In this document: positions 1 to 51,856 of the stretch, piece by piece
How the letters are laid out: each line of letters starts with the position of its first letter
Position numbering within the stretch: the stretch's first letter is position 1
NCBI GenBank assembly: GCA_022562795.1
Contig: JADFOP010000011.1
Location: 1-51,856, forward strand
From: Nitrospinota bacterium
GTDB lineage: Bacteria; JADFOP01
Direction of reading: 5' to 3'
Length of the DNA stretch: 51,856 nucleotides
Translations under genes and position numbers: made by a program
The notes under the pieces: model-generated
Told to the model about the DNA's origin: nothing
Database searches by the model: none
What the model saw: only the letters and a program-made list of their open reading frames with translations

Positions 1-789
1 CTCTCCAGCGGATTCGTCGCCACCGGAGACGGCCTCATCGTTGCCCCCGCGGGCGGGCTGGAGGAGTTGGAGTTCGGCCAGGAGATGAAGCTCACATGGA
101 CCGACAGCCGCGCCGCCGAGGGCTGGCTCGCCTGGAAGGACCTGGAAGTGGGGTTCGTCGTTGTTCGCCCTCTTGATCCCATTAAGCCCTTCCCGGCGAT
201 GGGCTGGCGGCGGGGTGGTGAGCCACGGCCGGGTGAGACCCTCTTCGCCCCGGGTCCCCTGACGGGCGGACAGCCGACCCTCTCCAGTGCCGAGGTGATT
301 GATGTCAGGGACTTGACCCTTCCGTCGGGCAGGCGTCTGGAGCGCGTCATCCTGGTGACTCCCGCCCTGGGGACTGGCCCCCTTCGGAGCCCCCTGCTGG
401 ATAAGGAGGGCAACCTGGTCGCTATGGTCACGACCCTGGCCCCGCCTCCCGGCTCCGCCCCAGGTACGGTGGTGGCGGTTCCGTTAAGCGCCATATGGCC
501 CGACCTGGCGGCGGCGCGCCACAGGCGGCCGCCAAGGCCCGTGGCGCAGCTTCCCGCGATGGTCAGGCCCACCTACCAAATCGGTATCGGCGTCGGCTCG
601 GGCGGTATTCGGCCTCGAATAGGCATCGGCCTGGGGAGACCCGGCGGCCTGTCGTCACGCCGGGGCCGGTGGAACGACCTCTACGATCCTCGACTTACGC
701 GCCAACAGGAGGCTGAGGACCGGGCCAAGACCGAGGCCCTCGAGCGGGAGCTGGAGGCGATGAGGCAGAGCGGGGGCGGGGGTCAGTAA
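1..789 (+). CDS. Trypsin-like (HtrA/S1-fold) domain protein, 5'-truncated, catalytic residues apparently lost
   Basis: Frame is open from base 1 (LSSGFVATGDGLIVAPAGG..., like GSGFIVxxDGxIxTNxH). Later ILVTPALGTGPLRSPLLDKEGNLVAMVT matches IQTDAAINPGNSGGPLxNxxGxVVGI. Confidence 0.55.
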   Translation, partial: LSSGFVATGDGLIVAPAGGLEELEFGQEMKLTWTDSRAAEGWLAWKDLEVGFVVVRPLDPIKPFPAMGWRRGGEPRPGETLFAPGPLTGGQPTLSSAEVIDVRDLTLPSGRRLERVILVTPALGTGPLRSPLLDKEGNLVAMVTTLAPPPGSAPGTVVAVPLSAIWPDLAAARHRRPPRPVAQLPAMVRPTYQIGIGVGSGGIRPRIGIGLGRPGGLSSRRGRWNDLYDPRLTRQQEAEDRAKTEALERELEAMRQSGGGGQ

Positions 790-893
790 TCTTAAGGTAT
801 CCTTATAAGCGGCTGCTGGCGAGATTCAGATATTTCCTGTAGGGGGATTCCTCATCCCTTCTCATATTCTAACGGGTAGAGGCGAAGCGTAGG

Positions 894-1190
894 CTATTTG
901 CTCTCGCTTAAGGAGGCGTCGAGGAGATCTATGAGCGCCTCTGCTTTTTGCTGGATGGCCTCGTCGCTTTGCTGCTCTAGAACGTCCCGAGCATCAAACA
1001 GTTCATCGGCGACGTGGAGGAGGCTAAAGATGGCTATCTGGAGAGGGGAGGCAGACGGCGGGGCCCGGTCTGCCACGGCCCGCATCTGTTCGTCTACGTA
1101 CGATGCGAGCTGTCGGGTGTATTCGTCGTCCTTATCGCCTTTGACTTGGTAGGTCCGCCCAAATATTTCTATATCAACGGGTTGCGTCAT
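894..1190 (-). CDS. zapA: Cell division protein ZapA
   Basis: VDIEIFGRTYQVKG...LASYVDEQM...IAIFSLLHVADELF signature; typical position downstream of pheT. Confidence 0.92.
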   Translation of the reverse strand: MTQPVDIEIFGRTYQVKGDKDDEYTRQLASYVDEQMRAVADRAPPSASPLQIAIFSLLHVADELFDARDVLEQQSDEAIQQKAEALIDLLDASLSESK

Positions 1191-1210
1191 CAGCGCTCTC
1201 TTCGATAAAG

Positions 1211-1510
1211 TTAGTCGAGATCCAGCTTATCCAGACGGGATAGGATTTTCTCCACCTTCTTGCCGATGGTTTTCCGCTCGCGCTGGAGCCGACGGGCCTC
1301 CGATTGGATTTCGGTCTGACGCTGTTGCAGTTCCACGGCCTTCCCCTCGGCCCCCTTGAATCGCTTGATCTCGGCCTGCTGGGCCTTAAGGCTCGCCTCC
1401 ATCTCTTCGAGGCGCTCCATGAGGGTCGCCCTTTCGGTCGCCAGGGCCGTAAGGCGCTCGGCCGCCTCTCTGACCCGGATCTCCAGCTTCTCTAGGGTCT
1501 TAGTGCTCAT
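1211..1510 (-). CDS. ZapB-like coiled-coil protein
   Basis: 99-aa all-helical coiled coil (LEKLEIRV...KVEKILSRLDKL) between pheT and zapA. Confidence 0.7.
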   Translation of the reverse strand: MSTKTLEKLEIRVREAAERLTALATERATLMERLEEMEASLKAQQAEIKRFKGAEGKAVELQQRQTEIQSEARRLQRERKTIGKKVEKILSRLDKLDLD

Positions 1511-1602
1511 ACGGCTCCGTCCATCCTGAACGTGACTTGTGGTCTTTCTATATCACCTCGCCTGGAAGCCTGTCAAGGCACGGGCCCGCCGGGTAGCGGG
1601 CC

Positions 1603-3687
1603 TCAGGTCCTAAGCGAGGCCCCGAGGGCTACTTCAAGCCGGGCGATGACTTCGGCGTGGACCTCGGCGGCCTCTTCGTCGGTCAGCGTGCGGTCGGCCG
1701 CCCGGTAGGTCAGACTGAAAGCGAGGCTCTTCTTGCCCTCCTCGATTGGCTCGCCCGTGTAAACGTCGAAGAGGTTGGAGGCTTCGAGCAACGGGCCTCC
1801 CGCTTCCCGAATGACCTCCTCGACCGACGCCGCCGAGGTCTCTTCGCCCACCACGACGGCGAGGTCCCGGAGGATGGCCGGGAAGCGGGGTAGGGGGCTG
1901 AAGTCGACCGACGGCCTCTGGGCGGCCCGAAGGGCCTCTGCGTCGAGCTCGAAGGCAACAACAGCCTCCGGAAGGTTGAAGGCCTTGACGACGGCGGGGT
2001 GAATCTCCCCCACCACCCCGAGGGAGGCCCCGCCGCTGACGGGTGTGGCCGCCCGCAGGGGGTGGAAGGTCGGGTGGTCGGTGGGCTGCCAATGCTCGAG
2101 GGGCACGCGGAGGGCCTCGCAGAGGGTCTCCACCACCCCCTTTACGTCGAAGAAATCCGGCGGATCCGCCGCCTCACTCCACAGGTGCTCCTCCAGGGAG
2201 CCCATTAGAACGCCAGACACCCGCCCACGCTCCTCAGCCCCCGTATCTCCGGAGCCTGGGAAGAAGGCCTGGGAGAGTTCAAAGACGCGGTAGCTCTCGA
2301 CCCGACGGCTGGCGTTCAGGGCGCATCCCCTAAGGAGGCTCGGTAGCAGGGTGGTACGCATTACGGCCATCTCCGCACTCAGCGGATTCTGTAGGGGGAT
2401 TGACCGGCCAAGGGGATGGTCCTCGCCGAGCCTGCAGCAGGCCAGGTCATCTGCGCTTATGAAGCTGTAGTTGATAGCCTCGGAGAGCCCGCAGCCGGCC
2501 AGGGTATCCCGAACCTGGCTGGCCCACCCCAAAGTGGGCGTATGGGCCATGCCCACCGAACTACTTGCTGGCAGGGTGGATGGGAGCCGCTCGTAGCCGT
2601 GGAGGCGTGCAACCTCCTCCATGAGGTCCACCTCCCGCTCCAGGTCTCCCCGGTGTGAGGGGATTTGGAACGACAGCCGCTCGTCGTCCTCGGAGCCGAC
2701 CAGCTCAAGCCCGAGGCGGCGACAGTACCCGGCGATGGCTTCTCCTGTAAGCTCGACGCCGAGGACCTCGTTGGTCCGCGAGACCCGAAGGGTGACCGTA
2801 GGCCGCTCGATGACCTTTGGGTAGGCGTCGATAACGCCTGCAGCCACCGTCCCTCCGCTTACTTCTGCGATGAGCGCCGCAGCCCTAGCGCTGGCCGTTA
2901 AGACCGCATCGGGGTCCACGCCCCGCTCGAAGCGGTGGGAGCTTTCGGTGTGAAGCTTGAGGCGTTTGGCGCACCGTCGGATGGTCACCGGATCGAAGTA
3001 GGCGCTTTCGAGCAACACCGTGCGGGTGGCCTCAGAGACCTCAGTAGCCCGCCCTCCCATAACCCCGGCCACGGCCACCGGGCGGGCGGCGTCGGCGATT
3101 ACCAGCATGGTGGGCTCCAGTGCTGGCTCCTCCTCGTCTATGGTCTCAATGGTCTCGCCCGGACGGGCTCGTCGCACGATTATTCGGCCCTCAGCGAGGG
3201 TGTCGTAGTCAAAGGCATGGAGGGGTTGGCCCCACTCCATGAGGACGAAGTTCGTCACATCGACCACGTTGTTGATGGGCCTGAGACCCACTGCTGTGAG
3301 GGCCTGCTGGAGCCACGGGGGCGAGGGGCCGATGGCGACGTCCCGGATGATGCGGCCCACGTATCGGGGGCATGCATCGGGGTCTTCGATGTCGATGCTG
3401 GTGAAGGTATCTACGGCGGGCGGAGCTTCGGCAGAGAGGATGTCGGGCAGGGTCAGAGGAGCGCCGGTGATGGCTGAGACCTCGCGGGCGACACCTATGT
3501 GCGAGAGACAGTCGGGCCGGTTGGGAGTGAGGTCGATGTCTAGTATCACATCCGGAGGCTCGGAGCCCTGGCTTGAGTGTTCTATGCCCCCGACTTCGAT
3601 GCCGACCATGGTGAGGGCATCGGCCAGCTCCTCGGGCTCTAGCTCCACATCCACGTACCGGAGCAACCAGGATAGGCTGACCTTCAT
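1603..3687 (-). CDS. pheT: Phenylalanine--tRNA ligase beta subunit (short form)
   Basis: MKVSLSWL, LTPNRPDCLS, INNVVDVTN, GQPLHAFD, RFERGVD, C-terminal GKKSLAF (FDX-ACB). Confidence 0.98.
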   Translation of the reverse strand: MKVSLSWLLRYVDVELEPEELADALTMVGIEVGGIEHSSQGSEPPDVILDIDLTPNRPDCLSHIGVAREVSAITGAPLTLPDILSAEAPPAVDTFTSIDIEDPDACPRYVGRIIRDVAIGPSPPWLQQALTAVGLRPINNVVDVTNFVLMEWGQPLHAFDYDTLAEGRIIVRRARPGETIETIDEEEPALEPTMLVIADAARPVAVAGVMGGRATEVSEATRTVLLESAYFDPVTIRRCAKRLKLHTESSHRFERGVDPDAVLTASARAAALIAEVSGGTVAAGVIDAYPKVIERPTVTLRVSRTNEVLGVELTGEAIAGYCRRLGLELVGSEDDERLSFQIPSHRGDLEREVDLMEEVARLHGYERLPSTLPASSSVGMAHTPTLGWASQVRDTLAGCGLSEAINYSFISADDLACCRLGEDHPLGRSIPLQNPLSAEMAVMRTTLLPSLLRGCALNASRRVESYRVFELSQAFFPGSGDTGAEERGRVSGVLMGSLEEHLWSEAADPPDFFDVKGVVETLCEALRVPLEHWQPTDHPTFHPLRAATPVSGGASLGVVGEIHPAVVKAFNLPEAVVAFELDAEALRAAQRPSVDFSPLPRFPAILRDLAVVVGEETSAASVEEVIREAGGPLLEASNLFDVYTGEPIEEGKKSLAFSLTYRAADRTLTDEEAAEVHAEVIARLEVALGASLRT

Positions 3688-3695
3688 TTTAGACC

Positions 3696-4718
3696 TCAGA
3701 ACTGGGCCAGAAAACGGGCGTCGTTCTCGAAGAATAAGCGGATGTCGTCGATGCCGTACTTCAGCATGGCGATCCGCTCAAGCCCCATGCCGAAGGCGAA
3801 GCCGACTATTTTTTCAGGGTCGTAGCCGACGGCAGAGAAGACGTTGGGGTCAACCATGCCGCTGCCGAGAATCTCGAGCCATCCGCTGCCCTTGCAGAGG
3901 CGGCACCCTTTGCCCCGGCAACCTACGCACTCGATATCCACCTCCGCGCTCGGCTCCGTATAGGGAAAAAAGCTAGGCCTGAAACGAACGGCCATCTCTG
4001 GGCCGAACATCCTTCGGGCGAAGAGCTCCAAAACCCCTTTAAGGTCCCCGAATGTGACCCGGCCCACCTCGTCCACAAGCAGTCCCTCAAGCTGGTGGAA
4101 CATCGGCGAGTGGGTGATGTCCGCGTCGCACCGGTAGACCTTGCCGGGCGAGATGATGCGCACGGGAGGGGATTGGTTCTCCATGACCCGGATCTGCACC
4201 GAGGAGGTGTGTGTGCGGAGCACAACCTCGTCGGCCACGTAAAAGGTGTCTTGCATGTCTCGCGCCGGGTGGTCCTTGGGGATGTTTAGAGCCTCGAAGC
4301 AGTACCAGTCGGTTTCGATCTCCGGGCCCTCGGCCACGGTGAAGTTAAGGCTCGTGAAGATGTCGATGGCCTCATCTAAAACCTGGGTTAGGGGGTGGAG
4401 GTGGCCTCGGGGCGGGCGGTGCCCTGGCAGTGTAATGTCCACCGGCCCGCTTAAGAGGGCCTCGGCGAGCGCCGCCTCCTCGATGGCATTGAGCCTCCGG
4501 GCGATCTCTTCTTCCAGGCGGACCTTGATCTCGTTGGCCCGAAGACCGACCTCAGGCCTTTCGTCTGGGGGCAACTCCCCCATAGCCTTTAGGGAGGAGG
4601 TCAGCGCCCCGCGCCGGCCTAAATAGCGGACCCGTACTTCGTGGACGGCCTCGGCGTCGGAGGCCTTGGTCAGGGCCGCGAGGGCTTCTTCCTCGAGCTG
4701 TCCGAGTTGCTGGAGCAT
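3696..4718 (-). CDS. pheS: Phenylalanine--tRNA ligase alpha subunit
   Basis: HPARDMQDTFY, LRTHTS, FRPSFFPYTEPS, GFAFGMGLERIAM. Confidence 0.99.
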   Translation of the reverse strand: MLQQLGQLEEEALAALTKASDAEAVHEVRVRYLGRRGALTSSLKAMGELPPDERPEVGLRANEIKVRLEEEIARRLNAIEEAALAEALLSGPVDITLPGHRPPRGHLHPLTQVLDEAIDIFTSLNFTVAEGPEIETDWYCFEALNIPKDHPARDMQDTFYVADEVVLRTHTSSVQIRVMENQSPPVRIISPGKVYRCDADITHSPMFHQLEGLLVDEVGRVTFGDLKGVLELFARRMFGPEMAVRFRPSFFPYTEPSAEVDIECVGCRGKGCRLCKGSGWLEILGSGMVDPNVFSAVGYDPEKIVGFAFGMGLERIAMLKYGIDDIRLFFENDARFLAQF

Positions 4719-4862
4719 CGCTCACCGGGGTGTGTAAAACGGGCCGTATTAGAGCACATTTCCCCGGGGGGCGCAACGGCTGTCGCATCGAGGTAGAGCA
4801 TCATTACCGGCCTGTTGGTGAATTTAATAATTGGAAGTAGGCCCGACGTCGGGTGGATGTCT

Positions 4863-6281
4863 CTAATGAAGGTGCTCGTTGAATTGGTGCTCGGTCAGCA
4901 TCCAGCGTCCGCCCGCTCGCTTCGCTTTCATTGTGCTGATGTCGGCGAACCACCATCCCTTTTCTTCGTTGGTTTTGGCGAGCTCGAAGGATTGAAAGAA
5001 GCGCACTTGAGCCTCTCGGCCGGCGACATGGACGCTCAGCAGACGAATCTGGACGTGGTGAACCCTGTAGTTTTTCGCTATCGGCTGGCTCAGGTAGTCC
5101 TTGAGCTCATCGACAGAGAAGAACTTCGACGGGTCGCAGACCCCGCAGTGAGCTTCGATCCTCCCGTCGTCCGAAAAATGGGAGAAGGCGGTCTTCCAAT
5201 CCGAATTGTGAGCGGCGTCGAGGGTGGCTTGAGCGTCAGCAAGGAGACTTGCCTCCTCGGGGGTACGGGCATGATAGGCCTCGAAGGCCGTCCCCTCCAC
5301 TTTGGCTATCTGTTCGAGCTTTTTCAGGTGGTATAGGACGGTTGGCACGTACCCGGAATCGATGGCTGCGGCCCTTTGAAACTCCCCTCGCGCCCGGCTG
5401 TATTGGGCCTTAAGGAGATAGAGGATTCCGAGGCTGAAGTGGACTTGGGCGTAATAGGGATTCAGACGCAACGCCTCGCCGTACTCGGCAATTGCTTCCG
5501 CATCGCGGCTATGCCACTGGTGGGCGCGGGCAATCATGTAATGGGGCCATGCATGGGCGGGGTCCTTCTTGAGTCCCGCTTTAAACTCCGGTATGGCTTC
5601 TTCGTAGCGGCGCCTCTTCGAATGCTCATAGCCCTTGTGGAAGTGAGAGGCGGCTTCCCAGGTCGGAAGGCCCTTCGGTCCAGTCCAGATGGAGGTCCGA
5701 TACTCCAGGCCGTCGCCACCGCCCGATTGGGGGCGACCCTCAAATGCTTTTCTCGCATCCTTAGACTCATCGAGAATGTCGAGTCCCTGGACGCCAGGTT
5801 TCTCAGGCCGGACCGTTCCGACGTACGTCCCCTGGCCCTCCGGCAGCCGCCTGAACGTGTAGAGCACCGTGCCGCAGTAGGTGGCCGACGAGGGGGCCAC
5901 GTCACAGGTCAGATAGGTAAGCGGCGCTGATAGGCGGCTTGAGCCTGATACGGACTCCGCCTCGTAGGAAATCTCCTTCAAGACATATAGGCCAGGGGGG
6001 GCCTTCGGCCACGTCACGTACCCCTTCCGGTCGGTCACCAGATCCCGGCTCGTCCCGCTCCTTGGGTGGAAGAGGGTCACGTAGATGTCCCCGGTGAGGC
6101 GACCCCCCGGAATCCCTTCCCACCCGAAGATGTTGTGGATGACGAAGCGACTGAGGAGGGTGGCTCCCGCCTCGTCGCTCGCCGCCTGAGCAGGCGAGCC
6201 GGCCAATAGAGCCCCCTCAAAAGTCCAGAAGCCAACCGAAAGAAGGAGCGTGAGAGCGACGATGCGTGCAAGGGAGCGCAT
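4863..6281 (-). CDS. Exported TPR-repeat protein with C-terminal NTF2/SnoaL-like domain
   Basis: Signal peptide from ATG 6281; TPR repeats (EEAIPEFKAGLKKDP, AEAIAEYGEALRLNP); C-terminal region has an NTF2-like pattern. Start uncertain (6332 possible). Confidence 0.65.
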   Translation of the reverse strand: MRSLARIVALTLLLSVGFWTFEGALLAGSPAQAASDEAGATLLSRFVIHNIFGWEGIPGGRLTGDIYVTLFHPRSGTSRDLVTDRKGYVTWPKAPPGLYVLKEISYEAESVSGSSRLSAPLTYLTCDVAPSSATYCGTVLYTFRRLPEGQGTYVGTVRPEKPGVQGLDILDESKDARKAFEGRPQSGGGDGLEYRTSIWTGPKGLPTWEAASHFHKGYEHSKRRRYEEAIPEFKAGLKKDPAHAWPHYMIARAHQWHSRDAEAIAEYGEALRLNPYYAQVHFSLGILYLLKAQYSRARGEFQRAAAIDSGYVPTVLYHLKKLEQIAKVEGTAFEAYHARTPEEASLLADAQATLDAAHNSDWKTAFSHFSDDGRIEAHCGVCDPSKFFSVDELKDYLSQPIAKNYRVHHVQIRLLSVHVAGREAQVRFFQSFELAKTNEEKGWWFADISTMKAKRAGGRWMLTEHQFNEHLH

Positions 6282-6485
6282 GGTGTCGGGAACTATATCA
6301 TTGGGGTAGTGCCTAGGGAAAGAGTAGCCCATTGCTTTCCTCAGTGAGCGACGACCGCGAGAGTGAATGTCTCGCTTCTACTACTTCTTGACCCCGCCCA
6401 GGGGTGGATGGTATCATGGGTTATTGGGAGGGCGGTCTCAACCGATTGAAAAATAAAGAGGAACGTAAAAGCTCCGGAGATCCAT

Positions 6486-7775
6486 ATGCTAGACCTAAGA
6501 TACCTGCGAGCCCACACTGAGCGGGTCCGACGGGCGTATAAGGACAGGGGCGAGGCAACGGACCTAGACGAGCTGCTCGAGCGCGACGAGGAGCGCCGCC
6601 GCCTGATCGCCAAGAGCGACTCCCTCAAGGCCAGAAAGAACGAGCTCAGCAAGGCCGTCGGGGAGAAGAAGCGGGCCGGGGAGCCAGAGGATGATCTTGC
6701 TCCCCTCCTGGAGGAGTCCAAGTCCGTAACCGAGCAGCTAGGCGCCCTCGAGCAGAAGCTGGCAGGGCTCCAAGGGGCCTTGGATGCCGAGCTTCTTAGG
6801 CTGCCGAACGTGCTCCACGAAACCGTCCCCTACGGAGAGGGCGAGCAGGATAACCCCGTCGTTCGGCTCTGGGGAGAGCAGCCGGCCTTCGACTTCCCGC
6901 CCAAGGACCACCACGATCTCGGTGAAGCCCTCGGAATCCTCGACTTCCCGACGGCCGCGAAGCTCACCGGGGCCCGGTTCGTCCTCTACCGGGGGGCGGG
7001 TGCCCGGCTCGAGCGGGCCCTCCTCAACTTCATGCTCGACCTCCACACCAAGGAGCACGGCTATAAGGAGATGCTTCCGCCCTTTCTGGTCAACGCGGAT
7101 ACCATGACGGGCACGGGCCAGCTTCCCAAGTTCGAGGCCGACCTTTTTAAGACCGCCGTCGAGGGTTGGTACCTCGTCCCAACCGCTGAGGTTCCCCTCA
7201 CCAACATCCACAAGGACGAGGTCCTCTCCGCCGAGGAGCTCCCGAAATACTACACCGCCCACACCCCCTGCTTTCGGAGCGAGGCGGGGAGCTACGGCAA
7301 GGACACGCGGGGCCTCATCCGCCAGCACCAGTTCAACAAGGTAGAGCTGGTTAAAATCACCACCCCCGAGTCCTCTTACGACGAGCTCGAAGGGATGACG
7401 GCCGACGCCGAGGAGGTCCTGAAACGCCTGGGGCTTCACTACCGGGTCGTTGTGCTCTGCTCCGCCGACACCGGCTTCGCCGCCGCCAAAACCTACGACC
7501 TAGAGGTCTGGCTGCCAGGCCAGGACGCCTACCGGGAGATCTCCTCGGTCTCCAACTGCGAGGACTTCCAGGCCCGCCGGGCGCGCATCCGCTACAAGGC
7601 CGACCCGAAGGCCAAGCCGACCTACGTCCACACCCTCAACGGCTCCGGGCTGGCCGTCGGCCGAACCCTGGTGGCCATCCTGGAGCAGTATCAGCAGGCC
7701 GACGGGACCGTGGTAGTGCCCGAGGCCCTGGTGCCCTACATGGACGGCCTCGCCCAAATCGAACGGGAAGACTGA
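6486..7775 (+). CDS. serS: Serine--tRNA ligase
   Basis: [47 protein letters not shown]. Confidence 0.99.
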
Positions 7776-7787
7776 GAGAGCCTGACG

Positions 7788-8942
7788 TTGCGACGCTTCC
7801 GCCGGCTCGTAGTCCTGCTTATCCTCATATCCGCCGTCGTCCTCGCCGCCGAGTACGTCGCGGCGCCTACGGCCAGGAGGCTCTTGGTCGAGAAGATTAA
7901 GCGCGACACGGGCCTGACCCCGAAGGTAATGTCGGTAAGCCTCTCTCTCTGGCGGGGCGCGGCGACCGCTCACGACGTGGTCCTGGCCAACATTCCGCCT
8001 TTCCGGGAGCCGACGCTTCTACAGGCCCGCTCCATCACGGTCAACCTGGCGCTGCTGCCGCTCTTTTCGAGGAAAGTCGTCGTACAGAAAATCACTCTCA
8101 AGGAGGCGGTTCTCACCGTGGAGCGAAACCGCCGGGGAGAGACCAACCTTCAGGCCTTCCTGAAACGGATCGAAACCAACCGTAGGCCGGCTGCGCGGGA
8201 CCCGATTAAGGTGGACAAGCTCGTGTGGGCGGATTCCACCTTCCGGTTCATCGACCACACCGCTGGGTCCCCGCCGGCAAGACTCGTCTTGGAGGAGGTC
8301 CAATTCCTGGCAAGGGACATCGACAGCACCCGTATTGATGACCCTCTCCCCAGCCGCTTTAGCGCTCAGGCCGCCATTGCCACGCCCCGGCGGGGACGGC
8401 TCTCCATGAAGGGTCGCGCCAACCTCTTCCACCCCCTGGTCAACTTCGACCTGAATCTCACCCTCAAAAGCCTCGACCTGCCCGCCCTCCAACGCCTATA
8501 CCCCGCCTCGCCGGTCGTCTTTCGCGACGGTCTGGCGTACCTTTCCACATCGGCCACCTGCCGGAACTATCGGCTCAACGCGCAAAACCGGCTCGTCCTC
8601 CACCGCCTCGACTTTTGGCCCCGGGGCCAGGACCTCCGGGTCGCCGGCCTCCCGCTCCAGACGGTGGTGGCCTTCCTGGAGCGGGGAGAGAGCATCGAGC
8701 TGGAATTCCAGGTAACGGGCGACGTTCGCAACCCAAAGGCCCATCTGCCAGCCGTGGAAGGGCTCATCGCCAAGGCTATGCGGGATAAGATTCTTGCTGG
8801 ATCGGAGACATTATTCCAGGCGGGCAAGGCAGGGGCGACCGCAGGCGGCAAAGCCCTGAAGGTGGGCAAAAAGGCGGGCGGGGCGGTGCTTGAGGGAGTG
8901 AAGTGGCTCGGCAGCGGGCTTAAGAAGCTGTTCGGCCGCTGA
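7788..8942 (+). CDS. AsmA/DUF748-family envelope protein
   Basis: N-terminal TM anchor, LLPLFSRKVVVQKITL, ERNRRGETNL, VTGDVRNPK motifs. Confidence 0.7.
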   Translation: MRRFRRLVVLLILISAVVLAAEYVAAPTARRLLVEKIKRDTGLTPKVMSVSLSLWRGAATAHDVVLANIPPFREPTLLQARSITVNLALLPLFSRKVVVQKITLKEAVLTVERNRRGETNLQAFLKRIETNRRPAARDPIKVDKLVWADSTFRFIDHTAGSPPARLVLEEVQFLARDIDSTRIDDPLPSRFSAQAAIATPRRGRLSMKGRANLFHPLVNFDLNLTLKSLDLPALQRLYPASPVVFRDGLAYLSTSATCRNYRLNAQNRLVLHRLDFWPRGQDLRVAGLPLQTVVAFLERGESIELEFQVTGDVRNPKAHLPAVEGLIAKAMRDKILAGSETLFQAGKAGATAGGKALKVGKKAGGAVLEGVKWLGSGLKKLFGR

Positions 8943-9005
8943 GGCCACCGGGAGCGGCGGAGCTTGTTTTACCATCGCGTTGTGGTATATTGAAGAACCT
9001 ACCGT

Positions 9006-9083
9006 GCCCCGGTAGCTCAGCATGGATAGAGCACAGGATTCCGGATCCTGGGGTCGGAGGTTCGAATCCTCTCCGGGGTACCA
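9006..9083 (+). tRNA. tRNA-Arg (anticodon CCG)
   Basis: Cloverleaf: acceptor GCCCCGG/CCGGGGT, D-arm GCTC/GAGC with A20, anticodon arm CAGGA-TT-CCG-GA-TCCTG, T-arm GGAGG-TTCGAAT-CCTCT, encoded CCA. Confidence 0.97.
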
Positions 9084-9092
9084 TGCACTTCT

Positions 9093-9132
9093 AAAATAGG
9101 GACCCGAGACGGCTTCGGGTTCCTATTTTTTT
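9093..9132 (+). terminator. Intrinsic terminator after the tRNA
   Basis: AAAATAGGGACCCGA...TCGGGTTCCTATTTT hairpin followed by a T run. Confidence 0.85.
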
Positions 9133-9263
9133 GGATACCCGATTGGACCTAGACGCGCCTTCCTAGTTGTCTCTCGCTATATTGGCCGAAATTTACCCCT
9201 TGTCCTCCAATCCGACGGGTGCTAGCGTCCATTACATACGGGAAATACAAGAGAGGATTTGCC

Positions 9264-10001
9264 ATGACAGAGCGGGTAGCGTTGATTACGGGAGGCGCGC
9301 GGGGGATCGGCCGCGAGATCGGCCTCGCCCTCGCCTCGGAAGGCTGGTCGGTGGCTCTCTGCTACCGAACCAGCGCCCAGGCGGGGGAGGAGACGGCCGA
9401 GGCCGCCAGGGAGCGCGGAGCGCCTCGCTCTATGGCCATAGAGTGCGATGTCTCGGAGCCGGAGGCGGCCGATGGGTTCGTCAGGAGAGTGGAGGATGAG
9501 TGGGGGCGCGTAGACGCCCTGATCAACTGCGCCGGCCCTTACCACCGGGTCAACCTGCTTGAAGAGACGCCCGAGGGCTGGCTCTCCATGTTCGCAAACA
9601 ACCTACACCCCGTCTTCTACTGCGCCCGGGCCGTCGCCCCGGGAATGAAAGAGCGCGGCTGGGGCCGGATCCTGAACTTCAGCATGGCGACGGCCGACCG
9701 CATCTCCGCCCAGCCCCAGATTACGGCCCACTTCATCGCCAAGAGCGGCATCCTGGTCCTCACCCGCTCGCTGGCCCGCCTCCTGGCGCCCCACGGTATC
9801 ACGGTCAACGCCATCTCTCCGGGCTTCATCGACTCGGGAAGCGCTCCCGCCGAGGAATTGGAGGGCATGATCAAGCACATCCCGGCCGGCTACATCGGCT
9901 CGACCCAGGATGCGGTCGGGGTGGCGCGCTTTCTGCTGTCTGAGGCGGCGAGCTACATCACCGGCGCCAACATCCACCTCAGCGGGGCCTGGGGACTTTA
10001 G
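9264..10001 (+). CDS. Short-chain dehydrogenase/reductase (FabG/pteridine-reductase-like)
   Basis: TGGARGIG, INCAG, NAISPG; catalytic motif reads HFIAK rather than YxxxK; GAGG SD before ATG 9264. Confidence 0.85.
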   Translation: MTERVALITGGARGIGREIGLALASEGWSVALCYRTSAQAGEETAEAARERGAPRSMAIECDVSEPEAADGFVRRVEDEWGRVDALINCAGPYHRVNLLEETPEGWLSMFANNLHPVFYCARAVAPGMKERGWGRILNFSMATADRISAQPQITAHFIAKSGILVLTRSLARLLAPHGITVNAISPGFIDSGSAPAEELEGMIKHIPAGYIGSTQDAVGVARFLLSEAASYITGANIHLSGAWGL

Positions 10002-10032
10002 CTCTTAAGGTGGGATAGGGCGGCAGGAGAGG

Positions 10033-10698
10033 TTAAATGGCAACCACCTGGACTTCTCGGGCGACCTTCCAGCCGATGACGCGCTGAGCCCCGTCTATGA
10101 GGAGTGTCAGGGGGCCCTCGAACGGTCCTTTATCCATGACTGTAATGGTTTTGTCGGGGGTGAGTCCCATCGAGGAGAGATATTGGAGCATAGCGGGGTC
10201 CTGGGCCGTGACGCGGCGAATCTCGGCCCGCTGGCCCACCTCCAGTTCGGTGAGGTCTGGCAGGGCTTCTTCATCCACGAGCCCCTCATGGGTAGGGATG
10301 GGGTCTCCGTGAGGGTCGACGGTGGGGTGGCCGAGGAGCTCAGCTATGCGCTCCACCAGCCGGTCGGAGACCGCGTGCTCCAGCCGTTCAGCTTCTGCGT
10401 GGACCTCATCCCATTGGAGGCCCACGACCTCGGTGAGGAAGAGCTCGATGAGGCGGTGGGCGCGGATGAGGCGCAGGGCCTCCTGTTCGCCCGCCTCGGT
10501 CAATTCGATCCCCTTATAGGGCGTGCGTCGGACGAGGTCGAGATCGGCGAGCCGTTTCACCATATTGCTTACCGATGCCGCGGCCACACCCAGCTGATCG
10601 GCCACCGCCGAGACCGCCACCCGCTCCTCCGAGCCCCGGAGGCTGTGGATGGCCTTTAGGTAGTCCCTCATCTTCTCACTGAGCGCCATCGCCCGCAT
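10033..10698 (-). CDS. DtxR/MntR-family metal-dependent regulator with C-terminal FeoA domain
   Basis: DYLKAI, SVSNMVKRLA, RAHRLIELFL, EAERLEHA, DPHGDPIP, FeoA-like tail. Confidence 0.93.
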   Translation of the reverse strand: MRAMALSEKMRDYLKAIHSLRGSEERVAVSAVADQLGVAAASVSNMVKRLADLDLVRRTPYKGIELTEAGEQEALRLIRAHRLIELFLTEVVGLQWDEVHAEAERLEHAVSDRLVERIAELLGHPTVDPHGDPIPTHEGLVDEEALPDLTELEVGQRAEIRRVTAQDPAMLQYLSSMGLTPDKTITVMDKGPFEGPLTLLIDGAQRVIGWKVAREVQVVAI

Positions 10699-10914
10699 GC
10701 TCCGAAAATGTGACCGCCTGAGCCTTCCCCTCTGAATTGTAAGTTAGGCTGAGGCGGAGATTTAGGCCACTACCATTTATCCGATAATCGTAAGCCGAAA
10801 GCAACCCCTGCTAGGCTCATTCAGGCGCTAAAACATCCCACCAAATTAATAGATCCGCGGAAATTCGCGGAAAATTCTCCGTCCGTGGGCCCTCCAAGGC
10901 CTTGGATGCGGCAA

Positions 10915-10998
10915 AAATTAGGGGATGTATAATTTAAAGCTAGATTCATCTTGACATTATATCATTACTAACCTAACTTTACAATCACCCCAGCCTAA
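10915..10998. promoter_or_regulatory. Sigma70-type promoter of the oxidase-ZIP operon with DtxR-like operator half-sites
   Basis: TTGACA (10951) N17 TAACTT; CTAACCTAA (10968-10976) overlaps the -10; inverted repeat AAATTA-N9-TAATTT at 10915-10935. Confidence 0.55.
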
Positions 10999-11052
10999 GC
11001 CGCTGGAGTGGAGGGCGACATCGAGCACCGAAAGACCCTGGCCAGAGGTAAA

Positions 11053-12096
11053 ATGGTGACCCCCCTGAGAATAAAAACGGCAGTCGCAGCCTTGATTTGT
11101 CTCGGCGGAATTTTTCTCATTAAGCCGTTTATTACACCGGGTGCGCAAGAGACGAAACGCGATTATTTGAGCTTGCAGAAAACCGCTCAAGAACAGGTTG
11201 GGGTGAAGGGCGAATTTACGACAGAGGATTTTGACCCCATGGAGTTCTTAACGACCTGGAATTTTAATAATCTACCACCAGACGAGCGCCAAAAATTTTA
11301 CAAAGAATCAACCCTTCCCGATGGAAGGACGTTACGAGAATATTGGTTTCACGCCTTGGATAAAGAAATCGAAATCGCGCCAGGCGTCTTTTTTCCTGCC
11401 TGGACCTACAATGGCCAAGTCCCGGCCCCAACCATCAGAGCTACCGAAGGCGATCTCATCAGAATCCACTTCCAAAACCTAGGTACAAAACCCCACACCA
11501 TGCATTTTCACGGATTCCATCCCATTGAAATGGACGGCGCCCTGCCACATCAATTTGTCTACCCAGGAGAGACCTTCGTCTATGAATTTGATGCTGAGCC
11601 TTTCGGTGTTCACCTTTTCCACTGCCATTCAGTTCCTATTAGCCAGCACATCAGCAAAGGGCTCTATGGTGCGTATATTGTTGACCCAAAACATGATACG
11701 CGGCCGAAGCCGGACAAAGAACTGATTATGGTCATGAATGGGTTTGACACGAATTTCGATGAGGCGAACGAATTTTATGCCGTTAATACAGCCGCGTTTT
11801 ACTACGCAAAAAATCCTATTAAAGTAAAGGTCGGAGAACTTATTAGAATTTATTTAATAAATATTCTTGAGTTTGACCAAATTAATTCCTTCCACCTTCA
11901 TGCCCAGTTCTTTTATGAATATCAAACGGGGACAAGCCTGAAGCCCGACTTCTACACAGACATAACCGTTATGGGGCAGGGGGAACGATCGATCCTGGAT
12001 ATCCGATTCAAATTTTCTGGGAAAATTATGTTCCATGCCCACAAGACCGAGTTTGCTGAACAAGGCTGGATGGGGTTCTTTGAGGTACACGAATAA
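11053..12096 (+). CDS. Two-domain multicopper oxidase (T1 Cu in domain 1), N-terminally anchored
   Basis: HTMHFHG, FHCH...HISKGL in domain 1; SFHLHA and FHAH (no Cys) in domain 2. ATG 11053 has an AGAGG SD; GTG 11008 is an alternative start. Confidence 0.88.
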   Translation: MVTPLRIKTAVAALICLGGIFLIKPFITPGAQETKRDYLSLQKTAQEQVGVKGEFTTEDFDPMEFLTTWNFNNLPPDERQKFYKESTLPDGRTLREYWFHALDKEIEIAPGVFFPAWTYNGQVPAPTIRATEGDLIRIHFQNLGTKPHTMHFHGFHPIEMDGALPHQFVYPGETFVYEFDAEPFGVHLFHCHSVPISQHISKGLYGAYIVDPKHDTRPKPDKELIMVMNGFDTNFDEANEFYAVNTAAFYYAKNPIKVKVGELIRIYLINILEFDQINSFHLHAQFFYEYQTGTSLKPDFYTDITVMGQGERSILDIRFKFSGKIMFHAHKTEFAEQGWMGFFEVHE

Positions 12097-12098
12097 CC

Positions 12099-13289
12099 AT
12101 GCTACGAAGACGACTCAAGACCGGCTTCAATGCTTTGCTTCCGGTATTCTTGTTACTTTTGCTCCTCCTTGTCTTCCTCAAATATGGCCCATTAGGGGTT
12201 TTCAAAGCGTCTGTGCCGCCGATTGAAGAAGTATTCATCCAAAAAGTGACCTTTTCCCCGGACCATATTGTGGTGGATGTGATTAACGACGGACCCGAGC
12301 CTGTGACGATTGCCCAAATCTTAGTGAATGAGGTCTTCTGGCAATTTCACATGGCGCCGAGCCAAACTCTCAATCCGTTGGAGCGGGGGAGGATTGATAT
12401 TTCCTATCCGTGGGTTGAAGGTGATGTCGAACGAATAACGCTGGTGTCACGAAACGGCGTAACGTTTGAAACAGAAGTGAACGTCGCAACGGTGACGCCC
12501 ACTTTTAACTTCCTCTACTTTAAGTCTTTTATGTTGCTTGGCGTGTACGTGGGTGTGATTCCGGTTCTGTTGGGCTTGATGTGGTTTCCTTTCCTCGTCA
12601 CCCTGCGCGGGAAAGGGTATGCTTTCCTGTTGGCGCTCACCGTCGGGCTATTGGTCTTTTTAGGTTTTGACGCGCTCTCGGAGTCGTTTAACCTCCTCAA
12701 GGACGTGCCGGAGTCGTTTAACGGTGTCGGGATCATCGTCATTGGATTGCTACTTGCCATTTTATCCTTGTCGGCTGTCAGTTACAAAACACAACACCAG
12801 AGAAGAGAAAAAGGCGAACATTATCAGGCGTTGGTCTGGGGCTATTTGATCGCCCTTGGGATTGGCTTGCACAATCTCGGCGAGGGATTGGCCATAGGCA
12901 GCGCGTACGCCATTGGAGAGATTGCCCTGGGAAGCACCTTGGTGATTGGTTTCATGATCCACAATGTGACCGAAGGCGTTGCCATTGTCGCCCCCTTGAC
13001 AAGAACCTACAAGCACATCAACCGCTTTCTCTTTCATCTGATCATGATGGGGCTGCTCGCCGGCGCTCCCACCATCCTCGGGACCTTGATTGGGGGCTTT
13101 GCATATTCTGCGGCCATAGCTGTGTTGTTCCTCTCCATCGGAGCTGGCGCCATATTCGATGTCTCCTTCGACATCCTGAATCATATGGCAAAAGGGAAAT
13201 GGCTTGAAATCTTTACGGTCACGAATGCCCTCGGATTTCTTTCAGGCCTTTTAATCATGTACGTGACAGGATTTTTGGTTGTGGGGTAA
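12099..13289 (+). CDS. ZIP-family divalent metal transporter with an extra N-terminal soluble domain
   Basis: IGLHNLGEGLAIG and IHNVTEG ZIP metal-site motifs; multiple TM helices. Confidence 0.88.
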   Translation: MLRRRLKTGFNALLPVFLLLLLLLVFLKYGPLGVFKASVPPIEEVFIQKVTFSPDHIVVDVINDGPEPVTIAQILVNEVFWQFHMAPSQTLNPLERGRIDISYPWVEGDVERITLVSRNGVTFETEVNVATVTPTFNFLYFKSFMLLGVYVGVIPVLLGLMWFPFLVTLRGKGYAFLLALTVGLLVFLGFDALSESFNLLKDVPESFNGVGIIVIGLLLAILSLSAVSYKTQHQRREKGEHYQALVWGYLIALGIGLHNLGEGLAIGSAYAIGEIALGSTLVIGFMIHNVTEGVAIVAPLTRTYKHINRFLFHLIMMGLLAGAPTILGTLIGGFAYSAAIAVLFLSIGAGAIFDVSFDILNHMAKGKWLEIFTVTNALGFLSGLLIMYVTGFLVVG

Positions 13290-13318
13290 TTCATGTGCTC
13301 CCCTCGCCCCCCTCCGGC

Positions 13319-13348
13319 TTGACACAGCCCTGCCGCCCGCCCTATTCT
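13319..13348 (+). promoter_or_regulatory. Sigma70 promoter for the GTPase gene
   Basis: TTGACA-N18-TATTCT. Confidence 0.5.
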
Positions 13349-13381
13349 TAGAGCCCAAACCCGAACCACGGGTGTCCTGTC

Positions 13382-14368
13382 ATGTCGGCCAACTTACCCC
13401 CGGAATATTACGTTGCGGAGAAAGTCTTCCGCGCCGCCAAGACCACTGAAGAGAAAATACGCGCCATTGAGGAGATGATCCGGGCCACCCCCCACCACAA
13501 GGGGACTGATAGGGTTCTGGGCAAGCTCCGCCAGAGGATCAAGAAGCTCAAGGAGCAGGCCGAAAAAAAAGCCGGCCCAGTCCGACGCGGGTTCCTCTAC
13601 GGAGTGAAGAAGGAAGGGGCGGCGCAGGTGATGCTCACGGGGCTGCCCAACAGCGGGAAGTCGGCCCTCCTCGAGGCATTGACCAATGCCCAATCCGAGG
13701 TAGCCCCCTGGCCGTTCACCACACGCATGCCACAGCCTGGGATGATGACCTTCGAGAACATCCAGGTCCAGATGGTGGACCTCCCCCCCCTGGGCGATGA
13801 GGCCTCTGTATCGTGGCTGTCCAATGTGCTTTTCGGAGCCGACGGCTACTGCCTCGTGGTGGATGTCACCGACGAGCCCGCCTTGGCGGTGGAGATGATC
13901 CGAGAGGAGCTCGCCCGCTGGAAGATCGCCCTGCGCCCTCGGGGGGACGTTACTCCGCCAGAGGAAGGCTGGAGAAAAAAGCACGCGCTTGTGGTCGGCA
14001 CGAAGGTGGACGAGCCGGGCGGGGCCGAGGGCTACCGCACCCTGGAGGCAGCGTGCGGCGAGACATTCATCACGGCAGCCTGCTCGATCCTTGAGCCGGA
14101 AACGCTGGAGGGCGTCAGGCGGGCCTTCTTCGATGCCCTGGCCATTATGCGCGTCTACACCAAGGCCCCCGGGAAGAAGCCCGACATGGAAAGCCCCTTT
14201 ATCCTGGAGGTGGGCGCGACGGTCCTCGATGCGGCTGCGGCCGTCCACAAGGACTTCGCGAATCAGCTCAAGGCTGCCCGATTGTGGGGCAGCGGGAAGT
14301 TCGATGGCCAGCAGGTCCAGCGCGACTACGTGCTCCACGACGGCGACATCATCGAGCTTCGCCTCTAG
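13382..14368 (+). CDS. DRG/OBG-family GTPase with C-terminal TGS domain
   Basis: TPHHKGT N-terminal helical motif, GLPNSGKS, PFTT, DLPP, TKVD, RVYTKAPG...DGDIIE (TGS). Confidence 0.9.
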   Translation: MSANLPPEYYVAEKVFRAAKTTEEKIRAIEEMIRATPHHKGTDRVLGKLRQRIKKLKEQAEKKAGPVRRGFLYGVKKEGAAQVMLTGLPNSGKSALLEALTNAQSEVAPWPFTTRMPQPGMMTFENIQVQMVDLPPLGDEASVSWLSNVLFGADGYCLVVDVTDEPALAVEMIREELARWKIALRPRGDVTPPEEGWRKKHALVVGTKVDEPGGAEGYRTLEAACGETFITAACSILEPETLEGVRRAFFDALAIMRVYTKAPGKKPDMESPFILEVGATVLDAAAAVHKDFANQLKAARLWGSGKFDGQQVQRDYVLHDGDIIELRL

Positions 14369-14571
14369 CCCTTTAGGCCGCTCGCCCACCGGTGTTGCCT
14401 ACGATGGGGACATGCAAGCGGGTTGAACGTCGCGGAGTTCTTGAACTTCAACCGTGGCTGGGGTATAACTAATCGACCTTCCAACAATAGGGTGATTTCT
14501 AGCCCTATGTAAGGGGGTTGGGTTGCGGGCAGGCGGCCTGAACCCTATCAACGAGCGAGGAATTTGCCTCC

Positions 14572-15243
14572 ATGCGTAGCATCGCCAAGCTTTTCGGACG
14601 CCCCCCTTTTGGCCCTCTTCAGGAACATATGCGAAAGGTCCGGGAGTGCTGCGAGAAGATTCCCGGGCTCTTTGAGGTCGTCAAGGAGGGCGATTTCGAG
14701 CGGTTACGGGAACTGCAACGGGAAATTTCCCGGCTCGAGTGGGAGGCCGACGAAATTAAGAACGATGTGCGGGAGCACCTCCCACGCAGCATCTTCATGC
14801 CTGTCGACCGGGCCGATATCCTGGACGTTTTGTCGGCGCAGGATGCTGTCTCAGATTGCGCAGAAGATGTAGGCGACCTCCTGACCCTTCGTCCCCTACC
14901 GTTCCTCGAGGGCTTTAACCCTGAGTTCGAGGCTTTCCTGGACCAGGTGATGGTCTGCTGCCGCATGGGAGCCGATATCACCGAGGAGATGGATAAGCTC
15001 GTTGAGGCCTCCTTCGGCGGGCCGGAGGCCGCCAAGGTCCTGGAGATGGTGAACGAGCTCTGCGAGGAAGAATACAAATCGGACCGTCTCCACCGCGCCT
15101 TTATCCGCAAGCTCTTCACCATCGAGGACCAGACCGACCCCATTAGCGTAATGATGTGGTATCAGGTTTCTGAAAAGGTTGCCCATCTGGCCAACTACTC
15201 CGAACGCATGGCCAACCGGGTGCGCCTGCTCCTGGCTAAGTAA
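14572..15243 (+). CDS. DUF47/TIGR00153 phosphate-transport accessory protein
   Basis: LEWEADEIK, IFMPVDRADIL, QDAVSD; directly upstream of PiT. Confidence 0.88.
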   Translation: MRSIAKLFGRPPFGPLQEHMRKVRECCEKIPGLFEVVKEGDFERLRELQREISRLEWEADEIKNDVREHLPRSIFMPVDRADILDVLSAQDAVSDCAEDVGDLLTLRPLPFLEGFNPEFEAFLDQVMVCCRMGADITEEMDKLVEASFGGPEAAKVLEMVNELCEEEYKSDRLHRAFIRKLFTIEDQTDPISVMMWYQVSEKVAHLANYSERMANRVRLLLAK

Positions 15244-15258
15244 ACTCTCTCGGCTCTC

Positions 15259-16512
15259 ATGCCCCCTCCGGCAATCATTCTCCTCATTGCTGCGGCTGCC
15301 GGCCTTTACATGGCCTGGAACATCGGGGCCAACGATTTAGCCAACGCAATGGGGACCTCCGTGGGGTCGGGCGCCTTAACCTTAAAGCAGGCCGTGATCA
15401 TCGCGGCGGTCTTCGAGTTGGCCGGGGCGGTTCTCGTCGGCTCCCACGTGACCGAGACCGTCCGAAAAGGCATGGTGGACCCGGCCGTCTTCGCGCCCAA
15501 CCCCAACCTCATTCTCTGGGGCATGACCTCGGCCCTGCTGGCAGCTGCCATCTGGCTTCAGGTGGCCACAGCCCTCGGTATGCCGGTCTCCACCACCCAC
15601 TCCATTGTGGGGGCGGTCGTTGGCTTCGGTCTGGTTGGCGGCGGTTTGGGGGCCATCCGGTGGGCCAAGATCGGCCTGATTGCCGCTAGCTGGATCTTCT
15701 CGCCCCTCGTGGGTGGGGCCATCGCATTCGGCCTCTTCGTCTTCATCCGCCGCCGGATCCTCGAGGCGCCCGACCCATTGGCTTCGGCCAACCTATACGC
15801 GCCATGGTTCGTCTTCGTGGTGGTCTTCATCCTGGTCTTATCCTTCATCTACAAGGGTCTCAAGAATCTCCATCTCGATTTCCCCCTGCCCCAGGCGATG
15901 GGGATTGCCGCGGCCGTAGGGCTGGCCTGCACCTTCATCGGGCGCCGCTTCATCTCGCGCGCAGTTTTGCCCCCGGCCGGCGCCGACGGCCGCCCGACGC
16001 AGTCGGTCGAGGGGGTATTTCGCTTCCTTCAAATCGTGACCGCCGGATACGTGGCTTTCGCTCATGGCTCCAACGACACGGCCAACGCCATCGGGCCGCT
16101 TGCGGCAATCTTAGGGGTCTTACGCCACGAGCCTTTGGGTGCGCAGGTTGAGGTCCCCACCTGGGTTCTCCTTCTCGGCGGGATGGGCATCGTTCTTGGC
16201 CTGGCGACCTATGGCTACAAGGTCATCGAAACCATCGGCAAGAAGATCACCCACCTCACCCACGCCAGCGGCTTTGCGGCCCAGTTTGCAGCCGCAACGA
16301 CCATTCTCGTCGGCTCCAAGCTCAGCCTGCCTCTCTCTACAACCCATACCATTGTGGGGGCCGTTGTCGGCGTAGGGTTGGCCCGAGGTATCGCCGCTCT
16401 AAATCTCCGTATGCTTCGTAATATCGCAAACTCCTGGCTCATCACCCTCCCCTTCACAGCGGTCCTTACCATAATCTTGTATAAGCTCGCGCTCCTGATC
16501 ACCGGGGGATGA
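15259..16512 (+). CDS. PiT-family inorganic phosphate transporter
   Basis: GANDLANAMGT, PVSTTHSIVG, HGSNDTAN, PLSTTH. Confidence 0.95.
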   Translation: MPPPAIILLIAAAAGLYMAWNIGANDLANAMGTSVGSGALTLKQAVIIAAVFELAGAVLVGSHVTETVRKGMVDPAVFAPNPNLILWGMTSALLAAAIWLQVATALGMPVSTTHSIVGAVVGFGLVGGGLGAIRWAKIGLIAASWIFSPLVGGAIAFGLFVFIRRRILEAPDPLASANLYAPWFVFVVVFILVLSFIYKGLKNLHLDFPLPQAMGIAAAVGLACTFIGRRFISRAVLPPAGADGRPTQSVEGVFRFLQIVTAGYVAFAHGSNDTANAIGPLAAILGVLRHEPLGAQVEVPTWVLLLGGMGIVLGLATYGYKVIETIGKKITHLTHASGFAAQFAAATTILVGSKLSLPLSTTHTIVGAVVGVGLARGIAALNLRMLRNIANSWLITLPFTAVLTIILYKLALLITGG

Positions 16513-16675
16513 GGCGCGCATGGCCGCCGACAGGGCCGTTTGGCCCGTCTCATTCGACACCTCCCTCTCGACCCTTCTCTAAGTCATTAAAACCCTTCCA
16601 CTGCGTCCCAACTGCGGTATAATAGACAGAGGTGAATCCCAAGGTCTTTCCGGTTGGATTTAGGAGGGCAGCAAG

Positions 16676-16840
16676 ATGCCGATCTATGAGTTTGTTTGCA
16701 AGAAATGCGGTGAGGAGTTCGAGTACACCCTTTCAATTTCAGAGCGGGAGACAAAGAAGGTCAGGTGTCCCTCTTGCAATAGCAAGCGGGTAGACCAGAC
16801 CCTCTCAACTTTTTACGCCAACACGTCGAGGAAAAGCTGA
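16676..16840 (+). CDS. FmdB-family zinc-ribbon small protein (54 aa, not in the ORF track)
   Basis: MPIYEFVCKKCGEEFE...VRCPSCNSKRVDQTLSTFYANTSRKS; AGGAGG SD at 16662. Confidence 0.9.
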   Translation: MPIYEFVCKKCGEEFEYTLSISERETKKVRCPSCNSKRVDQTLSTFYANTSRKS

Positions 16841-16962
16841 GGTTCGCTTCCGCTTGGTCCGACCATCCCGGCCCAAGCCCCGGCCGGGGGGGGCAGGCCC
16901 ACCCATGATGACGATAATACGGAATCCCTGCACCCGGGAACCCGCAGCAAGGTGAGAAGCCA

Positions 16963-17481
16963 TTGAGACCAGCGTACCATTGGGCTTTGGCCCTCTGGCT
17001 AGCCCTTGTTTTGGCGGGCTGCAACACCCAGAATGCCGAGCCACCGCCGAGAGAGATTCAGGCCTCTGCCACGACGGAGCGATTCGCAGAGTCCCCCTCC
17101 CCCTTGAAGCTGCCGCCATGGCACCCACCCATCGGGAAAGCCGCCACAATAGAGGGACGCATCTCTTTAGCCCCCGGGTTAGATGGGAATACCTCGCCCG
17201 AGGCAGTCCTCTTCATTATAGCCCGACCTTCAGGCTCTAAGATGCCCGTTGCCGTGGTGCGCCTCCAGGGGCCTACCTTCCCGCACAGCTACACCATCGG
17301 CCCCCAGCACATGATGATTCCCTCCGGCCGCTTCGAAGGAGAAGTGGAGGTCTCAGCCCGACTCGACGGGGACGGATTAGTTGGCCCGCCCCAGCCAGGC
17401 GACCTGGGGGGGAGCTATCCGAATAACCCCGTATCGGTTGGAGAGGGTCATGTAGATTTCCAGTTGGACAAGCTCTTCTAG
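16963..17481 (+). CDS. Lipoprotein with a CcmI/CycH C-terminal Ig-like domain
   Basis: Lipobox LAGC; VLFIIAR, MPVAVVR, FP, MM, VSARLDGDG, PGDL pattern. Confidence 0.75.
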   Translation: MRPAYHWALALWLALVLAGCNTQNAEPPPREIQASATTERFAESPSPLKLPPWHPPIGKAATIEGRISLAPGLDGNTSPEAVLFIIARPSGSKMPVAVVRLQGPTFPHSYTIGPQHMMIPSGRFEGEVEVSARLDGDGLVGPPQPGDLGGSYPNNPVSVGEGHVDFQLDKLF

Positions 17482-17496
17482 AAAGGAGGAGATAAT

Positions 17497-17949
17497 ATGA
17501 GCGCGAGAGTCAGTGCGGCGGTCGTGGCAATTACGGTTTTCGTATTGATGGGAATGGGGAGCGCGGACTACGTTCGCGATGCGGCTGAACGCGTGAAGGC
17601 CGCGGATTGGACCAAGATGAAAACCGTCAGTGTGACGCAAAAAGAGCACGCCTTCGCACCGTCAACGCTGGTCTTCCGGGAGGGCGTCCCTTACAAGCTA
17701 GTGATAACAAACAAAGGGGCGTCGAAGCACTATTTCACGGCTGAGAATTTTTTCAAAGCCATCGCAACCCGTAAAGTGCAAAATACCGACGGCGAAATCA
17801 AAGCACCATACTTCAAGGCTCTCGAGGTATTCCCGGGCCGCTCCATGGAGCTCTACTTCATCCCAGTCAAGAAGGGCGCCTACAACTTCTTGTGCACGAT
17901 CGAGGGGCACGCAGAGCTCGGCATGAAAGGCCACATACGGATCGAGTGA
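17497..17949 (+). CDS. Exported cupredoxin (type-1 copper) protein
   Basis: Signal peptide; His (KHYF) plus C-x4-H-x4-M (CTIEGHAELGM); AGGAG SD. Confidence 0.85.
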   Translation: MSARVSAAVVAITVFVLMGMGSADYVRDAAERVKAADWTKMKTVSVTQKEHAFAPSTLVFREGVPYKLVITNKGASKHYFTAENFFKAIATRKVQNTDGEIKAPYFKALEVFPGRSMELYFIPVKKGAYNFLCTIEGHAELGMKGHIRIE

Positions 17950-17965
17950 CCCGTAACCAGAACAC

Positions 17966-18700
17966 CTACCCACTTTTCCCCAACATGGCGGCGAACCACT
18001 GTACGGTCGCCTCAGCAGCCCTCTGCCGATGGTCGGGGTCCTTGAGGCGGTGATCTACGCCGGGCAGGATGATCAGTCGCTTGGGCTCCTCCGCCTGGGC
18101 GAATAAGCGATGGGCGTGAGCTACGGGGACCACCTCGTCAGCTTGGCCGTGGATTATTAACACCCGTGATTGCCCCCCAGGGAGCTCCAGCAGAGGGTGT
18201 CCCTCTAGGTCCTCGAAGAAGGCCTCAGGCAGGGGGGCGAGGCCCTCTGTGCCGGGCTGGCCCCGGCGAGATAAAAGCCCATAGAGGTCGTACGGTGTCG
18301 ACCAAACCGCCGTCGCGCCCACAGAGGGCTCTGCGAGGGCCGTGGCACAGGCCACGACGCCCCCAAGACTCGATCCCATCAGCCCCACCCGTGAGGCGTC
18401 AGCGGGGAGATAGCTCTTGAGGAATCCCAGCACCGCCCGGGCGTCCTCGAGCCGGCCCGAGAGGGTTATCGCCTCGGGCCCGCCCGTGCTGCCTCCAATC
18501 GCGCGAAAATCGAACCGCACAAAAGCCAGCCCAGCCGCCACTGCAATCTCAGCAAGCTGCAGGTACTTGCGGCTCGATTTGGACGAGAGCAAGCCGTGGC
18601 AGGCAACAACGGTGGCGAATGGGCCGTCGCCCATGGGGGTATGGCAGACAGCGGCAAGCGAGTACCGTCCGCTCGGGATTGTGAGCACTTCTACGGACAC
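17966..18700 (-). CDS. Alpha/beta-fold hydrolase
   Basis: CHG, GSSLGG nucleophile elbow, HGQADEVVP, DH. Confidence 0.88.
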   Translation of the reverse strand: MSVEVLTIPSGRYSLAAVCHTPMGDGPFATVVACHGLLSSKSSRKYLQLAEIAVAAGLAFVRFDFRAIGGSTGGPEAITLSGRLEDARAVLGFLKSYLPADASRVGLMGSSLGGVVACATALAEPSVGATAVWSTPYDLYGLLSRRGQPGTEGLAPLPEAFFEDLEGHPLLELPGGQSRVLIIHGQADEVVPVAHAHRLFAQAEEPKRLIILPGVDHRLKDPDHRQRAAEATVQWFAAMLGKSG

Positions 18701-18967
18701 GGGACCTTTCCCAGGAAGCCTCCAGCAGGCTATTGATGAGGGGTTATCCTATCCGAGGGCCTGAGGAGGTGTAAAGTGGCCTCAGGGGCGCGCTCGAGAA
18801 CGGACAATCCCGCTCATGAGGTCAAAACGTCAACGCTGGTTCGTAAAGACAGGTCTGCGTCCCCTGTCCACAACATCTGGAAACTGTATATACTAATATA
18901 CTACGAGCCAACACATCAGTGGTTTCAAGCTGTACATCGGATTTTCTAAAGAAGTTGCGGCAATTGC

Positions 18968-18995
18968 TAACATAAATGGGACGATGGTCCGATAA
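18968..18995 (+). promoter_or_regulatory. Possible sigma28 (FliA) promoter
   Basis: TAAC-N16-TCCGATAA resembles TAAA-N15-GCCGATAA and lies just upstream of the flaG-like gene. Confidence 0.45.
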
Positions 18996-19027
18996 TAATA
19001 AAGAATAAACAGGCGAGGTTGAGAATA

Positions 19028-19333
19028 ATGAGCGCGAACGGTGTGGGAAACATAGGCCGGGGTGTTAGGGCCGGGGGAGTGGGCGATTTGGCATCTTCAC
19101 CTTCTCGATCGCGCAGAACTCGCTCTTCCAGCGCTGGGGGGGAAGGCTCCGTGCCCGCTCCGCAGACGCTCAGCATCAAAGCCTTCGTGGATGATGAGAC
19201 GGGGCGGCCCGGCTTCGTCGTCATTGATGACGCCTCCGGGGAGGTCGTCAGGGAGATTCCCGCCGAAGAGGTTTTAGCGCTGGCCGCCAAACTGAAGCAG
19301 ATGACGGGGTTGCTCGTCAACGAGGCCGTCTAG
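19028..19333 (+). CDS. flaG: FlaG-family flagellar protein
   Basis: VVIDDASGEVVREIPAEEVLALAAKL...GLLVNEAV, the typical FlaG C-terminus. Confidence 0.8.
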   Translation: MSANGVGNIGRGVRAGGVGDLASSPSRSRRTRSSSAGGEGSVPAPQTLSIKAFVDDETGRPGFVVIDDASGEVVREIPAEEVLALAAKLKQMTGLLVNEAV

Positions 19334-19367
19334 CCGGCTGATTGGTTCTATAAAGGAGGATCGCATC

Positions 19368-20099
19368 ATGTTGGTGAAGGACGGCATGACTACCTACGTC
19401 CTCACGGTTTCGCCCGAGACAAACCTGGAAGAGGCCTACGACCTCCTTGAGAAACACGGCATTCGTCGGTTTCCGGTTGTAGACCAGGAGGGGACTCTAG
19501 TCGGTGTCGTCTCCATAAGCGACATCAAAATGGTGCTCGTTCCCCTGTGGAGGGGCAAACCCTTGCCCTCCCCGTTGAAGCAGGGAAGACTCAAGCCGAA
19601 ATCGTCCAAAAAGAGTGGAAAGAATGGACAGGAAATCGAGTATCACCTTCCCGGCGAGTTGACCGTCGCCGACGTGATGACCGAGGAAGTTTTCACCATT
19701 CACCCCTTCCAAAACGTTGCCGAGGCGGCCCGCCTTATCCATCGGCACAAAATTGGAGGCCTGCCCGTGGTAGATGAACAGGGCAAGGTGGTCGGCGTCA
19801 TCACGGCGATGGACCTCTTCGAGATTTTTATCAAAGTTATGGGCATCTCCCGCGCGGCGAACCGCATCGACGTGGACCTCAAGGACGACCCCGAAGGCCT
19901 AAATAAGGCCCTTGGGATTGTGCGAGACAATGGTGGAGGGATTATTTCCGTGAGCATGGGCGGGGCCGAGAATGGAAATGTGCACAGCTTCGAATTGGAG
20001 CCCTGCGACCTCAACCCCGTCATTGAGGCTCTAGGAAAGGCGGGCTATTCCGTGGTGGCCACCGCTGGAACTCGTTATCTGTATGCGGTCAATTTCTGA
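19368..20099 (+). CDS. CBS-pair plus ACT domain protein (AcuB-like)
   Basis: Two CBS motifs (IRRFPVVD, IGGLPVVD) and an ACT-like C-terminus. Confidence 0.85.
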   Translation: MLVKDGMTTYVLTVSPETNLEEAYDLLEKHGIRRFPVVDQEGTLVGVVSISDIKMVLVPLWRGKPLPSPLKQGRLKPKSSKKSGKNGQEIEYHLPGELTVADVMTEEVFTIHPFQNVAEAARLIHRHKIGGLPVVDEQGKVVGVITAMDLFEIFIKVMGISRAANRIDVDLKDDPEGLNKALGIVRDNGGGIISVSMGGAENGNVHSFELEPCDLNPVIEALGKAGYSVVATAGTRYLYAVNF

Positions 20100-20373
20100 T
20101 AATTTATTTCGCCACGCCCCACATTCACAGATGAATATTTGATTGGCTCTGGAAGCTCCGCTTCACGGGCCCCCATGCCCCGATTCCTCTGTGCCCACGC
20201 TCCCCCCTCACTTGACAACCCCCGCAGAGCCCCCTAAGTATGAGAGAGAGCCCCGCATGCCAAGCCGAATACTGTAAGGGCAGAGTGGCCGGGCTGTCTG
20301 CGAGGTTGTCGATGAACGTGAACCATAGGGGTGGGAATTTCCCGCCGAGGGATTGCCCACCGCCGGAGTCGCG

Positions 20374-21402
20374 ATGGACCTAACCCGCGCGGTCAAGGCC
20401 GAGGCCAGCCGTCTAGGATTCGACCTTGTCGGGGTTGCCCCGGCAGTCCCGACGGCCGAGCACGCCCGGTTCGCCGAGTGGCTCGACAGAGGGTTCCACG
20501 GCCGGATGGAGTATTTGGCCCGTCGTCCGTCCCGTCGGATGGATGTCCGGCAGGTCTTGGAAGACTGCCGCTCGGTCGTCGTCGTGGGCTTGCTCTACAA
20601 TACCGATGAACCCTTCTCGACCAACCTCGACGAGCCCTCCCGCGGCTGGGTCTCCCGCTACGCTTGGGGCGACGACTACCACGGCCTCATGGAGAAGAGG
20701 CTCCGCGAACTAGGCGCCTTCATCGAGAAGGCCGATCCCGACGAGGCCACCCGCTCCTACGTGGATACGGGGCCTGTCATGGAGAAGGCCCTCGCCCAGG
20801 CTGCCGGACTCGGCTGGATAGGGAAGAACACCTGCCTTCTCAACGACGAGTTAGGCTCCTTTATCTTCCTCGGCGTCGTCCTGACCACGGCCCAGCTCAA
20901 GCCCGACGCGCCGGCCGTCGATCAGTGCGGCTCCTGCACCTTGTGCCTCCAGGCCTGCCCAACGGGAGCGCTTGTCGAGCCCTACGTGCTTGACGCCCGC
21001 CTCTGCATCTCTTACCTCACCATTGAGCTGAAAGAGTCCATCCCCGAGGAACTGAGAGACGAGATGGGTCGCCACCTCTTCGGATGCGACATTTGTCAAG
21101 ACGTCTGTCCCTACAACCCGGGGGTGGCCACGACCAAAGAGGAGGTTTTTGCAGCCCGCCCTGCCTTTCTGCACCCGATTCTGGCCGAGCTCGTATCGTG
21201 GGACGAAGAGGCCTTTCTACGCGCCACCCGTCGCAGTCCGATTCGGAGGACGAAATTCCGGGGTTTCCGACGCAACCTGGCCGTTGCCCTGGGCAATTCG
21301 GCGATCCCCGAGGCGGCGGCGTTGCTGTCCGAGATGGCCGAAGACCCAGACCCCCTGGTGGCCGAGCACGCGCGCTGGGGGCTTGAGCGTCGCCGAACTT
21401 AA
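20374..21402 (+). CDS. queG: Epoxyqueuosine reductase
   Basis: SRYAWGDDYH, VDTGPVMEK, GWIGKN, CGSCTLCLQACPT, CISYLTIE, GCDICQDVCP. Confidence 0.96.
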   Translation: MDLTRAVKAEASRLGFDLVGVAPAVPTAEHARFAEWLDRGFHGRMEYLARRPSRRMDVRQVLEDCRSVVVVGLLYNTDEPFSTNLDEPSRGWVSRYAWGDDYHGLMEKRLRELGAFIEKADPDEATRSYVDTGPVMEKALAQAAGLGWIGKNTCLLNDELGSFIFLGVVLTTAQLKPDAPAVDQCGSCTLCLQACPTGALVEPYVLDARLCISYLTIELKESIPEELRDEMGRHLFGCDICQDVCPYNPGVATTKEEVFAARPAFLHPILAELVSWDEEAFLRATRRSPIRRTKFRGFRRNLAVALGNSAIPEAAALLSEMAEDPDPLVAEHARWGLERRRT

Positions 21403-21620
21403 GCCCGACCCTTCCCATAAGAACGTCCGCAAGCTATCATACCCCATAGAGCGGTTTGAGAGATGCCCATCCGAAGCGGTCGTGGGGCCGCGAGAGGAGA
21501 AGCTCGAAGAGGAGTCTTCGAGGGAGGGGTGTTTCTGCGTTCCTGGTGTTTGCAAATTCACGCATCGAATGACGAGGGGTAGCTTTAATCATGCTTCCGC
21601 CGAGGCATATCTGAGGAGCG

Positions 21621-22493
21621 ATGGGGGGAATACCTAGAGCCGAACGGGTGCTGGTGACCGGAGGGGCGGGCCTGGTAGGTCGCCACCTGGTTGGGGCCCT
21701 TGCTGCCGAGGGGTTCTCCGTCGGCGTACTCGACCTGGCCGAGGCCGACTTGCCCGTTGAGACCTACCACCGGGCGGACGTCACCGACCCAGCAGCCCTC
21801 GCCGCAATCATCCCTGCGTGGGACTCCGTTGTCCACTTGGCCGCGCTCCTCCCCCGAGCCGGAGCGAGCCCTGAGGAGCTCTACCGGGTCAACGCCTACG
21901 GTACCTTCTGCGTGGCCGAGGCCTGCCTCCGGGGCGGGGTGGCACGGCTCATCTACTGCTCCAGCGACTCCGTGCTCGGCTTCGCCCTTGGAGAGGGTCT
22001 CCCCGATCCCCGATTCCTGCCTGTGGACGAGGACCATCCGGCCAGGCCCGTCGACCCCTACGGCCTGAGCAAGCTGGCTGGTGAGGATGCCTGCCGGGCG
22101 GCCGCCGCCCGATCCGATCTACGCATCCTGGCTCTTAGAGCGCCCTGGGTATGGGTTCCCGAGGAGTACGACATCTACCGGGAGTACACTGCCGAGCCGG
22201 CCCGGCCCGACTGGATTCGCGACCTCTGGGCCTACATTCACGTGGCGGACCTTGCCGCGGCGGTCTCCATGGCCCTCATCACCAAGGACCTCCAACCCTT
22301 CGAAGCGCTCTTTGTGGCCGCCGCCGATAACGGGACGGAACTCTCTAGCCGCTCTCTCATTCGCGAATACTTATCAGGCGTACCCCGAATAAACGGCGCC
22401 TTCGGTCGTCGCGAGAGCTTTATCAGCTCCGAGCGGGCCCGCGCGCGCCTCGCCTTCGTCCCCAAGATGAGCTGGATGGAATTCCTTCGATGA
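21621..22493 (+). CDS. NAD-dependent epimerase/dehydratase
   Basis: TGGAGLVG, HLAA, YGLSK. Confidence 0.88.
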   Translation: MGGIPRAERVLVTGGAGLVGRHLVGALAAEGFSVGVLDLAEADLPVETYHRADVTDPAALAAIIPAWDSVVHLAALLPRAGASPEELYRVNAYGTFCVAEACLRGGVARLIYCSSDSVLGFALGEGLPDPRFLPVDEDHPARPVDPYGLSKLAGEDACRAAAARSDLRILALRAPWVWVPEEYDIYREYTAEPARPDWIRDLWAYIHVADLAAAVSMALITKDLQPFEALFVAAADNGTELSSRSLIREYLSGVPRINGAFGRRESFISSERARARLAFVPKMSWMEFLR

Positions 22494-23467
22494 GCACCAT
22501 GAGAGAACAGCCTGGGGGGACGGTTTCCGAGCCCCAGAGACTAATTGTCGACGTGGACACCGGGGTGGACGACGCCATAGCCCTCTGCCTGGCCTGCCGG
22601 TGGCCTAATGCGGCCGTTGAGCTGGTGACCACCGTCGCGGGCAATATTGATTTGGACCAGGCGACCGCCAACACGCTCTTGGTTCTCGACCGGCTTGGAC
22701 TTGACCAAATTCCTCCAGTGGCTCGGGGGGCGGATGCGCCTTTGCACCGGGATCTCTTCTCAGCCGCCGAGGTCCACGGCGACGACGGCCTAGGCGGCGC
22801 GCGCGGGCGCTACCCTCCTCCTAGGCGCCTCTCGCTTCTGTCGACCCCGGCATGGGATGCGATTGGCGAGGCCGTGGCCGCCGCGCCGGGCGAGCTCACC
22901 CTCGTTGCAACCGGACCCTTAACCAACGTGGCCCGGGCGATCCAGGCCGCCCCGACCGCTATGACTCATCTTAAATCCATGGTGGTGATGGGCGGGGCCA
23001 TTCAGGAGCGGGGAAACGTTACTGAATACGCCGAGTTCAACATCTACGTCGATCCAGAGGCGGCCAGGCTGGTCTTCGCGAGCGGGCTGCCCTTGACCCT
23101 GGTGCCCCTCGATATCACCCACCAGGTGGTGCTGGAGCGGGCCGACCTGATAAGGTGGAAGAGCCTGGCGGGCACATCGGCCGATCTCCTAGCCTTCCTC
23201 GAGGCCGTAACCGGTCTCACCATGGCCTTCCACAACCTCAGGGTCGGGTTCGATGGTCTCTACCTACACGACCCCCTGGCCCTCGCGGTGGCGCTCGACC
23301 CGTCATTGGTAAAGACGCGGAAGGCGCGCCTCGAGGTGGAAACCGAAGGAGCCGCCCGAGGAAGGGTCAGAGCCTCCTGGGACGAAGGGGCGCCGTCGGC
23401 GGTCGCAACGGCCGTTGAGGCCGAGAGGTTCTTGACTCTAGTGAAGCAGGTGCTGACCGGCCTTTAG
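22490..23467 (+). CDS. Nucleoside hydrolase (IU-NH family)
   Basis: DVDTGVDDA, VHGDDGLG, GPLTN, AEFNIYVDPEAA, LHDP. Confidence 0.93.
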   Translation: MSTMREQPGGTVSEPQRLIVDVDTGVDDAIALCLACRWPNAAVELVTTVAGNIDLDQATANTLLVLDRLGLDQIPPVARGADAPLHRDLFSAAEVHGDDGLGGARGRYPPPRRLSLLSTPAWDAIGEAVAAAPGELTLVATGPLTNVARAIQAAPTAMTHLKSMVVMGGAIQERGNVTEYAEFNIYVDPEAARLVFASGLPLTLVPLDITHQVVLERADLIRWKSLAGTSADLLAFLEAVTGLTMAFHNLRVGFDGLYLHDPLALAVALDPSLVKTRKARLEVETEGAARGRVRASWDEGAPSAVATAVEAERFLTLVKQVLTGL

Positions 23468-23592
23468 GGGGCCTTCGGGAGTAAGGCTGTCTCCGATGGA
23501 ATCCTGACACCCGCATTGGGTTAATTGCGCCCCCCGAAGCTCCTGTGATAGCATAAGGCTCCTCCCTCACCAACGACTCTGGGGGTAAAACG

Positions 23593-24420
23593 GTGGACCC
23601 TTTTTCGCCTTGGAAGCGCTACAGGGAGTGGATGCGGGGCCGGGAGCTCTCTTACCCCCGGCTCATCATCTTCATGATCGTGCTGGCCATGGGCTTTTAC
23701 GGCTACCGGTGGGTAGACCGATACATGGCCGCCCGCGAGGCGGCCAAGCTTGTTCGGTGCGACTTCCACCAGGAGATACCTCGCGTGGAGTTTGTTGAGG
23801 ATACAGAGGAGATAATCAATACGGCGGTCTGCCATAGCTCTCTTGAGCCTGCCGAGCTCTGGAAGGCTCTTACCGACTATCGCTCCTGGGCTCAGGAGCC
23901 CTATCGATCTCCGGAGGTCGAGTACGCCCGCTACCTTGCCGGCCCCGATGACCTCAAGGTGATCGCCGGGCGCTGGCCCGAGGAGGTCTCTGCCAACCAA
24001 GACCTCTCCGTCGTCAAGCTCAACTCCCCGGAGGAGGTTTACATATACCAAGAGCATTACCAGCTCGGCCTCATCTTCTTCTGGACAATCCTAGCCTACC
24101 GGACCAGGTACGTAAGTGAGGCTGATCGAGTCTACGAGCTCGAGTTCGAGCAGCCCGACGGGCTTGGCGATTTGCTATTTTACGGGGGCCGCTTCCGGCT
24201 TGAGCCCAACCCGGAGGGCGAGGGCACACGGATCACCTTCGTCCTTCGCCAGGCTATGCCCGAGCAACTCTCGGGCCAGGGGCTGCTGGGGATGGCCTCG
24301 CGCCTGATTACCATCGGCGGCTACGTCAAGGGTTTCCATCCATTTATGGAGGATGTGGTGGCCGGCTTGGAGCGGTTGGCCCGCGACCAATACAATTCGA
24401 GGTACTTGGAAAGACGATGA
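23593..24420 (+). CDS. Membrane-anchored hypothetical protein, possible SRPBCC/START-like fold
   Basis: One TM helix, then LWKALTDY and GRFRLEPNPEGEGTRITF patterns. Confidence 0.5.
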   Translation: MDPFSPWKRYREWMRGRELSYPRLIIFMIVLAMGFYGYRWVDRYMAAREAAKLVRCDFHQEIPRVEFVEDTEEIINTAVCHSSLEPAELWKALTDYRSWAQEPYRSPEVEYARYLAGPDDLKVIAGRWPEEVSANQDLSVVKLNSPEEVYIYQEHYQLGLIFFWTILAYRTRYVSEADRVYELEFEQPDGLGDLLFYGGRFRLEPNPEGEGTRITFVLRQAMPEQLSGQGLLGMASRLITIGGYVKGFHPFMEDVVAGLERLARDQYNSRYLERR

Positions 24421-24758
24421 AAACCCCTGAGGCAGCAACCAAGCCCTTGAAGATTCAGCGGCTTCAAGAAACCCAGACCCTTCGGATCGAATGGGCCGAC
24501 GAGCACTCCTGCGAAATGCCGTATGACTACCTTCGCCGGGCCTGCCCCTGCGCCATCTGCTCGGACGAGCGGAGTAAGACCGCCGGTGGCCTGAGAGTGA
24601 TCAGCGGGGAGTCCCCGCAGGACGCTCTTAAAATCGATGAGATCAGTCTCGTTGGAGCCTACGCCGTAAATATGTCCTGGAGCGACGGCCACAATACCGG
24701 TATCTACTCCTTCCGTTTCCTCAGGGAGCTCTGCCCCCATAACGTGGCCGGCCTATAG
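24417..24758 (+). CDS. DUF971 (GBBH-like N-terminal) protein
   Basis: IEWADEH, LRRACPCAIC, VGAYA, WSDGHNTGIYS. Confidence 0.9.
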   Translation: MKTPEAATKPLKIQRLQETQTLRIEWADEHSCEMPYDYLRRACPCAICSDERSKTAGGLRVISGESPQDALKIDEISLVGAYAVNMSWSDGHNTGIYSFRFLRELCPHNVAGL

Positions 24759-25183
24759 GATGCCTCTCTCGGGATCTTCGAAGACTACTGAGACCACTCC
24801 CCCCATCCTACAAGACAAGCTGGCGAATGAAGAAGAGGAAGGCCAAGGCGTGGACCATCCAAGAGACCTCACTGGCCCTCCCGGTACGGCGAAAAGGATC
24901 AGCCCCGCTCGCAGAAATTTGCGATCGACAATAAAACCTGCCTGCTCGAATTGACCGATTTCCGTGCTGATGGTGTCAAAGTAGTTGATGTTTAGGAGGA
25001 AGAGGGCATAGATGACGGTCACAAACTCAGATCGTGTGCAAGGGCCCTGTTAAAGCTAGTCATCTGCTTCGCTAGCGGGTACCGCGTGGAGCAAGGCTGG
25101 GGGTAGCTCAGGCCTGCTATCCGGCGTTATAAGGAAAAGATTGAACCATGTCTCAGCATTTGAAATCGCAACTAAAAAATTCC

Positions 25184-25213
25184 TTGACATGTTCAATTGC
25201 AACGTGGAATACT
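25184..25213 (+). promoter_or_regulatory. Candidate sigma70 promoter in an AT-rich region
   Basis: TTGACA-N18-AATACT upstream of the repeat-protein gene. Confidence 0.4.
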
Positions 25214-25361
25214 GTGTCTAGTATAACCACCCCAAAACATGTGTGAACTAGGCAGTGAGTGATAAACCATGTTCTCAAAGGAGCCAGGTTTTTTCACCCG
25301 TATCGTAGAATCGATATTTGATTTAGAGGAAGGCATTCTTAAAAGAAGAGGAATAGAACTT

Positions 25362-26222
25362 ATGACGCGAAGAGGACTCGTTACACTGGCAGCACTGCTG
25401 GCGATTGGGCTCGCCGCCGCGCCGGCCTGGGCAGGCGCCACCGAGGCTAATGGTGCCCTAAAGTTAAGCTGCGATAACGGAGCGCTGAGCCTAAAGGCCC
25501 GTGACGCCCTTGCCCCGGAAGTTTTCAGGGCCCTTGAAAAGAAATGCGGCCTTCTTCTTGGAGGGTCGGAGAACATTCCCGCCCACCCCTTGACGGTTGA
25601 CTACGACAAGATTTCGCTGGAGGAGGTGATCGAATCCCTCATACGGCTTACGGGCCTACCCAGCACCCTTTTGGCCACCGTCTCCTCAGGGGCGCTCAAG
25701 CTGGCTGTTCTGGCCACCGGCACCCCGATTACAGAGCCGATCAATGGGGCCGAGCCAACATCTATCAGCACCTTCGGGCTTGACGGGGACGAAGACGAGG
25801 ATGCCGCAATTGATGAGGCTCGGCGGCAGTTCCTGCTCGCCCAGACGTACGAGGAGCGCAAGCGGGCCCTGGAGGAGATGATGCGGCTCGACGCCGAGGA
25901 GGCCAGGGATCTCGATAATTTGAACGGAGATGCGTTGGAGTATGAGAGACTGGATGTCGGGCTGGAGGACGCCCGACGGCGCTTCCTGGTGGCGCAAACC
26001 GAAGAAGAAAAGCAGAAGGCGTTGGAGGATACGAGGGAGCTTGACCCCAACGCGGCCGATGAGCTCGAAGAGATCGACGAAGAGGAGCGCAAGGAAGCCG
26101 CGCTGGACGACCTTCTGATGCAGTACTATCTGTCCCGAACCGATGAGGATCGAAAGCGGTCTTACGAAGCGATCAAAAAGCTCGACCCCGAGGAGGCCAA
26201 ATACCTCCTCTTGGAAGATTAG
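25362..26222 (+). CDS. Exported protein with an STN/secretin-N-like domain and three acidic helical repeats
   Basis: Signal peptide MTRRGLVTLAALL...AWA; LSLKARDA...LTVDYDKISLEEVIESL; three similar ~34-aa units. Confidence 0.6.
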   Translation: MTRRGLVTLAALLAIGLAAAPAWAGATEANGALKLSCDNGALSLKARDALAPEVFRALEKKCGLLLGGSENIPAHPLTVDYDKISLEEVIESLIRLTGLPSTLLATVSSGALKLAVLATGTPITEPINGAEPTSISTFGLDGDEDEDAAIDEARRQFLLAQTYEERKRALEEMMRLDAEEARDLDNLNGDALEYERLDVGLEDARRRFLVAQTEEEKQKALEDTRELDPNAADELEEIDEEERKEAALDDLLMQYYLSRTDEDRKRSYEAIKKLDPEEAKYLLLED

Positions 26223-26291
26223 ACTCAGGGGGCATCGGGCCGGACGTCGAGACGTATCACATTACAGTACAAAACCAAATTTTAAGATAGC

Positions 26292-26326
26292 AGCGGGGCG
26301 CCCCGACAGGGCGCCCCGCTTTTTTT
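26292..26326 (+). terminator. Intrinsic terminator
   Basis: AGCGGGGCGCCC-CGACA-GGGCGCCCCGCT followed by a T run. Confidence 0.9.
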
Positions 26327-26371
26327 CTATGGGGACAGAGCCATTTCGGCCGCCCCCGCATATCACCGAAC

Positions 26372-26698
26372 TTATTCGAAGTCGTCGGGCCCGAGGGTTA
26401 GTCGCTCAACCGGTTGGTTGCCCAGAAAGTGGTGCTCCACAATATCTTCAACGTCCTCCACCATGATTCGTCCGTACCAGACGTCGTCGGGGTAGACGGC
26501 CATAGTGACGCCGCTCTCACAGGTATCTAGGCAGGTGGTCCCTATGACGCGGACTTCTTGGAGCAGGCCCTTTTCCATCAGCAGCTCGGTGAGCCTCTCC
26601 CTGAGCCGCATGGAGCCCCGCTCGTGGCAGGAGCCTCGCGGGTGGCCGGGTGGCCGATCGTTCATGCAGATGAATACGTACCGCTCTCGTTTGGACAT
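26372..26698 (-). CDS. Thioredoxin-like [2Fe-2S] ferredoxin
   Basis: FICMNDRPPGHPRGSC...TCLDTC, VYPDDVWY. Confidence 0.92.
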   Translation of the reverse strand: MSKRERYVFICMNDRPPGHPRGSCHERGSMRLRERLTELLMEKGLLQEVRVIGTTCLDTCESGVTMAVYPDDVWYGRIMVEDVEDIVEHHFLGNQPVERLTLGPDDFE

Positions 26699-26743
26699 GC
26701 TCTCACGCTCCTTCTCGAGAAGATCAGCCCTCTCGCGGTCTCT

Positions 26744-27745
26744 CTAGTAACTTTCCTTTCGGCGGGTGAGCCGAGCTCCCTGACGTGTATCGCGGCGGGC
26801 CAGCTCGGCGTCAATAGTCACCAGCATCTCCTCAGGGCTCTGGCGCCAACGCGGGGCGAGCAGCCGCTCCCCTGGGTTGGGCTCGGCTACCAGCTGGTGA
26901 ATGACCGCCTCCGGAGGCAGGTGCTCCAGGACCGCCACGGCGAGATCAATGTATGCCTCGGCCGAAATGAGGGTGAAGTGACGCCGCCGCCAAAGATGCG
27001 CCAGGTCGGTCTCCTCGCGGACCATGAGGTGGTGGACCTTCACCCCGTCGACAGGTAGGGCGGCTACAGTGTTGACTGTCTCAAGCGTCTCTGCCCTCTC
27101 TTCGCCAGGCAGCCCGAGGATTAGATGGATCACCTGGTGGATGCCACGCCCTGCGGCTATTTCCACGGCCTCAACCCAATGCGCCGAAATCTCGCTTCGG
27201 TCCACGAGGGCCCGCTGTTCGTCGTGGACCGTCTGGGGGCCCATTTCGAGCCAGACCTCGTGGGTCTTGGCGATCCCCTCAAGGAGCCGCAGGGCTTCTT
27301 CGGTGAGATCTTCGGATCGGACTCCCACTGCGATGCCCACCACTCCGTCGACCTCCAGCGCTTCTCCATATCGTCGCTGAAGGACGTCTATGGGGGCGTG
27401 GGCGTTGGAGGAGGGCCTGAAAGATGCGATGGCGCATGCAGAGGGATGTCGGCGGCGTAGCCGCTCCAGCCCCGAGCTGACCTGCTCGGCCACCGGAACG
27501 GGTGGGTCCTGAAGGGACGTCGGAGGCCCTTGGCTGTAACAGTAGAGGCACCCGCCGGTCTGGGAGAGGCCGTACCTGGTTGGGGGGCTGGCGCCCGAGT
27601 CAACGAAGATCGGCCAAACGGGGAACGGGAAGCGCTCCTCCAAGAAGGACCGGAGCGTCCGGTAACGCTTGGTCTCTCTGGACGCCAACTCTCTCTCCTT
27701 CGCACCCAAGGCAAAGGCCGCCCCGGTCTGCCGAAGCGGCGCCAT
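26744..27745 (-). CDS. TIGR01212 (YhcC/YtqA)-like radical SAM protein with a degenerate cluster motif
   Basis: GGCLYC, HLILGLPGE, VDGVKVH and overall layout match the family; the first Cys is replaced by Pro. Start uncertain. Confidence 0.75.
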   Translation of the reverse strand: MAPLRQTGAAFALGAKERELASRETKRYRTLRSFLEERFPFPVWPIFVDSGASPPTRYGLSQTGGCLYCYSQGPPTSLQDPPVPVAEQVSSGLERLRRRHPSACAIASFRPSSNAHAPIDVLQRRYGEALEVDGVVGIAVGVRSEDLTEEALRLLEGIAKTHEVWLEMGPQTVHDEQRALVDRSEISAHWVEAVEIAAGRGIHQVIHLILGLPGEERAETLETVNTVAALPVDGVKVHHLMVREETDLAHLWRRRHFTLISAEAYIDLAVAVLEHLPPEAVIHQLVAEPNPGERLLAPRWRQSPEEMLVTIDAELARRDTRQGARLTRRKESY

Positions 27746-27846
27746 CCAATCACAGCCTGACCAATCTCGGTTGAGGCACTGATAACCCATGCTACCATAC
27801 GGACTAGCTCCCATCAAGGCAAGAGCGTAGGCGGACCGCCTCGAGG

Positions 27847-28476
27847 ATGGCTATTGAGGCAATGCAGGCCGAGCCTTTACATCCAGAGGCTGGTCGTGGT
27901 ATAGATGTCCGGTCTACAGAACAAGAGGGGGTCATGGATAGGAATTGGACGCCGCAGGGGGCGGCAGCGTGGTTCGCACGAGCCGAGAGGGTAACGGCAG
28001 ATGCTCACAGCCTCATCCTCTTGGCCAAGACTGGAGGCCTGGAGCCTCTCGCTCGCGTAGTCACGCTTTTCTCTCCGCCTGCCGTAGCTGCTGAACTCTT
28101 CCAACCGCGCCTAGTTGGAGTCGAGGGTACCGTTATCCAGCAGACGATGAGGGAAGGCGGACTCATCGCGTTGTCCGGCCCGCCCGTCGACGCCCTCTCC
28201 CTCGAAGAGGCGTTGTTGATATGTCACCAGATGGCCGGGACCGACGCCGTGCTCACAGAAGACGGTCGCTTCAGCCGTCGCCTCGCTGCCGAGTCCGTCC
28301 CACACCTCAACGCGCTTCTCGTGCCGGCGCTCTTGGTCGGCCGTCTGTCCATGGAGTGGTCCGACGCCGAAAGGCTCTTCGGCCGCCTCCACTTGGCAGG
28401 CCAATACACCCCGTGGATAGTCGAGGAGGCGAGGCGGGAGCTTAACGCAAGCCTCCACGCTCCTCCGTCGAGGTGA
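27847..28476 (+). CDS. PIN-like (DUF3368-like) domain protein
   Basis: ADAHSLILLAK, PPAVAAEL, EEALL, VLTEDGR pattern of PIN acidic residues. Start uncertain. Confidence 0.55.
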   Translation: MAIEAMQAEPLHPEAGRGIDVRSTEQEGVMDRNWTPQGAAAWFARAERVTADAHSLILLAKTGGLEPLARVVTLFSPPAVAAELFQPRLVGVEGTVIQQTMREGGLIALSGPPVDALSLEEALLICHQMAGTDAVLTEDGRFSRRLAAESVPHLNALLVPALLVGRLSMEWSDAERLFGRLHLAGQYTPWIVEEARRELNASLHAPPSR

Positions 28477-28720
28477 GCCCGCCTGTGGAACTCGACGCTG
28501 GGCCTCCCGGACTTGGGCGCGTTCGGCGAATTTGACGTTCCAGGCCGGCGGTTTGTTCCGCACGAGACCTGTCGAAAACATGAGTATTGATGCACGAAAT
28601 GCTTGCTCCATCGCACCTGAGATGGTATACACTATAAGGCGGCCCCGGTGACGGGGCTTGAGAAATGTCTGGAATTAATACCCCGTAAAGGGCTGTTTTT
28701 CTAATCGGTGGCTGGAGAGA

Positions 28721-29386
28721 ATGCCTGACTTTGCCCATCGTACAGCGGCCGGTGAGGCGTTGGCCAAAAGGCTCGCCTCCAATGGTTATGCCAACCCCGT
28801 CGTCGTAGCCATTCCCAGAGGTGGAGTTCCCGTAGCCGCCCCCTTGGCACGTCGCCTCGACCTGCCTATCGAGCTTTGTCTGGTGGCTAAGGTCCACCTG
28901 CCGTGGCGTCGGGAGGCCGGGGTTGGGGCTCTGGCCCCCGACGGAACCCTGCGGCTCAACCACGAGCTTATACATATCCTGGCCATGGAAGATGGGGCCG
29001 TGTCTCAGGCAGTGGATGAGGCTCGCGAGGTCCTCGACCAGCGCAGACGCGCCCTGGGGTCCTACACCCATCTTCCCGACCTGAGAGGAAAGACGTCCAT
29101 CGTCGTGGACGACGGCATGGCCACGGGCTACACCGCCCTGACGGCCGTCGAGTTCCTCCGGCGTCTCGAGCCCGACCACCGCATCGTCGTCGCGGCGCCG
29201 GTCAGCAGCATCTACGCCCTGGAAGCCCTGGCGGAGGCCGCCGTTGAGGCCGTTGTGCTTACCTCAGGCGACGGCCCCTTTTTCGACGTGGCCACCTACT
29301 ACGGCGACTTCGAGGAGTATGCCGACACCCAGGTCCTCCGCCTGCTGGAGCATCCTGCCCGCAGCAGCGCCCGGGCCGCCTCCTGA
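28721..29386 (+). CDS. Phosphoribosyltransferase-family protein
   Basis: AIPRGGVPVA, IVVDDGMATGYT. Confidence 0.9.
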   Translation: MPDFAHRTAAGEALAKRLASNGYANPVVVAIPRGGVPVAAPLARRLDLPIELCLVAKVHLPWRREAGVGALAPDGTLRLNHELIHILAMEDGAVSQAVDEAREVLDQRRRALGSYTHLPDLRGKTSIVVDDGMATGYTALTAVEFLRRLEPDHRIVVAAPVSSIYALEALAEAAVEAVVLTSGDGPFFDVATYYGDFEEYADTQVLRLLEHPARSSARAAS

Positions 29387-29442
29387 TCTCCCCTTCGTGG
29401 TTCCACCACACCCCCTAGAGGGGACCCTGTAAGGACTCATTC

Positions 29443-30087
29443 GTGATTTACCGTCGGATGAAGGGTTTTTTCCGCCGGGCCTACGAGACGGGGAAACACG
29501 GCTGGCCCACGGTGGGCCCGACCGCCCAGGTGGTGGAGTACTTCGATCGGGCCCGTCAGCGCTTTCCCGGAGGCCTTGTATTGGATATCGGGTGCGGGGA
29601 AGGCCGCCACTCAATCGCCTTCGCCGACCTCAGCCATCAGGTGGTGGCCCTGGATTACGAGCCGATGGCCCTAGAGCGGGCCAGAGGATTTGAAGCCAGC
29701 GCCGTAGTGCGAGTGCCCATACACTGGCTTTTGGCCGACGCCTTCCATCTGCCATTTCCGCCCGCCACTTTTCCCATTGCCGTAGATTACGGGATCTTTC
29801 ACCACGTCAAGGTTCCCGACCAGGCCCGCTACATCGCCGGACTCCAGCGGGTGATGGCACAGGGAGGCTGTCTGCTGCTGACCGTCTTTTCGACCAACTT
29901 CCAACATTACCCGGGGGAGGTGCGCCGCCGCAACTGGACCGTCCACCGCGACCACTACGACCGTTTCTTCACCCAGGAGGACCTCGGCCGGCTCTTTACA
30001 CCCGCCTTCGTCGTTGAAGAAGTGGTAGAGGAGATCGAAGGTCATTATGCTTTCCACCACGCCCTACTCGTGAAGGATGGTGCGTGA
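29443..30087 (+). CDS. Class I SAM-dependent methyltransferase
   Basis: VLDIGCGEGRH, DYGIFHH. Confidence 0.88.
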   Translation: MIYRRMKGFFRRAYETGKHGWPTVGPTAQVVEYFDRARQRFPGGLVLDIGCGEGRHSIAFADLSHQVVALDYEPMALERARGFEASAVVRVPIHWLLADAFHLPFPPATFPIAVDYGIFHHVKVPDQARYIAGLQRVMAQGGCLLLTVFSTNFQHYPGEVRRRNWTVHRDHYDRFFTQEDLGRLFTPAFVVEEVVEEIEGHYAFHHALLVKDGA

Positions 30088-30341
30088 AACAATACACCGC
30101 CTTGACCAAGAATTTTTTCCGTCAGCTGGCCAGGGGCGAGCCGGTTGCCTACCAGGGATGTGTAGTAGTGGCTACCGGGGAGAAGATCATCGTGCGCGGA
30201 TTGAGCAAGGACCGCGAGGTGGAGCTTCACTTCCGTCGCAAGTCCGGCCGGCTCTACGGCTTTTCGAAGGACCAGTTCGCAGGGATTTTCTCCAGCCGCG
30301 AGAAGCCCCTTTACACCGTCCGTTCCCCGGCGGCTCGCTAA
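30084..30341 (+). CDS. Small basic hypothetical protein
   Basis: GTGA overlap with the methyltransferase stop; AGGA SD; host-like codon usage. Confidence 0.55.
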   Translation: MKQYTALTKNFFRQLARGEPVAYQGCVVVATGEKIIVRGLSKDREVELHFRRKSGRLYGFSKDQFAGIFSSREKPLYTVRSPAAR

Positions 30342-30445
30342 GACGGGGGCTTCGCCAAAGGCTTGGGTCTCCGAACCCTTCGGTATCTACCGCCCCCTAA
30401 TTTTTGGCCTCTTTGACCCCAATAGTCCCTAAGGGGTCTTTTCAG

Positions 30446-30474
30446 TTGACATAACCTGAGAAGTTTATTAGCTT
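30446..30474 (+). promoter_or_regulatory. Sigma70 promoter
   Basis: TTGACA-N17-TAGCTT. Confidence 0.5.
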
Positions 30475-30513
30475 TACCTTTTGCACCTTGGGTTCTCACA
30501 GGAGCGCATCGTC

Positions 30514-33285
30514 ATGGTTACAGCCCTCCGCCGCCGTCTCGTCATCACCGTCGTCATCCTTATTGGTGGATCTATAGTATTCGGGCTTCCCCGCTCGAGC
30601 GCCACCTCTAAGAAGGATAAAGGAGGTTCATCGGTCATCACCCAGGCAGTGGTGCGCCACATTGCCGAGCACTACGTTGAGCCCGACAGAGTAGACCCTC
30701 CCGAGCAGTTAAAGGCGGCTCTCATCGCCCTGGAAAAGGCCGTGCCCGAGGTCCTGGTGGACTGGGCGCCGGGCCAGGAGGCGCTCACCATCCACGTTGG
30801 CAAGACGACGAGGCGCGTGGCCGTCCCCTCACTTCAGTCCATTGGCGACATCGTTCCGGTGCTTCGAAGCGTTTATAGGATCGTCCAGGCCCACATGGTC
30901 AGTGACCTGGAGTGGCCGCGCATCGAGTACTCAACCGTCAACGGGTTACTCCAGAGCCTCGATCCTCACTCGGTGCTGCTGACCCCCGGGGTCAATAAGG
31001 AATTTCGCCTCAGCGCCAAAGGGTCGTTTGGTGGGCTCGGCATCGTCATCGGGATACGAGACGGGGAGCTTACCGTAATCTCCCCGCTGGAGGGGACGCC
31101 GGCTTACCGAGCGGGCATTCGGTCGAAGGATAAGATCGTCCAGGTAGAGGATGAAAGCACCGTGAACATGGACCTGATTGAGGCTGTGGGGAAACTGAGG
31201 GGTGAGCCGGGCACAGCTGTTACTATCAGTATCATGCGGGAGGGCCTGGCCGATCCTAAAGAGATCACCATCGTTCGCGACATAATTAAAATCCACGCTG
31301 TGGAAGCCTATGCACTGAGCGACGGTATCGGTTACATCACAATCAAGAGCTTCCAGGAAAACACGCGGCGAGACCTCAGAAAAGCCCTGCAGACCTTCCG
31401 AGAGGAGGGGACCACCCGAGGGCTTGTCCTCGACCTGCGCAACAACCCCGGCGGCCTTTTCGACCAGGCGGTGTTCGTAGCCGATAAGTTCATCGAAAAG
31501 GGGACCATCGTTATCACCGTAGGCGCGAACAACACCTACCGGAAATCCACCTACGCTCGTGGGTGGCGCACCGAGGGTCGTATCCCGATAGTTGTTCTCA
31601 TCAACCAGGGTTCGGCCTCTGCCAGCGAGATTGTCTCGGGGGCTTTCAAATACCTAGGCAGGGCCATCCTTGTGGGCACGCAGACCTTCGGCAAGGGCAG
31701 CGTCCAGCAGATATTCGACCTATCCGACGGAAGCGCTCTCAAGCTGTCCATCGCCCAGTACCTCTTGCCATCGGACCGCTCTATCCAGTCGGTCGGTGTA
31801 AGCCCGGACCTCTTGGTGAGCCCTGTCGAGCTGCCGTCGGGCGAAGACGACCGGGAGGTCCGCTTTGAGGTCGTCCGCGAAGGGAGGAAAGAGAGCGACC
31901 TAGAGCACTCCTTCGTCGAGTGGGCGTCCACCGCTGCTGAGCCCCCTCTCTTCCGCTTGGCATACCTGAAGGAGCGTGAGCCAGAGGAGGTCCGAGCTGC
32001 CGTGGAGCTGAACCGCCGGGAGAAAAGCGAGCGGCTCAAGACCGACTTCGCCGTGCAGCTCGCCAAGCGCATCCTTCTTGCCGCCCCTGATGGCTCGCGC
32101 CAGGCGCTGCTGGAGGCGGCCGACAAGGTTGTCAATCGGATGGCCCGTGAGGAGGAAGACCGCATCGTTGGGGCCTTGAAGACGCTTGGGGTTGACTGGT
32201 CGCGGCCTGAGCCGGACCTAGTTGCCCAGCCCCGGCAGGCTGCCGTGGATGAACCCACGATGGAGTTCGTCTTCTCGCCGGATCGCGTCGAGGCGGGCCA
32301 AGAGGTGACTCTCAGCCTTTCCGTTACCAATCCAGGCTCCCAGCCCCTGGCCCGTGTCCGGGCGGTGACCGAAGCCGATCTTCCATTGTTGGACAAGCGG
32401 GAATTTCTTCTGGGCCGCGTCGCCCCCGGCGAGACGCAGCGGTGGTCACTACCCCTGACCCTGCCTAAGAACATGGAGGCCCGTCAAGAGAAGGTGGTGG
32501 CCGTGGTACGCGATGACCGTGGCCTCCTGGGTCGGGCCGAGGGACTGCTCAACATCACACCAAAGGCCCGGCCTCAGTTCTCGATGCGCTACCAGCTTTT
32601 CGATAACGGCGAAATGGGCTCCAAGGGCAACGGTGACGGTCGGCCCCAGCGGGGCGAGACCATCGTCCTTAACATCACGGTGACCAATTTCGGAGATGGG
32701 CCGAGCGAGAAGAACGTGGCGGTGTTCAAACCCAAAAAGGGCCTCGAGGGAATATTCATCGAAGTCGGCCGCAGCGAGCTGGGATTCATGGCCTCAGGTG
32801 AGACCCGCTCGGTAAAACTCGTCTTCCGCACGCAGCCCGACTTCGTCGAGGGGCACCTGCCAGCAGAGGTGGTGGTGCTCGACACCGTCTTCCGCGAGGG
32901 CCTTGTGGCCAAGGTCGATCTGGGCATGCCGTCGGCCAGCACTTCCTTCCGCCCCCCCACCATCGGCTTTTCCGAGGGTATGCCGCCCGTAGTCGTCACT
33001 CGCGAAAGCATAACCCTTAAGGGCGTGGTACGCGATGAGCGCCGCGTGGCCAACGTAATCGTCTTCGCCAATGGCCGAAAAGTCCTCTACCAGGCCGGGC
33101 CGGCCGATCAGTCCGAGGGGGTGGCTTTTACAACTGATGTGACCCTCAAGGAAGGGGTCAACAAGATTCTCATTGTCGCCCGCGACGACCAAGACCTCGC
33201 CTCTCGGCGAAGGATCGTGGTCCGACTCGACCCGGCCCCCGCCATGGCAAGCCACGGCGGCAACAAACCTCTGGCGCGGCCTTAG
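30514..33285 (+). CDS. S41 carboxyl-terminal protease with C-terminal Ig-like domains (MXAN_5808-like architecture)
   Basis: LDPHS, FGGLGI (PDZ), LDLRNNPGG, SASASEI, TFGKGSVQ; long beta-rich tail. Confidence 0.9.
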   Translation: MVTALRRRLVITVVILIGGSIVFGLPRSSATSKKDKGGSSVITQAVVRHIAEHYVEPDRVDPPEQLKAALIALEKAVPEVLVDWAPGQEALTIHVGKTTRRVAVPSLQSIGDIVPVLRSVYRIVQAHMVSDLEWPRIEYSTVNGLLQSLDPHSVLLTPGVNKEFRLSAKGSFGGLGIVIGIRDGELTVISPLEGTPAYRAGIRSKDKIVQVEDESTVNMDLIEAVGKLRGEPGTAVTISIMREGLADPKEITIVRDIIKIHAVEAYALSDGIGYITIKSFQENTRRDLRKALQTFREEGTTRGLVLDLRNNPGGLFDQAVFVADKFIEKGTIVITVGANNTYRKSTYARGWRTEGRIPIVVLINQGSASASEIVSGAFKYLGRAILVGTQTFGKGSVQQIFDLSDGSALKLSIAQYLLPSDRSIQSVGVSPDLLVSPVELPSGEDDREVRFEVVREGRKESDLEHSFVEWASTAAEPPLFRLAYLKEREPEEVRAAVELNRREKSERLKTDFAVQLAKRILLAAPDGSRQALLEAADKVVNRMAREEEDRIVGALKTLGVDWSRPEPDLVAQPRQAAVDEPTMEFVFSPDRVEAGQEVTLSLSVTNPGSQPLARVRAVTEADLPLLDKREFLLGRVAPGETQRWSLPLTLPKNMEARQEKVVAVVRDDRGLLGRAEGLLNITPKARPQFSMRYQLFDNGEMGSKGNGDGRPQRGETIVLNITVTNFGDGPSEKNVAVFKPKKGLEGIFIEVGRSELGFMASGETRSVKLVFRTQPDFVEGHLPAEVVVLDTVFREGLVAKVDLGMPSASTSFRPPTIGFSEGMPPVVVTRESITLKGVVRDERRVANVIVFANGRKVLYQAGPADQSEGVAFTTDVTLKEGVNKILIVARDDQDLASRRRIVVRLDPAPAMASHGGNKPLARP

Positions 33286-33311
33286 TAGGCCCCGGCTAGG
33301 GACGTTCCAAG

Positions 33312-33491
33312 ATGCAAACCGACCCTGACGAACTCCAAGTCGAGACCCCTCCTGGGAAGTCTTTCCTCGGCCGCCATGGGGACACCCTTCTGATGATGGG
33401 GCTGGTGGTTTACGTCGCTCTCTTGCTGGTCGGGACAATTGGCAACCTTTTTGATATCGAGGCGATAACGTCTTTCTGGCTCTATCGGTAG
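33312..33491 (+). CDS. Small single-pass membrane protein (59 aa, not in the ORF track)
   Basis: MQTDPDELQVETPPGKSFLGRHGDTLLMMGLVVYVALLLVGTIGNLFDIEAITSFWLYR; clear TM helix; fills the gap 27 bp after the protease stop. Confidence 0.7.
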   Translation: MQTDPDELQVETPPGKSFLGRHGDTLLMMGLVVYVALLLVGTIGNLFDIEAITSFWLYR

Positions 33492-33571
33492 GGTGGCAGT
33501 CCTAGCAGGGGGTCCTCCTCGGTTGCCGCCTTCCGCCCAGCGGCCTCGGCATTCCCGCCTAACTCCTGACT

Positions 33572-34723
33572 TTAGGGTAGAGACGATTTCCCGCACAGCT
33601 GTCCGGCCTGTTCCTCCAACTCAGCCAGACCGTCGGTGTAGAGATGGTCGCGGTTTGCGTCAGTCAGCTCCCTGACCTGTACGCATCTTTCGAAGAAGGT
33701 CGCCGAGCGCTGCTGACGTTGTGCGGCCAGGGCCAGGTAGTATTCTGCCTCTAGCTTACGCATGTAGCCGTGGAAGGGGCGGGTGGGCAGGAAGCCCTTG
33801 ACCGATAGGAAGGTCTGCTCCACTTTGGGCCAGCGGCCTAGCGAAGCCGAGATAACCCCCTTCTGGATGCGGCTCGATATGTCATCAGGAAACTTTGCGA
33901 GCATCTCCTCGGTGAGCTTGAGAGCCTCCTCCCAGCGCTTCTCGTTCATCAGAATGGTTACAAGCGAGGCCTTGGCCTCGTAGCGGGCAAATTGGCCTTT
34001 AGTGCTCGCGAGGCGGATCTCCTCGATGCCCTGGGCGCGCTCATCGGCGAAGAAGGGCAGAAACCACAAGATGCTGGCTCTGACGCTGACCCAATAGTGG
34101 TAGGAGCCGATGCCGTAGTATGCGTCATAGAATTTCGGGTTGTAGCTAACGGCCTTATGGAGGTGGAAAACCCCTTTGGTGCCGTCGAGGAAGGCGCTGA
34201 GCCAACTGCCGACCAAGGTCTTGTCTATGCCCCGGTAGCCGTAAGCGCCGCCAAGGTAGAATTGGGCCTCTGCGTCGTTGTCGTTCACCCCCAAACGGGA
34301 TTCGGCCTTGGCGATGGTCAGATTGATGAAGTGGTTGAACTCCTGCTCGAATTCCCGGGTCTTATAGTCCTGCATGGTCACGCCGTAGACGGCCGCGGTG
34401 TAAAAGTATCCTTTGGGGTCATCCTTATGGCGGTCAATAATTTTTTGGAAAATGGAGAGGGCCTCGGTCATCCGCTCATTGGTAAAAAGGATAATGCCCC
34501 TGGTGATCTGCGCGTCAATTTCCTTTTCCGGAGTAAGGTCCGGCTCTTCGGAGACGGGGAATGTGGATTCCTGGGCTAGGGCTGCGCCTGAAAGGAGCAA
34601 ACTGAGGACGAAGGGGACGAGAAAAGAAATCGTGAGGAGGCGAGGGCTCATTATCCCGTCAACGCTCCATTTGCCAGGTCCGCCGGCTTCGGCCCTATGC
34701 TTCATGCCGTCGATGAGGCTCAT
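33572..34723 (-). CDS. Exported TPR protein (TTC39-like)
   Basis: Signal peptide; AEAQFYLGGAYGY, YDAYYGIGSYHY TPR motifs. Start uncertain. Confidence 0.75.
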   Translation of the reverse strand: MSLIDGMKHRAEAGGPGKWSVDGIMSPRLLTISFLVPFVLSLLLSGAALAQESTFPVSEEPDLTPEKEIDAQITRGIILFTNERMTEALSIFQKIIDRHKDDPKGYFYTAAVYGVTMQDYKTREFEQEFNHFINLTIAKAESRLGVNDNDAEAQFYLGGAYGYRGIDKTLVGSWLSAFLDGTKGVFHLHKAVSYNPKFYDAYYGIGSYHYWVSVRASILWFLPFFADERAQGIEEIRLASTKGQFARYEAKASLVTILMNEKRWEEALKLTEEMLAKFPDDISSRIQKGVISASLGRWPKVEQTFLSVKGFLPTRPFHGYMRKLEAEYYLALAAQRQQRSATFFERCVQVRELTDANRDHLYTDGLAELEEQAGQLCGKSSLP

Positions 34724-34736
34724 TCCTGGCGGAGCG

Positions 34737-35081
34737 TCACGTCTGACGGAAGAGGACGGTCCGCTCTTCGACGACGAACTCCACCCCGCCGAACTCCGGC
34801 TGCAGATGCAACAGCTCCCACCCCTGCCTCAGGGCTGAGGGAAGTTCCTCCTCGGCGCAGCAGTGTGTCGCCATGCCCTGGGCCTCGAGGTGGCTCTCCA
34901 GGAGGCGGAAGAGCTCCGGCTCAAGGTAGCACCTGACGCCGACGCACCGGGCTCCTGCCCCTTCGGTCGTCACCAAGGATTCGCCGCGGCCGTGCCACTG
35001 GTGGAGGCGGCTATGGTGCTCTCGGACCAAACCCAACAGCTGGTCGATCTCGGAGGGGGTGGGGGGAGATGGTTCGGTCAT
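34737..35081 (-). CDS. Hypothetical protein
   Basis: 114-aa ORF co-oriented in an operon between the dnaJ-like and TPR genes. Confidence 0.55.
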   Translation of the reverse strand: MTEPSPPTPSEIDQLLGLVREHHSRLHQWHGRGESLVTTEGAGARCVGVRCYLEPELFRLLESHLEAQGMATHCCAEEELPSALRQGWELLHLQPEFGGVEFVVEERTVLFRQT

Positions 35082-35115
35082 CGTTTTTCCGCCTTTTTCC
35101 GCCCACGCCCCGAAG

Positions 35116-35934
35116 TTAGCCGGTGATGGTCAGGGCGATGTAACAGTCGCCGCGAGGTGAGCCAGGCTCGCCGTGATGGCCCTTGCCGCGAAGCCGAAGC
35201 TTCTGGCCCGCGCGTACGCCGGGAGGGATTTTAACCTGGAGGCGCTCGTCGTTCCCGTTGGTCCTAACCAGGATGGTCTTCTCGGCCCCCCCGACAGCCT
35301 CTTCGGCGGTGATGGCCAGATGGTAGAGGAGGTCTTCGCCCCGGACCTGTGTCGCCTCGCCACCGGTGGCCCGGACCGGCTGTTCCGCCTTCCGGCCGGT
35401 GAGAACCCGCTTGAAGGAGGCCAGCAGACCGTCCCGTTCGTCGGCCTCTTTCACCTTGGGCCGCTCGGCCGTCTCGCGCGGGAAGAAGAGGCGCAGGAGG
35501 CTCAATGGGTTGAGAGGGCCCATGAAGATGCCGCCGAAAAATATTCCGTGGACGCCTGGGAAAAATGTCCGGTGGACGAAGGGCTTATCAAAGCGCAGCC
35601 CCTGGCGGGAGAATTCCCGCATGAGCTCGTCGAAGACGCCCGAGGCTGGGCCTTGGAAGATGTCGCGGAAGATGTCCTCCGGACGGTAGTCGAACCCTTC
35701 GGTCCGGCGTGGGTCGAAGCCGGCGGCCCGCCATGAGTCGTACTGGCGGCGTTTGACCGGGTCGATGAGCACGCCGTAGGCTTCCGTGATCTCCTTGAAC
35801 CTCTCCTCGGCCTCGGCGTCACCGGGGTTGCGGTCGGGGTGCAACTCAAGGGCCTTTCGGCGGTATGCCTTCTTGATTTCATCCTCGGTGGACTCTTGGC
35901 CGACACCGAGAATTGCGTAGTAGTCCTTGTCCAT
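35116..35934 (-). CDS. DnaJ-domain protein (CbpA/class II-like, no Zn finger)
   Basis: [12 protein letters not shown] motif, C-terminal VKIPPGV...LRLRGKG...GD. Confidence 0.9.
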
Positions 35935-36121
35935 CCTGTGCGCCACGGCTCTTTCACCTCCCATTTGCGGGTAAGCCCCATTGTATCAAGGTGTGAGCGC
36001 GCGCTCAAGCGCCATAAAAGCTCCAACCTCTTTCCTTTTGCCCGCCCGGCTCCTACAATGGGCGGACTTGAACGCCGCCTGCCCTCGCCAGGTCCAAGGA
36101 GAGGGAGAACCGAAAGGGGTT

Positions 36122-37642
36122 ATGGAGATAATGCTCCGTCGCACCGCCCGGACCCTGCTCGTAGCCGCCGCTCTGATTGTCGCCTCCGCTCCGGTTGCCG
36201 AATCCGGGCTGCGCCTTGAGGTAGTGGAGCACACCCTGGCCAACGGCATGCGCTTCTACCTCGTGGAGCGGCACACATCCCCCACGGTCGCCTGCCTCGT
36301 AAGCTTTCAGGTCGGCTCGCGGCTGGAGGCCGCAGGCTCCACGGGCATAAGCCACCTCCTCGAGCATATGATGTTCAAGGGGACCAGGCAGGTCGGGACG
36401 ACCGACTACGAGACCGAGGCCCCGCTGATCGCGCGCCTCGACGAGCTCCAGGCCCGCCTGCGCGAGCTTCGCCAGGCGCCCGAGCCCGACCGGGAGGCCA
36501 TCGAAAGGACGGAGGAGGCCGTCTCAGCCCTGGAGGCGGAGCAGGCCCGCTACGTGGTCAAGAACGAGCTCTCGCAACTCTACCGAAGCCACGGGGGGGT
36601 AAGTTTCAACGCCGGGACGAGCAAGGACGGCACCCACTACATGGTCCGGCTTCCTTCGAACAAGCTGGAGCTGTGGGCCTACCTGGAGAGCGACCGGATG
36701 GCCGACCCGGTCCTCCGTGAGTTCTATAGGGAGCGCGACGTCGTTTTGGAAGAAAGGAGGCTTCGGATCGAGACCAGCCCAAGCGGGCTGCTGTGGGAGC
36801 GGTTCATGGCGGCGGCCTACATTGCCCACCCCTACGGGGTGCCCATCATCGGGTGGCCCGACGATGTGGACCGCTTCACCCGCCCTGAGGTCGAGGCCTA
36901 CTTCCAGCGCTTCTACGCCCCCAACAACGCCATCGGGGTGATTGTGGGAGACATCGACCCTGAGAGGGTAATCCCTACGCTGGAGCGGACCTTCGGGGCG
37001 ATCCCACGCCAGGCCCCGCCCAAAGTTCGGGTCCCCTCCGAGCCGACTCAGATGGGAGAGCGGAGGGTCGTCGTCCGCTACGAGGCCGAGCCTCAGCTTA
37101 TGGTGGGCTACCATGTCCCTGCCGTCACCCACCCCGACACATATCCATTAAAAATTTTGGCCGCCATCCTCGCCGACGGGCGGACGAGCCGCTTCTACGA
37201 GCGGCTCATCGACGGCCAGCGGCTGGCGGTCGCGGCCGACGCCGGCGCGGGCATCTGGAAGGACCCGGGGCTTTTCATCATCTCGGCAACTCCCAGGGCC
37301 CCGCACACGGTGGCTGAGCTGGAGTCCGCCTTAGCCGACGAGGTGCGCCGCATCCAGAGCGAGCCGCCCACGGCGTGGGAGTTGGAGAAGACGAGGAACC
37401 AAATTGACGCTTCCGCCGTCCACCAGTTCCGAAGCAACCTGGGCATCGCCTTCAGGGTTTCCCGCGCGGTGTCCCTAACGGGGGATTGGCGCTACATAGA
37501 GCGGGAGCGGGAGCTGCTGAAGGCGGTCACCGCTGACGACGTGCTCCGGGTGGCCAGGGATTACCTCAGGCAGGACAACCGTACCGTGGCAGTCCTCCTG
37601 TCGCCCGAGACGAAAGAGACCGTGAAAGAGGAGGCCCCATGA
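36122..37642 (+). CDS. M16 (pitrilysin-family) peptidase, catalytic subunit
   Basis: HLLEHMMFKGT (HxxEH), NAGT, ERDVVLEE. Confidence 0.92.
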   Translation: MEIMLRRTARTLLVAAALIVASAPVAESGLRLEVVEHTLANGMRFYLVERHTSPTVACLVSFQVGSRLEAAGSTGISHLLEHMMFKGTRQVGTTDYETEAPLIARLDELQARLRELRQAPEPDREAIERTEEAVSALEAEQARYVVKNELSQLYRSHGGVSFNAGTSKDGTHYMVRLPSNKLELWAYLESDRMADPVLREFYRERDVVLEERRLRIETSPSGLLWERFMAAAYIAHPYGVPIIGWPDDVDRFTRPEVEAYFQRFYAPNNAIGVIVGDIDPERVIPTLERTFGAIPRQAPPKVRVPSEPTQMGERRVVVRYEAEPQLMVGYHVPAVTHPDTYPLKILAAILADGRTSRFYERLIDGQRLAVAADAGAGIWKDPGLFIISATPRAPHTVAELESALADEVRRIQSEPPTAWELEKTRNQIDASAVHQFRSNLGIAFRVSRAVSLTGDWRYIERERELLKAVTADDVLRVARDYLRQDNRTVAVLLSPETKETVKEEAP

Positions 37643-39153
37643 GGCGCCGCGGCGCTCTTGCAGCTTCTATACTCGCTGCCCTGTCCCTCGCCATCTTCCT
37701 TCCGGGATGCGATCGGCCCGAGGCCCCAGCCCCATTACCAAGCCGGCCACCGACAACGATGTCGCCCGGCGCAAGGCGCATCGAGGCGATGAAGTTCCCG
37801 CCGCTTAAGCTAACAATCCCGAAGGTCGGCCGGGATGTGGAGCGGCTTGAGCTTGAGGGCGGCCTCGTCCTATACCTCATGGAGGACCACACGCTTCCCG
37901 TATTCGACCTCCAGGCGACCGTCCGGACCGGCAGCCTCTATACCTTCGGCGTAAAGCCCGGCCTGGCCGGCTTCGCAGGCGGCCAGATGCGAGAGGGGGG
38001 CACCGAAGCCCATCCGCCGGAGGAGCTCAACCGGCGCCTTGAGCACATGGCCGCAAGTATCGAGACGGGCGCAGGCGTAGAGTCGTTAACCGCGAGCCTA
38101 AGCTGCCTGGCAAAAGACCTGGACCAGGGGCTCGCTCTCTTCGCCGAGGTGTTCCTTCGACCCCGCTTCGATGAGGCGAAGCTTGAGCTCGCCAAGCAGG
38201 GCCACCTCGAGGGGCTCAGGCGCAGGAACGACCGGCCCGGGGCCATCGCCCACCGGGAGTTCGAAAAGCTCCTCTTCACCGAGCGCCACCCATACGGTCA
38301 CGAGCTTCGTGCCGAAGAGGCTTCGGCCATCTCCCGCGACGGCCTTCTGGCCTTCCACCGCCGGTACGTTCGGCCCAACAATACATGGATGGCTGTGGTG
38401 GGCGACTTCGACCGGGCCACCATCGTTGAGAAGATAGAGCGGGCCTTGAGCGGGTGGGCTAGGGCCGAGACGCCCCTACCTCCGCCCTTGCCGGTCACCA
38501 GGCAACCCATCGGTGGAGTCTACCTTGGAGATAAGGACCTCGCCCAAAGCCACATCGTGGTGGGCCACTACGGCACTGCCCGGCACAACCCCGACCGCTA
38601 CGCCATCAACTTAATGAACTACCTCCTGGGCGGCGGCGGGTTCGCCTCCCGCATCTTACGGCGGGTGCGGGTTGAAGAGGGGCTCGCCTACGTCGCAGGG
38701 TCCTCCTTCCCAACCGGCGGGCCTGTGCTGGGCACCTTCCGGGCCGTCAGCCAGACCAAGCCTGCCACGGCCGAGCGGGCCATTAGGATTATCCTAGAGG
38801 AGATGGAGAGGCTCCGGCGCGAGCCACCCGGCGAGGCCGAGCTCAGCCGGGCCAAAGAGGCTTTCATTAACTCCTACGTCTTCAAATTCGCCGACCCGGT
38901 GGGAAACGTCGTCAAGCTCATGAACCTAGAGTTCTTTGGCTACCCGCCAGATTACTACGAAACCCTTCTGGATAAATACCGGGCAGTCACCCCGGCAGAC
39001 ATTCAAAGGGTCGCTAAAAAATACCTCCACCCGGATAATGCTGCGATAGTCGTCGTCGGCCCTCGTGAACCGTTGGCCGCAAGCCTCGAGGCTTTTGGGC
39101 CCCTCACCCAGCTAGACCTCTCCTTGAAGCCGCTCCAGCTCACACAGCGGTGA
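37639..39153 (+). CDS. M16 peptidase, non-catalytic partner subunit (lipoprotein)
   Basis: Lipobox LPGC, no HxxEH, GGGGFASR...VRVEEGLAY; ATGA overlap. Confidence 0.9.
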   Translation: MRRRGALAASILAALSLAIFLPGCDRPEAPAPLPSRPPTTMSPGARRIEAMKFPPLKLTIPKVGRDVERLELEGGLVLYLMEDHTLPVFDLQATVRTGSLYTFGVKPGLAGFAGGQMREGGTEAHPPEELNRRLEHMAASIETGAGVESLTASLSCLAKDLDQGLALFAEVFLRPRFDEAKLELAKQGHLEGLRRRNDRPGAIAHREFEKLLFTERHPYGHELRAEEASAISRDGLLAFHRRYVRPNNTWMAVVGDFDRATIVEKIERALSGWARAETPLPPPLPVTRQPIGGVYLGDKDLAQSHIVVGHYGTARHNPDRYAINLMNYLLGGGGFASRILRRVRVEEGLAYVAGSSFPTGGPVLGTFRAVSQTKPATAERAIRIILEEMERLRREPPGEAELSRAKEAFINSYVFKFADPVGNVVKLMNLEFFGYPPDYYETLLDKYRAVTPADIQRVAKKYLHPDNAAIVVVGPREPLAASLEAFGPLTQLDLSLKPLQLTQR

Positions 39154-39218
39154 GGGGGATGATTAATATTAAGTAGTGAGGGGTCATCTGGCGTTCGTGC
39201 GACGGGCGAGGGAAGGGG

Positions 39219-40769
39219 TCAGCGCCTCGGCCTGGTGGGCAGCGGCTCGGGGACGTGGGTGGGTAGCCGGACGGGGGCCGTGGGGGCCGGGGATGTGGCC
39301 TCAGGCCGCTCCGGGAGGGCGGCTGATGGCGAATCTTCGCTCTTCGGCAGGTCGGCCCAGCTTATAGCCATGCTGGCGCGGAAGCGGTCGAAATCGAGGC
39401 CCTCTTCCCACTCCAGACTGTAGTCGGCCCGCTCGCCGGGCCTTAGGAATTGGCGCTCGAGCCGCGCGAACCGCTGGGTGTGGAGGTTCCCGCTCATGCG
39501 GTCGAAGAGCCGGATGATGATATCGATGGAGGCCACCGGGTGGTCGCCCACGTTGACGACGAATCCGCGGAGGACGGGCTCGCCCTCCTCGGTCGCCGGC
39601 TTCGGGACGCTCACTTTGAGGGCGTCGCCGGGCTCTACCTCGTCGCCTCCGAAGAAGGTCGGCCTCTTTGCCCCGGACGGGCCCGCATCGCGTGCGGATG
39701 CTTCCCGGAGGGCCTGGTCGGCCTCGGGGTCCTCGATGATGGCCTTGACCTCGATGTCGAATTGGCCCGAGAGCTTCGGCGTGTTGGCCACCGACAGCCG
39801 CCAGGTCCCCCGCTGGCCGGGCTCCAGGCTTTCAGGCTCAGTGTGGGCCTCCACCTCGGATACGGTGCGCTGAGCCCGGTCGAGGAACCTGCAGACGATG
39901 GTTACATACTTGGCGGTAGCCCGCTCGGAGGTGTTGACGACTTGGCCCTCAACCACGTACCGGCCCCTCTCGATGCGGGTGACGGGGTCCTCTACCTGGA
40001 GGATGCCGGTCGAGCCCTGGGCCCGCCGCCGCTCCTTCTCAAGCTTTCTGAGACCTCGTTTGCCCCCCTGGTGAGAGGCGTCGAGGGAAAGGGCCTTCCG
40101 GTAGGCCTCCTCAGCCTGAGATAAGTCGCCCATTGCCTGGTAGACGTCGCCGAGGGCCGCGTGGGTGGTCGGGTCGTTATGCTTGAAGGTGAGGGCCCGC
40201 TTGAGGTGGGCCTCGGCGGCTTGCCACTGGCCCCGCCTAGTGGCGAGCACCGCCAGGGCGATGTCTATGGCCGGGTCGGTGGGATCGAGCCCCTGGGCCG
40301 TGGTGAGCTCCGTCTCTGCCATCCTGGTCTTGCCCTGATCGAGGTAGGCCCGGCCTAGAAGCAGATGTGCCTTCGGGCGCCGAGGATCCAGGCGGACCGC
40401 ATCGAGAAGGACCTCCTCGGCTTCGTCCAGCCGCCCGATCTTCATCAGGACGATGCCGAGGTTAAGGTGGATCGGCACGTTCTCGGGGGCGACCCGAAGG
40501 GCCTCGCGCCACTCGGTCACCGCCCCTTCGAGATCGCCCCTCTCAACCAGAGCAACGGCCCTACGGTTGTGTTCGGCTACGATGTCGAAGCTCTGGGCAG
40601 GGGCTGCAGGGGCTCCGACGGCTGCGAGGGCGCAGAAGAAAAGACCGGCGGCCGCCCATTTCGTGAACCGAGCGGCGCGGGCAGCCGAAACCTTGCGGGG
40701 AAGCCATGTGGGATTGGTCATGCCGGTCCTCTCGGCGAGGGTTATATCACGGGCCTTTGTGGCGGGCAA
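39219..40769 (-). CDS. Exported TPR protein with two FxLYD-type domains
   Basis: Several TPRs, then VEGQVVN...RFLDR and LRGFVVN...RLFDR. Start uncertain. Confidence 0.75.
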   Translation of the reverse strand: MPATKARDITLAERTGMTNPTWLPRKVSAARAARFTKWAAAGLFFCALAAVGAPAAPAQSFDIVAEHNRRAVALVERGDLEGAVTEWREALRVAPENVPIHLNLGIVLMKIGRLDEAEEVLLDAVRLDPRRPKAHLLLGRAYLDQGKTRMAETELTTAQGLDPTDPAIDIALAVLATRRGQWQAAEAHLKRALTFKHNDPTTHAALGDVYQAMGDLSQAEEAYRKALSLDASHQGGKRGLRKLEKERRRAQGSTGILQVEDPVTRIERGRYVVEGQVVNTSERATAKYVTIVCRFLDRAQRTVSEVEAHTEPESLEPGQRGTWRLSVANTPKLSGQFDIEVKAIIEDPEADQALREASARDAGPSGAKRPTFFGGDEVEPGDALKVSVPKPATEEGEPVLRGFVVNVGDHPVASIDIIIRLFDRMSGNLHTQRFARLERQFLRPGERADYSLEWEEGLDFDRFRASMAISWADLPKSEDSPSAALPERPEATSPAPTAPVRLPTHVPEPLPTRPRR

Positions 40770-40790
40770 CCCTCGGCCCAGCGAAAAGAG

Positions 40791-40819
40791 TTGACATGAG
40801 GCAACCGCCCGCCTACTTT
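40791..40819 (+). promoter_or_regulatory. Sigma70 promoter for the M48 operon
   Basis: TTGACA-N17-TACTTT. Confidence 0.5.
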
Positions 40820-42345
40820 TGTTGTCTAACGAAGGGATGAATGATATGAGCCAGATGGATTTGAAGAGGGGAGGTCGAATGCGCCGCGTTTTTCACTGGG
40901 TCGGGCTGGCTGCGGCCGGGCTCCTGGTGGCTGGCTGTGTCACCAATCCGGTCTCCCAAGAGCGGGAGTTCACGCTGGTGACCGAGTCCCAGGAGATCGA
41001 GATCGGCCGGGCGGCCCACGGGGAGATTCTCAAGCAGTTCGGCCAACATCCTGATTCGAGCCTGGAGAAGTACGTAGCCGGAGTGGGAGTGAAAATTGCA
41101 TCGGTCAGCCACAGAAAGCACCTGCCGTATCGGTTCACCGTGCTCGATAGCCCCATCTTAAACGCCTTCGCCCTGCCGGGGGGCGGCATATACGTGACCC
41201 GAGGGCTGCTGGCCGCTCTTAACAGCGAGGCGGAGCTGGCGGCGGTCCTCGGCCATGAGGTCGGCCACGTCACGGCCCGCCACGGCGCCCAGGCCGCCAC
41301 GCGGATCACGGGATACCAGCTCTTGAGCGGCCTGCTGGGTGCCCTGGACACCCGGCTAGCGAAATTGAAGCCCATAAGCGACGCAACGGCGGGTCTCATC
41401 TTCTTAAAGTACGGGCGTGAGGCCGAATATGAGGCCGACCAGATCGGAGCCAGGTATACCTACGATGCCGGTTACGACCCTCGATGGCTCGGGGCCTTCC
41501 TCCGAAGCCTCGCCGCCCAGGAAAAGGGTCGGGATGTGCCGCCGGAGTTTCTCTCGACCCACCCATCGACCCCCAATCGTATCGCTCAAGTCGACGCGCT
41601 GGCTGCTGAGCTCACCGCCTCAGGCACAAGACGGCTGGAGGTAGGCTCCAGCCCCTATAAGCAGCGCCTGGAGGGGCTCATCTACGGACCGGGGCCTCTT
41701 GGCTGGGTCTGGTCGGGAAGGCGGCTGGCCAACCAGGCTCACCGAATCTCCCTCAAGCCCCCCAAGGGGTGGGATGTAAAGACCGAGCGGCTCGCCTTCT
41801 CCATCCAGCACCGCCGCCTCAAAGGCGTAACGGCGGAGTGGCGCGTCCACGAGAAGGTGTCGACATTGCGGGTGGGCCGCTTCGCCGAGAAGATCGAGAA
41901 GCGCCTCAAGCTGGAAGGTGGGAAACGGTCGCCCTTTCGCCTAGGGCCGCTCGAAGGTATTAAGGCAATCTACTTCGGCCGCAGCCAGGGCACTGATGCG
42001 GCCCTCATCATCTACTACGCTATAGACGGGCGGGCCGGGTACACTTTATCGGCCATCGCCCCGGTGGAATTCCGGGACAAGATCGAGCCTGTCTACGACG
42101 TGCTGGCCCGCTCCCTGCTGAAACTGAGGGCCGAAGAGGCCAACGCCCTGCCCATCCAGCGGGTCCATCTCGAGCGGGTGCGTTCCGGCGAGGGGCTTGC
42201 TAAGCTTGTCCGGCGGGTCTATGGTAACTCTGATCACGTGGAGGCCATCGCCCTCCTGAACGGAGTGTCGCCTGAGGCCACCCTCACCGACGGGAGCCTC
42301 ATCAAAGTCGTCCTCCCTTCACCTACCATCAGGAGGTCCGAATGA
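40819..42345 (+). CDS. M48-family metalloprotease lipoprotein with C-terminal LysM-like domain
   Basis: Lipobox VAGC, NAFALPGG, HEVGH, EYEAD, FLSTHP; VRSGEGL...IALLNG. The true start is probably downstream (e.g. ATG 40879). Confidence 0.9.
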   Translation: MLSNEGMNDMSQMDLKRGGRMRRVFHWVGLAAAGLLVAGCVTNPVSQEREFTLVTESQEIEIGRAAHGEILKQFGQHPDSSLEKYVAGVGVKIASVSHRKHLPYRFTVLDSPILNAFALPGGGIYVTRGLLAALNSEAELAAVLGHEVGHVTARHGAQAATRITGYQLLSGLLGALDTRLAKLKPISDATAGLIFLKYGREAEYEADQIGARYTYDAGYDPRWLGAFLRSLAAQEKGRDVPPEFLSTHPSTPNRIAQVDALAAELTASGTRRLEVGSSPYKQRLEGLIYGPGPLGWVWSGRRLANQAHRISLKPPKGWDVKTERLAFSIQHRRLKGVTAEWRVHEKVSTLRVGRFAEKIEKRLKLEGGKRSPFRLGPLEGIKAIYFGRSQGTDAALIIYYAIDGRAGYTLSAIAPVEFRDKIEPVYDVLARSLLKLRAEEANALPIQRVHLERVRSGEGLAKLVRRVYGNSDHVEAIALLNGVSPEATLTDGSLIKVVLPSPTIRRSE

Positions 42346-42896
42346 AGGAGAGCTACAATAGGGCGGTGATAGCAGTCTTGGCGACGATGGGCCTTTTTCT
42401 CGTTCTCAATAGCCCGGCGGCGCCTGTGGGCGTCGAGACGCTCCAGCAGCTGGGTTTATCGCCCGTCCGGGGCATTGTCTTGGCGCCGGACTTCGTTCTG
42501 CCGACTCTCAACGGCGGCGATATGAGTCTGGTCGAGCACCGAGGCAAAGTCGTTATACTTAACTTCTGGACGACCTGGTGACCGTGGTGCCTCAGGGAGC
42601 GGGCCGCTCTCCAAGAACTCCACGAACTCTACGACGGTCGGGGCCTCGTGCTGCTCGCCATCTCTATGGATCGACCGGGCCGATCGGTGGTGGAGCCTTA
42701 CAAGAAGCGTAACCGCCTCACCTTCCCTCACCTTTTGGACGACCGTCTTGAGGTGAGCCGAACCTATGGGGTGCGGGCCACGCCGATGACCCTCATCGTA
42801 AACAAGCAGGGGCACGTAGTCGCCCGCGTCATCGGGGCCAGGCCCTGGGCAGACCCTGAATTTCAGCGACTTTTCGAGGAATTGATTGACGAGTAG
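42342..42896 (+). CDS. TlpA/ResA-like thioredoxin-fold selenoprotein (UxxC), TGA read as Sec
   Basis: Two in-frame ORF-track fragments join across TGA 42579-42581: APDFVLPTLNG...GKVVILNFWTTW-U-PWCLRE...YGVRATPMT...GARPW. Confidence 0.88.
42595..42611 (+). promoter_or_regulatory. Candidate bacterial SECIS hairpin
   Basis: GGGAGCG-GGC-CGCTCTC stem-loop; G-leading loop 20 nt after the TGA. Confidence 0.6.
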
Positions 42897-42945
42897 TGAG
42901 CGCGGCCCGTCTTCGTAAGGATGATTTCGTCCCGCTCGCCGCTCT

Positions 42946-43127
42946 TATCCTGTTGAAAAATCAACGAGTTGGGAAACATCGGCGGCGGCGGGTGTTCCGC
43001 GGGGGGCGAAATTCCTGAAATCTATTGAAATGTATGGGGTTATGTGGTCGCCTAAAGATTAGGCAATCTGCAATAAAGGCTTAAAAAACAGAGCGTTAGA
43101 ACGACATCCAACAGCGTTTTCAACGGG
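42946..43127. repeat. AT-rich element with terminal inverted repeats and three ~25-bp imperfect palindromes
   Basis: CCTGTTGAAAA (42949) / TTTTCAACGGG (to 43127), 10 of 11 complementary; internal TAA..TT..TTA-type motifs. Confidence 0.4.
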
Positions 43128-43209
43128 CCTTTCACAGAAATTGTGGAAAGGTTTCCCCCGGCGGTGGAACGTGAGGAAGAGACGGAATTCGTTCCGGGCC
43201 TCTCGTTCA

Positions 43210-43237
43210 ATTTTCCGGGATTTTCCGGGATTTTCCG
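43210..43237. repeat. Tandem decamer ATTTTCCGGG, ~2.8 copies
   Basis: attttccggg attttccggg attttccg, read directly. Confidence 0.8.
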
Positions 43238-43288
43238 AATATGGCCGTGAAATTATGGTTTTTCCAACTCCCTGAAAATGGGCCGATA

Positions 43289-44230
43289 ATGAAAATGCCT
43301 CTTAGGCTGGTGCGGCGTGGGTTTGCGGCGCTTATGGTCGTTGTGGGCCTGGTGTGCCTAGCACTGCCCGCGCAGGCTCGAGCGGGCCGCCTCAAGGTGC
43401 TCACCACCATTCGCCCCTTGTACGCCTTCACCGTCCAGGTTGCCGGAGAGGCGGCCACGGTGGAAAGCCTCCTCCCGCCGGGGGTGGGTCCACACAACTA
43501 CGCCTTGCGCCCCTCGGACGCCGCTCGGCTCCATGGGGCTGACGTCCTCGTCATCAACGGTCTGGGGCTTGAGACCTGGCTTGAGGGCGCGGTGGATGCC
43601 GTCGGAAAGCCGGGCCTTATCGTCATAGATACCAGCGTTGGCATAAAGCCGTTGCCCCTAAGAGTGCTGAGCGCCCGTCAGGAGAGGCGTGCCGAGGCGG
43701 GCGGCCACGCCGAGGGCCGGTGGGACCCGCATATTTGGCTCGACCCCGTGCGGGCAATCCGCCAGGTCGAGAACATCCGGGATGGACTCGCCAGAGCCGA
43801 CCCTGCCAGCGCGGCCGTCTACGCTTCCAACGCAAAAGAGGCCATCGGGCGGCTCGAGGCGCTCCATGGGGAGATGATGGTCGTGACCGCCCGGTTCCGG
43901 CATCGCGAACTTATGACTTTCCATACAGCCTTCCAGTACTTCGCCCGCCGATACGGCCTCAGTGTGGTCGCTGTGGTCGAAGATGCTCCCGGCAAAGAGC
44001 CGACGCCGAAGTTCCTTGCCCGCCTCCATAAGCTCATCGAACGCCACGGACTCAGGGTCATCTACACCGAGCCCCAGTACCGTTCTCGGGTTGCCGAGGT
44101 GCTGGCCCGGGACATGGGACTTGAGGCAGCCGAGCTCGACCCCGGGGTCACGGGGCCCCTTGGGCCCGAGGCCTACGAGGCGGTCATGCGCAAAAATTTG
44201 AAGGTCTTATCCCGTTTTCAGAGCCCTTAG
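43289..44230 (+). CDS. Zn/Mn ABC transporter substrate-binding protein (ZnuA/TroA family)
   Basis: PHNY, NGLGLE, DPHIWLDP, FHTAFQYF. Confidence 0.92.
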   Translation: MKMPLRLVRRGFAALMVVVGLVCLALPAQARAGRLKVLTTIRPLYAFTVQVAGEAATVESLLPPGVGPHNYALRPSDAARLHGADVLVINGLGLETWLEGAVDAVGKPGLIVIDTSVGIKPLPLRVLSARQERRAEAGGHAEGRWDPHIWLDPVRAIRQVENIRDGLARADPASAAVYASNAKEAIGRLEALHGEMMVVTARFRHRELMTFHTAFQYFARRYGLSVVAVVEDAPGKEPTPKFLARLHKLIERHGLRVIYTEPQYRSRVAEVLARDMGLEAAELDPGVTGPLGPEAYEAVMRKNLKVLSRFQSP

Positions 44231-44304
44231 GCGCTCCTTGCGGGCGGACAGGCTGCGTGCTACTATCATACGCCCCCCACGCCCGAAGGCCCTAGGAGAG
44301 CGCC

Positions 44305-45081
44305 ATGTCGTACCTGGAGATCGACGAACTCACGGTGGAGCTGGATGGAATCCGCGTGCTGGATCGGGTCTCACTGGCCCTTGAAAAGGGAGAGGTGGCG
44401 GCAATCGTCGGGCCCAACGGCGCGGGCAAGACGACACTGTTGAAGGCCGTTCTCGGATTGGTGCCCGTCGTCTCAGGCACGGTGAGCGTTGCTGGCCGAA
44501 AGGTCGAGCCGCACCACCGCGGGGCGCTCCCCATCGGATACGTCCCGCAGCGGATGGAGTTCGACCGGGGCTTCCCAATCACGGTGGCCGAATTCGCTGG
44601 GCTCCGCCTTTCAGCCGCCGGCCCCACCGCATTCTTGCAGCACCGGGGGGAGACGCGAGCCCTGGTCATGGAGGCCCTCCATCGGGTCGGGGCGGGCCAT
44701 TTGGCCCAGCGCCTTCTAGGCCGGCTTTCGGGGGGCGAGCTCCAACGACCCCTCATAGCCTTCGCCCTTCTGGGCAACCCTGAGATCCTCTTCCTCGACG
44801 AGCCCCTGGCAGGGCTCGACATTTCGGGCGAGGAGACCCTCTACCAGCTCGTCGACGAGCTGCGCCGCACTTCTCCCCCACTGACGGTCCTCATGGTTTC
44901 CCACGACCTCCAGGTTGTCTACCGGAGGGCCAGTCGGGTGTTTTGCCTCAATCGCAGCATAGTCTGTTCGGGCTCGCCCACCGAGGTGCTGACCGACGAG
45001 AACTTGCGCCGAGCCTACGGCGCAATGGTTGGTTTCTACGAGCATGACCACCCCCATTCAGAGGAGGCCGTTGATGGGTGA
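44305..45081 (+). CDS. Metal ABC transporter ATP-binding protein (ZnuC-like)
   Basis: GPNGAGKT, IGYVPQ, LSGGE, LDEP, VSHDL; His-rich tail. Confidence 0.93.
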   Translation: MSYLEIDELTVELDGIRVLDRVSLALEKGEVAAIVGPNGAGKTTLLKAVLGLVPVVSGTVSVAGRKVEPHHRGALPIGYVPQRMEFDRGFPITVAEFAGLRLSAAGPTAFLQHRGETRALVMEALHRVGAGHLAQRLLGRLSGGELQRPLIAFALLGNPEILFLDEPLAGLDISGEETLYQLVDELRRTSPPLTVLMVSHDLQVVYRRASRVFCLNRSIVCSGSPTEVLTDENLRRAYGAMVGFYEHDHPHSEEAVDG

Positions 45082-45883
45082 GATTCTCGCTTACCCGTTT
45101 ATGCAGCGGGCGCTCCTTGCCGCTGTAATAATAGGGCCTTTGTGCGCCTTCCTAGGCGTCTTCGTCATCCTTCGCCAGATGGCCTTCTTCTCAGACGCCA
45201 TCGCCCACGCGGCGCTGACGGGCATAGCGCTTGGCCTGCTGCTACAGATCCACCCAATGGCCGTTCTCGTCGTCTTCTCCCTCCTGGTGGCCGCGGCCAT
45301 AGTCTTCACATCTGAACGGACGACCCTGCCACAAGACACCGTGATAGGGGTCTACTTCTCTGGAGCGCTGGCCTTCGGGGTGCTCGTGCTAAACGCCATG
45401 GAGGGCTACCCGATTGATCTCTTCGCGTTTCTCTTTGGCGACATCTTGGTTGTGGGGCCCCTGGACCTCTTTATCATGGCGGCCCTGGCGATCGGCGTTG
45501 TGGCGGTGGTTATGTCCCGCCTGCGCGTCTTCGTGCTTTTGACCCTAAGCCCAGACCTCGCCCGGGCCGAGGGCCTACCGGTGAGGCTCTATCACTATAT
45601 CTTCGTGGGCCTTCTTGCCCTCGTGGTCACGGCGGGGCTTAAGATCGTGGGCGTTATCCTTGTGAGCGCTCTAATCGTCATCCCGGCCGCTGCTGCTCGG
45701 AACCTCGCCCAGACCTTCTCGGCGATGCTGGCGCTGAGCGCCGCCCTCGGGCTGGCTTCAAGCCTTGCCGGCGTAGTCACCTCCTTCCACTTCGACACTC
45801 CCACGGGCCCCACCATCGTCATGGTCTCCATCGCCATCTTCGCTGCCTCTTGCCTGTGGCCGCAGCGGGTGGCGCGCGCCTGA
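45074..45883 (+). CDS. Metal ABC transporter permease (ZnuB-like)
   Basis: FMQRAL, DAIAHAAL, FLFGDIL, TGPTIV. Confidence 0.93.
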   Translation: MGEILAYPFMQRALLAAVIIGPLCAFLGVFVILRQMAFFSDAIAHAALTGIALGLLLQIHPMAVLVVFSLLVAAAIVFTSERTTLPQDTVIGVYFSGALAFGVLVLNAMEGYPIDLFAFLFGDILVVGPLDLFIMAALAIGVVAVVMSRLRVFVLLTLSPDLARAEGLPVRLYHYIFVGLLALVVTAGLKIVGVILVSALIVIPAAAARNLAQTFSAMLALSAALGLASSLAGVVTSFHFDTPTGPTIVMVSIAIFAASCLWPQRVARA

Positions 45884-45887
45884 ATGC

Positions 45888-48800
45888 TTAATTTAGGTTG
45901 AGCCTGCGCGTAAGGTAGCGGAAGGGTCTTGTAGCGGCCCCCAGGACGCTGCCAACCGTCCCCTTTAGGTATGCCGCCTTCTCTTCAGCCGACATCGACT
46001 CGAGAAACCCCTGGAGGGCCTCCAAGCCCAGGAGAGATTGCAGGGTCTCTTGGATTTTGAATACCCTGGGTCGGAAGAACTCAATCCGCCTGTCATCGAT
46101 AGTTCCCGTGATGTGGGCAATCTCCACCCGGCTTGCTGACTCCAGGGTGTCGGGGATTTTATCGCGGAAGGGACGCAAACCTATGTTCTCGATGAGGTCG
46201 ACCACCACGAAGTAGTCAATCTCTCGGGTTCGGTGGTCCGTCCAGCCGTGCACGAAGAGGTTGACCGTCGGGGCCTCGAAGTGGATTCGGTTGCTCGAAC
46301 GCCCGGCCTTCCTGCGGGTCTCGATGAGGGCCCGATCGAAGGTGTAGTGGCTGAGGGTCAAGGTGGGAAATACCTGGCGGGTCTCTTGGGGTGTGGATGC
46401 GCTTACCACGTAGCCACGGTTGACCTCGACTGTGGAGGTTCCCTCAAGTGTCTCTTTCAGCCTGGCCGTATTGCCGAAGGAGGCTGCACCCTTGGCCGAA
46501 AGTTTCAGGGAGCCGGTCACGAAGAGGTTGGGGAAAACTCTATCTAGCAGCGCCCTTATATTAGGGTCCGCCCCCAGGCCCCACCAATCTACCGTCGCCT
46601 CGAGGGCCGGCTCAGGTCCTGTCAGATCAAAAGTGAGAACGTGATGGGCCTCGCCTCCAACCAAGCCGAAGTCAAGCAGGGGGACATGAATGACACCCTC
46701 GGAGCCGGTGACATCCATGGCCAGGTTGGTAACTCTGTAGGGATCGATGCGAAGCTCCTCGGCCTGAACCCTTCCGTGAAGCTGAACTCCTCCCATTATC
46801 TCAGTGGCGAGCTTTATCTTCCACGCGGCAGGTTCAGACTCGGTTGGCGGCTTGAGGTGAGCCCAGAGGTTCGTGAGATCAACCCGCCCGGCATCAACCA
46901 GGAATAACGCTCCCAGCCCGGAGGCTTTCTTCTCAACGGTCGCGGTGAGGGCGACCGGTTGGTCGTCTACGGTTAACAGGAGCCGCTCGGTAAAGAGGCT
47001 CGTTGGCGAGTGGGTGATGGTCCCATGTAGGCCCAGAGTAACGGCGGGCTCCTCGGCCAGGGTGAAAGAGGCGTTGTGGAAGTCGGCCGATCCATGGAGG
47101 GCCGCTCGTCCCTCAGCCCACTTCAGGTTTCCGCGGACCGCAATCCCCCCCCTGAGCGATTGGGTGGTCAGAGGCCTCCAGAGGGGGAATAACGTTGCCA
47201 GATCGCTAACGGAGCCCTCGTAAGTTAGGCTGGCGGTGGCCAAGTCCTCGGCCACACGGCCGGCGAAGCTCATTTCCACCGGGCCTACGTCCAAGCGGAT
47301 CTGGTCGAATTCCATCATCTCCCGCTCCAGCCGCCCGCCGGCCAGACGGAGGCGGGCCGGTAGGCCGGCGGCCTTGGATAAATCGGGGCCCCAGTGAACC
47401 TCCAGGGCGGTGGCGTCGACGTCAAAGTCCAACTCCATGGTCTCCTGGAAGCGGGCGACCGTCGCTTTAGCCTCCAATGACCCAGAAGTAGTTACCCCCG
47501 CAGGGAGCCAGAGGAGGTTTTGACCCAGGCGGCGCTTGAGCCCATCGACATCGATGTGCAGAGCCGCCTTAAGATCATATCGGGGCCTGATGGTTTGGAG
47601 GGGGAGCTTGCCCCTGAGCGAAGCGGCCGCCATGGGCAACCGCACCTCTGCATGACGTACCAAGAGGGTATGTTTCTTATATTCCAAGGTGGCTTCGACG
47701 ATTGCTGGTTCACCTTGGGCCTTCATCTCCATACCGCCTATCACGACACGCGCATCGGTTGCATCGAGCGTCCCGGCCAGGGTCAGTCCCTCCAGCAGGC
47801 CCCGCACGGTGAGCTCCGCTGTGACGTCGCCTGCGACGCTCACCGCCCTGGAGGAGGGAGGTTGGGAGGCGTACCACCGCTCCGCAAGAAGCTCGGCACT
47901 TGCCCGGCTCGTTACCCGAAGGTTCACGGAGGTTCGCTGGGGCTGCTCCCAGTTGACCATGCCTGTTAGATGAGTCTCTCCCTCCGGGGCCTTAAGCTCG
48001 ATCTGATGGATGGTCCACCGCTCGGCGACCCTTTCGAGGTTGAAGGCCAGGCGGGCAGGCTCACCCGGGGCCTTGAGCGCTAGGCCCGCTACCCGTACGG
48101 CGGCTGTCTCGAGATCAATGGAGCCCGAAACAGCCGTTCGCCCGGGACCAGCATTCAGCGTGGCCTCCCAGGTGATAGGACCCTCTATGTCCACCCCCTG
48201 GCTCGCCAACGCCTCCTGGGCCGTTCGCGGCAGCTTTTCGGGGATGAGCCTTCCCTGGATGGCGCCGTCGAAGGTCATGCCCTCTGGGGGCCGCTCCACT
48301 TGTCCTCTCACCTCCGCCTCCATCCAAGGGATTGAAAAGTGCAGCCGCTCAAGTCCAACCGCACCCGAGGCAACGTCGTACTGGCCCTTCAAGGATAGGG
48401 CCGCGTCGGTGAGCTCCACCGGCTGGCCGCCTGGCGCCTCCAAGCGGACCTGCCCGACGGTGAGGCTGCCTTCGACGTCCACCGCGTCCGTGCTCCGTCG
48501 GGCCAATGTAAGCTGGACGGTGGCATTGCGGACTAGGCCCGAAGCCAGAGGCGCGAGAGCCCCTTTAAGCTCCTCTGATGTGGTCGTCTCCCCCCAGTCG
48601 AACTCCTCCACCTTGATCTGGATAGCGCCCAGCAGAGCCCCCCAGGTCAGGCGCTCCGCCCCCTCAGCAAGGGAGAGCGTCCCTTCCAGCTCCACATTCG
48701 CCCGGTCGGAGGCATCGGGGACGCTGAAGGCGACCTGGAACCGGAGCGGCCCCCGGAGGCTCTCGAGGCGGCTAGTGAGATTTACGTTCCTCAGGGCCAG

Positions 48801-49310
48801 CCTTGGAGAGGCGTCGGGATTCATCAGGGTTACGGTGCCCTGTCTGACCTCAGCCCGCCCCACCATAAGGCCCAGAAGCCCCGAGCCAGATGTCAGTGGG
48901 AGGTCAAGTGCCGGGCGCCCTTCTTCTGAAAGAGGCACGAAGAGTTCTGGTTGGATGAATGTAGCATTCTCAACTGCGAGCTTGCCCCGAAACAGGGGGA
49001 CGATCTTCACCCCGAGGTCGAAGCTCGCCCACCGCACCAGGGGGATCGTCCGTTTCATGTTGCTCCAGATCACCACCTCATCTAGGCGAATGTGGCCCAG
49101 GCGGGTCACTCGAACCGCGCCGATGGACATGGGCCGATTCAGCGTCCCGGCGACAACGGTGGTGACCGCCTTCTCAATCCACGCTGTGGGGATGAAACGG
49201 GGCCATATCATGAAGAAGGCCCCGGCCAACAGGGCCACTGACAGGAGCGCGGCAACCAAAAAGGCGCGCCGTCGTCGGCGCGGGCTCCTTGAAGGTGTGA
49301 GTTCCGTCAT
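45888..49310 (-). CDS. Large AsmA-like (YdbH/YhdP-type) beta-taco envelope protein
   Basis: N-terminal TM anchor, AsmA-like N-terminus, ~1100 aa of beta-rich repeats, C-terminal HITGTIDD. Confidence 0.75.
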   Translation of the reverse strand: MTELTPSRSPRRRRRAFLVAALLSVALLAGAFFMIWPRFIPTAWIEKAVTTVVAGTLNRPMSIGAVRVTRLGHIRLDEVVIWSNMKRTIPLVRWASFDLGVKIVPLFRGKLAVENATFIQPELFVPLSEEGRPALDLPLTSGSGLLGLMVGRAEVRQGTVTLMNPDASPRLALRNVNLTSRLESLRGPLRFQVAFSVPDASDRANVELEGTLSLAEGAERLTWGALLGAIQIKVEEFDWGETTTSEELKGALAPLASGLVRNATVQLTLARRSTDAVDVEGSLTVGQVRLEAPGGQPVELTDAALSLKGQYDVASGAVGLERLHFSIPWMEAEVRGQVERPPEGMTFDGAIQGRLIPEKLPRTAQEALASQGVDIEGPITWEATLNAGPGRTAVSGSIDLETAAVRVAGLALKAPGEPARLAFNLERVAERWTIHQIELKAPEGETHLTGMVNWEQPQRTSVNLRVTSRASAELLAERWYASQPPSSRAVSVAGDVTAELTVRGLLEGLTLAGTLDATDARVVIGGMEMKAQGEPAIVEATLEYKKHTLLVRHAEVRLPMAAASLRGKLPLQTIRPRYDLKAALHIDVDGLKRRLGQNLLWLPAGVTTSGSLEAKATVARFQETMELDFDVDATALEVHWGPDLSKAAGLPARLRLAGGRLEREMMEFDQIRLDVGPVEMSFAGRVAEDLATASLTYEGSVSDLATLFPLWRPLTTQSLRGGIAVRGNLKWAEGRAALHGSADFHNASFTLAEEPAVTLGLHGTITHSPTSLFTERLLLTVDDQPVALTATVEKKASGLGALFLVDAGRVDLTNLWAHLKPPTESEPAAWKIKLATEIMGGVQLHGRVQAEELRIDPYRVTNLAMDVTGSEGVIHVPLLDFGLVGGEAHHVLTFDLTGPEPALEATVDWWGLGADPNIRALLDRVFPNLFVTGSLKLSAKGAASFGNTARLKETLEGTSTVEVNRGYVVSASTPQETRQVFPTLTLSHYTFDRALIETRRKAGRSSNRIHFEAPTVNLFVHGWTDHRTREIDYFVVVDLIENIGLRPFRDKIPDTLESASRVEIAHITGTIDDRRIEFFRPRVFKIQETLQSLLGLEALQGFLESMSAEEKAAYLKGTVGSVLGAATRPFRYLTRRLNLN

Positions 49311-49516
49311 AGGTCTGTCGGGCTCTCGACGGCCCGTCCCACGGTCGTTTTTCTAATATGGCGCAGGTCGGTAGGCTTGGTCATAACGGCGGTTTTGGAG
49401 AAGCCGAAGATGCGGCTCAACCGTGCCACGAGGTGCTTGAAGTAGGCCTCTTGCTCAGTCAAGGCGCGCCTGGAGGCTTTGGTGCGTGAGTGGGTCTCCT
49501 CCGCCCGGCAGACCAA
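49307..49516 (-). CDS. Possible small hypothetical protein
   Basis: Stop overlaps the AsmA start (ATGA), but the start codon is weak (TTG) and no motif is recognised. Confidence 0.25.
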   Translation of the reverse strand: MVCRAEETHSRTKASRRALTEQEAYFKHLVARLSRIFGFSKTAVMTKPTDLRHIRKTTVGRAVESPTDL

Positions 49517-49550
49517 GAGATCGGTGTGCAGGCGGTTGGCTCGAGCATTC

Positions 49551-49928
49551 TTACGACGGAGACCGACGTCGGGCTCCAGAGCGTTTGAGGAGGCTGCGCA
49601 TGCGGGCCTGCTCTAGGAGGTGGCGGGCCACCTCCTTATCCGCCATAGCCCGCAACACCTCCTCCTGGGCTTTTGTCAGGGGCTTGCTCTTAGTTGAGGC
49701 CTTCCGAGCCCGCACGCGGCGCGGGAAAAAGTCGGCCACTTCGCACTCGTAGCAGGCGGCCAGCTTTTCCAGCTTGGCGACGTTGATGTTTCTAAGGTCG
49801 TTCTCAATCTGCGAGAGATGCGAGACCCCGATCCCCGTTTGCTCCTCGACCTTCTTTAGGGTCATCCCCTTGGTGTCACGCATACGGCGGAGAGTCTTTC
49901 CGATGACTCTTTTTGTTGCCCCCTTCAT
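49551..49928 (-). CDS. XRE-family HTH transcriptional regulator (repressor-like)
   Basis: LRRMRDTKGMTL...GIGVSHLSQIEND...LEKLA; GGAGG SD. Confidence 0.88.
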   Translation of the reverse strand: MKGATKRVIGKTLRRMRDTKGMTLKKVEEQTGIGVSHLSQIENDLRNINVAKLEKLAACYECEVADFFPRRVRARKASTKSKPLTKAQEEVLRAMADKEVARHLLEQARMRSLLKRSGARRRSPS

Positions 49929-50027
49929 TGCCGATCCTCCCCCTAATCAGATTGCTGTTTACGAATGAGAGTGTCACAGTTTACCATTGGCACCCAAAAG
50001 AAAAGTCCCGCGGTGATTAATAAATGT

Positions 50028-50057
50028 TTGACAGCATGGCCAAAACTATTTATAGTT
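50028..50057 (+). promoter_or_regulatory. Near-consensus sigma70 promoter with an overlapping palindrome
   Basis: TTGACA-N17-TATAGT; AACTAT-TT-ATAGTT palindrome (50044-50057) covers the -10. Confidence 0.65.
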
Positions 50058-50096
50058 AATAGTAACATTAAGAGGCCAAGTCACCAGGGGGTGCTT

Positions 50097-50309
50097 ATGA
50101 TTGGATACATTCTTCGCGCCTACAAAGACGAGCATGGGTTGACCGTCCGCCAATTCGCCGGGCTGTTGGATGAGCACTACTCCACAATCAGCCTTTGGAT
50201 GAACGGTAAACGGGAACCCAACATGCAGCAAATCCGAAAGATTCGGGAGGTCACCGAGGTGCCTTACGAGCAGCTCCTCGGTGAGACCACTCGCTCCCGT
50301 CCCATTTAA
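50097..50309 (+). CDS. Small Cro-like XRE HTH protein (70 aa)
   Basis: GLTVRQFAGLL...STISLWMNGKREPN...IREVTEVPYEQLLG. Confidence 0.85.
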   Translation: MIGYILRAYKDEHGLTVRQFAGLLDEHYSTISLWMNGKREPNMQQIRKIREVTEVPYEQLLGETTRSRPI

Positions 50310-50362
50310 GCTCCGTTCCACCGAGGTTTTCTCGCCGGGGTGGCCTGAATTCACCAGCGCGC

Positions 50363-51073
50363 CTATTTCTTCACCCACTGGCCGTCGGGCAGCTGTATCC
50401 ATGTGCCCGGCAGTGAAAGACGGCGGCGTACGGCGGCCAATTCTCGCCACGTGGCCGGCATCTGGGCGATGATGAGCTTCTCGACGGGCTCCACCCCGTT
50501 GATGGCGACCACCGCCGTGGCCATCGCGCGCGCGATAATGCGCCGGTCGTCGTTCTCGTTGGAGACCCGCGCCAGAATTTCCCGGTTCACATCTCGGCGG
50601 TCGGTGATAAATGCGACCCGCCCATCCTTTGCCTCGCCGATGATTTCGTCCATCTTCCACTCTCGGATGAACGGCTCCCTGCTTTTACGACTGCTTAAGG
50701 CCTCCCTAAGCTCCGGCATGCGGCTCAATTCCTCGATGAGCGCTAGCTCGGGGTCGGGGGGCAACGTGGGCCGGGAAACCTCTTGGGCGCAGGCCGTGCC
50801 GACCAGCCACCACCATATGGGCGCCTTAGGGCAGTTGGGGTCCACGGTCGGCTCCAGGCCCGCTGTGGCGCCGATTCGTCGAGAGGTAAGGCCCTCGACG
50901 GCGGATGATGTCCGTCCAAGCAGCGAGGGCTCCGTCTCCAGCCGCTCTAAGACTGCCCGGACGGCCTGGTTGGGAAACTGGACGCGCCCGGTGATAACAG
51001 CGCACGCGACCATCCCCAGGACCGCGAGGGCGCTCAAGGGCAAGAGAGAATGATGGAGTGAGGGTCGTCGCAT
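50363..51073 (-). CDS. DUF1318 (YdbL-like) lipoprotein with a YnbE-like N-terminus
   Basis: Lipobox-like MVAC, IGEAKDG, ENDDRRII, GTWIQLPDGQWVKK. Confidence 0.8.
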   Translation of the reverse strand: MRRPSLHHSLLPLSALAVLGMVACAVITGRVQFPNQAVRAVLERLETEPSLLGRTSSAVEGLTSRRIGATAGLEPTVDPNCPKAPIWWWLVGTACAQEVSRPTLPPDPELALIEELSRMPELREALSSRKSREPFIREWKMDEIIGEAKDGRVAFITDRRDVNREILARVSNENDDRRIIARAMATAVVAINGVEPVEKLIIAQMPATWRELAAVRRRLSLPGTWIQLPDGQWVKK

Positions 51074-51283
51074 GGACTGCCGCTCCACGTTCGAAAGACG
51101 CTAAGACCCTGCGCCCTCTGCCGTTTGGGGCTACGGGGTCTCGTGTCGAAGGGCCCGCCATGGTCCTGCGCACTGAAGCCCTGCCTCGGGTGGAAGGGCA
51201 TCTTACCATCCGGTGCGGAGAGGGTCAACGCGCCCGGTCGCTCGCTCATAAGTTGGGGGAGCCCCGTCCCCAATGAAGCCTTG

Positions 51284-51856
51284 TTAGTCCCGAAGCCACT
51301 CTCTGAGCTCAGGTTCTTTGGGAAAAAGGGCGAAAAGGCCACCGGTGTGAATGAAGAGGATACGGCGGCCAAACCGGGCGGGGTCGGACTCGAGCTCCTT
51401 AAGGAGGCCGAAGAAGGCCTTGCCCGTGTAGACAGGGTCTAGGAGCAGGCCCTCGGTGCGCGCTACTTCAACTAAGGCCGACCACTCCACGGGACGATTC
51501 TTACCGTAGCCTTCTCCCACGTAGCCGTCAACCAACTCCATCGCTTCGGGCCCGCCACCTACATTCAGCCCGAGGTGGACTCGGGCCTCTTCGAGAATGG
51601 AGCCGATGATGCGGGTAAAGGTTTCGGCGTCGTCGCAGACGGGGATCCCCACGACGGCGGGCCGGAAGCCGTAGAGGGCTTGGCCCATGAGGAGGCCCGC
51701 TGACGTTCCTCCACTGCCCACGGCGTGGATTACTGAGTCGAAGGAGAGCCCATCTCGCTCGCACTGGCCCATGACTTCGGGCACCCAGTGGGCGTAGCCG
51801 CACGCCCCGAGAGCGTTCGAGCCCCCGTCCGGTATGAGGTAGGGCCGTCGTCCCGA
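51284..51856 (-). CDS. D-cysteine desulfhydrase/ACC deaminase-family PLP enzyme, 5'-truncated by the window edge
   Basis: Frame is open to the window end: PYLIPDGGSNALG, GSGGTSAG, LDPVYTGKA, FIHTGG. Confidence 0.9.
   Translation of the reverse strand, partial: SGRRPYLIPDGGSNALGACGYAHWVPEVMGQCERDGLSFDSVIHAVGSGGTSAGLLMGQALYGFRPAVVGIPVCDDAETFTRIIGSILEEARVHLGLNVGGGPEAMELVDGYVGEGYGKNRPVEWSALVEVARTEGLLLDPVYTGKAFFGLLKELESDPARFGRRILFIHTGGLFALFPKEPELREWLRD

Follow-up and report, generated by a model that had tools for sequence, protein, structure and literature searches.

ResA of Bacillus subtilis, StoA, TlpA of Bradyrhizobium and DsbE/CcmG are extracytoplasmic Cys-x-x-Cys reductases that attack their substrates with a cysteine, and ResA and TlpA are anchored via an N-terminal hydrophobic segment. 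Prx-like or TlpA-like selenoproteins, in which the active site reads UxxC (U, selenocysteine, Sec), have been catalogued since 2004-2006: the Sargasso Sea paper (PMC1088965) names the family 'Prx-like protein', Table 1 of Zhang et al. 2006 (PMC1794560) includes a 'Prx-like thiol:disulfide oxidoreductase' selenoprotein family, and a 2026 review (PMC13188914) tabulates this family with PF00578 and the motif UxxC/UxxU, while giving PxxxTxxU as the motif of true peroxiredoxin selenoproteins. The published model of the bacterial SECIS element (bSECIS), as quoted in the same review, has a loop of 3-9 nt with a G in loop positions 1-2, an upper stem of 4-16 bp, a distance of 16-37 nt after the UGA and a minimum free energy of -7.5 kcal/mol or lower. 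Another TlpA/ResA-like selenoprotein is represented by the NCBIfam model NF041054 ('ResA-like WAxxUGC motif-containing protein').

We analysed a stretch of 51,856 nt (hereafter the window) from a small marine-sediment bacterium whose GTDB phylum comprises three species genomes; the sequencing runs in which the stretch was found are marine or sediment metagenomes. With a probability of about 0.9, positions 42342-42896 (+) hold one gene, encoding an exported or anchored TlpA/ResA-like oxidoreductase with a Sec80-Pro-Trp-Cys83 active site and a UGA decoded via a hairpin. This reading is built on the single frame, the protein family, a conserved TGA column, the hairpin, tRNA-Sec, a Sec-containing SelD and other selenoprotein genes, all of which were computed here; the actual insertion of Sec and the topology of the protein we infer. 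Set beside its published description, the known UxxC family of Prx-like thiol:disulfide oxidoreductases accommodates the reductase, in that both have PF00578, UxxC, a bacterial host, a SECIS element in the coding region and Cys homologues; the gene described here is set apart by a host phylum of only three species genomes and by its position after an M48 protease gene. As far as the published tables and family descriptions go, the gene is genuine but unremarkable within a selenoprotein family known since 2004, and opens no new question.

One reading frame across an in-frame TGA

The program-made list of open reading frames (ORFs) places 42342-42581 and 42648-42896 in one common frame, and translation of 42342-42896 (+) with TGA read as U yields 184 residues from the ATG at 42342 to the stop TAG at 42894-42896, with a single odd codon, U80 (TGA, 42579-42581). 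Translation thus confirms the proposal of an earlier note on this DNA that two ORF fragments are interrupted by this TGA only, and the complete 184-residue readthrough protein carries each of the motifs which that note had listed: APDF at residues 48-51, NFWTTW-U-PWC at 74-83 and ATP at 146-148. Both the translation and the homologue column make the TGA a candidate Sec codon, with U80 as the attacking residue of U-P-W-C, and the TGC at 42588-42590 (+) encodes Cys83, the resolving cysteine of UxxC, which aligns with the second Cys of the CxxC in the solved sequences 3kcm and 3hdc. The Thr147-Pro148 codons (42780-42785, +) align with V-P of 3kcm and L-P of 3hdc; Pro148, invariant across our alignment of relatives (A3), is presumed to be in the cis conformation and to face the active site. 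At the N-terminus, charged residues precede a hydrophobic segment at residues 8-22 (AVIAVLATMGLFLVL; 42363-42407, +), as read from the translation, which is a putative signal peptide or membrane anchor, and a Shine-Dalgarno-like AGGAGG (42331-42336, +) lies 5 nt 5' of the ATG.

The upstream gene (40819-42345, +; start codon putative) encodes an M48 family metallopeptidase (Pfam Peptidase_M48, 6.9e-36) and probable lipoprotein whose translation contains HEVGH and a lipobox-like LVAGC; against NCBIfam it reached 119.5 bits for BepA and 45.4 bits for LoiP, both below cut-off. The TGA stop of this gene (42343-42345) and the ATG of the reductase share bases in an ATGA. Between 40600 and 43300, scanning for promoters and terminators gave no signal above shuffles, an Rfam scan of the whole window returned a tRNA-Arg as its sole match and no RNA family at 42342-42896, and the Pfam matches within the window place neither cytochrome c maturation nor Sco/CoxB genes next to the reductase gene.

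Protein family and the conservation of the TGA

The 184-residue protein matches Pfam AhpC-TSA (PF00578) at residues 48-161, spanning the TGA, with an E-value of 8.6e-25 and 87.5 bits against a gathering score of 26; further Pfam matches are to Redoxin and Thioredoxin_8. The nearest solved sequences in a PDB search were 3kcm (2.1e-27, residues 48-175) and 3hdc (7.6e-24, residues 42-174), 'thioredoxin family proteins' whose entry names give no function and which, unlike the Sec protein here, are Cys forms that read FW[AT][ST]WCP.C where this protein has FWTTWUPWC. ResA (4nmu, 2.7e-19), StoA (3erw, 1.3e-18) and TlpA (1jfu, 1.5e-12) were matched as well, and the alignments to all five, which compare sequence only, span the W-[C/U]-x-x-C motif and T147-P148. 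On the basis of the AhpC-TSA match and of ResA, StoA and TlpA as relatives, the earlier assignment to a UxxC TlpA-like thioredoxin-fold protein is supported. ResA, StoA, TlpA and DsbE have in common with this protein the W-[C/U]-x-x-C motif, the proline and the N-terminal hydrophobic segment, but they attack with Cys where it would attack with Sec.

Assignment to any of the curated families was rejected in favour of the broad group only, because the NCBIfam scores are far under the cut-offs for equivalogs of ResA (91.9 vs 170), StoA (67 vs 210), TlpA (49.3 vs 230) and DsbE (38.3 vs 123). Membership of NF041054 was rejected too: the similarity is partial (62 bits at residues 46-162, against a cut-off of 300), the model has 354 positions against 184 residues, and the motif here is WTTWUPWC. 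Nor is the protein a peroxiredoxin proper, since Leu73 rather than Pro stands at -7 from U80 and the resolving Cys lies at +3 as in thioredoxins; its UxxC is thioredoxin-like, unlike the TxxU of true peroxiredoxins.

Among 400 other genomes, the top foreign match of the reductase is itself a Sec form (genome G104; 42% identity, E = 8.7e-41). The homologue alignment displays the pairing of Cys and TGA that the earlier note expected: all 12 foreign TGA-bearing homologues, from 10 distant genomes, have their in-frame TGA at the U80 column, while the 47 non-Sec homologues have a Cys codon there (46/47) or, once, Ala. Because all 12 foreign TGA forms put the TGA in this exact column, its position is non-random. 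In one relative at 60-63% identity (P0002), the Sec column is occupied by Leu. The same-genus genome G001 (85% complete) yielded no ortholog; its best match to the reductase is 34% identical and has Ala replacing both cysteines. A quick tree of the homologues had weak support.

These data bear on whether the locus is a pseudogene: a one-time CxxC reductase gene inactivated by a nonsense change from TGC or TGT to TGA, with decay under way in its downstream half. Such a reading could appeal to the missing ortholog in G001 and, as regards read-through, to selA and selB, which the assembly did not yield, but we consider it very unlikely, as 12 genes from 10 distant genomes share the TGA at this column, the conserved hairpin fits the SECIS model, ten other selenoprotein-family genes of the source genome have TGA at the family Sec position, and the TGA is kept at 98% and at about 92% identity without further stops or indels. 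The 98% strain variant (L074, a separate metagenome record) has an identical TGA at 42579-42581 and differs in 11 codons; 9 of these changes are synonymous, among them 3/3 downstream of the TGA; the roughly 92% variant from run X17 differs in 27 codons and has no stop and no indel. Decay of the downstream half, named beforehand as a finding that would count against a selenoprotein, was therefore not seen in either variant. Likewise, none of four runs from four studies (X2, X4, X7 and X17) had TGC or TGT in place of the TGA: their contigs are unchanged at 42579-42581, and the T, G and A changes counted in them are all assigned to other positions. X2, X4 and X7 are recorded as 'DNA?' and have a mean word depth of 17-23, and X17 is an RNA library. 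The X17 contig may nevertheless derive from DNA and is no proof of transcription.

True termination at the TGA is a slightly fainter prospect still. It would leave an N-terminal peptide of 79 residues and perhaps, started from the GTG at 42648, a second protein of 82 residues, and ORF calling with table 11 indeed yields exactly these two pieces, just as databases carry C-terminal orthologue pieces of 101 and 102 aa as proteins. Neither piece, however, is a whole thioredoxin fold; the Pfam and PDB matches cross the TGA, and the 66 nt between the pieces are in frame and encode a conserved U-P-W-C-L-R-E-R-A-A-L common to full-length homologues. Both truncated public orthologues (102 and 101 aa) start just past U-x-x-C, and NCBI calls the 102-aa one a 'peroxiredoxin family protein', which bears out the earlier statement that UxxC genes are annotated as split. 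Gene callers routinely split genes of this UxxC selenoprotein family, and such annotation hides, here and in the orthologues, both the catalytic residue and the selenoenzyme nature.

A SECIS-like hairpin downstream of the TGA

Within the coding region, a SECIS-like hairpin at 42595-42611 (+) pairs GGGAGCG with CGCTCTC around a GGC loop, and the first loop G is 42602. With this GGC loop, a stem of 7 bp, 20 nt between TGA and loop and -8.5 kcal/mol, it satisfies the published bacterial SECIS model, so that the G-leading hairpin proposed at the outset is present and lies within the model limits. A strict form of the hairpin occurs in 11/13 distinct Sec forms compared to 0/47 non-Sec homologues; the criterion for it is partly post hoc, having been set after the first 5 Sec sequences, and 6 of the 8 later ones pass. 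The Sec forms of genomes G267 and G109 fail it. On its own the hairpin is weak evidence, because the strict form is also present at 195/3000 random in-frame sites (6.5%) of the long ORFs of this genome and the 62-nt fold at the hairpin is ordinary when compared to shuffles (z = -0.65).

The hairpin is identical in L074, and none of the changes listed for the 92% X17 variant falls within it. Among the Sec forms, the stems vary in sequence yet remain paired, and the hairpins occupy registers 17-20 nt from the TGA. RNAalifold, run on an ungapped alignment of 10/13 SECIS regions (L085, L087 and L056 excluded), recovered no more than a 5-pair consensus, in which 2 pairs are compensatory.

Selenocysteine genes of the source genome and a proposed role

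The earlier note had implied that selA, selB, selC and selD should be found elsewhere in the genome, and this expectation was borne out for selC and selD, not for selA and selB, so that a lack of Sec machinery, which the note gave as a refuting finding, was only half dispelled. In the source genome (G000; 97.1% complete, 84 contigs, 2.15 Mb), tRNA-Sec (selC) lies at G000:C58:1708-1797 with 77.6 bits against a gathering score of 47, and ARAGORN types it as SeC with anticodon tca; selD lies at G000:C41:1-672(-), cut by the contig end, with 307 bits against a cut-off of 125, and is a TGA gene itself, reading GGGUACK. Besides selD and the reductase gene, nine TGA-interrupted selenoprotein-family genes are present, encoding GrdA, GrdB, three glutaredoxins, two DsbA-like proteins, one Trx-like protein and a second AhpC-TSA protein; in each, the Pfam match either spans the TGA or reaches as far as it. 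These nine are the candidates with family matches among the 18 that a scan by redox motifs and Pfam returned, the other 9 being without such matches; a scan by codon log-odds was not discriminating, since many antisense-looking frames scored high. A G-loop hairpin follows the TGA in 10/11 Sec genes of the genome compared to 664/3000 random in-frame sites. Judged by their sequences, at least 11 genes of this genome would depend on selenocysteine, most of them predicted thioredoxin-fold redox proteins.

By contrast, the G000 assembly yielded neither selA nor selB with the profiles TIGR00474, PF03841, TIGR00475 and PF09107, and the same-genus SelA and SelB proteins had no tblastn match in it. The two genes stand side by side in the same-genus genome G001 and the same-class genome G002, and in relatives selA-selB adjoin scpA, a position that other genes occupy in G000. 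Elsewhere, selA is present in 9/10 foreign genomes with a TGA form, and it was present in 14/40 other genomes of a first sample; the incomplete genome G042, with two TGA forms, is without selA, though its congener has it. On the basis of the nine other TGA-interrupted selenoprotein-family genes and of selA-selB in the same-genus genome, an assembly gap is the likelier explanation for the missing selA and selB. That G000 truly is without both and makes Sec-tRNA for at least 11 selenoprotein genes via a route undescribed in bacteria has a very slim chance, about that of true termination, and is kept in view because both genes are absent from a 97.1%-complete assembly and the place next to scpA holds other genes.

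The absence of selA and selB from the assembly would also accord with a UGA read as something other than Sec, be it by near-cognate Trp or Cys read-through or by SelB-independent local recoding. We hold this to be extremely unlikely, given that TGA is the commonest stop of the long ORFs in this genome (484/1120), which speaks against genome-wide reassignment, that the U80 column aligns with the catalytic Cys, that tRNA-Sec and SelD are encoded in the genome, and that selA accompanies the TGA form in nearly all the other genomes that have one. An assembly or sequencing error at a true TGC or TGT, for which no supporting evidence was found, has a next to negligible probability in view of the unchanged codon in the X2, X4, X7 and X17 contigs of four studies and the same TGA in the separate record L074.

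Under the selenoprotein reading, the UGA at 42579-42581 would be decoded by Sec-tRNA(Sec), brought by SelB, which would bind the hairpin that lies 20 nt further on, still within the coding sequence. The Sec80 selenolate would then attack, outside the cytoplasm, a disulfide (or sulfenic acid) of a substrate protein, and Cys83 would resolve the mixed selenenylsulfide. The ATGA overlap suggests that the reductase is co-translated with the upstream M48 lipoprotein protease, and this apparent co-translation in turn would point to a part in the maturation or quality control of envelope proteins; conceivably, protease and reductase work as a dedicated pair in envelope quality control. G000 is the one genome behind this functional link, as the M48 neighbour is absent from 8/8 homologue loci examined. 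At the same 8 loci, the homologues were flanked by none of the M48, M16, TPR and Znu genes that accompany the reductase gene in the window, apart from one weak ZnuC-like ABC match.

As to how the enzyme is recycled, the oxidised U-C pair would probably be re-reduced by the single CcdA/DsbD-type membrane carrier of G000, fed by cytoplasmic thioredoxin; this link, like the nature of the substrate, is one that we infer. The one CcdA (DsbD_TM) gene of G000 lies at C61:60777-61433 (59.5 bits vs 27.1), and in G104 and G042 a CcdA/DsbD_TM gene is located directly 3' of the Sec forms.

A reading frame continued across TGA

The ORF list holds two pieces in one frame, 42342-42581 (79 aa) and 42648-42896 (82 aa), which the earlier note had read as a single hidden TlpA-like selenoprotein gene miscalled as two ORFs. 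Translation of 42342-42896 (forward strand) with TGA as selenocysteine (U) gave 184 residues with a lone odd codon (U80, 42579-42581), the motifs APDF, VVILNFWTTW-U-PWC-LRERAALQEL and VRATPMTLIV in this order, and a TAG stop at 42894-42896. An AGGAGG, read from the sequence, lies 5 nt upstream of the ATG, which shares ATGA with the TGA stop of the preceding M48 peptidase gene (start-stop overlap). The ORF list, this translation and the coordinates confirmed what the note had stated about frame, TGA, motifs and hairpin, and its overall interpretation, a UxxC TlpA-like selenoprotein with a bacterial SECIS element, is supported.

A separate metagenome record (L074) is 98% identical to the window over 426 coding bases, with both the TGA and the hairpin identical. 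Furthermore, 16 runs, the source sample possibly among them, contain half or more of the sampled words of the window stretch; their labels are marine, marine-sediment, sediment or plain metagenome. Contigs from four runs, belonging to four studies [X2, X4, X7 ('DNA?') and X17, an RNA library whose contig variant is ~92% identical to the window], span 42579-42581. The rows listed, all of the table but two, show no change at this codon, and the T, G and A change counts of each run are fully explained by rows listed elsewhere. Eleven codons differ between L074 and the window, 9 of them synonymously, including 3/3 located 3' of the TGA. In the X17 variant, 27 codons are changed (11 synonymously), stops and indels are absent, and no change is listed within 42549-42688, the region of active site and hairpin. 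An assembly error at the TGA is thus ruled out, and the variants argue against decay of the gene: neither a TGC or TGT in the contigs of the four runs nor a decaying downstream half, which the note had named as grounds against its reading, was encountered.

Pfam matched residues 48-161 to AhpC-TSA (8.6e-25), a domain that spans the TGA, and also reported Redoxin, Thioredoxin_8, Thioredoxin_2 and Thioredoxin. The top NCBIfam models were ResA (91.9 bits), StoA, the WAxxUGC ResA-like family, TlpA and DsbE, all scoring far under their curated cut-offs, and the closest solved chains were 3kcm (E 2.1e-27, residues 48-175) and 3hdc, followed by ResA, StoA and TlpA. From the Pfam matches, the sub-cut-off NCBIfam scores and the nearest solved chains, the predicted protein is assigned as a generic TlpA/ResA-like thioredoxin-fold reductase and not as an equivalog of any named member. 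A true peroxiredoxin was rejected, as the Pro of PxxxTxxC/U is absent and the resolving Cys stands at +3. ResA and TlpA are membrane-anchored with extracytoplasmic topology, and a hydrophobic stretch read from the translation (residues 8-22) is consistent with a predicted topology of this type.

Selenoproteins of the UxxC 'Prx-like' type, distantly homologous to Prx, count as a known family in the Sargasso Sea study (PMC1088965), where 21 of 22 sequences have UXXC, and Zhang et al. 2006 (8 sequences; Geobacter, Syntrophus and Desulfotalea; PMC1794560), the GOS study (PMC2398784) and a 2026 review (PMC13188914) include this family as well. Judged by its sequence, the reductase gene is a further member of this known kind. 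The source lineage is poorly sampled (its GTDB phylum comprises 3 species genomes), and its sequences may already be in the supplements of these studies.

Sec/Cys pairing and the SECIS hairpin

A search of 41 genomes returned 4 foreign homologues with one TGA inside the match, and a search of 401 genomes returned at least 11 TGA-bearing matches (the window's own and 10 foreign) among the 150 matches listed, beyond which there were 428 further matches. Every foreign TGA gene found was fetched, and in 12/12, from 10 genomes, the TGA occupies the W-U-x-x-C column, bearing out the Cys/TGA pairing that the note had proposed to seek by aligning homologues. The best foreign match among those listed is itself a Sec form (G104; 42% identity, FWATW-U-PYCLRERPAL), and the window's own genome (G000) encodes two Cys paralogues, IWATWCVPC and LWASWCPAC. 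Of the relatives in a large protein collection, the nearest two (78% and 74% identity) are pieces of 102 and 101 aa that start just past U-x-x-C, one of them named 'peroxiredoxin family protein [Nitrospinota bacterium]' by NCBI. The nearest full-length relative (P0002, 186 aa, 60-63% identity, one ENA-derived record) carries Leu in the U column (FWTPW-L-PWC), which may reflect a genuine exchange of Sec for Leu, faulty sequencing or an artefact of calling. In a quick tree, for which the careful search is unfinished, the window gene adjoins the G104 Sec form (SH-aLRT 91); 7 changes of the Sec label are needed versus 11.8 in shuffles and well-supported branches force at least 2, suggesting that Sec forms are grouped, yet not one clade. 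The best homologue in the same-genus genome G001 (L028; G001:C760:19935-20408, minus strand; 34% identity) has Ala for both cysteines (HFWATW-A-PP-A) and would be a redox-dead thioredoxin-fold protein.

The bacterial SECIS model given in PMC13188914 comprises an apical loop of 3-9 nt with a G at its first or second place (mostly G then G or U), an upper stem of 4-16 bp, a spacing of 16-37 nt from the UGA and an MFE of at most -7.5 kcal/mol. The hairpin that the note had ascribed to this model (GGGAGCG-GGC-CGCTCTC, 42595-42611) satisfies all four of these constraints, with loop GGC, 7 bp, 20 nt from the TGA to the loop G and -8.5 kcal/mol. A strict criterion (unbroken stem of 6 bp or more, 3-5 nt loop with first base G, 12-35 nt past the codon) was also satisfied at 195/3000 random in-frame sites of G000, and the 62-nt fold had z = -0.65 against shuffles. 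On its own the window hairpin is weak evidence; across the family the hairpin is strong evidence, with 11/13 distinct Sec forms satisfying the strict criterion versus 0/47 non-Sec homologues. This criterion was set after viewing 5 Sec sequences, and 6 of the 8 Sec forms fetched later pass it; the failures, from G267 and G109 (one genus), have a 5-bp stem CCCUC/GAGGG and the loop CGUGCA. When stacked on the codon, the stems are complementary though their sequences vary (GGGAGCG/CGCTCTC, CGAGAGC/GCTCTCG, GGGAGGA/TCCTTCC, GTGTGGA/TTCACAC and ACAGGAG/CTTCTGT), and ungapped RNAalifold on 10 of the 13 SECIS regions recovered only 5 pairs, as the hairpin registers differ.

Selenocysteine use in the genome

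The note had implied selA, selB, selC and selD elsewhere in the genome. Indeed, G000 contains a tRNA-Sec (77.6 bits; ARAGORN call SeC, tca) and a selD, truncated by a contig end, that reads GGGUACK and thus is itself TGA-coded; selA and selB, sought with four profiles and same-genus proteins as queries, were not found in the assembly (97.1% complete). In G001 and the same-class genome G002, divergent selA-selB lie beside scpA (L061 and L062), and upstream of scpA in G000 (C52:1819-2661) the place is taken by other genes, a hypothetical one and an ORF resembling cupredoxins (G000:C52:1-2661). Foreign genomes with a TGA form have selA in 9/10 cases, the exception (G042) being 86% complete with a congener that has selA, and 14/40 other genomes of the first sample have it. 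TGA ends 484 of 1120 long ORFs in G000, so its genetic code is standard. We take G000 to come from a Sec-using organism whose selA and selB would most likely reside in the unassembled part. In another genome, G008, selA (G008:C2:9847-11223) is located ~9 kb from one of two Sec-form homologues (G008:C2:19825-20232) on the same contig.

A scan of G000 for TGA-interrupted frames with redox motifs put 18 candidates to Pfam, 9 of which had family matches. Two are adjacent glycine reductase selenoprotein genes (G000:C68:11008-13002, minus strand; L095/L106), each with an in-frame TGA: GrdA (ECFVU-TAAG; Pfam 2e-70, across the TGA) and GrdB (S-T-U-G-T-C; Pfam 1.1e-154, TGA just past the domain). Seven other UxxC thioredoxin-fold genes, at C9:2517(-), C48:5431(+), C78:14812(-), C61:15871(-), C11:22717(+), C29:27503(-) and C48:7641(+), all have a Pfam match across the TGA and comprise three glutaredoxins, two DsbA-like proteins, one thioredoxin-like protein and a second AhpC-TSA (WUHYC). 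With SelD and the reductase gene, G000 would thus hold at least 11 selenoprotein genes. A looser hairpin (at least 5 bp, a G at loop place 1 or 2, 10-38 nt past the TGA, at most -4 kcal/mol) accompanies 10/11 of these Sec genes and occurs at 664/3000 random in-frame sites.

Near-identical CxxU frames at G000:C38:69426-69617 (-) and G000:C14:3-617 (+) (L092/L101; DL[IL]CHY-TGA-PIKFDAAVID), with the TGA kept in both, had no Pfam match, and in composition they resemble a duplicated gene read in antisense. A short CxxU frame in the window (14707-14895, minus strand; L093; YIFCAI-TGA-DSILRR), with a fair codon score and no Pfam match, is probably spurious.

Gene neighbourhood and proposed function

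In the window, a tandem pair of M16 peptidase genes and a gene for a TPR protein (35981-40769) are followed by the M48 peptidase gene, the reductase gene and ZnuABC, and the genes from M16 to the reductase make up a cluster of probable envelope proteases. The M48 protein has a lipobox-like LVAGC, and its nearest models, BepA and LoiP, are both under cut-off. The M48 pairing is absent at 8/8 homologue loci examined. A CcdA/DsbD_TM gene lies immediately 3' of the Sec form in G104 (L109:4615-5385, plus strand) and G042 (L111:3234-4109, minus strand), in G104 with a COX2 gene beyond it and one more gene between, and the single CcdA of G000 adjoins the closest Cys paralogue of the reductase. We propose that cytoplasmic thioredoxin would pass electrons to CcdA, which would hand them to Sec80/Cys83 of the reductase and from there to disulfides of envelope proteins, among which may be substrates of the neighbouring M48 protease. 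Multihaem cytochrome-like and DoxX genes are close by at the G042 Sec-form locus.
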